Of a stretch of 64,000 nt of DNA, positions 1-64,000 are shown piece after piece. The notes under the pieces were generated by a model that worked only from the letters and a program-made list of their open reading frames with translations, was not told the origin of the DNA and made no database searches. The DNA lies in assembly GCA_964016885.1 (NCBI GenBank), contig OZ024749.1, positions 49,910,001-49,974,000 of the forward strand. The letters run 5' to 3'. The stretch is from Eledone cirrhosa. Lineage: Eukaryota. Every line of letters begins with the position of its first letter. The first letter of the stretch is position 1. A program made the translations under genes and the position numbers.

Positions 1-295
1 CACCAAGTCACAACCAGTGACCTCAAGAGACAACAAGATCCGCCATGTTCTAGAAAGGACATGCATACACACACACGCATCGTTAGGTGTTTAGACGTGT
101 GATGTACTTATATTGACAGAATGTTCCTTAGTATATGGGCAGTTCCCATTAGTACTATCTTTTTATTTCTTCTATACGTGGGTTACCTGGGATTTGGGAT
201 AAGTAATCATTAGATCCCTTAGGGATCATTCCTAGAGCGCCTACAACCGCTGGTATTGTTGTAGTTATCATTCCTAGAACACCTACTTATTATTA

Positions 296-480
296 TTGGC
301 AGTATGTGTAGAGGATCTGACGCCATGCATTGCAGCAAAGAGTTACAGCCCTTTATGGTCTGAGTTCAAATCTCGCGAGGTTAACTTTGCATTTCATCCT
401 TACGGGGTCGATAAAATAAAGTACCAGTAATGCACTGAAATAATTGCTGGCCTTGTGCCTAAAGTAGAAACCGTTATTAT
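296..480 (+). mobile_element. tRNA-derived SINE (family A), diverged copy with (TTA) tail
   Basis: Has an A-box-like TGGCAGTATG, a B-box GAGTTCAAATC, the shared body (catccttacggggtcgataaaataaagtaccag) and the 3' end ggccttgtgcctaaagtagaaac. Homologous to at least 9 other copies in the window. Confidence 0.9.
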
Positions 481-507
481 TATTTATTATTTTTATTATT
501 ATTTCTG

Positions 508-2280
508 TGGTGAGAGTGAACGGTCACCTTTCGGAACGGTTGAACATCATGCGCTAGGTCCGCCAATGATGTGCCGTCTCGTCCCTCTTGTACGTATTGA
601 CTCTCGAGCCATTACTGCACAGACTGGAGACGTTTGAGGGGGTCCCACGTGAACTAGGATGCCGAAGATTCGTGTCAGCAAATGCGAACGATGTCACAGT
701 AGTAGTGTCGAACGCCAAACACATCGAGGCGATCGGCACCACACTAAGAGAATACGAATCGGTGACAGGAGAAAAGCTCAACCGAGAAAAGTCGGTGGGC
801 CTGCAGCTCGGCACCTGAGGAGGCAGATGCATGCCGTCCAACAGCGTCGTCGGGCGCTGGACGGACGGACCGGTTAAATTGGTAGGGGTCTGGTTCGGTC
901 CAGACTTCCAGACGGACAAAATCTGGGAGTAGGTGACGAGCAGGATCGCTTCTCTCACTCAGAAATGGACAGCGAGGAAGCTATCACTGAAAGGTCGAGC
1001 GGAGGTGGCGAATTCGTACTAGGCGTCCGTCATCTACTAGCGCCTGACCGACGTGCCTTGTTCTAAGCCTCGCCTGACAGCACTAGAGCTTTGCTCTTTC
1101 ACCTTTTGTGGAAGGAACGCGCTCCGATGGTCTGGTGGTTCATCTGCTGTGAACACACGTGGAGGGCTAGCCATGCCGTGGCTGATGATGCGCAGACACG
1201 CGCTCGGGCTACGACATCTCCACATCTTCCTCAACGGTGATCAGGTGTGGTCGCCGTTTGCTAGACGCGTCTTTCCCCAGCTCGTCTCATTGACGGAGCT
1301 GCAGTCCTGGGTCAAGCGAAGACCGATCCTGGAATGTCTTCACGCGCTCACGGCCCTCGACCAGTCGTGCAATGTGATCGGTGGAAACTCCACCTTGGCG
1401 TTCTATAGAGGATTAGTGGAGGGGAAAAGTGACGAAGTACGTGGGGAAACTCTAGGCGTCGACGAAAATCAACTAGCCAATCTCTTCGGAAGAACTTTCG
1501 GGCCGGGGCCTATGGACAATTTCCAGAAATACCTGGCCTGGCAGTGCTACCGAGGAGCTTTGCTAGTTCCGGATAAACTCTACAGGCACGGAAGTGCCTT
1601 CAGCCAGGCATGTCCGAGATGCGCGCAGGACGACGAAACCGTCCTGCACGCACTCGTTCAGAGTCCGAGCATTGCTGACTTGTGGGTTTATGTCGAACAT
1701 CTGCTGTCGCGTGTAGGACGGATCTAGCTATCAGCTGAGTCCATCGTGAGGATTGCCCGCCCTCTTCCTTTAGCCGGGAAGGGCAGGCAGTTTGTATCTG
1801 TGTTTTTATCAGGCCATGGCGAAAGAGATAGTATGGTGGACACGTTTGAAAGGGCTGCAGACGAGCACTTACCTCATCGGTGATGCCCTGATTAACTTTT
1901 TCAAATTTCATTTGAAAAGGAAAATCAGGGTAAAGAGGGGAGTGCTCTCTTCCCAGCATTTTGTTGTAATATGGGTGAGAGAAGCAAGAATGGCCCGAGT
2001 GAATGGGCCTACTCTGAGTATGTGTCTGTAAATTAAAGCTGGAAAACTGGGAGAGAGCACTTGCCCTAGTGGTCAGGGTCACTGTGGCCTTTTAATGGGC
2101 TTTCTCCACAAATGTCCCTCCGAAGCCTCCCACCTATTGGGGAATTTTTCATTGTTATTTTTTTGTTACATCGGCTGTTTTTGTTTTTTACACGCAGCAA
2201 TACCCATTTGTACCATCCTGTATTGTCCTGCACTGTCCTTAATGTCTACTTTATGTAAACCCTTGTGGTTAATAAAGAAA

Positions 2281-2353
<73 letters not shown>
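508..2353 (+). mobile_element. 5'-truncated, decayed Tx1/L1-clade non-LTR retrotransposon (RT C-terminal half, zinc-binding motif, 3' UTR, (TTA)n tail)
   Basis: Joined frames read VNGHLS..LYVLTLEPLL..SANANDVTV (decayed YADD)..LNREKS..GVWFG..W..RKLSLKGRAEVAN..GGLAMP..CPRCAQDDETVLHAL, with in-frame stops and frameshifts. AATAAA lies at 2271 before (TTA)n. Possible TSD ttatttctg at 499-507 and 2354-2362. Confidence 0.88.
2283..2353 (+). repeat. (TTA)n tail microsatellite
   Basis: Directly visible at the LINE 3' end. Confidence 0.95.
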
Positions 2354-2354
<1 letters not shown>

Positions 2355-3229
2355 TATTTCTGATGTCATTTAACTGAATCTGGTTGTATCGGAGAGTCCA
2401 TGTCTTCGAATAACGTTACACTACATTTACATGAACATTAACAACCTTTATGTTCAGAAATTAAAAAAAATACTACATTAAATCGTTTAATAATATTTTC
2501 AAAGACACAATGTGTATCGCTACATCCAAGATTAGAAAAAAAATCTTCTTTTAAAATCTGAGTTAAATGAGATAAGGTTTCCTCATACACAGTTATTCTA
2601 TTCTTAAAGGGTTACTAAATATAACTATATAATGTTGACTCTACCTTTAAAATAGTATTATTATTATTACTGTGCTTCTAGTTTTCTAACAATTTTCTTT
2701 ATCTAGTAGATGATGTTAAAATTGGATGTAGATTTCCATCAGTCGTACTTCTACGAATTACATTGAAACGATCGTCTATTCTCAGCATATATTATTTGAA
2801 AATATATAATTGATACAGGAGGTGTTGACGTAAATCGTGAAAGATATTTTGTGGTATAATCAACATTTCACATTGTGTATGGCTTTAAACCCTGTAGCAA
2901 CATTTAGAGTGAAATATATCTGACATATACATTAAATATTACAAATATAAACTTTGAAGTGATGTGCAGACGTAAGTAATTTATATATATATATATTTAC
3001 GTCCGTTAATACGAATTTGACAATTACAATAAATATCATTACTTATATAAATTCAGACCATACCTCATATAAGTTTAGTTACTTTTATTTTCCTTTTGAC
3101 TGACATATGCTGCTGCTGACAGATTATTGATATGTTTAGTTACAATTCTCAAAATATTATTGAGTCGTCCAGAAACAACATCTGCCACACACACACATGC
3201 GCGCGCGCACACACACACACATACATATA

Positions 3230-3329
<100 letters not shown>

Positions 3330-3637
3330 CAATTTATTAATAAATGAAAACTATATTTATAAAACCATAATTATTTTATTATATATATTTCAAGGGCAAC
3401 CAAGGCAATTTTGGTGCGCTTTCATCTGATAAAACACAAAATATGTTTTATAAATGTTGACATACCCCTGGAAAAAGAACTTTGACGACTGAAGGTTCGC
3501 TGGATAGTCCAAAATTGAACATTTACTCCAGTAATGGTTGAGTGCTTTATATCAGTTATATAACTTTTAAGCTTGTTGAATCCCAACAAATTAAATATAA
3601 CTTCTGCATATCTATCTATCTATATATATATATATAT

Positions 3638-4239
3638 AAGAAAGTAAGTCCATAGAATCCTTTGATAAAATATATACACTATTTCCCCACGCATCAGCAT
3701 AATTAACCACACAAAATATCAATTAAATGAGGCTATAAGTTTAAAATATACCTATGAAGAAACAATAGATGAATAAATGATAGCTATTTTATCCGCGATC
3801 AACAGCCACAGAAGATTTACCCAGTATTTCTAATAGCCCGTAGACATTGATCAGACATATAGCCAACCATAGATAATTAGGTACAAAATCAAAATTAGAA
3901 GAAACAATGTACATAAACATACCAACATTATGTTTCTACCCCATGGTGTTTCATTCGCTTTTTAGAAATATTCGATCATGAATAAATTCACGGGTTTCGA
4001 AATCATCAGAAACAAACTCAATTGGACAAAGATTTTTCATAAATGATCCCGCCAGAAACGAATGGAAAATGGCTAAGAATTGTCACATGGCTAGTGGTCA
4101 ACTCAGAAAGCTTGCCAGTGGTGCGTAACGGCGAGTATGCTAGTTGCTTGAAAGCGCAGCCGAATACTGCATAAATGTTTACTCAAGTATACGGGAGTAT
4201 ATAAAATATATAGATTTACATATACATAAACAAGTCAGA

Positions 4240-4273
<34 letters not shown>

Positions 4274-4508
4274 TTTGGCAACCATTCACGGTGTGGCTCA
4301 ATGACGAATTAATTAATCAACAATCAGAGCAATATATAAGAAAGTAAGTCCATAGAATCATTCTATGGACTTACTTTCTTATATATTGCTCTGATTGTTG
4401 ATTAATTAATTAGTCTTTGATCCACACCGTGAATGGTTGCCAAAACCACATATATATATCTATGGTTCCGACTTGTTTATGTATATGTAAATCTATATAT
4501 TTTATATA
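3638..4508 (-). mobile_element. Non-coding Penelope-like/retrozyme-like element: 700-bp monomer, partial tandem and fold-back, flanked by (TA)n
   Basis: aagaaagtaagtccatagaatc occurs at 3638 and 4338. Inverted arms span about 4198-4358 and 4360-4508. A degenerate minus-strand hammerhead-like core CTGATGA-tttc-GAAAC lies at about 3993-4009. Confidence 0.65.
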
Positions 4509-4516
4509 TATATATG

Positions 4517-4664
<148 letters not shown>

Positions 4665-7600
4665 TATACATATAACTATTAAGGTAGGTTACTCCAGGGG
4701 AGCCACACCATATGCCTGGAGAAAGGAACTAGATATATATTTTGTTATACTTTGGGAGGAGCATGCTTTCAATAAAAACCCGCGCACCACCAGCGTTTCA
4801 ATTCAATATATTAATGTTTCTTAAGTATCTATTTTTATTCAGTCGATGTGTTTAATAATCTAATTCTAATTTTGCTGTTAATAGCCACATCTCGTTTGTC
4901 AGACATTGTTTGGCGTCTTCATTGTATACCTTACATTAATTATTCTCTTTGATCCGTTTGCAGCACCTTATATTTATGAGCTGTTTACCCGGTCTGCGCA
5001 TGCGTTTTTGACTTTGTCTATACCTCTATCATCCCCGCATGATTTCGTTGAATACTTCACATATTGGTTCTATAGCTGCAGTTATTATTTGTGCCAATGG
5101 AATGCAGCCACTTCAGTACTTTCGTCAATTCGGTGTATGTAATAATGTCGGGAACTGTGCTACACTCAACCGTTCTTATGTCTTCAAGTGATATAATGTC
5201 AATGACTGCTGGTTCCATTCTCGGTCTTGTCATGTTGGTGATGGTGTGGAGAGATCACAAGGAGATGGCAATCATTTCTGTAGATGGAGCAATTATCAAA
5301 CGTATAAATATATACTTATATATAAATCGTTTATATGGGAGGAAGCGGAAATTTATTTTCCTTTGATAAAAAGTTTATTAGAATATTCTCCTGCTTGCAT
5401 TATAAGTGTTCTACAGGCCAACTGGATCAACTAATTTCAGAACCACATCCACGTATTTTGTTGTTCTGTTGGAAACGATATTTTATCGGTATAAAGTAAC
5501 CATATCTATGTTCAGTATGCTGCCACCCACAGTAACATCAGGCACATGTAATGACGTTTGCGTTTTTCAGAAAACTTTCAAGATTAAAGTACCGATAAGG
5601 AAGGCGGAGACAGCTGGTAAAGATTGAAAGAATTACACATGTCATGGAATAGATATACCGATAATAATATAAACAACAGTAAATATAACAAATCCAGTGA
5701 TAATAAGATTTTAAAAAAATTAAGATTTCGAAGATATTTTGGAGATAGGAAATTTGATGTTTCAAACAAAAGAAGCATTATTAGATCATACTAATGTACT
5801 TTAAAACAAAAATGTTTGTGTATGTAAGAACACGATGACACACCTATATGTGAGCCAGTAATAATACACGAGAAGATACATTGAAAGCATTTCCGTCAAT
5901 GCTAATAGTTAAATCATTAAGATATTTACAGTAAAATTAATATAAGTTGAAAGTTATCATAGACTTCATGATGCTGATTTCTAAATGTGTTATTGCAATA
6001 CCACTGTTTGACAGAAGAGGCAATATATGAACTATTGGTTCTTTAAGAGTTGTCACGTTGCCTTAAGGGAGTGAAATATCATGTAGTAATTTACGTGTGT
6101 ATGTACTTATTTGGATGTAGATATATCGTTCTCATATTTAGATTGAAAGTTTTTCTCATATAAAAAATAGATAACATATACCGAGTTATTGCTTATATCA
6201 ATTCAGTCACCTTTACATATTGCTAGGTATATGATCATGACCGTATAATTTTTAACGATATATTGTGTATTTCCAGTTGGTTCCCTTAGATTTTGTCTAC
6301 ATACCTTTTGTCTGTACACTTATCCATATACGCTGAGTAAGCATGATCGATGATATATTTGCAATCACCCCCTCCCCATGTAATGGACGTAATAACTACT
6401 TTTTTCTTTGTGTTTATAAAATACGTGGACCTAAATAATGTTTGTAAATATTCCTCGCCCGATTGTAAGATTCTAGATATGTTCCTGCAAGATTCTAGAT
6501 ATGTTCATTGCTAGCTAAAGGTTAACATATTTTATAGTTAATTCTAGTAATTATGTACAAAGAAAAGGTGATTGTCATCCTCTTCGAATATAAAGCCTTT
6601 TATATCAAGACGATCCTTAAAGGTCACTCACACATACGAGTACTTTCGGGTGTTTAATGATATATTGAAATAAATGAAAACGGTTCCATAGACCATCCAA
6701 GAAGTATGGCCTGAAAAGCGGACATAATTCTTCACTTTCACATATACATTAATTGAATTGTGTCCTATATGTTCACCTTAACCCCTTTTTATCGATTCTG
6801 GATTGCCACTTTTCGATCAGGAAATTGTCGCTCCTCAGCAAAATCTTAAGTGAGCTAATGTATTAAACGTCAAATATGTTCATTTCTTATTTGATTTCAC
6901 ATGATACATTTTAAGATTATTTTGTTGGACTTAAATATTTCCCTTCAATTAATTAGAATTTCTATCCCAAACAAATGCAATCAGAATGCAGGAAGAAACT
7001 TTTGTTCTGAAGACGAAAATCAAACGTTTCAATCAAGAACATCAAAAGATTTTCAATGCAAAGGAATTTGCTTTCAATAACTCCCGCAGCTAAAGGTCAG
7101 ATCCAGTTTATCTCACTCCTATACACTTGAAGTTCACACGTTAGTCAAAAGGATCTAAATAAAGTAGAAGATCAGTTATCCGGTAACAACGATATGGCAA
7201 AATGTTCTTTCATCTACATCATCAAATTTACTTTGAAATGTTCATATCATTTCCGTTTCAAGGGATAATCACATGTCGTCATATTTCCTATCTCTATACA
7301 TGTATTGATGGATAATATCGATGATTTTTTTAATTATTTCAGTTTAAGTGATTTGAAATATCACCTTTTCATCGACATTTGACCTGGGTTTAAACAATTG
7401 TATTGTGGCATTACTTACGACATGGATATACGTGTGTGTGTATGCATGAGGCACATCGATTAAAGATATCACATGACCAATATATTACTAAATCAACAAA
7501 TGACATTAGTTCCACTATTTCCAATATATATATATATGTGTGTGTGTATATGTATGTGGCTGTGTGTGCGCATGCGTGTTTGTGTAAGTATTTATATTAT

Positions 7601-7668
7601 GTATATATATGTATGTATGCATATGTATGAATATTTTCTTTGCTCTCTGACTCCAAAATAAATATAAT

Positions 7669-7852
7669 TGTTTCTGCTATTGGCACAAGGCCAGCAATTA
7701 TCCAGTACATTACTGGTACTTTATTTTATCCACCCCGTAAGGATGAAAGGCAAAGTTAACCTCGGCGGGATTTGAACTCAGAATGGCAAGGGTCGTAACT
7801 CTATGCGTCAAAGCATGGCCTCCGACCCTCTACCGATACTGCCAATTCACCG
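7669..7852 (-). mobile_element. SINE family A, full length, with TSD
   Basis: Reverse complement of the SINE consensus, with flanking direct repeat tccaaaataaatataat at 7652-7668 and 7853-7869. Confidence 0.92.
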
Positions 7853-8899
7853 TCCAAAATAAATATAATGCTGAGAAGATTCCTTCTGTATTGTTAGGAA
7901 CAATGCATCGATATAGCCAATATACGTACCCATCTACAAATAATATAGTAGTTGTTAAATTATCTATATGTGAATCTGTCTTTCTGAGAATGCGTATGAG
8001 CTTGGTCGAGTGTGGCAGCAAATGCCTACTTGTGTGTCTGCCATGTTTGGGTAATGTGTATTCGGTTGACTTCTTAATATCACCTCATTAAAAGATATGA
8101 TCAAATCATTTTAAGTATTTACGTGAAAATTTATTGAATTCGTACATCAAAACGTTACATGCATATACGTGTTCGTAATTATTCATACATCTGAGTGAGT
8201 GTGCCTGGGTGTGCACGTATGTGTGTAGTAGTTTATCAGAACGTCTGGTCGTATATATATGTGGGTAGGAAATGAGGCAATATGTTTCCTATGCAAGCAT
8301 GAAGCGAAGAATATAACAATTGCAATAAACCTTTGAACATTTTTAATAATATATATACCTTTTGATATATTGTGAAATAGATAGTTATCGTGATGTTGTG
8401 TTATTGAATTTAGTTTCTTATTTCAATAACTGCAAACAAAAATAATGAAATTATATAAAAATTGAAATACGTTAAAATGGGCAACATAAACAGATAGAAA
8501 TCTAATTTTGGTTATCTAAATGAGAAAACAATTTCGACGTCACGAAAATCAAAGCAAATATTAATATGTTCATATAATGCACAAAATCCACTTGTTCCTT
8601 CGCACATTAAATTATAATATTTAAACTCCATTTTCGAAATTTGTTTATCTTTATGTTTAAAATTGTTGCGGTGAATTGCTTTTTTTTTTTTGTTATCAAT
8701 ACATAATGTTCATTATTATCCAAAATCGTTATCAAACTGTTGTATGTCGTAGATATTTCGGTTTTTAATAAATGGTATAGTATAATCACTAACATTTCAT
8801 AGAAGCTCATGTTTCCAAATTATTTCATTGTCCCTATGGATATTATCTTAAATAATTCCTCAAAACATACGCAGAAAGGGTCTGTGTAATATATATATA

Positions 8900-9008
8900 T
8901 ATTATATTATATTATATTATATTATATTATATTATATAGTATGACATTATATTTTATTATATTATATTATATTATAATATATGATATTATATTACATTAT
9001 ATTATATA
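8900..9008. repeat. (ATATT)n pentanucleotide repeat
   Basis: Directly visible, imperfect. Confidence 0.9.
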
Positions 9009-10267
9009 ATTTTCCCTGTGACACAATGCCCTATTGATCTGCATATTGCTAAATGTTCCCAATTAATCATAATACGAACAAAGGTTGGGATCGACAGGAA
9101 TTATGGTTGTTGTTAATTTTAGCTATATATTAGGCAATATAGATATGCCATATTTCAATACGATCCTTGTATTAAGACTGTATACATGATCTGCAAAGCA
9201 AGATTCACGTTCTATAGCACTAAGGAACAATACCATATTTATATCTAGTTAAATGGTTTTCAGATCTTCAGATATAACCGTAATATTATTGGTTAAATAT
9301 TTGATCACACTGATCCTTTTAATCTCTAGATATTGAGCTAGTTGCTCAAATATATAGCAATGGTGTTTTCGTCAACATATACTGTAATATCTACGATACA
9401 ATGAAAAAGAACGCAAAAAGACCGCATTGTGTTCTCCAATTATCCAGGAATCTGTTGACTATTTAATTGTTGGTTACAATGCCTATACCTTTAACTCTCA
9501 CACACGTTCCTGTGACATACATTAAAGTACATGTAATTAGGTGTATTTGAAAGTGGAAAAAATCAATACCTTCTACAATGTACTCATGGTCGATGTAATT
9601 TAAAACGAAATCGAAATCCTTTTCACTCAGTTGTATTGTGATGTTGATATAATAGTCAATTTTCAAAACGCTTTTGAAATTTTAGGCATTTATTTTTCGC
9701 CAGAATCATATTTGCTGCTAGAATTATATAATTCCGAGATATTTTGTATACGATTTGAAAGAGTAAACCCTAAGTTATATCATGTTGCTAGTTCCATGTA
9801 CTCGATATATTATTTGAGAGTGTGGATACGAGCGCCAAATTTTATGGAACGATCATATGTGTATATTATGATGGGTATTTTGTTTGAACTATTGCGTATC
9901 TAATATGAACGCATATCCAGTTACATGAATAGATACCCTGCTTATGTATCTGATTGTGATGGGAAGGAAACTAAATATTGTGTGGTCAGTATTTCATCTC
10001 CAAATACCAAACAACAGACATAACGTAAATACGATTCTCAATCATACGGTACATGTTTCAATTTAAGCAATTAACAAATATTATATTAATAGTAATTGCT
10101 TACTCTATTTGCATACAGTTCGTAATTTGTAAATAATTTGTCTTTATATAAACATTCTTCATCAGAATATTAATGCAAGCAGCTCCAATTTGCAAATTCT
10201 TCTATATTTTGGGCAACATATAGTTATTTTGCTATGTCGATCAGTTCATGCCCTGTATTATGTTGTC

Positions 10268-10375
10268 ACATGGTCTAGCGGTAGGGTTTTAACGTACGTT
10301 CTAATGCCCTAATGCCCTTGGTTCGATTACAGTGTTGTGTTTTGAGCAACATACCTCATTTCACGATGCACAAGT
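10268..10375 (+). mobile_element. Degenerate SINE family B head
   Basis: tggtctagcggtag (A-box-like), ggttcgatt (B-box-like) and ttgtgttttgagcaacatacctcatttcacg resemble the element at 59296-59508. Confidence 0.5.
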
Positions 10376-11427
10376 ATAGTGAGTTGAAATGGTGTTGCAA
10401 TGATATTTGGGATTTGAAAATGCAAGGACGGAGTTTCCTACTCTCAGTCACTACACCCCAAGGAATTTAGGATACGCACTAGTCTGTGGAGCGTCCAGGA
10501 GATAGGCGTGGGGTTTAGACATATACTATAAAATATTAAAGTATAAATTACAAGCACAAAATAATGATAATAGGGCGTAAATTCAAGTAAAATAGTCAAC
10601 GCAAATTTACTCTGACATTGAAATATTTCTGCCAGCCAAGCATGCTTAAACATGTAATAAATAAACACGTATACCTGACATATAATAAGGTCAGCCCTCG
10701 TGTGATTTCAAGATTAAGCTGATTATCTCCATCCCCTGGAATTAGAAATCCATGTTGTATAGAACACCGAAAAACGTTTTATTTTGCTAATTAAATCAAA
10801 GAAATAACATTGAAATCAATGTTGAATGTATTTAAAAGTTACTAACATTTCTTTTCTTCTGAAATCAGAATAATTTGCCATTCAAGTAACAATATGGAAA
10901 TACAAATATCTACGATGCATCTTAATTATAATGATTGGCAGTATGTTCTAATTTCAAGTACTTATACAGCATAGTGTTATCAATATGTAATATTTTATAA
11001 AATGAAATTTGAAGCAGTTATAGTGAAATACATTTTCAAATTAAAGTTAATGAAAGATTGGGAATGTTTCATATTACCGTAAATGCTTCATTCCCAAGAG
11101 AGTTTACGTTAAAATGTTAATACAGTCCCTGTTGACTCACGGGATTTTAATGCACTTTCCTGACAATCTATAAATTTTATTTTTCTCAAAATACCCCATG
11201 GGATGGCCATGGAATACATAGAAAATAATGCATTGAAAATATTTAAAATAATGGTAAATTGAAAACAAATTGCAGCCGTGAAGAAATCAGAATGAATTCC
11301 TTTTATATTTCAAAACATATTTCCCTTTGAAACACGATTGGTTCAATTCAGTTACATTCAGATTATGTGTAAATAAATGTAAATATATATACACACACAC
11401 ACACGCACGCACACACACACACACACA

Positions 11428-11518
<91 letters not shown>

Positions 11519-11597
11519 GCATGTATAAATATATATACATATATATAAATATATATATGCACATAAGTATATATGTATATATATATATGTATATACA

Positions 11598-11633
<36 letters not shown>

Positions 11634-11980
11634 CATATATATAGGGATAGTGACTTCTACTTAATAATTGTTGCGAAAAAGTTTTAGAATCTGTCCGGGT
11701 ATCAACGGCGATTGCCGGATATAGGTTTGTTATTTTTATTGATTTATTACTTTGAATCGAGACAGGCAAACCATATAATTTTAAATTAGTATTTTTCAAC
11801 CTAGCTAACCTGGTCATTTACAATTTGAACACATGTATACTTGTATCGGTGTTCATCCCTCTCATATATTCATTTGTATTACACCACTCGAAAATGTTCC
11901 CTTCTTTGAATAATTTGATTGTAAAATACTATTTTGAGTTTATAACTCAATACATGATATATATGTATATATATATATAT

Positions 11981-12257
11981 AGGGAAAACAGATGAAATCG
12001 TAAATGCAACTGGAGTCTTATCTTTTTAAAAATATATGTATTTATTTGGTTCCTTTACCGGTTTCGCAGTTCTTCTGCTTTTCAAAAGTAGTGTTGAAAT
12101 GGAGGGTCTCTGGTTTTTCTCACAGATACGATACATATATTTCTTTTTAAATAAGACTACAGTTGCATATTAGATTTCATCTTTTTTCCTTATACTTTCA
12201 CTCGTGTAGGTCACCTCGGTTATTTTTCATTTTGTAAAAAAAAGCTCACTTTCTAAT
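11981..12257. mobile_element. Fold-back copy of hammerhead family H1 between (TA)n tracts
   Basis: Arms at about 11990-12041 and 12131-12182 are inverted. The sequence is homologous to 29753-29960 and 48226-48488. Confidence 0.8.
12052..12088 (-). ncRNA. Minimal type I hammerhead ribozyme (U3-A8 variant core)
   Basis: Reverse complement reads ctt TTGAAAA gcag aagaa ctgc GAAA ccgg TA aag. Confidence 0.65.
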
Positions 12258-12283
12258 ATATATATATATATATAATATATATA

Positions 12284-12393
12284 GAAATGGCTTTTACGAG
12301 TCCTGTAGAAGCTATTTCTATATTAAATGTGTATACTCTGCTATGTATTGGGTACCTTACTTTCTGTGGTTACTGCCGATTGAAAGCGGGATA
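12284..12393 (+). mobile_element. 3'-terminal fragment of the family also at 60440-60643
   Basis: Homologous to the reverse complement of about 60455-60560, and flanked by (TA)n. Confidence 0.65.
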
Positions 12394-12418
12394 CACATAT
12401 AAATATACATATACATAC

Positions 12419-12531
<113 letters not shown>

Positions 12532-13009
12532 TATATATAAGCAAAATGGATATTCATTTTGTTGGTAATTCCACAAATATAAATGTTTATAACTGTTTCA
12601 GAGCATTCGAGAAGTTTTCTGGAGTATAATATTCAATGATATTATATAAATGGAAAGTAAATATATAAAATAATATTTCTTCTATTATATATATTTCAAG
12701 GTTACCAAAACGTTGGAACACTTTCATAAGATAAAATACAAAGTGTGCTTTATAAATTTTGACATAACCAAGAAAAGATACCTTAACGGTTCAAGTTTTC
12801 CTTGGAGAGTGAATGAAGGAAAGTCAGATATTTCAAATTATTAAGATGAGTATGCAAATGAGGTTGAGGTAGAGGGCTGAAAAACGCTATTTTAGACGGT
12901 ATGCAGAATTTAAATAATTAGGATATATGTATGTATGTGTAGGAAGAAGAAAAAGGAAGAGGAGCTTGCATTTACGTTAATTTAAAATGAATTACCAATA
13001 TCATTGTAT

Positions 13010-13051
<42 letters not shown>

Positions 13052-13054
<3 letters not shown>

Positions 13055-13138
13055 GCTTTGGTAGGGTCATGTTGCCAATAAGAAACACATGCACCAGGGC
13101 TGGTGTTTCTTATTGGCAACATGGCCCCCTAAAGCATA
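13052..13138. repeat. Short fold-back hairpin (about 37-bp arms) in a (TA)n-flanked insert
   Basis: tatgctttggtagggtcatgttgccaataagaaacac pairs with gtgtttcttattggcaacatggccccctaaagcata. Confidence 0.85.
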
Positions 13139-13207
13139 GCAATATTGGTTTCAACACACGTTTTCATATAAAGAATCTTGGTAAACAAATGCAGAAACGA
13201 AATATAT

Positions 13208-13282
<75 letters not shown>

Positions 13283-13404
13283 TTGATATTATTTTGTGTT
13301 TTAAGATTCTTATTTAATGAATTTTTTATGAGCATGTTTATTAGAATATGTGTGACCATTGTGAATGCACTGATGTTGCGGTACAATTTCATTCATTGAT
13401 GCAT

Positions 13405-13585
13405 TTGGCAGTATCGGTAGAGGGTTGGACGCCATGCTTTCTAGCATAGTTACGACCCTTTACACGCTGAGCTCAAATCTCGCCGAGGTTAACTTTGCCT
13501 TTCATCATTACGGGTTCGATAAAATAAAGTACCAGTAATGTACTGGATAATTGCTGGCCTTGTGCCTAAAGTAGAAACAATTATT
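13405..13585 (+). mobile_element. SINE family A
   Basis: Has A/B boxes, body and 3' end matching other copies. Confidence 0.9.
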
Positions 13586-14447
13586 TCAAATAACGTGTGA
13601 TTGGATCACTAATTTCATTCGATGTTCACTTAATGTTACTTGTCTCAATTGAATAGAAATTATTGTGTAAATATATTTAATATATTCATCAAATGTGGCA
13701 ATGACGGAAAAAAATATATTTTAGAAACATGAAATATTGGATATTGCTTTTTATTTTAGCACCGGCATGATGTTGTAAATCTCCAATGTAGCAGCTTTAT
13801 TTCCGGAAAAGTCAATTGAATTTTGCATAGCTTCGCGGGGATTTTCTATGTATCTATCTGTCGACCTATACATATATATATATATATATATACATATATA
13901 TAAATATGCATATCTATAAATATCGATATATATATACATTATGTGTGTGTGTATGTGTTTGTATATATGTGTGTCTTTTTAGTATATCGTTACAAATCAA
14001 ACAACACGATGATATTTCGTCATACACTGCAGATTTATTTCTGAAGGAAATAAAATTTAACAGAAGATTTATAGACCAAGTTGCATTTGCATTTCACTTG
14101 CTCAGGCACATTAATTAAATTCTATCAATTATGTACGGTTAACAGATGATTTATGTAGCATCTGTAATTATATACCTTCCGCAAATCGTGAATTTACAAA
14201 GAAGCAATGAAGCCATGCAAAACCCATTACGATTTTACATTTACCATATGAATCAGTTTATATAAATTAATTCATTAACAAATTATATTAGGTGTTTTCA
14301 TTCGTTGCTCCTGTATGTATTCCTTTTTTTTTATGAATCTATTCGTTAAATAAATACGATAGCAATTAATGAGCATTGCCTAAAAGATACTGACATTCAT
14401 TCAATGTTTTTGTAAGAATGTTTTCTTTACTGTATCAACGTAATTAT

Positions 14448-14536
<89 letters not shown>

Positions 14537-16774
14537 TACTGAGGAACTATGGTCGTCTGAATTTTAAAACATATTCCAACGATAGTAAAAGTATATGTAC
14601 AAAAATTACGTTGATATATCTACCAGCAATACAGAACACGTAAACGCTCTCCCACTGGTTGATTTATAGTCAAATTAAATAGTAGGCTAGTTTCGAACGT
14701 TAGCCCTCCATGTGAAGTAATTAATTTATTATTAGTGCTGCCAGGTACTTATTTTTAGTTGCTTGTACGCTATCCAATTGAGAATTGCAGCATTTAATTT
14801 CCGACAGTTCTCACCGTTCTTTATGTTTACGCCATAATCAAGACATGTCTTTATATGCCAGTATATTAAGGTCTTATTGATAATGAGCTATTTCAAACTT
14901 CACAAGTAATCACTTCCCTCTCAGAGAAACCACGGTACAGTTTAAGTGCGTAAATACCTATAGGGTAGTCTAGGATATCAAGCAGGCAATGTTCAATCCT
15001 CGTGAAATTACATTAAGGAACCATTTATAGTCCAACAGCAATAATCACATATAATTGTATATTTCTCCTACTGTAACCCCACGGCATTATTAATATCTGT
15101 GTGTAACATAACTAATGAATATACTCAGCTAAATATTATTGAAATTTAGAGCCAAATGTGGCTTCAGGATATGCGTTTGTAACATCAACATATTCCAAGG
15201 TCAGCGCCGTATTTAGTTATATAGTTAGATGAGCGGTGTTTTGGCTTTTGCTGAATTTATTTACGGCCCTTTTACAGTTTGAAATGAATGATCAACAACG
15301 AAATAGCTGCACTTCATCTGCCCATGTAGATAAAATTAGATCAGTTTCCACAGTTACACCAGTTATTAGAGTTATCATTAAATTCGTCGGAGATAGCTTT
15401 CCGATACGTCTCATATATATTAGCAGTACGCCTTCCGATTGGTATTCATTCAATTTCAAACGTATCATCATCTTTTATTTGAAGAACATCCATACCTTTT
15501 TCTTCCGATGTAAACTTTCCTTATATTCCCCGTGTAATTTCTTCATGTCATCATTCCATGCGTAATATCACTATATCCACTTTCCTATATAGGGACATAT
15601 TACTTCTAAGTTCACAGAAACATGATGCCGGAATATGCAAGGACAACTCGAATGTAAGAACAACCCAAAAGTAAGAAAATCAATGGTTTACAGGTTAAAA
15701 TATAGGGACATAAATTTGATGAGGATGCACGTAAACTGCAAAGGTTTGACGTGTCAGATAAGAGGAAAGTTGTATAATAGATACTTCAAAACGTAATTCA
15801 TGTGGGAGGCTATGGGAATATTTATGAAAATAGGTTGTTTGCGTAATAGCTGGTGTTACCACAGTACGACAAAGATATATGCGGCAACAAAAGAGGAATA
15901 TATATAAATCGAGCGTAAGAGAAACACAAAGTGCAGAAAGAGAATCTAAAACAGAATTAGTCATCTGGGTGGTAGCAATACATGTATTGAAGACTATGCA
16001 TATCATTAAATATCTAGCTTGCAATATTGAATTTACAGTCACGGCAAGATGTTGTCTAAGGAACTGGAAGGAGAAAGTTCGTGTATCGTGGCAAAGAGAC
16101 AAAACAATGGCTGTTTCAATTCGTGAATATATCTGATTGGGAAGACGTATGATAATTTTGAAATATCTACCAAACTTTTCCGTAATATGTGATATGTGAT
16201 ATCACAGCATAGGTATGTCAGACGCTCCAGAGTCATTATATACAGATTCACACTATTTTAATATGTACCAGATATCTAAATAGTAAAATCGTTCTAAAAA
16301 CTTATGTGGCTACTATGGAGCTCCTGAAATATAAATATCAACGTTTGTATTTTTAATTTATATTAAGATGAATATAATTGGAATATTTAACATTTACTTA
16401 ATGCATGTAGTTTTACTGTATGATTATTCAGCTAACACTTCAAACACCACACTTTATTTTCTCAAGATACTATTGTTGATGCATATATAATATATCCCAG
16501 TAAATTCCTAAGGTCACAAACATTATGATTGTGCTCACTTCATGCACATTGCTCTCTTCTAGAAATTATTTATGTATCAATTATACTCGACGCAATGTAT
16601 TTCCAGAGCTTAAACTATCGCTAATACGTAGTAGTAATATCTGTTAAATACGACATCTGTCTATCTGAGTTTCGTAATACCTTAGGATTAATTCGTGCAG
16701 TGAACGCGGCATAGTTATCATGGACAAAACACAAATTATCACATTATCACGTTGAACTAGCAAGATAGCTGAAT

Positions 16775-16876
16775 CCGAGGTTAACTTTTCCTGTCATCCT
16801 TACGGTGTCGATAAAATAAAGTACGAGTAAAGCACTAGGTAATTGCTGGCCTTGTACCAAAAGTAGAAACAATTAT
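16775..16876 (+). mobile_element. SINE family A, 3' half
   Basis: ccgaggttaactttt...ggccttgtaccaaaagtagaaacaattat. Confidence 0.85.
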
Positions 16877-18729
16877 AAGGAGAATAGCCGATTTTAAAAC
16901 TGCATTACATTCGAGGCCACCAGGTAGAAGATTGGGTTGTTTCATTCATTTAACGTTAATGGAGCGGGGATATGCTTGATGCTAATGAGCCCGAGGCATC
17001 GCAAAAGATACTTCTTTAATTGGACATTGTAATTGTAAAAAAAAGCAAATAATTATTGTTAAATAATACTCTCGCTATACAAATTAGTAATTCACCAATG
17101 GCCATTTGATGACGCAAGAATTAAGATTTCCAATTATACACATAAATGCAGCTGTCAGCACATGTTAATTGAAGAACATAATGTTTCGTGTTCAATATTG
17201 CAGCTGCGTCAGTAATGATGATAAAGATTAATGGGAAACATATAATGATAATCTTGATGAGATTGATATTGAAAATAATAGAGAAATTAATATAATGGTG
17301 TGATTAATAATGATGACTATAGTGATGGTGTTGTGTAAAGATGATGATGTCACGTTTGAAGCGGTGGTGTTCGTTTTGTTGGATATCGATAATAATATAA
17401 CGATGGTTAAAACAAGCGTCATGATGGTGTTGCTCTTTTAATGAGCAACACTATCATATTGAGTATCATCTTGATATAATATTTATGAGAACAATCTTAT
17501 ATATTATGAAGATAATTGGAAAACGTACAGGTGTCCCTAGAAAAACGATATTCTAACTAAATTTGATTGCGATATTAATGGGTATTATGATTTAAACAGT
17601 GATACTAATCATAAATATAGTCATGATTGCCATATCCCTCCCACTAATCATTATATATCCTACGAAGGAGGAGGATCGGCAGCGTATTTCCATCGTCAGA
17701 GATGGTTTAACGATATATGTTTCGGTTCTTTATTTACAGAGTCCAAATCTCGTTGATGTCAGAATCACATTTCCTCATTCTAGATCGTTACAATAAAGTG
17801 CTTTCCTCGATATACTCACTTCTACATTCAATTCAAATTTGATGCGTGATGGCCGGAATTAGAAACCATTATACACCACCATATACCATAAATATGAGAA
17901 TGTTCAAATCAATTGCTTGTAGCTGAAGCTTGAGATTATAAGGAGGATCATAAGTTTGAGTATACTAATGATGTTTATGAGAACGGACGAATCAACATCT
18001 TAAATTGTATACGCCAGTGGTTACAATTTTGCTTACTGAGAAACGGTCGAAAACTACCACAAATATGTCACGCAACATATATGAAGACGTGTGTATATGT
18101 CTCTGTCTATAATTAAGATATTATTAGACGGAACATATATATATTTCTATTTGTAAATCGGAAATATTATTGTTATTAAACTTTATAAAAAGCAACCCCA
18201 CGAAAACTCTTCTGAGTTGATGTGTCACATTTCTAGTTACATACAGGGAGTATGAGGCATCGATTTGTTGTTATTCAATATATAAATAATTTCTTACTAC
18301 TTCATTATATTTTCGTTCAACCATGTTTGTTATATGACTACCTCCTATCTGGCAAGATGGAAAACCAGGAAATGAAATTCTTGGCGTCAACCCATATTCT
18401 TCACACAAACAGATTTAATCAATAATTGACCCTTTAACACCGTTCACTCCACCAATGACAACAAAACATTTCAATATGTGATCCGTCTTTGCAATATTTA
18501 CTGAAATGTACCCAAATAGGTTAAGAGGTTAGATTATCTTCAAGCCCGTTCATATGCAGACCTGGGAACCATTACCTTACATGAAGAGGTATTTCACTTC
18601 AATCTAAAGTGATTAGAATGCTACCACTTTCTTTATTTTAACTATAAAAAATTCCATATATTGATGCCGACACACTTACAGGCACGAATATTGGCTGTAT
18701 ATATACACGTACGCATGTATATGAAAATA

Positions 18730-19015
<286 letters not shown>

Positions 19016-20097
19016 TCAATGTTTCCTCACAGATGAAATGTTTATATAAAACAAACTTAGACAAAACCCCACACAGCGTGAATGTTTTCACTATGTTTAA
19101 ATCTCCTATATCATTATGAGTAAGTTACGTGCGGTTGCAAATTAACATTGAAATCAAATAAAACATTATTTGAATTCGTCTTATTTTAATATAATATACT
19201 ACTGACCTTTTACTCTGAAAAACTCGGCTATATATTTCACGTCTCGTTTTATTTACACTACTATGAAAACGAATGACTGATAAAATAATTTATTTCTCTC
19301 AGGTGGTCCCAATACTGATGGGGTGTATATGAAACATGCGTTGTATTTCAAATCTACTGATTACATTTCGATTCACCTTACATTTATAAATTACCAATAA
19401 GTTTCCAATGTATTTTTACATATTTCAATAACTTTTGCAGTTGCTGTTGCTGTTGTTATTGTTCCTGCAGCCAAGTTACTTATGATCATGCTGATTGGCA
19501 TTACAACTGACACAACCTGCGATTTCCGGATTTATGTTACCTAACATGAGTTTATTGAAGGTTCCTCACCGTTGTTCCTACACCCTCCATCTCTAATTAT
19601 TATGGCTAACATGACGGTTGGTCAGCAGATAATCGTCTCAATATGCTCTCCTTTCTCTATCCAGGCTTCACAAAATGATAACTGAGATTGTTACGTTGTT
19701 ACCGACAACGTCTCTGTATTCCACACAATCTACGCCTCCTATTCGAGCGTTGAATTGTCTCGGGGTTGGTTTGGTTAATCCATGTTCCTATATAGATTGA
19801 AATTATTGCAATATAACCAAGTCCATTATTTTCAGGCTTGTCTTCTATTCTGAGACTGCAGAATGTGACATGAGATTGTTCTGTCCTTTATTTCCAGCAT
19901 GATTATGTAATGGAGAGAAATAAATGAAGTTGCTTGTTTTTGTTTAGGAGTTCAACAATTATTTAGAGTGCTTGGTGTGTATTTTTTTTTATGTTTTACT
20001 GCATTATTCTGTGTGGAATAATCTACCTTACTTCGATATTTTTTTATTGTTTACTGTGTTAATCAACTATACATTATTGTCTCTCTCTCTCTCTCTA

Positions 20098-20191
<94 letters not shown>

Positions 20192-20262
20192 TGTGTGTGT
20201 ATGTGTGTATATATACACTCGTATGTATGAATCCATGCTTATATATAACTATGTATACTATA

Positions 20263-20347
<85 letters not shown>

Positions 20348-20668
20348 GCTTATTGAAAAAGCGAGAGATGTTTGTGTGTGTGCGTATATATATACGTGCA
20401 ATCTTATATATATATATGTGTATATAATACCCTACAAACATCCATGTACGCTAGTATGTGTAAGAAAGATACCAGTTAATCAATGAAAGTAATTTACACA
20501 ATATGGTTGACGTAGAGTAAAAAGAAAACTATCCGGAGGATAATGATATCAAAGTTAATTAATTGTATAGTTAATTATATCTTCTCCCTGGTTCAATAGT
20601 TAATAATTACTGATTTTGAAAAAATCATGTGTTAATTTATGATTGCACACAAAAAAATACATTGATAC

Positions 20669-20708
<40 letters not shown>

Positions 20709-21235
20709 TTATTTATATACATACATACATATATATATATATATAGAGAGAGAGAGATATATATATATATATAATATATTTACAGTTATGTACATGTATA
20801 TATATATTTATATATGTGTGGGGGGGGGACGCGTATGTGTGTGTGTGTAGGTTGTTTTGTGTGTGTATATAAATATATAGAGATAAAAAGATGGAGGGCG
20901 ACAGTTAGGGAGTGGTAGTGGGAGGAAAAATGTGTCTGTGTATTGATATTCGTGTCTTTCAATGCGTCACTCTATGTGTGCTAAATGGCAATATACTTGT
21001 TTCTACGATTAATAATATTCACCATCGTTACTAAGATTACCATGTTACTCGAGATAATAATAGCAAGGATTGGAAGCTTTAAAAAAGGATCCACAACATA
21101 CTACATAATAAAAGACAATGGACTCTATCATTATATTTATCTGTGAAATGTAAAGGAAGGTGAAAAAGTTCCCCGTACATGGATGCAATTATCTGCTCTC
21201 TCTCTCTTTCAAAAACGGCAAGAGAAAACGCTGTC

Positions 21236-21407
21236 TACTGCTGATGTTGTTGTTAATGCTGCTACTGCTGGTGCTGCTGCTGCTGCTGCTGCTTATGTTA
21301 CTACTACTACTACTACTACTGTTGCTGCTGCTGTTGCTACAACTACTGCTACTTCTACTAATACTATTACTACTAATACTGTTGCTGCTGCTGTTGCTGC
21401 TCTGCTG

Positions 21408-21443
<36 letters not shown>

Positions 21444-21569
21444 ATATTATTGTTGCTATTACTACTACTACTTTTTCTACTACTACTACTACTACTATTG
21501 TTGTAACTACTACTACTACTTGTTCTACTACTACTATTACTACTACGAATGTTGCTGCTGATGCTGCTG

Positions 21570-21638
<69 letters not shown>
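21236..21638. repeat. Compound trinucleotide repeat (CTA/CTG/TTG)n
   Basis: Directly visible. It accounts for the poly-L, poly-S and poly-V ORFs. Confidence 0.95.
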
Positions 21639-24198
21639 TAATATATAGTTTTGTTAAAAGTTTTAGTCCGTCTGTAAAGCTTCCACATATTTTCCGTATA
21701 GGCAATTTCTGTTGTTAGACCAGTTAGCATGGTCAATCACACATGTCACAAACGGCAAGGATTTGGATAGATCCCTTGTTATAGTGATATTTAAGGGAAT
21801 GATCATGATGCTTTCGCGATGAACATATTAGTAATTTAAAACTAATTGATCCAGTAAATATATTTTGGTATTTATTTCTCTATTTTCCATCATACACCCA
21901 ACGGATGTTGTCACTATCTATGTTATCAAATGTTTCAATAGAATCATGTTTATGAATGATTCTATCATCTCGTGTTGTATCATAATATATATTTACAATA
22001 AACATTGCGGTATTTTATTATTCGTTTCTTGATATTCCATTGAATCTGCAGTATGTGGTGATTCATATTTAATACATAACAATGGGGTCGATTTTATGTC
22101 TTGGGAAGTATTATAAATGAAATATTTACAACAGTGTGGTCCATAGCAATTGTATTACGTAGTCAAGATGGTTGCTTTCGAATGGTTTATATAGAGTATT
22201 TATTTCCCAAATAGTTTAGTATTTAGAAGGTAATACGTTGGAATTCATGATACTGAGTTGCTTGCTGTAGCGGATTATTTCTTAATAAATTAATTTAATA
22301 AAAAATCTTACAAAAGGGTTATTTCCTAATAACGGAATCTCTTATGTATATTACTGTCATGATTTATGATATTTACTCTCATAACATATTCAACTAATTC
22401 ATTTAGAATTATAAGAATTGAATTATTAATATAAAATATATTCACTTTAAACAGGAATTGTAGATATAAATATATGTGTAGTAATATAATTCATATAAAT
22501 TTCGACCAAATATGCGACGTATCTGTTCGGTATTAACTATTAATAAAATAGTCCACAAGATCTTATAAATTCGTGTTTGAATGACAATCTCTAATATATC
22601 GAAAGACATAATGTCATATTTATTGATACAAATTTTCATTAAAGATTATGCAATAACTTTTCCAATAGTACCCAATAATCATTAGGTTTATTTTAGGATT
22701 AGGTGACTCTAAACACAACAGCAAAATATGAAATAATATTTGTATGGCTTTACTTGATAAAATGAGAATAGTTTGGTTTATATTCAAAATATGCAATAGT
22801 AATATGTCGAGATCCACCTTCTACAGTTCGAAGTATTCAGCTGTGAAAGATATTAATTCATTTTATGATAGGGTATGTATTATTAATGATAAAGCGACAA
22901 ATATATGGATAAGAGAGATATACGAATTGAATAACTGTCTTTATATAATATAGCAATATATTAATGCATATATTTTGTTAAAGGGATAATAAGGAATTCA
23001 TTACATTTTCAAGACACAGGATTCTAAGAGAAACGTAATATAAGAGAAACGTAATATAATGTGGTGTATTTTGTCTAGGAAGATTGATGAATACCGTGAG
23101 GTAATATAAGAATACATCCGTTGGATTAATACAGTAATGGTATAGATTTATGAGAAAGAAAATAGATAATAAATAAGGAAATTAAGAAGTATACTGCTTC
23201 ACTAGTCTGTTGTATAATATTAAGATTGTGCGCATCGTAATGTAATAAAATTATTTAGTAACTTAAGATATTATGAATATCTTATTTTCAACAAAACGTG
23301 TTATTAAAAGCAGTTATTTAGACGCACAAAAATGTATGACAATTGGAGCATTTATAAATATTATCTTAGGGTGAACAAATACATATATATATCTCAACAC
23401 CCAATAAGCAACACAGACAATCATATAACCACGTTTTATTTTGACAGCTCATACACGATGCAATATATACTGATCCTAAATACTTTCAAAAATTTTTCCG
23501 TCGATGAAGAAAATGTATACAGGTTTTTAAAGAATGTAGTGAACTTATAATTAAAAAAAGTATACACTTTGCACAATACCCTTAAGAAGTAAAACCCCTT
23601 CACAAAGACACACTTATCTACACTCATATGATGAACAGTGTATATAAGTCTCCATCCGATGGCCGTTATTTGTCTGCTTAAATCTTTCATATTTGAATGG
23701 CTATGCATACGGATAACAGAAGTTCTGTGTGTATCGTTAGCTATGTTAATTATGTGTGTCAAGTTATTTTCAAGTGTGTTGTTCTTAAACAGTGTGTAAG
23801 TGTCCGGTTCCTACTTTCATAGCATGGAGGAATACAGATATCGTTGGAATCATAGGTAAGATGACTTACAATAAGGATTTACGTAAGAAACGTGATGTAA
23901 GTGTTAAACATTTGCGTTCTTTCCGTTCTCTCAAATAAGGAGACAGCTCAGGAGAGAAATGTGCGGCAAAAATCTCTACCTCCACATGTCTGTACCTCCC
24001 GCACGCACGCATTAACGTACACAGAAACACACAAAAAGACATGCATTCACGTACATAGAAACAATCACGAAATAGACACGAATACATGTTTCTGTTTGCT
24101 GTCGGTTTCTATGTATATGTATATATATATATATATATTATATATATATATATATTCAGTTTTTTAAGTATATATATATATATATTCAGTTTTTTAAG

Positions 24199-24235
<37 letters not shown>

Positions 24236-25029
24236 TAGCGTGTGTGTGTGTGCGTATGTGTGTGTGTGCGTGTGTGTAATTGCGTATATATGAATATATA
24301 TATAAATGCATAGTCAGAATGAACGACTTCTTAACACCTATTTATTTTACTTTATATTCACTCACTTCACAAGCTACATCCGCTGATATTACAAACGAAA
24401 ATGACGTGATATTCTAGGTAACTGGGGTTAACGGTAGTTAAGGACCAATCACGATTTGATATTTCTTTGATATTTATTAACAGAATGTCATACGTCAAAT
24501 GATACCCTGATAAACATGTCAATATTCATGTAATATTGAGTGTTAACAACCTAATAGCATAGCTGTTAATCTGTTAATAAACAACTAATAATTGTACCTT
24601 TATTACCGCATCTCTATTAACACCCGTATAGTTAAAGAACTCTAGAATATATAAGCGTTATAAATACCTAATTTGAATCAGTGCCATCTCAAAAGAATGC
24701 TATTAATGCATCGAGAGATTTTAGTAGAATATATTTGCTTAAACATAAATATGCCATTGTTAGGATTTGTCTAAGAGCGCTGCATAAATAAATGAATAGG
24801 TAGACTTTACCAAATGACATGGAAAACTTGTCATACGTGCTTTAGAGAGAAACTGAGAAGTAATTTCCCCTGTCATAATTATTATTTATATGAATATATG
24901 GAAATGCAGGTGTGTGTGCAGACACACACATACACACACACACACACATACGCACACACACACACACACCACACCCCTACACACACTCACACATACATAC
25001 ACACACACGCACACAATCCCACACACATC

Positions 25030-25084
<55 letters not shown>

Positions 25085-25087
<3 letters not shown>

Positions 25088-25623
25088 GATAAATCTACCA
25101 AGAGTTTACGGTAGTGTCCAATCCGTATGAAGAACTCAATGTATTCCGGATATCATGGAAAGAAGAGATGTAATGAAAATCCACTTTCGGTGAAAGATAA
25201 ACGGTATACAGAGTCAAGATAAAATATTAAACAAATAATGAACAAACAATTCCTTATATTAAACAAAAAAAGTTCACTATTTAACGATCGTTTCTAGGGT
25301 ATATATGTGTTATAATTGGTATGCATATTTAACAGATCTATGTACAAAATTATACAAAATTATACAAATTATCAAGATTAAATATACATACCTAACTCAT
25401 ATATACGCCGTCTTCAGAAATAATCTGAAGACGGCGTATATATGAGTTAGGTATGTATATTTAATCTTGATAATTTGTATAATTTTGTATAATTTTGTAC
25501 ATAGATCTGTTAAATATGCATACCAATTATAACACATATATACCCTAGAAACGATCGTTAAATAGTGAACTTTTTTTGTTTAATATAAGGAATTGTTTGT
25601 TCATTATTTGTTTAATATTTTAT
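25085..25623 (-). mobile_element. (TA)n-flanked fold-back element with a perfect 200-bp-arm palindrome
   Basis: Arms at 25219-25418 and 25424-25623 with loop aataa. The arms contain CTGAAGA...GAAA-CGATCG-TT hammerhead-like pieces. Terminal motif aagaactcaat at 25130. Confidence 0.85.
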
Positions 25624-26244
25624 ATATATATATATATTTAAAAGAATAGAGGTGTAACACACAAGTTATTATATGTTGGTAAACGGAATAGAAAATGGTG
25701 ACAAATTGTTCACAGTGAAAAATAGTTTAATTAGGAATAAGTGAGAATTAGTAATTGTATTGGTTAGCATTCAGTTTTGGCTTTAAGTTTTAGCGGTTGC
25801 GCATTTCTAATGCTTTTCAAAAATAATTTTGAGATAGAGCGTCCGTAATCTTTGCTCTGACATTCCATCAGAAATTCTATGTCGCTTTAAAAACATGATT
25901 GCCCAACGTTTCTTTTCATTTCCTATTTCATTACCAACGACAATGATGAGAATATATCTTAAATAGTTAAGCTGATTATAAAAGCAATTCCCTTAGAGAG
26001 CAGCTGGTGACAAACACATCATCATTTTGTTTTGCTGTTTATAATGAACTAATAGCTAAACAGGAATATATTAATTATAACACCTCTGATTGTTTGAAAA
26101 TTCAGCACTTAGCGTTATACTGTGCTTTATTTGTAACAATATACTACTAACAACTGAAAATAATCCAATCTTCAGGATATATTTCTCTGCTCTACCTATC
26201 TAAATATTTACGTAATGAACACAATACAGTTACGATATATTATG

Positions 26245-26380
<136 letters not shown>

Positions 26381-26604
26381 TGTTATATTGTTATATTTGG
26401 GGAGGGTCATATTTGCGTAATATTGCCAGAATTAATAACAGAACACACTCACTGTTTGGTTGGTTTTCGCTTCTCGCTGTCTTTTATATATATATATCTG
26501 CGATCTAACTTACTCGGTCCTCAATGCTGCCATTGACTGACCGGCGGTCAAAAATAATACAGATACAATATAGACAAACACATATATATATAGTTTACAT
26601 AATT

Positions 26605-26646
26605 TACATAAATCTTTCGTTGCACATCTGCAACATCGTCAGTGGT
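26605..26646 (-). ncRNA. Hammerhead ribozyme core in the Penelope 3' region (partly degenerate)
   Basis: Reverse complement reads CTGACGA t gttgca gatg tgcaac GAAA gat. Stem II is intact, but stems I and III are poor. Confidence 0.55.
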
Positions 26647-26929
26647 GTTATATTCATTGTTCCTCCTGTTGTGTTGTATGTCTACGCCATTTTTTTTTTT
26701 TTTTGTTCAGTCTGTCTATATATTTATTTATTTATTTGCTTGTTTGTTTATCTTATTTTATTTTGTCTTCTTTGCGCATGCGTTTGCGTGTGTGTATAGT
26801 GTTATGTGTGATGTGTGACTAGTGTGTATAGTGTTGTGTCTGCTGGGTGACTAGTGTGTGTTTATGTGCTTGTGTATGTATTTATTTATCTTATTTTATT
26901 TATTTTATTTAATTTACTTATTTATTTAT

Positions 26930-27836
26930 ACTTCTCTTAGGTCAGTGTTGTTTGTTTGGGTGTTGTTGTTGTTCCACGCATTTTTTCTGTTTAGCTTTCG
27001 TCTTCTAATTTCTATTTCACTGGCCTCTCTGATTTGCCTATCTGCTGGGTCATTCCTATGTTTAGATATTATTCTAATTTCTATGTTGTCTATGTTACCG
27101 TCATGTTGTTGTCTAGCATGTTCGTATAGTACTGACCCGTTTTTTTGTCCTTTTAGTTCCCCCAGTGTTGGTCTATCCTTTCACCTATGCTACGAGCTGT
27201 CTCACCTATGTATGTTGTTGTCGTGTTTCTGCAAGTACCCTCTGTACATCTTATGCTATAGACTACGTTTCTAGTTTTACAGTTTATCCGGGGGTTCACC
27301 TTACATATGATACATTTCCTATTGGTACAGTGGGTTTTCTTAAAAGGGTAGGTTTTGCTGATCAGGGATTTTATGGTGGTTCCTGGCTTTTCTACCACCT
27401 TTATTTTTAAGTGGGTCTTTCTCAGGGCCTTTCTACACTGGTTAGCTAATTTCCCTCCAGGGGTGGCGTCCACAAACATGACACTCTGATATCTCTGGTT
27501 GTCGTACCATGATGTGGCCTTCCCTATCTTATGTCTAGCCCTATCTAAGCTATTCCATGATTTGCTCCTGTATAGTGGGCAAATTCCTTTCATGTCCAGT
27601 TCTATGAGGGTCTTATACTTTTCCATGGCTCCTTCGTATACTCTGACTCTGTCTCTTTGGTTGTAGCCAGAGAACTGCATGCGGTTGATGAAGTGTTGGA
27701 TGTGTCCTTCCATTTCTGTTGGGTCGCACATGCTGGACACATTCTTCATCACTCGTACCAAATCTGCGATCAGAATATTAAACTTAGCACTACTGGACAT
27801 TGCTGAGTTTTTGAGTATCAGGTATTTGGAGGCCAT
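26930..27836 (-). pseudogene. Penelope-like RT-thumb/GIY-YIG ORF remnant
   Basis: GIY-YIG motif VVY...YIGET with the conserved R, H, E and N positions. One stop/frameshift near 27150. Confidence 0.88.
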
Positions 27837-27855
27837 GGGTTTAGCATATATATAT

Positions 27856-28702
27856 ATGCTGTCGAAATGTTCGATAAATACTACGTCGTAACCTCCGCGA
27901 AGGGGCCTTTTTTCGGTTATTCGTCGGAGATTTCTTCATAAGAGCCTTTATTCTTCTAGCTAGGTCTAATTGATTTTTTTTTTGGTTAATTATGCTAATT
28001 GGGAGAGAAACGGTATATATTTTATCTAGTGATTCTAAAGACATGATTTATGATATATAGCTCTGATTATTTAATTTATTAATTCTTCATTGAGCCACAA
28101 CATGACCCGTTGTAAAACACATATATATCTATAACTTTATATATATGTAAACCTTTATATGTAATAATCTCCCGTTAGGTTGAGATACAATTTGGCTGTA
28201 TTGGGTTGCGCTTTCTAGCAATAACCCTACCAGCCGTAAGCAACTAATCATATCCTTTCTAACTTGACCGCTGCCACGTCACGATTCATAGCTTTTTTTT
28301 AATGTATTCTTGGCGCGATCATTTTGGAAAATTAATTGTCTAATTTTGAGCTAACTCCTGATGGATCCGAAGCTCTGGATATCCCCTGTTATCGGATGTC
28401 TTAAAATACGGATGAAACCATGGTAGAGGTAATTAAATAGGTACACATTTCCTCTAAGTTTATTTTACACCTAATTGTGTTTAGTTGACTGTATATCTGG
28501 TCGATTTATACATGCTGTCGAAATGTTCGATAAATACTCCGTCGTAACCAACGCAAAGGGGCTGTTTTCGGTTATTTGTCGGATATTTCTTCATAAGAGC
28601 CTTTATTCTTATAGCTTGGTCTATTTGATAGTTTATTTGGTTAATTATGCTACTTGGGAGAGGAAACTGTATATATTTTATATAGTGATTCTAAAGACAT
28701 GT
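27856..28702. repeat. Two diverged direct copies of a ~190-bp unit (27856-28046, 28512-28702) bracketing a hammerhead-bearing segment
   Basis: atgctgtcgaaatgttcgataaatact...tagtgattctaaagacatg occurs twice, 656 bp apart. Confidence 0.85.
28355..28428 (+). ncRNA. Type I hammerhead ribozyme candidate (CUGAUGG variant, large loop 2)
   Basis: ctc CTGATGG atccg ... cggat GAAA ccatgg TA gag, with a palindromic stem III and a GUA triplet. Confidence 0.6.
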
Positions 28703-28703
28703 T

Positions 28704-28734
<31 letters not shown>

Positions 28735-29043
28735 CTATATATATATATATATATGTATTTACGTATATCTATATATGCATATGTATGTGTTTGTGTGCGC
28801 GCATATGTATGTGTGTCTGCGTGTGTGGGTTAATATGTACATTGAAGTAACATAAGTAGTCTAGATAAGTACGTATGTAGCTGATATCATGCTCGACTAG
28901 AGATGGTGTAAATTATATGCCTTAATAATCAAGAAATGCATTATATTCTCCGTCTACTAGAATCGTTGCTTCTGTACACACTCACGCAACACCGCTCACA
29001 CACACATACGCATCCACCCCCCCCCCCCCCCCCACCCCCCCCC

Positions 29044-29099
<56 letters not shown>

Positions 29100-29714
29100 A
29101 CATAATTATCCATATATTAATCTCTTCACACTCATTAAAATGTTATGGCTATGAGATCTCTCATGATAAGTAGATTGTTAAAACAAGAACTGAGACGACA
29201 CGCATGTATTGTAGACAATTGTTTGAAGTAGGAATTGTCAGCCTCTAAACGTTGGAAAATCAACGTAAGTTTTGGATATAATGTTAAAATTCTGTTTGGA
29301 ATGATTTATTCTTATCAAAAAGAAAATAGTTTAATGTTCGAGCACTATAAAAATCCTCGTAATTTATAAAACGCCTTCAAATTACATCGGTCCCAGAGCG
29401 AACTTACTAGATAATAACCACTATGTGAATTGCATAAAAAACAACGTATCTGACCATTCAAGTCTGCCCATCCAAGATGTCTAGTCAAAAATTATAATTT
29501 CGCTTATTCTCATATTTTATTTTCATGGATCCTCATATTTCTAGTTGATACAGAAAATAAGATATCCCCCCCCAAAAAAAAATAAAAAAAAGTATGCCTG
29601 CATTCACAAATATCTATACATGGATGTATTAAACTTGTTTCCCGCAAATCTCAAGTCATCATTTCATAGATATGTTTCAGGTATTCAATAGTTAGTTATA
29701 ATTTTTCTACTCAG

Positions 29715-29752
<38 letters not shown>

Positions 29753-29754
<2 letters not shown>

Positions 29755-29960
29755 TAGAAAGTGACGTTTTTTTATAAAATGAAAAATAACCGAGGTGTCC
29801 TACACGAGTGAAAGTATAAAGAAAAAAAGATGAAATCGAATATGCAACTGGAGTCTGATTTAAAAAAAGATATATATATTTATTTGGTTCCTTTACCGGT
29901 TTCACAGTTCTTCTGCTTTTCAGAAGTAGAGTTGAGATGGAGTGTCTGTGGTTTTTCTCA
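29753..29960 (-). mobile_element. Family H1 copy with hammerhead at 29890-29927
   Basis: Homologous to 48226-48435. Reverse-complement core is CTGAAAA gcag aagaa ctgt GAAA ccgg TA aag. Flanked by (TA)n. Confidence 0.8.
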
Positions 29961-29979
29961 TATATATATATATATATAT

Positions 29980-30437
29980 GTTGTTATATTAATATTATTG
30001 TAATAATATTGTAATACTATTGCCAGAAATAATAACAGAACACACTCACTGTTTGGTTGGATTTCGCTTCTGTATAGTTTATATCTCAACAGTTAATTCA
30101 TTTGGTCCCCAATGTTTATCATTCATAAATACATATATAATTACATATATATAGTCTAAGAAAGTTATTTCTTTGCACATCTACAACATCATCAATTGTA
30201 ATATTATGTTTCTTCCTGTTGTATTGTATGTCTACGTAATCTTTCTATGTTAGACTATATACATGTATTTACATCTGTATTTTTGACCGTTGGTCAGTCA
30301 ATGATAACCATTAAGGACGAAATGAATTAACTGTGAAGAGATATAAAATATACAGAAGTGAAAGCCAGCCAAACAGTGAGTGTGATCTGTTATTATTTAA
30401 GGCAATATTATTACAACAATATGACCCTCCTCAAGTA

Positions 30438-30443
<6 letters not shown>
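29980..30443. mobile_element. Older fold-back built from the 3' end of the Penelope family at 26380-26690
   Basis: Both arms match 26390-26690 (attgccagaaataataacagaacacactcactgtttgg and its reverse complement). Confidence 0.8.
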
Positions 30444-30495
<52 letters not shown>

Positions 30496-32847
30496 TCATC
30501 ATATGAAAGTTTAAGCAAAAATCGCCGCTTTCACTATTAACGAGATCTTCTGAAACAAATAAAAATCAATCCTTGAACGCAGAAGTAAATATTTCGAAAA
30601 AAGTTGTAACCGAAGGAAAACAGGAAGCGATACTTTGGTTCGGGAAGATGTTCCTTGGCAATGATCGGAAAAAAGCTAAGATAATACGTTGTTATGTATA
30701 AATGTCGATACTTGTGCGTGTGTTGGAAGAGACATCTTTATATATTAGTTTTGTTTTCATATGTTGTATGAGTTGTGTAAGTGCTTTGACTATGTAGATA
30801 TGTTCACTAAACAAATATGATAATTTAGTTTTATGCCACAAAATATCTTCAGATGCATAAATCATGTTTACTTTTAGTGTAACTAGAACGATACTCGGTA
30901 TTTGGTCGTCTGCAGTGACACGAGATTTACCGTTAACAATGTCATATTATATATTGTAATATTGTTATGGAGAAACATTCCCTTTGATATTTTATGCATA
31001 GACTGTCTATCAACACTTTTGTTTGTGGATGTGTCTGAGTGTGTAAATAATTGTATGTGTTTCCCGAACGTAGTTTCATTAAAAGTTTTCTTGAAATTCA
31101 GACACAAACATATTTTGTTTGACGGGTAGTGAAAATAATTTTAATACTCTCTTCTTGCATTTGAGATTAAAATATATAATAAAGTGTTAGCGTACGATGT
31201 CGAACAACAATATATATTGAAGTTGTATAATTTCTAACTACATTTGGCAAATTAGGAAAAATATATAATTAAAATTGTAAACGTTTTGTCATACTTATAA
31301 AACTAATCTATTATTATCAAAGCACAATTAATATCAAAATAGCACACGAGAATAATAAACATCGAGGATTAGTATCTACTCAGAAAATAACATACGGAAT
31401 AACGATGTTTATTTTGAGCAATATTTTGTTATTCTTGAAATTCATCCAATAGATACAGATTGAAAATAATTACTGATGTGTATATATAACAAACAAATTA
31501 AATTATAGACACAGACTAACAAGAAACAAGATTAAATAAGATATTTACCTTCTGAAAAATAAACTTGGATACAGCGCGACAAATGCTATATTATACAATT
31601 ATCAGACAGGAAACTTGATTATATATGTGCGCATGTAGATATGTAAATACATACAGACGTTCGATAACATATATATTTACACTTATATAAATAGTGACAT
31701 ACGCCATAAGTGAAACGCATGTACCCGTTGAATATATAAAACATAATCAAGGCTGCATAAATATATGTATATTCTCAGCAAAATATGTGTATGTATATTA
31801 TATTGAATATAAACACTTAGCTGCAATTCTCCAGTTCCCACAATACAAATATTTATTCACATGAACATAATGAGACATACAATGACACACAAATATATCA
31901 TCATCATCATCATCATCATTGTTCCTTAACCTCTTTGGAAGTCATTATGGTGCCGCACCAGCTACATCCAGCTGTGGCCGCCTTCGGTGAGTTCTTGGTT
32001 TTGACAGTAAGTGGATGTAAGAGAGATTTGGTCTCGTGGTGAAGTAACAACGATGCGCAATACATAAGCTAATTCAGCCAAAATATTTACGTTATAACAT
32101 TGGACACCTACGATCAGATCCACCGGGGAAAAGCAGGAATAAATGAACCGGAAATGTCTCTCCCTGTAGATATTAGATCGAACTTAATTACTCTCGCTTG
32201 TATTTTCAATGTTGGTTCTTTTTCCAGCAGGATTAGGAATCCATAATAACCATTGCATATATATGAAATTGTACGTAGTTCGTGAAATTATATATTTATG
32301 CTAACTATAGGATAGTACTTGTCGTATACTTAGCATGATTATGTTAGCAAGCGATGAGTTAGTTGTTCTATGGTTCCATTGTGTCTAACGATGTACACAG
32401 ATAAAATGAGAGAAAGCAACTCATCAAAACTTTAGATAAAATGAGTAACATGTGATATTTTCAAAAAATGTATTATGTTGACAGTGCTCTCATAACCACA
32501 ATAATATTAATAAATGAAAAATGATAGGTAGTCAGAGGAATTTAGTGTCACCTGGAAAACAATTTCTAGTTGGTGGCTTATAGTTTATGATATATAATCT
32601 GCTCTTCTTTCATTTTGATAGCAAGCTACATTGCAACATCATCTTATGACATTATTGTGACATATAGGATTTGTCGTAAATGTTTAATGATATTTCAAAT
32701 TATTTATTTCAAGATTTATGCAACCTGAGTGTCAGGATTATCAGAAAAATATGTCTCCAAAGCGTAATATATTGGAGTATATTATAACTTATAGAACACA
32801 CACCTATACACACATACTCACAAACAAATATATATACATATATGTAC

Positions 32848-32969
<122 letters not shown>

Positions 32970-33080
32970 TATATCTTTAGATATATATATATATAGAGAG
33001 AGAGAGAGATGTGTGTGTGTCTCCATGTGTGTGTGTGTTTATACATGGCTATGTTTATCAATCTCTCACTCTTTGTGTGT

Positions 33081-33243
<163 letters not shown>

Positions 33244-33899
33244 GGCGGGAACTTGTTAACGTAATTGATCTAGTGACAGTGATATAATATTCCCTGATAT
33301 TTAAAAGAAATTCCATTTTCCATGGATGTTTGTGTTCTATATTTATAGCCATGAATCAAGTTAAGTTGAAGGAAAGACTGAAGGAAAATCATAAACATTC
33401 TTCTCGCAAAATAATACTAATATCGTTGGAAATTGTAAAAACAATTTTGTCCAAGATGAAACAAAATAAAACAAATATGTATACATGATATGACATGTGA
33501 TATATCGTAATTGCATGCTACATAACGTTAAAAAAAACTGAATGCAAGATATCTTTCATAACACAATGATCCAATCTGACAGCAAAGGACTGAAAAGAAA
33601 TCACATGAAAAACTGGACGTCATGTTGCCTCTAAGAGAAGGGGATATGGCAAGAAGAAACGGAATACGTCATGCAAGGACGAGATGAAATATGGTCATTT
33701 TGGTTTCCTTCTAATTAACTGCAGTTTGTGAAAGAAGAACAAACAAATAGTAAGATTAATAGAAACACACATACACATACACATAAATGCACGCTCAATC
33801 ACACTGACACGCAATCACAATTACACATGAATACTCAGCCATAAATAACAATGCATACATCTGAGTGTAAATATAACACATGAATATGTGCGTACATAG

Positions 33900-34188
<289 letters not shown>

Positions 34189-34202
34189 TATATATATATA
34201 TA

Positions 34203-34856
34203 TGAAATATTGTTGAAGTTTGCTTGAAGCATTATGGAATAATAAAATCGGTCGTTTTGGAAGCCTCAACAATGCAGATAGTAATGAGAGAGATGTGGGA
34301 AGAAATGTAGAATGAGACGTATAGGATGTAGAGGAACATAGGATAGAGTGTATGTACAAATAATAGACAACACGTGGTCTCTGTTGTAGGCCACGTGTTG
34401 TCCCTCACCGACTAAAAACGTTCCGCCTCGTAAAACCCCCCAGTTGATGGAGGCAAAATCCCAAATATAGGGACAATTAAATCACTTCCAAAGTAAGACT
34501 ATTTAGTGTTATTATTTGTACACAAGGGCGGTGGATTGGCAGTATCAGTAGAGAGTCGGACGCCATGCTTTCCAGTATAGTTACGTCCCTTTACGGTCTG
34601 AGTTCAAATGCCGCCGAGGTTAACTTTGCCTCTCATCCATCCTTACGGGGTCGATAAAATAAAGTACCAGTAATGTACTGGGTAATTGCTGGCCTTGTGC
34701 CAAAAGTACAAACAATTATTTGTACACCCAATCCTATGTTCCTCTACACCCTATACGTCTTATTCTACATTTCCTGTCTCATCTCTCTCATTACAACCTG
34801 CTTCTGTTACCCGGAGATTTACACATCTGCATTGTTGAGGCTTCGAAAACGTCCAG

Positions 34857-34858
<2 letters not shown>
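34203..34858. mobile_element. (TA)n-flanked fold-back element interrupted by a SINE
   Basis: The left arm (about 34243-34364) is inverted relative to 34508-34523 plus 34728-34858. An internal hairpin gacaacacgtgg/ccacgtgttgtc is present. Confidence 0.8.
34524..34714 (+). mobile_element. SINE family A, full length, with TSD
   Basis: TSD attatttgtacac at 34511-34523 and 34715-34727. Confidence 0.93.
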
Positions 34859-34888
<30 letters not shown>

Positions 34889-35749
34889 TTTATGAAAATA
34901 ATTAGCAGTTATGAGAAACAACTCAAATAAGACAATATCATTTTAGGACAATAGAATTAGCTGGGCAGGCTCTGTATGCGGTACACACTTCATCCTTCAT
35001 ATAATAAATCACACTGTGTCTTTTAAAGATAGAAAACAAACATCAAGTGACAACTGTTAATGCGATAAAGAACTTCAATAAATCCTCGGGTTGTATTGTA
35101 TTGTGTTATATAATGATATCATGTGCTGTGAAAATCTGCCATAAGATAATATAACTGTATACTTAGTCCAATAATAACATATACAATGTTTCCGATAGCA
35201 TTGTAGGCGTGAAAAAATAAAGATTTCTTACTCAGGTGCTGGACCAACACTTGTGGACATAAGCAATGCCGATTACCCCGATTATAGTACGAAAAGGATC
35301 TATGAAAGTCAAATTTGCGGTCGACGTGCTTTGAAATTATAACAGAAAAAGCGAACATATAGCGATAAGCATTCGTATGATGCTTTCATAACTCAATCAG
35401 TGATGTTGATGATGATGATGATAATGATGATAGAGATGAGAAAGATAGGTTTGGAGTTCGTGGCAATGGTGATATGTTGATTTTGGTGAATCTCGTAGTT
35501 ATGATGTTGGTTTTACATTTTGAGTCCGTGGTGATGTTTGACGTATTAAAAGGGGGAAAAGGTGATGGTGATGACACGAAAAAGAAAAAGAAAAGAATGA
35601 ATCATATTATCGCGACTAAGTTCTGTAGATTATGTAGAGTCCGATCCATTGAACAATAGCGGCAACATTGAAAATACATACGCAAGGTATACAAGGCAAT
35701 ACAGGTTAAGGGCCTAACAGGACAACCATTTTGGGGGTAGAGGGGAAAT

Positions 35750-35892
35750 CGTATTTCTGTCACTTTATATTATCGACCCGGTAAGGATGAAACGCATAAT
35801 TAACCTTGGATGGATTTGAACTCAGAACGTAAAATGCCATCATAATATGTGATAAAGTATGTTTTCTGATGTTCTACCGATACTGCGATTCC
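35750..35892 (-). mobile_element. Degenerate SINE family A-related copy
   Basis: tatcgacccggtaaggatgaaa..gatttgaactcagaacgtaaa..tctaccgatactgc. Confidence 0.7.
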
Positions 35893-36575
35893 ATGATACA
35901 TAGCTTTCCATAACTTAATTACGTATATGATACTTCACAATTCTATAATACGCTAGGCTGTATTTATCTTCATACCTTTCATCGTGAAATGTCTTTAAAT
36001 GTCCACCACATGAGAGTGTCCGAGCTCCAGGTAGGTCATACAGTGAATAATTTATATCAAATTGACAACTCTGCTGAAGCAGCATGATACGTACAATATT
36101 ACACCATACACATTATTTCGAGCAGAGTATGTAAAATATATTTGATAATATTAATGCAACCCGGCAATATCTTTTGACAGATACGATACACACTTGGACG
36201 GAATTTTTTCATCAACAATGGCGATTACTGTTAGCATTCCAATGACAATTTAATTTCAGTACCCATCAAGAACGTCATGAAAATGATGTGATACAGTTTA
36301 AAACTATAGGATGTGAAATGCACGGAATTATTTGATTATTCTAAACGAATAAATAAGCAGTTACATTCCGTGATTTAGTCTCATAATCTATGAAAATTCC
36401 ATTCAGGAATAGATAGGTTCTACACGCAATAAACCCAAACACACGAGCGGATAACACGTAGAACATTCATACATAGGTGTTTCTGTGCGTCTTTATTTCT
36501 GGACTGCCTTAATATCGCCAAACATAAACTCATACTATATACATGATTGACATGAATAACATATTGCTCCTCCTT

Positions 36576-36576
<1 letters not shown>

Positions 36577-36639
<63 letters not shown>

Positions 36640-36658
36640 GTTACTGCTGCTGCTGCTG

Positions 36659-36709
<51 letters not shown>

Positions 36710-36842
36710 ATACTATTACCGCCACTACTACTATTACTACTACCATTACTTCTACCACTACTACTACTACAGCTACTACCACTACTATTATTACTACTAC
36801 TACCTCCACTACTACTATTACTACTACTACTACTACTACTAC

Positions 36843-36913
<71 letters not shown>
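36577..36913. repeat. Compound (CTA)n/(ATA)n/(CTG)n repeat
   Basis: Directly visible. Confidence 0.95.
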
Positions 36914-37229
36914 ACAATTGCGGTGATAATCTTGGATAATATATGTATGTTTTACATACGTACAATTGTTAAGTACGTGTTTATTTATATTATACCTATA
37001 GCTGTAAATCACGTCATGCCTGGTGTCTGAAATGTCAAGCGTTATTTCAATCTACAGAATATATTTCGATTGATTGCATATTATAAATATTTATGGGAAT
37101 TTGAAGACATTATACTTGCATTTATTGTCATCATTCCCTTTCCTCAATGATGATAAAATGTGCCTTATTATTCAATTGAAAAATATATAATTGAAATTAT
37201 ATAACAAAAAATTTCATAATATGCAAAAC

Positions 37230-37615
37230 ACAAATGTCAGTGCCTGCTTTCATGTCTTAATCGAATTCACACTTTTGTTCTCTTGAAACATGATGTGTTT
37301 ATCATTAGAATTCAGAATTCTCCACCTCGAGCCTGTAATAGTTGACTCTAAGATGACGTGCCGTAAAATGAGATCAGCGCCGCAACAATATATATTATGC
37401 ATTCAATCATATGTTGATAATATATATATATATATATACATAGATATATATTATCAAAATCTGATTGAATGCATAATATATTTTGTTGCGGCGCTGATCT
37501 CATTTTACGGCACGTCATCTTAGTCTTTACTATTACAGGCTCGAGGTGGAGAATTCTGAATTCTAAAGAACTAAAGTGTGAATTCGATTAAGACATAAAA
37601 GCTGACACTGATATT

Positions 37616-37618
<3 letters not shown>
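37230..37618. repeat. Fold-back palindrome with a (TA) tract at its centre
   Basis: Arms at about 37230-37428 and 37445-37618 are near-identical inverted copies (ttagaattcagaattctccacctcgagcc..cgtaaaatgagatcagcgccgcaaca). Confidence 0.9.
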
Positions 37619-37668
<50 letters not shown>

Positions 37669-38359
37669 TTGTGTGTATATATATTTGGCGTGCGACTATC
37701 TGTGTGTGCACGCATATGTGTAAATTCAACATATATTTCAAAATGAATAATTGGTTAGCCTAGATGTGGTAGAATATCATCCGTAAACTCACTCCCATCT
37801 GCGGGAAATATATAAATTACCAACCAATTAATACTACATCTCATACCAATTGTACATATTACAATTAAATTGGCGCTAGTAAATTGAACAGAAAAGATAT
37901 GCATACAGGTATTAAATTACATTTTCTAAGGATCCTAAATCTAAAAATCCTAGCTGATGTCACCAATAAACTCTTAAGACCAACTCTAGTGGAGGCAGCA
38001 GCGGCAGGGGATCCGTGGTAATTGCCCCATTTGCCCTATAGTAAATCAGGTTATATCATTGACAACAGGAGCAGAAATGCCGGAAAAAATTGATTAAGTT
38101 AATATATGCTAAGAGTAAAGCTAATTAGCAAAAAGGTTTACGTGAAAGAGGACTATGCTATGTCTATGAAGTGGAGAGTATTCAGTTGGAAACGTATAAT
38201 GCCAGTATTAATGATAGTGATATGATTGCTAACACGTAGCTAGTTAATATCTCCCCACCATTTACAAGTCACCCACGTAAATGCATTCTCCTGTTCATAT
38301 TTATATCACAACAAGCTGAAACACACACACTTACACACGCACACACGGACACACACACA

Positions 38360-39320
<961 letters not shown>

Positions 39321-39321
39321 T

Positions 39322-39525
39322 AAGGAAGGAAATGTGGTAAGGAACCAGATGGACTATAATGCACCAAAGTACTCAATACTTAGGGTAGTAGAGTGGGTGA
39401 TAGGAACGAATAGGACCCCGACGGCTGAGCTCAAGCCGTTTAGACGTCTAATTCTTGAATATGTAGTCCAAAATTGGCCGTCGAAACGGCTTGAGCTCAG
39501 CCGTCGGGGTCCTACTCGTTCCTAT
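39322..39525 (-). mobile_element. Fold-back family F copy
   Basis: Inverted repeat at 39400-39525. Near-identical architecture to 49420-49644, flanked by (TA)n. Confidence 0.85.
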
Positions 39526-39600
39526 TTATATATATATATATATATATATGAAAGACGTAAATAAGAAAGTTATGGAAATCGACTTACTTACTAATATACA

Positions 39601-39710
<110 letters not shown>

Positions 39711-39856
39711 ATCAAAAGATGGTTAAAAGAGCTCCATGTATTTTATTATGCGCATTTCAAAAACAAATATCATCATGCAATATTGTACTACAATAAAACT
39801 CACCTCCTACATATATATATATATGTATATATATATATATTTTATATGTGTATATG

Positions 39857-39910
<54 letters not shown>

Positions 39911-40391
39911 CGTTGCGCGCACAAAGAAGCTGACATAATGTTATACATGCGTACATACATACATGCATATATGTATACATATATACACGCATTCATAGAT
40001 AGTTGCACACATATATACATGTCTGCATAGATATATACATATATAAGCTCTATGCAAATAATCTTCCCACACATTGCCTCGGGTATGTTCAAACTAAATA
40101 AGAATTATACACGAATGCAAAAATAGTCACTAATTCGATGTTTCTTATTTGAAGTCACCATTGGCTATAATAATAATCCATATTACACACGTTGGACAAT
40201 TGGAATTTCAAATATCACATGTAGGTTATATATTCACTGCTACTTGAATGGCATTGGGAATTATATCATCTCCTTCAAAAACTTGAAGGTTGCTACCATT
40301 TATATTCTAATATCTACAAACTTACTTACATTCATGGACACACGTATACAACCGTGTGATATTGACGTCGATATGATTATATGTATATAGT

Positions 40392-40448
<57 letters not shown>

Positions 40449-40475
40449 ATGTGTGTATGTCTGTGTGTATATATC

Positions 40476-40554
<79 letters not shown>

Positions 40555-40568
40555 ATATATATATTTAT

Positions 40569-40633
<65 letters not shown>

Positions 40634-41309
40634 TATAAACTAATATGTATGTGATGAAACACAGATACCAACACATCTGTATATATATTGCAAAAGAAAA
40701 TTTAGCCAGATTGAAGTATACTAATTATTATACTACAGTTTGTCCATATCGATTTAAAATAATAAATCAACAAAGACGAACTGCATTGCCAAAAGGCTAT
40801 GATGTTTAGACACATTTAACTTTCAAAATCAAACCTGTTCCGTAGATGAGTTTAAACTTTAAAATCCAAATATGTTTCGAGATAAATAAGTGTAGGAATA
40901 TCATGTCCTGCCCTCCTCAGTAAACATCCAGGGACAAATTGATATGCTTCACTTCTAAATAATGTAAAAGACTGCGTGACGCACATGGTTTAACAGTATC
41001 TAGCTAGTCTCATAACCGTACTGCTAGAAATAACAGTCGTATATATGAGGCGGCTTTCAGCTTAGACTAGGAGAGTTATATTAATAAGGTAATGAATTCT
41101 TTTACGATGGAATTAGCTTGAAGGAGGAAAATAGCCACTGAGCCGTGTATAATAATTAGTATACTTCAATCTGGCTAAATTTTCTTTTGCAATATATATA
41201 CAGATGTGTTGGTATGTGTGTTTCATCACATACATATTAGTTTATACACGGCTCAGTGGGTATTTTCCTCCTTCGAGCTAATTCCATTGTAAAAGAATTC
41301 ATTACCTTA

Positions 41310-41314
<5 letters not shown>
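40634..41314. repeat. Interleaved inverted repeats A...B-A'-B' between (TA)n tracts
   Basis: A 40634-40733 pairs with A' 41147-41246. B 41080-41152 pairs with B' 41242-41314. Confidence 0.9.
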
Positions 41315-41399
<85 letters not shown>

Positions 41400-41400
41400 G

Positions 41401-41433
<33 letters not shown>

Positions 41434-41699
41434 GGCAGCCCCACCAATAATAAAAACAAAACCTGTCAATGGCCATCCAAAATTAACGGGAGTGATGACA
41501 CCTTAGCCTTTGTCAAGGCAGAATTCTAGGAAAAGGAAAACTCTGATATAACACCTTTAACTCTGCTGGTATCCAATTATGTTGACTTGTTCTTGTTTTT
41601 GGTAAATATCATCTTGGTTACGAGAGTGGGACTGGCTTTGTACAGTGCCTTTGCTCACTATAAAAACTTCACGGCACAGGCATTGCTTTATATCTGGAG

Positions 41700-41897
41700 A
41701 TCTCTCTGCACTTGTCGTCACATGGTACCATGGGCCCAGCAATATGTGTCAATAATTGTCACAAGTGTAGTGTTTGTACCAGAGTTTTCAAGTCGCTGGC
41801 TGGAATAAGAAGTCACACTCGTTCAGCGCATCGGTAGGTGTTCTCCTACATGGATATAAAGTAGTGGCCGTACTCGAAAACGAGTTGGCAGCCACCA
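41700..41897 (+). mobile_element. 3' end of an RTE-like LINE with a C-terminal C2H2 finger and 3' stem-loop, followed by (TA)n
   Basis: 41751-41837 reads NNCHKCSVCTRVFKSLAGIRSHTRSAHR*. The 3' UTR has the hairpin actcg-aaaa-cgagt then ggcagccacca-(TA)n. Confidence 0.6.
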
Positions 41898-41926
41898 TAT
41901 ATATATATATATATATATGTGTGTGT

Positions 41927-42324
41927 ATTGCTGCTGGATGCTTAAAGCGTCCGTATGCGGTAGGCCGTATGAGCACTTGATGGTCTCATAGAGCAGAGTA
42001 TGATATCACAGAAAAAAAGAGAATCAGAGTTGCGATGAATGGAATTTATTCGACATATTACTATCGTTTCTCTGGCGACCAGCTCGTGGCATATATGATG
42101 TGATGATCGAACCTGACTCTGACAATCGCAAGGTCCTCAAATACTTCTTGATTCTACGATGCAGATTTTCCTAGAGTCAAGGCGTATCTGAGGACCTTGT
42201 GATTTTCAGAGTCACGTTCGATCATCACGCCGATCGTTCCTCGAGTTGGTCGCCAGAGAATTGATTGTAATATGTCCAATAAATGCTATCGTCGCAACAC
42301 TGATTCTCTTTTTTTCTGTGATAT
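41927..42324 (-). mobile_element. Fold-back family G copy
   Basis: Inverted arms span 42003-42324. The leader atgcttaaagcgtccgtatg is shared with 62618-62770. Confidence 0.85.
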
Positions 42325-42456
42325 ATATATATATATGTATATATATATACATATATACATATATATACATGCATTATATACATATATTTATATATATGTA
42401 AGTATGTATATATATATATATATATATATGGATGTGTGTGTGTGTGTGTATAAGAC

Positions 42457-42546
<90 letters not shown>

Positions 42547-42560
42547 AGAGAGAGAGAAAT

Positions 42561-42592
<32 letters not shown>

Positions 42593-43691
42593 GAGAGATC
42601 TAGTGGTGGTTATTTATGGAGACATTTCTTTCACTTTAAAAGCGTGTAAGCTCTATATTAGACTGTGAGGCAATACAACTAAAGAACATTGTTTTTGTTT
42701 TATCTTCTAGTTGATATTTCAGCTATGGAACTCTGATATTTACACTGTAGGTGATTCATTACTGTCCTCATATTTATGACGATGCATATCTCTCGGGTAA
42801 TAAAAAATCATCACCTCTATTCATTTGATATTTTTAAACGATGACATAAAACCTCCAATTATAGAGCTTACGTTACAGTAATATTATTTCGCAAAGTTTT
42901 CATCTCATTGTCATTTAACTAACAATACCACCAGAATCAGTTATTTAGATTTTAACATATAATAAGTCGTTAGAATGTTGCGAGTAAACTTCTTCACATT
43001 TATCTTCCAATTTTGATGTATATCTCTTTCTTATTCAGTGTTGCCGTCTAATTCGAATCATAAGAGTGTAACAATTAAATGGTCACTTGTGGTTATAGAA
43101 GTATGAAGATTTAGTTTCCACAAGTATTGTGCAGAGATGATAAAATATGACAAAATGTTCTACGATTGTATATTTTGTTCCAGACATTCGTTATCAGATA
43201 TCCATTAAGTACAATGATATTTTATAAAATTTTGTGAATTTTATACACAGTTTCATTGTATAATTACGATATAACTCATGTAGACATATGACAGTTTTCA
43301 GATGATAGAATATATACAGAAATAATGAGATTGTGTTCGAGATGGCTGTGCATCTACAGATTAGATAACTAATTTAAGAAATATTCAAGTATTGTAAATA
43401 TTTGTTTTGTAGACATACGTACATATATACATATAGGCATACATACACACAGAAATATATACATATGAGCGCACGTGGGTGTGTTTGTGTTATAAATTCA
43501 TACATGCTTTAGAGACACTCACAGCCCGACCCTCAGAATCAAAATAACCATGCAGGTATTATATATATGTGTTACACCTACTGAGTATAGATGAAATATA
43601 ACTTACTATGAATTATCGTGATAAATTGATTTTTTCTTGATAATAAAATAGAGCAAAGATAACACAATTACATGATCTCAATAAATATAAT

Positions 43692-43876
43692 TGTTTCTAC
43701 TTTAGGCACAAGGCCAGCAATTACCCAGTGCATTACTGGTACTTTATTTTATCGACCCCGTAAGGATGAAAGGCAAAGTCAACCTCGGCGGGATTTGAAC
43801 TCAGATCGTAAAGGGACGTAACTATGCTGGAAAGCATCGCGTCCGACCCTCTACCGATACTGCCAATCCACCGCCC
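43692..43876 (-). mobile_element. SINE family A, full length, with TSD
   Basis: TSD tcaataaatataat at 43678-43691 and 43877-43890. Confidence 0.93.
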
Positions 43877-44059
43877 TCAATAAATATAATGGGAGTATGT
43901 AAGTGATATAAAGAAATATCTGTATTTATTCAGTTTAATGTTTGTAGCTTTGTCATTGAATGTATATACTTCATTGGGTAGCGTTTTGCTTTATATACTT
44001 GATGGCATTGCCATTTGTTTATTGTCCCTTTCAGCGGAGAAATTCAGAAAATCCTTTTT

Positions 44060-44290
44060 AGATTTTGTGAGCAATGTCTCTCGAAATATCGGTGTACAGG
44101 ATTTACTGGCAAAACCAACCAACGAGAGACCCAGTGCTAGACGCCGAGCGAGATGGTTAGATAGCATCCCTAAGCTTGGCGGGTATCCCTTGGAGATCCA
44201 GCCGGAGAGGTAGGAGACGGTTGTTGCTTAAAGGGTACGCTGAAAGGAATGCTTACGAACGCTACTTCCACACCCCCTCAGGTATAAGTG
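44060..44290 (+). mobile_element. Decayed RTE-clade LINE 3' end
   Basis: LLAKPTNERPSARRRARWLDSI resembles the RTE C-terminal G-x-R-x-x-G-R-P-x-x-R-W-x-D motif. Confidence 0.65.
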
Positions 44291-44935
44291 TCTATAGATA
44301 TATACGACTGAAATAAGTGGGTCGATATGCACGTGTGTATGTATGTCTGTATGCCTCTGCATCGGCATGTATGCATATGAATTGTTAAATTGGCCATGTC
44401 TATTGAAGAGCAGCGCAAAACAATTCAGACAGACTAACATCATTTTATTCCGACAAAGTAGGATAACATTTATTGGAATCAATTCTGCAAATTTCAGCTC
44501 GTTTCCTCGTTGAAATATTTCAGATATTCCTATAACTACTAGTGCAAACGAAATCTACGTAGCGTATATATCATTTTTTCAACGAGAATACAGAAGATTT
44601 AGAGAATATTAAAGACGTATATCTTGAATCTTCTTGTGGGGACAGATATACACACATTATTATAAAATTAATTCTATTTCATCTATTTTCCCATAATCAA
44701 ATCAAAATGCCCATAAAACATGTTTTATAGAGTTTTCTTGTAATTCTCGTATATTCCCTAAGGAAATATAACGATGATATTGAATAATAATATAGACCTT
44801 CAACACATCTGTACATAAATATAGCGGCTATAAATATAATTACACTCCAGTTTGTAAATGCATACACATATAAAACTGACACACGGCCACGTACATATGC
44901 GCATAAAGAGACTAACACATACAAACACACATATA

Positions 44936-45018
<83 letters not shown>

Positions 45019-45022
45019 ATAC

Positions 45023-45082
<60 letters not shown>

Positions 45083-45234
45083 ATACGTATATATATATAT
45101 ATATATATATATACACGCATTTGTGTGTATATATATATATATTTACTTATACATACACATGCCTACACACATAGGCAAAAAAGCACTGATACGTACTTAT
45201 ATTGACACTACATACACCATTTTCATATTTTATT

Positions 45235-45265
<31 letters not shown>

Positions 45266-46397
45266 GATGGGGAGTGTATGTGTGTGTGTGTGTGTGCAGC
45301 AAAAAAAATCACTTATCACACAAGATATTTTCCAAAATATAGACCACTCTAGGAAGACGTTTATAACATCGTATTATAAAATAGGGTAATGTTATTATAC
45401 CATATATTTAACCTAGTTTACGGATATATACTTGAAAGATAAACAATTGGAAATGGACAATGCGTTCATAATCTCTGTTTCATTCTCCATGCATATAATA
45501 ATTTTGAACATTCCCCGAGATAGCAATCTACAGATAAGATGTTAAAGTATGTTTTATTACCAAATAACATTAACAGTCTAGTTGAATAAACAAAAGTTAC
45601 TATCTACTAGCCCTGCATATATGTCACTCGTTCGGTTGTCATTCAGGCTCCAGAAACAGGACATACTTGTTTATATATCTGAAGAAACCTCCAGGGTGAA
45701 GAATTTAACTAATACCTTATAATAATACGTACATTCTTTCTTATATAGGCACCTTCCCTAATAGAATATTACTGTTTATTAATCTATCTGTGCTTCATAG
45801 CTTCCTTCTTGTGAAACATTTAAATAAAATTGGTGATACAATTTCTTGGGAATTCAATAGCAAAAATTATTTGTATTATAACGGTGGAAATATCATTATA
45901 TATATATATATTGGAAAATGTGTGAGATGCTTGGTACAGTTAGGTATATTTGGAAAAAGGAAAATATTAGGGAAGAATGATATCACTATGTGTGTTTATA
46001 ATTAAAGTCATATTTGCCAGGTTGATGCATTATGCATGTAGTTTATGCAGATAAACGTTCTATAATTCACCTTAATTTCTATTAAATAGCATTGAGCAAA
46101 CTACGTAACACAACTAGCTGATATTATATAATGAACAGATTAATAGGCTTGAATTATGTGGATTTCGTTAACCAAGTTGGCATGATTTCAAAGCTAAATA
46201 TCCAAGCATTGAATGAATTGATTTCAAATATCTTGATTTAGTCAGTTTATTTTAAATCTCTCTATTGCCTGACAGTTGATTAACCCCCATAGTTTGTTTT
46301 ATTAAATTGTGATTGTGGTTGAACCATTCCTGTTGCATTCGTCAGATCTAGCTTTCGAAAAACTAAATTCCGATTAAATATATAGATTTATAATAAC

Positions 46398-46500
46398 TGT
46401 TTCTACTTTAGGTACAAACGGTATTTGAACTCAGACCATAAAAGGCCGTAACTCTTTGCTGCAAAGTATGGCGTCCGACCCTCTACCGATACGGCCAATA
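46398..46500 (-). mobile_element. SINE family A, internally deleted
   Basis: The 3' end (tgtttctactttaggtacaa) is joined directly to the B-box/head region. Confidence 0.8.
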
Positions 46501-46808
46501 ATAACAATATATTGTTAGATGAAATAAAGAGACACTTCTTTTACATCAGATTCATAGAGATGAATGATTTACCCTCCCAGATATAATGTGGGACATTGTT
46601 ATCATTGTTATCTAGCTGAAAGCCGAGAAACGTACATCAATATTAGTGTATATTTTAGTCGAAAGGGAATGACAACATCAACAAATTATTTTCAGTGCAA
46701 CACTCCTTATGGAAACTAATTGTTTCCCAATTCAATGTATCTATTTTGCTAGCGATGGATATCAAGCCTACACCATGGTCACGTAATTATACTAGCCAAA
46801 TGTAAGAA

Positions 46809-46870
<62 letters not shown>

Positions 46871-46872
<2 letters not shown>

Positions 46873-47362
46873 CAAAGAAGGTGTGGCAAGACACCAGCTG
46901 GACCATAGACTACCAGAGCACTCGATAATTTGGGTAGAAAGTGGGTAATAGGAAAAGTATCACGACCCCGACGGCTGAGCCCCGGAACTTTAGATAGCTA
47001 GATCCGAACTAAACGAGTAGTATTAGGATGGCGGGAATCTAACTGAACATATCAAGGGGTACAGTCCATATATGGGCTTCAGTCAAAACAAAAAACGCAG
47101 AAATATCAAAGCAAATAATCCTAAACATGTTTTGTTTTTTCTTTCTGTCAGGGGGAATGGTCAATGTAATCTGACCAATGTCTTCTGTTTCTACTCTATG
47201 TCAAGTCAGTCAGTCATATTGATGTCCTCCCCACAGACCCGGCGGACATAATCGAGAAGGCGCTTCCCCGATGGACGGCAAGAGAGACACGCTGGAATAG
47301 CTATTCCAACTCGCGAGGATCACAACTGCGGCTGGCCAGTTCAGCACCTATGGTGGTGATAT
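46871..47362 (-). mobile_element. CRE-like non-LTR retrotransposon ORF end plus a ~340-bp 3' region homologous to fold-back family F, ending in (TA)n
   Basis: Reverse complement of 47360-47214 reads ITTIGAELASRSCDPRELE*LFQRVSLAVHRGSAFSIM, the CRE-type post-endonuclease motif LFQRLS.A.QRGNA. 46871-47015 aligns with 49420-49560. Confidence 0.7.
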
Positions 47363-48073
47363 ACGTGTGACTATATGGGAATATTTTATCCGTATAAGCT
47401 TAATTTCATTCACTCACAGCATATTACATTCATTTATAGGTTATATATGGCAATATGCGACCATTTTCAACTTTTCAGTTTCTAATTCGATTAAACATGT
47501 ATTTCATATCTTCCATGTGTTATATATTGAATTTCAATATATACGACATTCTTAGTGTCAGAAGCCCTGTTGTTCTTCTGTATCATTTTTCATTAGATAT
47601 TTCAATTTTAATTGAAACGTTGCTTCTAGGAGCTTCAGTAGTGTTTCTCATAAGGTTAATTCGGTTTTAATGCCACAGACACTGAAGTTATGTTCTCATA
47701 ATTCATGGCAATATTTTATTTCACTGAATATTTTAGCCTGCCGAACATTTTTGTTTGCTGTTCTTATATTTTTTTCACATTTCATATTTAGATATACATG
47801 TATAAGTACTTATCCTTAACAATGAATATTAATGTAATTTCCATTACATTATACCTTCGGCGATATATTTAACAAGTTTTCCTAGTCACCTACTAACATT
47901 TACACCATTAATGATATTACTGCTATTTCAATCTATTTCCAAATGAATGTTTCTACTTATGTTTCCAGACAATAAACATTCTTCGCCTGCCCACTTCTCA
48001 TGCACACAAGCATACAACCAACACCGAAACGCACACGGTCACATGCATATATACACACACACACATATCACAC

Positions 48074-48109
<36 letters not shown>

Positions 48110-48225
48110 TGTGTGTGTGTCTGTGTGTGTGTGTGTATACTACAACTTTTGGACAATTAACCCTCAAAGTACATTTAAACTCGCTAAACAAACGGACATA
48201 TATATATATATATATAAATATATAT

Positions 48226-48483
48226 ATTAGAAAGTGACGTTTTTTTTACTAAATGAAAAATAACCGAGGTGTCCTACACGAGTGGAAGTATAAAGAAAAA
48301 GAGATGAAATCGAAAATGCAACTGAAGTCTTATTTTTTTTTTAAATATATATATTTATTTGGTTCCTTTACCGGTTTCGCAGTTCTTCTGCTTTTCAAAA
48401 GGTGAGTTGAGATGGAGGGTCTGTGGTTTTTCTCACAAACATATATATATATATGTGAGTTGAGATGGAGGGTCTGTGGTTTT

Positions 48484-48488
<5 letters not shown>
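48226..48488 (-). mobile_element. Family H1 copy with a duplicated 34-bp end
   Basis: Homologous to 29753-29960. gtgagttgagatggagggtctgtggtttttctca is repeated at about 48402 and 48455. Confidence 0.85.
48365..48402 (-). ncRNA. Minimal type I hammerhead ribozyme (U3-A8 covariant core)
   Basis: Reverse complement reads cctt TTGAAAA gcag aagaa ctgc GAAA ccgg TA aagg. All stems pair. Confidence 0.72.
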
Positions 48489-48531
<43 letters not shown>

Positions 48532-48670
48532 AGTGCATTACCTACGTTCGAGTATTGATCATTCTATCATTCCGTTGTTAACATTTCCGATTATACCATA
48601 TGAGGGTCAATAACACCATGATCTCTCAGAATGCAATGCATATCGAAAATGATGTACCCCTACATACATG

Positions 48671-48724
<54 letters not shown>

Positions 48725-49144
48725 TGTAATAAACAACATAAGATAATTATTCAATTTACCAATGGTTTCTTGAAATCAGATATCATATCTGTTTTCAGTC
48801 GTCAGAATGAATAAAAAACATGGTGTTTTTATTAAATATGGATGTGAAAAACATATATATATATATGTGTGTGAGTGTGTGCCTATGTGTGTGTATGTGT
48901 ATGCGTGTGTGTGTGTGTGTGTGTGTATGTATGTGGGCACGCATGTTTGAATGCATGAATGTATGTATGTATAGATGTAAGTAAATACATATATATATAT
49001 ATATGTATGTAATATTGTTTTGAATACATTCCAGCTTGAATTATTGGTAGCGAGGCTACAATTATGTTCATTTACAGGAATGTTTCATGTTTAATACAGT
49101 GCCAGTTGCGCACACAACACACACATGCAAATATATATGTATAT

Positions 49145-49410
49145 ATATGGCTTCTGAGGATACGTTTGTTGTTTAGCGACACCTCAGTATGATTCTAGTT
49201 CCTCAGTGAAATAACAACCCAACCAGGAACTGGGCATATCGGAGTATTGACGAAGTTAAACACCTCAACAACATGTGTATCCGTCTCTACCACACCAATT
49301 CGGACTGCCTGAAGAGGTCACAGCCAAAGATGGCTGTCACCGAAATATATATAGCAGTAATAAACGAAGCCATATTTTAAATATTTGATTTATTTATTTT
49401 ATTTTATGTA
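49145..49410 (+). mobile_element. Short (TA)n-flanked hammerhead-bearing element
   Basis: Contains a canonical hammerhead. The 10-bp segment atatggcttc at the left end is inverted relative to gaagccatat at 49366-49375. Confidence 0.7.
49304..49358 (+). ncRNA. Type I hammerhead ribozyme, canonical core
   Basis: actgc CTGAAGA ggtcacagcca aaga tggctgtcacc GAAA tatata TA gcagt. Stem I is 5 bp, stem II is 11 bp with one mismatch, stem III is minimal and palindromic, and the triplet is AUA. Confidence 0.85.
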
Positions 49411-49419
49411 TATATATAT

Positions 49420-49639
49420 AACGAAGGAAATGTGGTAAGGAACCAGGTGGACCATAATGCACCAAAGTACTCAATACTTAGGGTAGTAGAGTGGGTAATA
49501 GGAACGAGTAGGACCCCGACGGATGAGCTCAAGCCGTTTCGACGGCTAATTCTGGACTAAAAAAAAAAATGAATTTTTATTTTAGTCCCGAATTAGCCGT
49601 CGAAACGGCTTGAGCTCAGCCGTCGGGGTCCTACTCGTT

Positions 49640-49644
<5 letters not shown>
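49420..49644 (-). mobile_element. Fold-back family F copy
   Basis: Inverted repeat at 49498-49644, with the same breakpoints as 39322-39525. Confidence 0.85.
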
Positions 49645-49703
<59 letters not shown>

Positions 49704-50508
49704 TAGGGGGAGAGAGAGTGAGAAAGAGTGAGAGAGAGTGAGAAAGAAAGTGAGAGAGGTTTAGAAAGAAATATATTTATATGTATATCTATATATGTGT
49801 GTGTATGTGAAAATGAGTACGCGTGTGCGGGACTATCTATTCATGTTTATATGCATACATAATTAATGTGACCTTAGGAAAAGGTCGATCAAATATATCT
49901 TGCAAACTTTCATTGTTTAAAACTAGTTTTATTTAATTGCTGCAATTTTCTTTGCTACGGTACGAATAAGAATAGCTGCTGTGTAACTTCAGCTTTCAAC
50001 TAAATTACATTATATAAAATCGTAACTATTGTTAAGTTGAAACTATAGAAGGAATTGGAGGCATCTCATTCACTACGCTTCATTGAACGCAAGTAAATAC
50101 CGTTGGTGTAATTGCAAACAGAAGCGGCTGACACCCATAAATTCCTATTTGTCGTTAGATAATTTCCAAATTTGCATATTTTTATTTCCATCAATGTTGT
50201 AATAATTGATGCCGCTTCTGTTTTATTTTTATTGTTCAAGTGTTTGTTATTGCTACTATTGTTGTTGTAGTAGTTGTTGTTTGTATTCATCATTTTATTA
50301 TGTGGCTATTATTGTCAACGTTTAGAATTTTTGAAATGTTTATGCCTGTGTTTAAGAAGGTATATTTCCAGAAAAACGTTCAGATTCCATGAAGAAAGCC
50401 AGCACTTACTTTTATATTATCATGAGGCAATTACTATGAGAATAACTGTTAATAAATATCTTTTAATATAAGCAGAGCAAAACATTGGAAATCTAACGAA
50501 CATAACAG

Positions 50509-50835
<327 letters not shown>

Positions 50836-50958
50836 CACATAGAACTGAGCAAGAAATGGAATAGAAACACTGGGGAAACAAATGGTCATTGAGAAGATCA
50901 GAGTATATGTGACGAAAGACATTCGCGAACTGACTAATGACGTATCATTAATATAAAG

Positions 50959-51073
50959 TGAGTTCAAATCCCGCCGAGGTTGACTCTGCCTTTCATCCTT
51001 ACGGGGTCGATAAAATAAAGTACCAGTAATGCACTGGGTAATTGCTGGCCTTGTGCCTAAAGTAGAAACAATC
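50959..51073 (+). mobile_element. SINE family A, 5'-truncated at the B box, with TSD
   Basis: Direct repeat aatataaagtga at 50950-50961 and 51074-51085. Confidence 0.9.
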
Positions 51074-51129
51074 AATATAAAGTGAAAATTATATAGTGCT
51101 TTTTTTTTAGTGGCAATATTGGTAAAATA

Positions 51130-51496
<367 letters not shown>

Positions 51497-52094
51497 ACCT
51501 TCGATAAATCGAATCAACTTTCATTTTCAGTTGTAGGTAAACACATAATGTTTATATATTTATTGTATCTCTATTATAAATCCGATCATATTTTTGTTCA
51601 TTTATTTTCTGTGTGTCGTTATTGCCTCACTTAATTTCCGATTTATTGTAGATACCTAAGAACATATAGGGTGATTATATAAATTGTTGTTTTGTTTTTC
51701 TGTGTGTTTATTTTTGTTCCGTTTAATTCTCTCTCCAATACTTATTTAATTTACATACAATATACTCTTTCATATCTGTCTTATAATTTTGGAACATTGG
51801 TATTTATTAATATATTTCCAATAATTGATATTTTCATATAGTTCTCTGAATTTCTGTAGTTGATTTTTTTTATGTACCTCGAAAATGATGTTTTTTTTTT
51901 CTTTTTCATTTAATAATGGAATGTATTTTGCTTTCGGTTTTCTCATGGATGTTATAGGTATCTTTTGCAGAGTTCATGGTAAATGTTGGTAGTATTATCA
52001 GGATAATTAGAGCAATGGCAAAAATACTTTGCAGATATACTTCTTTATAATATGGGTTCGAACTCCACATAATCAACATTCCTTTATACATACT

Positions 52095-52345
52095 TGGATG
52101 ACATATTATAGAAATACGAAGTAAGATATCCGATACAAAGATATACCTCTGTGCAGCACATGTTTTACTTTAGTCTTAATTATAAGTTTACTAATGAAAT
52201 GGAAACATTGTATATAACGGTGGATGATATATTATAGAAATATGAAGTCAGATATTCGATACACTGCTATACCTCTATGCAGCACGTTTCATTTTGTGTC
52301 CTAATTATAATTTTATTAATGAAATGGAAACCTTGTATATAACCG
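52095..52345. repeat. Diverged tandem duplication, ~126-bp unit x2
   Basis: tggatga.atattatagaaata.gaagt...gaaatggaaac.ttgtatataac occurs at 52095 and 52221. Confidence 0.9.
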
Positions 52346-53073
52346 TAACGTAGATTATTTATTTTATAAATGTATAATCGTCAAATCGTCAATTACTAAC
52401 ATTACATTGATTATTCACCAGTATCTATTTCTAGATTTTCTTTTCAGTATTCTCTTTTGAGTATAATTTATTTGATGTATAACTAAATATGTGCATGGGG
52501 TTCTATATTTAAATAGACAAGTTCTATGCTTGTATATAAATTATTCATCTCAGCTTTAGTTACTTTTTCTCTCTGTATCATATAATGACAGACTCTCTAT
52601 TCTGTTTTGGCTTAATTCATGAATAATATTTATACTTTTGAATAAATGTATATTGACTGTTGTAAATATTATAATTTTATTGATATTCAGACTACTGTTT
52701 ATAGGTTTCTGTTATAACCGTAACAGAGGACGTAGCAATGTTTTTATGGCTAACAAAAGCACAGAAAGAGCAAGGATTCTCTTTGGAAAATAAGTCATCG
52801 TATGACTTTGTCTTTGCCTTGTGGTGATATGGTTGATATATATTGTTTTATATTTTAGCATAAGAATGTATGTATCCAGTTAGAAGGTATGTCAATTTCC
52901 TTCCTTTCTCTTGGCCCAACATATTAAAAGAGTTATATGGACGTGGTTGTGTGGTGCGATGTGATCTTCAGAATTGATTTTAGCTGGCGCAGCTATTCCT
53001 TTCCCCGGGTCTTCTAAACTGCCTATTTCGGATAGAGAAGGAGAGCAATGTAGATAATCACAGAGAGAGAGAC

Positions 53074-53201
<128 letters not shown>

Positions 53202-53479
53202 TTCTGGGGAGAAGGATAATTCTGGAGAGGTGATGGGAAAGACAGAATCTACCTCCACCGAAAATATATTCTTTTGCTCTCTCCTCGAAATTATAAAAGA
53301 CTTATTACAACCCGATGTAATTTGAACTCAGGCCATTGAGGATCGGGAAAATACAGTAAACTATCCTTTCTCACGTTCTACCGAAACTGATGATAAAACT
53401 ACTCTTTATATATTTATGCTTGGGTTGTTTATTCTAAATGCCGTCATTTATCTTTCATTTTTCTATCTCACGCTGTTAG

Positions 53480-53890
53480 TTACTGTAGTGTCCAATAGAG
53501 AAACTAGCTTGTTAATTGAATCGCTAGAGTATTGATGCCTATTGTTTAATTCTGTCCATTTCGTTTTGGCTTAAACAGTAATCTAATCTGTCTATAATAT
53601 TCCTTTCTGATCCTTTATTGTATGTATGACGAACCCTGTCTCATTTATTGATTCCTCTATAAATCTATGCCTCAGATTGATCCAATTCTTTTGTCTCGGT
53701 TTCTTTATTTAGCGGGATATTACAAGTTTCTGTTTCTAGTTTTCCTCTCTTCTGTGTTGCTTTAACCTTTATTTCTTGTCTTTTTATTTTGGGAATGTTA
53801 TAATTTCTGTGGCATTGTTTCAAATTGTCTCTCGGCTGCAGCGTACAGCGTTAGGTCGTCCATGTACAAGAGATTGTTCGTTTTCTGTCT
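53480..53890 (-). mobile_element. Decayed R4/Dong-like non-LTR RT fragment
   Basis: Reverse complement reads NNLLYMDDLTLYAAAERQFE (YMDD at 53855-53866), then ELDQSEA*IYRGI and KEYYRQIRLL..IGINTLAI across frameshifts. Confidence 0.7.
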
Positions 53891-56341
53891 GCCCCACTGT
53901 CCTTCATTTTTATAGTAATTCTCGTTACCACTAAATGTCATCAACCTTCATTATTTCAGCCAAAATTATGCTCTAAAGTTATCAATCTTCTCTAACAGAT
54001 CTGGCGGATAATCGTTATTTTTCACTGGCCTCTGTAGCATGTGCAACGTAATATTAGCAATATCCTGATAATATACTTTTTTTAAATTGTGTTAAGACAT
54101 ATTAAGTGATATAGCAGCAGCGGTAAATCTTTTGTTCCGTATCTTGTAAAATTGTAAAATGGAAAAAAATATAAATAATATAAGTTATTCTTCGAAACAA
54201 AAACGTTGTCCGCAGCTGTGCGTGTTGCTGTTGAAAATATCAATAATATTAGAGTTCATCTCAGTAAAAGATGACAAGTTGGAACTTCTGCAACAACAAA
54301 AGCTAGAGCACAAAACACAAAACAAGTACAATAATGAATCCAGTAACACTATCAGAATCCATAACAACATGCAAAGACAAAATAGAAGACACAAATTCCA
54401 TCGTATATGAATGATAAGAATAAACAAAAACTGCACGAAAACCAGTTGAATTTTGAATAGGTTGGACAACATTTGTGCATCACGTAAATGCACCATCACA
54501 TAACACTATCTCTAACAAAACATAGATCACGAACATCACTGTGGCTCCTACAATGGCAGTCTCTAATATTCAATAGACCTGAAATGCATCATTGTTTGAG
54601 ATTTGTTTTTACAATGTGGGAATATGCGAAGGCAGGCAATGATCAACAACGCTCAAGTATGAGAAGCCAGATGAAAAGGAAATATATGAAGGAGAACTGA
54701 AGCTGTTTATTCGGTATTTATATACTAAATTTACGGTCATCACGGCCTGGGGTTGAAAACCATTCCAAGAGTACATCTTAGGGCTAATCTATATTTAACG
54801 AGAGTGTGAACCTGGATTGATATTTTGTGGTTGTAGGTATTTAACTGAAAGAACATTTAAACATATTTTGCAAATCGACTCAGATTGTTCAAATATGGTT
54901 TGTAGTTCATAGTACAGAGGTATATATTGAATTCACCAGTACACTATTTCCTTCAGCATGTTCAATACACGAGTTAAATTGTTTAATATTTCATTATTGC
55001 AAATATGCTATTTTTTTTCATTCGAGGTTTAAATCAAGCATAGACAATAGGAATTGTTTGGAAAATGGACATTTTTTTTCTTTAAATAGCGGGCAGGGAT
55101 TTTACAGGTCATAGAATGTTTTTTAAACGATCAACGTTTACTAAGTTTAGCTTTTTCCCTGTTACATTGTGTTTACCGTGGCGTTGTTAATTGGGTGATC
55201 GGAAATATAATTGTAGAAATCTAGGCTTGTCTTTTCACTACTTTCAGTCATATTGGGCTCTATTGAATTGTTTATTGTAATATACATAATGTTATTCTAG
55301 CACTGGTTCAATCTATTTGAACGTCCTTATGTGAACATATTTACTATACTTCCCCATACCAACCTGGTATTCGTGTCATCGATCATTATCCACTGAATTG
55401 AATAGATACGCCAAGCATTCATATACATTTAAGCTGCATTATAGTATACATTGGCAAACATTAACATAGACTTACATGTTGATATTCGCATGGACGTAAA
55501 TATATATGTGTACCTGATACTTACAAAGTTATTAAGAGGTCCCTTGCTAATGGATATGAAATCCGTAATATTACAGGACTAACAAATATTACAAATATAA
55601 GCACATTATCTCGTTCAACGTTTTGACTTTTTCCTCAATTCTTCCTTTTCTCAGCATCTACGAGAAAAGAAAACCAGTACAGATAGTATGGCATTGTGCT
55701 TAACACATACAGATAATTCGCCAGCTACGAAGACTCCTATTCTAACTCTCTGCTGACAATACTACCGATGAAATACTGATGAATGAACACAGTTTTTTTT
55801 ATCTTACTTTCAAGATACAACTTATGTTAAAATAGATTATGTCTGACATTTAGATAAGACTCTGAAATACTGAATACAAAGAAAAATGTAGAGGGATTAA
55901 AAGATTCAAATGAAATTAATTCCTATATTTACGAAGTATGTAAACATAGCGGCAAATAATGTATACAAAGATCACGGATCTAAAATAATTAATGAATATA
56001 ATACATTCGTTATGAAACAAAAACCAAGGAAGGAAAGCACAACAATTCATTTCACTTCTATCTATATATCTATCTATTTATATTAATCTAGTTAGACGGA
56101 TTCGATATATCTACCTACCTAAGGATGACAACTACATTTAACAAACTACAGTCCGCCGCTCTATCAAGTGAACTATCGCGGGTCATACTACTTACCACTG
56201 TAATTAACATTGAAGATATGATTTAGGAAAGTGTGAATGAAATTTGAGTTCATGAGTTCAATTCAACCTTAATTAAGAATATATGTGCCTAACATGTATT
56301 TATTTTACACAGAGATTATAGAAATTCATTATTTAATAAGT

Positions 56342-56716
56342 GGGCGGTGGATTGGCAGTATCGGTGGAAAGTCGGACGCCGTGCTTTCCAGCATAGTTAC
56401 GTCCCTTTACGATCTGAGTTCAAATCCCGCCGAGGTTGACTTTGCCTTTCATCCTTACGGGATCGATAAAATAAAGTACCAGTAATGCACTGGGTAATTG
56501 CTGGCCTTGTGCCTAAAGTAGAAAAAAGTATGGGCGGTGGATTGGCAGTATCGGTAGAGGGTCGGACGCCATGCTTTCCAGCATAGTTACGTCTCTTTAC
56601 GATCTGAGTTCAAATCCCGCCGAGGTTGACTTTGCCTTTCACCCTTACGAGGTCGATAAAATAAAGTGCCAGTAATGTACTGGGCAATTGCTGGCCTTGT
56701 GCCTAAAGTAGAAACA
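56342..56716 (+). mobile_element. Head-to-tail dimer of full-length SINE family A inside one TSD
   Basis: Copies start at 56342 and 56532. TSD attatttaataagt at 56328-56341 and 56717-56730. Confidence 0.93.
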
Positions 56717-57355
56717 ATTATTTAATAAGTTTTCTTTTTCTTTCAAGGGTATATGTAGTAATATATGGTTTTCTCATTTAAGGGTAGTAATAATAGGGTG
56801 ATTTATGAGATATTTGTATGAGAGTATTCGTCGTGGACTTATAAAGTCAAAGTATGATAAGCTTAAAGTTGGTTAAAGCATTGGGCAAATAGCGTTATGG
56901 TACTATTTCTGCACGTGCCTTTGTTCTGGTTTCCTGCTGATAATGATAAGTATGAATATATAATTGTAGTGGCTGTAGATGTTCCTGGTACATCCTATAT
57001 TTATTAAAGAGAAGAAATGAATCTACGGTTGACTAGAACCTACAGAATACAATGAGCAATATCAAATCCAAAAATCTGCTACAGGCTAAATACGAACACA
57101 TAGTGATTATTGCACAAATTATGCACGATGCTGTTACACATTTAATGTGTTTCCCTACCACTTGCCCATACGACATGCGTTATTCGTTGTTACCAAATGT
57201 TGGTCATATACAGGTACGAGCTGAATTAACATCTGCAACAACAACAGAAAAGGCTTCGATCCCTGGACCTCATTTCGCAGTTTATCACATCAAGGTCCTT
57301 GAAATTTCAATTAGAATGTGCCTTTTTTCTCGTGTCATTAATTGTTATTCATATG

Positions 57356-57434
<79 letters not shown>

Positions 57435-57451
57435 GTACATGTATATATATA

Positions 57452-57960
57452 TAGTTAGAGAAGCAAAAAACTGCGTATTGTGATCCAGTTCTTGGTTAAG
57501 AAACCAGTTTCATAGATGGTTTCAACGTACGGTTAAGGGTAACTCCCCAAGTCTGTAAGAATTCCGTTCAATGTTGGAGTATAAAGTATAAAAGAGAAAA
57601 CACAGGTAAGCATTAAGAGAAGGATTTTATCCTGGTATTTACGACCGTTTCATTGGTAAGTGCAACCTTATATTGCTATACTGCAAATATCAGCTACTCA
57701 ATTATAATTGTTGTTCACGATCCAAATTTTCAAAATAGTGAGTAAGTAACTCTGGAAATAATTATTAATATATGGAGAAAAATATTTATTTGGAATTGTA
57801 TTTACTAGTATATATAGAGAGGAATCAGAAGGTGAGGGGACAAACGGAATAGTATAGAGAGAGAGAGGAAGGGGGAAGAGGTAGGAAGTAGAGTGACAAA
57901 CTGAGATGGAGGGGGGTAGAGGTGGAAGGATTCCTTGGTGAGTTTTTATAGCAGACTTAA
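57452..57960 (-). mobile_element. Probable Penelope-like 3' terminal fragment abutting (TA)n
   Basis: The reverse complement has the hammerhead 3' half GAAA-cggtcg-TA at about 57639-57651, but no intact CUGANGA half is seen. Confidence 0.4.
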
Positions 57961-58431
57961 TTAATTTTCTCGAGCGGCACCGCTATACGGTAGGTCCCTT
58001 AGCCGTCTTTGTCGCTGCCGGCGAAGACTCCGATCTTGCTGAACAAGATGTAATAACAAAAAATTCCAATTTCCGAATAACATAAAAAAAGTCGTGTACA
58101 CTTTTAATAGGCTTCAGTTAATGACATAACTTTTACAGACTTTTATTATTTAATTGCATTTGATTTCTTGTACAATCTTCTAAAATTATTACTGGTACAT
58201 TAATTCCAATACAATTACAGATACTATAGTCATGTGTCAAAAAACAACATATGACGCAATTATACTCTGTTTTGTTACAATGCAGCCTTCCAACTGCAAA
58301 CATTCTCTTCTTTTACATTACCGGTTTCGTTTAACAAATATTTACACTAACCTCCCTTTTTCTCTATATCTTGTTTTCACTATACATATTAATATCGCAT
58401 TGCATTCCCTTATATGTGTTTGTGTGTGTGT

Positions 58432-58491
<60 letters not shown>

Positions 58492-58756
58492 GGAAAAAAT
58501 GAAACGAAATTTCATTTCCTATTTTTAGTACGGCGGTTACTTAAATATAAGTATGTACAGGTACATACATATATGTATACAGACGTACAGTAGGATGTAT
58601 ATATATATACATACATGCACACATATATATATATATGTACGTATGGATTCACCGAATATTTATTATAATGCTCGGTGTGTTTGTAAACAAACATCCCGTA
58701 TTAAGCCGTAGTGTCTAGCAACCATCGTTGCTCGTTTGTTCAACACTGAGAAAGGA

Positions 58757-58799
58757 ACGCTGTACTAGTTTCAAGCTTATTAGCTATCGTCAGCAACGT
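58757..58799 (-). ncRNA. Type I hammerhead ribozyme
   Basis: Exact reverse complement of 58976-59018. Confidence 0.78.
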
Positions 58800-58975
58800 A
58801 TACCTTCCTGCCAGATTGTTGAACGTATATACTTACCTTATGCATATTAACGGCTGAGTAGCCCAATTTGCATATCGAGTGGGTTAAACACGATAAACGG
58901 AAAAAATGAAACGAAATTTCATTTCCTATTTTTAGTACGGCGGTTATTTAAATATGATTGTTGGCAGGAAGATAT

Positions 58976-59018
58976 ACGTTGCTGACGATAGCTAATAAGC
59001 TTGAAACTAGTACAGCGT
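58976..59018 (+). ncRNA. Type I hammerhead ribozyme
   Basis: acgttg CTGACGA t agct aata agct t GAAA ctag TA cagcgt. Stem I is 6 bp with one G-U pair, stem III is the palindrome CTAG, and the triplet is GUA. Confidence 0.78.
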
Positions 59019-59216
59019 TCCTTTGTTAGTGTTGAACAAACGAGCAACGATGGTTGTAGACACTACGGCTTAACACGGGATGTTTGTTTACAAACACACC
59101 GAGCATTATAATAAATGTTCGGTGAATCCATACGTACATATATATATGTGTGCATGTATGTATATATACATACTGCTGTAAGTCTGTATACATATATGTA
59201 TGTACGTGTACATACT

Positions 59217-59284
<68 letters not shown>

Positions 59285-59295
59285 CATGTATGTAT

Positions 59296-59508
59296 TTTAT
59301 TCATCGATCGACTTTCGTCAAATCGGACCGAGGAAACAATGTTTCCGTTGGTCTTTCCAGTTGCTAGTACTAACCATCGGTCGCAACTCCAGGTAGAAGG
59401 AGCAGCGTGAATTAAAGTGTCTTGCTCAAGGACATAACGGTCCAGGAATCGAACTCACAACCTCAAGATTGTGAATCCAATTCTCTAACCACTCAGCCAC
59501 ACGCCTTC
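59296..59508 (-). mobile_element. tRNA-derived SINE family B
   Basis: Reverse-complement head is gaaggcgtgTGGCTGAGTGGttagag...GAGTTCGATTCC, followed by tgtccttgagcaagacacttt. Confidence 0.85.
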
Positions 59509-59519
59509 ACGTATGTATG

Positions 59520-60438
<919 letters not shown>

Positions 60439-60439
60439 A

Positions 60440-60633
60440 TTTTTATAATATAAGTTATCCAATGTTCAATCGGGTTCAACCACAGTGAGTAAGGTACTCA
60501 ATACAAAGCAGAGTATGAAGGTTTAATATAGAAAACTTCCTACAGGTCTAGAACGGTTTTATTCGTGAGAAATCATCGTTAGCTTCCTGATGATATCTCA
60601 AGAATGAAACACTTCTAGTCCTGTAGAAGTCTT

Positions 60634-60643
<10 letters not shown>
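60440..60643 (-). mobile_element. Fold-back element with degenerate hammerhead cores at the fold
   Basis: Inverted repeat at about 60523-60643, CTGATGA...GAAAC at 60587-60610 and motif aggtactcaata at 60492. Confidence 0.75.
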
Positions 60644-60672
<29 letters not shown>

Positions 60673-60678
60673 GATTAA

Positions 60679-60745
<67 letters not shown>

Positions 60746-60746
60746 T

Positions 60747-60807
<61 letters not shown>

Positions 60808-60818
60808 CAATTAATAAA

Positions 60819-60866
<48 letters not shown>

Positions 60867-61849
60867 TTCTATTTCTTCATACCTGCACCATAAATTTACC
60901 CGAACCGATGTATTTGTTCATTAACAACTTGACAGTTGTTACATTCTGGGGACATTTCTCAAACACCAATCTTCGGCTAGCTAGTATTGCAGGTATTTTC
61001 ACAGCAGTCTTCCAGCATATATATTCGCCTTAGCTGTTTCCTACTTTTTATATTATGTGTCAAATAATTATTCTACGGAGACCGAAACCCATATAGATAA
61101 TGAAAAGTTATTGCCTTTACATCTCTTAAATATACTTACGTTGTTCTCTTGCTGGCATTTTCCTTACTTTTTTTTGGTTTACATTTTGACTTTATTAAAC
61201 ATTCGCCTGGTTTTTTTTTATTTTTGGTGCCATACTTTTTCAATGGTCTAACTTATTTTACTCTTCTGTGTATTTTTTCCGCATACGTTGTGTCTTCTAT
61301 AAAATGTTGCAGTAGGTTGTAACTTTAATTTATTACCTATTAGCATTCCAATTCTATTCAACTTTCTATATGAGCATATTTTCTCATCCCGTATATTTTT
61401 TCTCCTTGTATATTTATTTTCCTTTGCCATTAAAATTTGTATTATATTTTCTTATAACGTGGTGGATTTTTGCACATTAGGTTTAGTTTCCAAATTTGAT
61501 TGAGAACCATTGATGTTTTATATTCTCTTATCATATTTGTATGCATTAATTTCACGTTCACCACTGTGAATCTAAGATACACGCACACACAAACACACAA
61601 ACACAGCCACACACACAGAGCTTTATATAAACAAGCCGCCTCCTCTCTCACTTTCATTCTTTTTTCTCTATCACTGTACATATATATATGTGTATGTATA
61701 TATATACGTGTATGTCTGTGCGTGTGTGTGTGCCTGTGTGCGAACATGTATATATATATATATATAGTAATAGTAATGAATTTGAAGACTAAAATCCAAA
61801 GAGGGCTCGATAAGCATAAATATATATCAAATATACAAGAACCGTAGAG

Positions 61850-61929
<80 letters not shown>

Positions 61930-62048
61930 GCGTGTGTGTGTGTGTTTGTGGGGGGGGGGGGGGTGTAATTATCAATTTATATCTATCTATGGTGGCTAAA
62001 AAGTCCTAGATCCATGGACGAGTTTTCTCCAGCGGTTTCTGTCCTTCA

Positions 62049-62580
62049 TCATCTCCGACATGTCCTGCGTCTCTTCTGCGTTACATTCGAGCTGACATTT
62101 GCGAGGCTCCAGTAGAGCTCTGAGTTATTCCTCCTCAGTGCATACTCATTTATGTTCAGAGCCATCCTCAGCATTATCGTGTAACACACATCCATCATAT
62201 GAGTGAGTGTTTTGGTCAGTGCCCAAGTCTCAGACCCGTACACTAACACAGACTCCACTGTAGCAACGATGACACATATGTTCAGGTCTTTATGAATGTC
62301 CGACGTCCACACCGATCTCAAACTGTGGCAAGCTGCCGAGACACTGGTCTTACTCTAAACCACATCGTCCTCTGTGTTCCCAATCTTTGCTCCCAGATAC
62401 TGGAAGTCATCAACCAAACATAGCGCCTACTCCTACATACATAACCTTATCTAGCTTCTTAATGTTCTCTACCAGATGCATCGTCTTAATCTCATTCATT
62501 CTCAGCCCCATTCTCATCGGCAGAGTCTCCAACTCCTGCATCAAATACTCTGCCTCCTCCACTATGTTTGTCACTGGAAC
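62049..62580 (-). mobile_element. Decayed RTE-clade LINE RT C-terminal fragment
   Basis: VDDFQYLGAKI..., ATVESVLVYGSETWALTK..CYTIMLRMALNI..NSELY are typical RTE motifs. Confidence 0.85.
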
Positions 62581-62617
62581 TACGCATCTATCTCTCTCTC
62601 TCTATATATATATATAT

Positions 62618-62770
62618 AACTTTTGATGCATGCTTAAAGCGTCCGTATGTGGTAGGCCGTATGAGCACTCAATGCCCTTGAAGAGGAGAGTACGATGTCA
62701 CAGAAAAAAGAGATTGTAATATGTCCAATAAATTTCTTTCGTCGCAACACTGATTCACCTTTTTCTATCA
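62618..62770 (-). mobile_element. Family G copy with the hairpin core deleted
   Basis: The leader and left-arm start (tcacagaaaaaagag) are joined to the right-arm sequence (attgtaatatgtccaataaat..cgtcgcaacactgatt) of 41927-42324. Confidence 0.8.
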
Positions 62771-64000
62771 ATAAATACACATGTGTGTATGTGTGCGTGT
62801 GTGTATGTGCGTATGTGTGCGTGTGTGCGTGTGTGCGTGTGTGTGCGTGCGTGTTTAAAGGCCATTCAGAAATAGTGTGACAGATTTCCGAAGAAACGTT
62901 TAACCTATTCTGTAATTCTACATATTATATGGGAGAACGTGTCTTCGAAATCCGTTTAACATTTTGTAATATAAAGGATCAGGTATTACTATTTTCCTAT
63001 ATATTCTGTTCAGGAAATATTGTATCATTATCAATATTATATTGAGTTGTTTCGGTGCTAAATTTCTGTTCATGTTAACGTTTTCTTTACCATGTGTTTC
63101 TCCATCCTATTATATCTTCTCGTTAGTTTCCAGTTCTTTCTAACAATTGTCCACTCTCGATATATCCGTCTCTCTGTTTTCATTTGCAAACTTTAATTCA
63201 CTTTTACTATAACTCTCTCAATCTACGTTTCCTACTCACACACGAGAGCAACGCATTTATCCTTAATTTCTTTGTTTAAGCTTTAATTATGTTCTTCATC
63301 CGTTTAATGTCTATCCTACTTTACTATATTATCATTTTTAGTATTGCTTCCTGCTTTATACAACGCAATATTAATCTACTAATTTCCGCTCTCCTTTATA
63401 ATGGCCTCCTCTTTATTTCTCATTGGTATTCGTATCGCACTCATTCTGCTTCTATTCTCATTCAATTCATATTTTATAAGATTTCATTGCCTCTAATCTG
63501 AAACCCTTATATAATGTTATTGCTATATTGTCACACTTGTACTTTTGTGCTCTCAATGAAAATGCATAAAATGTATTCATATGATCTGTGCGTTGTTAAT
63601 ACTGATAATATTATTTCGATTCAGTTTCGGATTCAGTTTCTGAGAATTAACTTTATATATCTCTTTAATAATAATTTAAACTTGCCATTATTTTCCATTC
63701 CAGTTTAAGTTATATCAAATGAAACTTTTTAAATCCATCTAATGGAAAGTACCCGATTTGCATAACAAATATAAATAGATAGATATATGAATGATATATT
63801 TAAATTTTAACTACTTTAAGAGTCTTGTTTCTGCAATACAGAATGCAGGGATCAATAAAAATGCGTTAATGTATTTAGTCATGTTGTTTATACATTCTGA
63901 ATACAAATACAGTTTCTAACAATATTTATTTCAATCGGTGATAATGTGCAGAAACTATACTATCCGTAGATGCGTCTCTAAATATAATTGTTGTTTGAGC

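Follow-up and report, generated by a model that had tools for sequence, protein, structure and literature searches.

Within the window, the whole 64,000-nucleotide stretch of Eledone cirrhosa DNA analysed here, the minus strand of one short segment carries the end of a CRE-like endonuclease ORF followed by a Penelope-type terminus anchored in a (TA)n run, which raises the question of whether a single retroelement possesses both. A sequence-only reading of this DNA proposed either a CRE-like lineage with Penelope-style ends that is the parent of the fold-back family F, or a chimera in which a Penelope terminus captured CRE sequence. The segment comprises the broken tails of two unrelated, abundant retrotransposon families, probably brought together when the second inserted directly behind the first; it is ordinary repeat debris and not a new hybrid element. 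The window is AT-rich and dense in microsatellites, and the genome measures 3.0 Gb. Both the CRE-like stub and the Hydra-clade stub are dead, and what is new here is two family members of known clades, found in a one-off join.

Architecture of the joined segment

The segment is composed of two element ends (Table 1). A CRE-like LINE contributes its last 189 bp (47359-47171, minus strand) and a Penelope-like element its last 302 bp (47173-46872, minus strand), with the family boundary 43 bp past the CRE-like stop. As had been described, the peptide DPRELE is encoded on the minus strand (47321-47304) and is followed by a stop; this TAG (47303-47301) is premature, as relatives have W at that position, and the ORF truly ends at the stop codon 47216-47214. 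The distance from the true stop to the (TA)n run is 342 bp, and the earlier figure of about 340 bp therefore holds as a length but not as the UTR of one element, as the family boundary lies within it. Likewise, the Penelope-like part extends well beyond the 145 bp or so first assigned to it, and the CRE match starts at 47359 rather than at 47362. The TATA stub may represent the opposite edge of the (TA)n run at 46811-46871.

A separate interspersed repeat of 80-140 bp, SINE-like by size, is present in many copies in the window (46419-46499, 7709-7846, 34532-34674, 35753-35893, 43732-43870, and 56348-56676).

Table 1. Positions of the joined segment's features and of two fold-back copies, in window coordinates.
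Feature	Position	Strand	Remarks
(TA)n run	46811..46871		3' end of the Penelope-like copy; target type of that element
Penelope-like 3' end, assigned to Hydra-clade subfamily T	46872..47173	-	302 bp, 5'-truncated
Predicted hammerhead-like fold, type I	46963..47065	-	decayed in window copy; alignment and pair counts
Junction, 3-bp overlap	47171..47173	-	CAG on minus strand; common to the CRE-like end and the Penelope-like start
Short 3' UTR, CRE-like subfamily b	47171..47213	-	window copy ends within the ragged zone of its relatives
CRE-like RT-CCHC-RLE ORF, last 48 codons and stop	47214..47359	-	5'-truncated; one premature stop
TATA stub, 5' flank	47360..47363	-	from sequence
F fold-back copy	39322..39526	-	forward arm 39322-39461, inverted arm 39461-39526
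F fold-back copy	49420..49644	-	forward arm 49420-49567, inverted arm 49572-49644

The CRE-like half

The window peptide matches a profile built from 26 database homologues of the CRE-like family's RT with an E value of 5.8e-8 locally and 5e-6 window-wide; Pfam is blank for the 28-aa peptide. A genome search with 47020-47362 yields 2,280 candidates. Among the best 40, the other 39 match the first 156-192 bases of the query only, their downstream sequences diverge at once, and none of these 39 scored copies runs into the Penelope-like piece. Long copies, obtained by walking upstream, encode a single ORF comprising an RT (YLDD), a CCHC knuckle, and a C-terminal restriction-like endonuclease with an RPD..D motif, which, together with the profile match, bears out the label of a CRE-like endonuclease end and provides the RT that extension in the 5' direction was expected to recover. 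The Pfam domain RVT_1 is detected in long copies L081/L108 and L089 (E 7.6e-9 and 5.3e-8), and no Pfam match is obtained for the nuclease part. The best solved relatives of the ORF are R2 proteins (E 9e-46), with a structure match that spans the RT through the nuclease (profile 221-931), and a Nymphon striatum protein automatically named SLACS is 34% identical in the RT and 47% identical in the nuclease. Atlas matches for the proteins carry generic RT names only. Many database homologues of the ORF also contain a PHD finger (PF00628).

Among molluscs, CRE-type LINEs are described as occurring almost exclusively in cephalopods, in the available part of PMC10294476, and the CRE clade is placed within the R2 group and makes target-site duplications (TSDs), according to the available part of PMC3636483. 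Similar to CRE1/2, SLACS, CZAR, Cnl1, and MoTeR, the family found here has a single ORF, a YLDD RT, a CCHC knuckle, and a C-terminal RPD..D nuclease. By eye, the nuclease retains the motif order of the clade, as C-x1-C-x9-H-x3-C-x8-RHA-x19-E-x10-RPD-x15-D. It differs from the SLACS/CRE spacing pattern, in the form given in the accessible text of PMC12857005, in three spacers that are off by one residue and in RHA in place of RHD/N; written as a regular expression, that spacing matches none of five CRE-like ORFs. In further contrast to the CRE clade, the family is dispersed, in about 27,000 copies, and no site-specific target (spliced leader or telomere) of the sort that characterises protist and fungal members is seen, the five CRE-like insertions in 550 kb having unrelated flanks; the window holds the last 189 bp only. 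Database searches for curated CRE/SLACS references returned just the one automatically named SLACS-like protein. Because site-specific insertion is not observed, the strict SLACS/CRE spacing is unmatched, and curated reference sequences for a tree were not found, the family is designated on its sequence features as CRE-like and not as a proven member of the CRE clade.

Candidate TSDs are found in 5 of 115 CRE-like copies with approximate boundaries, three of them clean (L004, L264, and L266), with lengths of 10-18 bp in some copies; no TSD is present at the window's CRE-like copy. The ends of the window copy's type scatter from about 18 nt before to about 12 nt after the window breakpoint and have no poly(A), and copies of another subfamily carry an A-rich tail and an AATAAA-like signal at their 3' ends (16 of 29, by eye). 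The 3' ends show no clear preference for microsatellites (19/114 against a 13% background). Across the family, one and the same ORF end precedes at least five short 3' UTRs that are unrelated to one another or related only in part (L002, L022, L082, L099, and L250). Some of these UTRs have ragged ends and lack a tail, and one has a tail rich in A; this diversity suggests repeated replacement of the 3' end in this family.

The Penelope-like half

A genome search with 46872-47167 gives 3,308 candidates, the best matches at 79-84%, and a TA run terminates about 25 of 32 Penelope-like family loci (counted by eye). Other copies of subfamily T extend upstream past the junction position, at first as non-CRE sequence of their own and further on as a GIY-YIG ORF and an RT. 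The T terminus lies downstream of the GIY-YIG ORF, co-oriented, in 13 of 20 loci; in L175, L178, and L186, an RT followed by a C-terminal GIY-YIG domain is colinear with the T terminus, and CRE sequence is found in none of the 20 T ORF loci. The GIY/YIG motif is visible in 12 of 20 T loci and 4 of 20 F loci, and the 20 T loci display the CxCX5C linker (15), CxxC (12), and CxH (14). The DKT motif is seen in L186 and L054, and RLRW-R in L186, most loci stopping short of that region. Domain searches are weak for these proteins: Pfam detects GIY-YIG at E 0.099 and has no match for fragments L175 and L185, and a PDB search with the Hydra RT returns zero matches. A Toxin_10 match on a GIY-YIG fragment (E 0.076) is below the cutoff and was discarded. 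The RT of L175 is colinear by eye with that of the published Hydra-1_Obim, and no alignment is obtained between the CRE-like RT and the Hydra RT (best E 3.9). The right half is, as its motifs indicate, a Hydra-clade Penelope-like element of subfamily T, and the idea of a Penelope-type, (TA)n-anchored end related to F is to that extent upheld.

The features of the Hydra clade, in the available text of PMC8557442 (Craig et al. 2021), include DKT, an RW motif, the CxCX5C linker, CxxC, CxH, and (TA)n targets, and Hydra-1_Obim of Octopus bimaculoides already appears in the supplement. The T and F elements share with Hydra-1_Obim and the clade the order of RT then GIY-YIG, the DKT and RW-type motifs, the linker, CxxC, and CxH; (TA)n insertion, an inverted 5' partner, and an optional tail are all present, and the 3' hammerhead of the clade has its counterpart here in a predicted hammerhead-like fold. 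They differ from Hydra-1_Obim in being a different family, with a predicted hammerhead sequence unlike the motif listed for it in the accessible part of that source and with a non-canonical core. They further differ from the clade in a tail of about 78 nt, about twice the 30-40 bp described for PLE tails, and in their number, about 98,000 copies.

The fold at the 3' end can be drawn as a three-helix type I hammerhead that fits both T and F, with pairing in 93.9% of 476 cells compared with 18-51% in slid controls and with one A-U/G-C swap between T and F. The pairing may be taken as modest support, the structure having been drawn from the same sequences and the rows being related. The core reads TTGATAA in most T copies (U3 with A8) and CTGAGAA in most F copies (C3 opposite A8). 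In the window copy, the core, the GAAA, and stem III are altered. Rfam searches of nine loci at E<=1 return no hammerhead, just microsatellite-driven miRNA noise. The fold is thus best described as predicted and hammerhead-like, with a non-canonical core. The core of F is non-canonical even though F is the younger and commoner subfamily.

Other Penelope-like material is also visible. In L043:1-407 (L112:6041-6760), a Hydra copy is joined at its 5' end to a piece of RT in antisense orientation (YVDD) that belongs to another family, probably a Penelope-like one; no continuation was seen on the far side. Two additional Penelope-like families are represented by GIY-YIG fragments on the opposite strand in L199 (near 2740-3280) and L205 (near 2840-3283), one of them Hydra-like with 33% identity to subfamily T.

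The fold-back family F

The region next to the (TA)n run is homologous to the fold-backs of the window, as had been reported: 46868-47013 aligns to the fold-back at 49420 with about 73-74% identity and a score of 97 (best of 300 shuffles, 27), and 46874-46980 aligns to that at 39322 with a score of 86 (best shuffle, 28). Both fold-backs are true palindromes. A longer F copy, L165, taken from random DNA, led to 2,251 candidates. Long F copies extend back into the CxCX5C linker and a GIY-YIG ORF that is about 68-73% identical to that of T; in L200 and L204, this ORF and the F terminus are colinear. CRE sequence is found in none of 20 F loci. Judged by these sequences, F is a subfamily of Hydra elements, sister to T, that has a GIY-YIG ORF of its own and does not descend from a CRE element.

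Most F copies are very short and have an inverted 5' arm. In query coordinates, the inverted arms stop at base 65 and the forward arms at base 143, so the optional tail is 78 nt long. The same two fixed ends, 78 nt apart, are seen in T and F copies (the window fold-backs and L189-L207); the end of the inverted arms lies about 22 nt beyond the predicted hammerhead cut, and that of the forward arms 78 nt further. In another PLE, two reverse-transcription start sites yield such tails, in the available part of PMC11167929, and by analogy two start sites may make the T and F tails here too. In a random 550 kb, Hydra-clade copies are mostly fold-backs of 100-250 bp that are broken in the region of hammerhead stem II (L113-L167).

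Uniqueness of the join and chance expectation

The sequence-only reading suggested a genome search for co-occurrence of the ORF end and the terminus, and the outcome went against a shared lineage. A 121-nt junction query returns 37 candidates, all of which were scored, and only the window itself spans the join; 17 match the CRE side only, ending at query position 60 or earlier, and 19 match the PLE side only, starting at 58 or later. With the whole 491-nt query, the window scores 886 bits, and the other 39 of the best 40 among 4,772 candidates score at most 309 bits, so that 1 of the 40 scored contains the join. No direct abutment of CRE and PLE sequence occurs in 114 CRE-anchored loci (which include two duplicate pairs) and 79 PLE-anchored loci (0/193). 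The join is unique among the copies examined; the genome searches score the best 40 candidates, a depth at which a very diverged second join could be missed.

The closest co-oriented pairs of CRE then Hydra are L038:173-1807 (gap 43) and L093:911-2214 (gap 102). Their breakpoints differ from the window join, and 35-100 bp of unrelated DNA or microsatellite separates the two parts.

In a sample of 55 arbitrary 10-kb stretches (550 kb), five CRE-like insertions, one of them a distant relative, and 18 PLE clusters are found. Extrapolated from these 550 kb, the genome has about 27,000 CRE-like copies (95% range 9,000-64,000) and about 98,000 Hydra/PLE copies (58,000-155,000), or about one of the latter per 30 kb. 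At these densities, about 7-13 joins as tight as that in the window are expected genome-wide by chance. PLE clusters lie within 1.5 kb of CRE loci 17 times compared with 11.7 expected (P 0.09; P 0.19 without the two duplicated loci), and CRE lies within 1.5 kb of PLE loci once compared with 2.4 expected; co-location is not clearly enriched overall in this test on 193 sampled loci. The two close co-oriented pairs mildly exceed the 0.24-0.5 expected (P 0.03-0.09), at a gap threshold that was chosen afterwards.

Origin of the join

The join probably arose in two steps, through independent insertions that used one (TA)n run, the second being joined at its 5' end by microhomology. The CRE copy would have come first, by target-primed reverse transcription with 5' truncation, and would end within the ragged zone that is usual for its family. 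A nick by the Hydra endonuclease in the (TA)n run just behind the CRE copy would follow, about 300 nt of Hydra RNA would be copied, and the new Hydra 5' end would anneal to the upstream DNA through CAG, with removal of a few intervening bases. An identical scar would result if the Hydra copy had come first, or if two neighbouring elements had later been fused by a deletion at microhomology. Sequential insertion is favoured because the CRE end is in its normal zone, Hydra elements target (TA)n, and Hydra 5' ends are found fused to unrelated non-TA DNA elsewhere, for example in L043. An automatic classification of the 5' boundaries of PLE copies gave a TA count of 6 of 31, which was set aside because several boundaries had been misplaced. 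A precedent is the nested Pen2_Av copy (Arkhipova et al.), a Penelope element that sits within a non-LTR element, lacks a TSD, and has a 5' junction at microhomology, in the accessible portion of PMC3846280. The window join shares with it a Penelope 5' end on a non-LTR element, the microhomology, and the lack of a TSD, and differs in that both partners are short stubs and the order of events is reconstructed. A profile of PLE upstream sequence finds no PLE remainder 5' of the CRE stub, and insertion of the CRE element into an intact PLE copy would therefore need a deletion. Flank pairing aimed at rebuilding empty sites gave no pair among 106 copies, and RAD-seq runs of three other samples have no coverage at the join site. 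No empty-site allele is seen, and the order of the insertion events, like their number, is inferred.

Four observations stand against two sequential insertions: the equal variant loads of the halves, the CRE end in its natural zone, the TATA stub that flanks the unit, and the excess of L038/L093-type pairs. All four fit a single event, an alternative that we consider unlikely, though well ahead of those below. In this scheme, the Hydra RT would begin synthesis from the (TA)n run and proceed through 302 nt of Hydra RNA; at CAG, the enzyme would switch to the 3' end of a CRE RNA, extend over 189 nt of this second template, and join the upstream TA stub, leaving a dead, unamplified chimera. The part of the CRE copied ends where subfamily b RNAs appear to end, and Penelope repeats can mobilise unrelated sequence in trans, according to the available part of PMC3846280. 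The non-CpG rare-variant loads of the two halves are 13/140 (9.3%) and 25/273 (9.2%; P=1.0), in comparison sets that are best matches and biased to young copies; all-site divergence is 16/188 in the CRE-like half and 39/300 in the Penelope-like half. Equal age is not decisive because of that bias and because unselected CRE-like copies span 71-95% identity, so that two independent copies may be similar in age. Against a single event, none of the 193 loci has another direct join, several such joins are predicted by chance, and the spacers of L038 and L093 are of a kind that a template jump would not leave. The proposal that a Penelope terminus captured CRE sequence fails for a lineage and survives just as this one dead event.

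An assembly error joining two repeat copies is very improbable: high-copy repeats lie on both sides of the join, but a short-read contig, probably from the assembled sample, matches 47097-47200 without difference at a depth of about 9 compared with about 10 in the unique flank, weak evidence as the contig extends 27 bases past the join and the bridging rule asks for 31. The least credible reading is the hybrid lineage, in which family F would descend from a CRE-like element equipped with a Penelope-type end in (TA)n. All that speaks for it is the local adjacency, the 73-74% match to F, and the capacity of a CRE family with several unrelated 3' UTRs to acquire new ends. To the depth of these searches it is refuted: no second instance of the join turned up among the copies examined, the two halves belong to elements with separate ORFs, the CRE copies end in UTRs of their own, and the parent of F is a Hydra-type GIY-YIG element.

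Implications for retroelement 3' ends

Template-switch chimeras of the U6/L1 type recur, with many independent junctions. The window join resembles them in that the 3' end of one RNA is fused upstream of a retroelement 3' end, and differs in being a single case, between two retroelement classes, with no recurrence seen. Literature searches for a CRE/Penelope hybrid found none within their coverage, which left out most subscription papers and Repbase.

Read as two insertions, the locus matters little, as two clades, both known from cephalopods, touch once. The doubtful alternative, a single cross-class jump in which a Hydra-clade RT left the Hydra RNA for the 3' end of a CRE LINE RNA, would have wider consequences. 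If true, it would be a snapshot of how the CRE family could gain several unrelated 3' ends; if it held genome-wide, it would show that LINE RNAs serve Penelope-like enzymes as switch templates in vivo, which current models of Penelope-like 5' junctions do not include, and it would offer a way for retroelement classes to exchange 3' ends. The by-product of the analysis may be more useful: a Hydra family that numbers about 98,000 copies, has a 78-nt tail, and carries predicted, non-canonical hammerhead-like cores.
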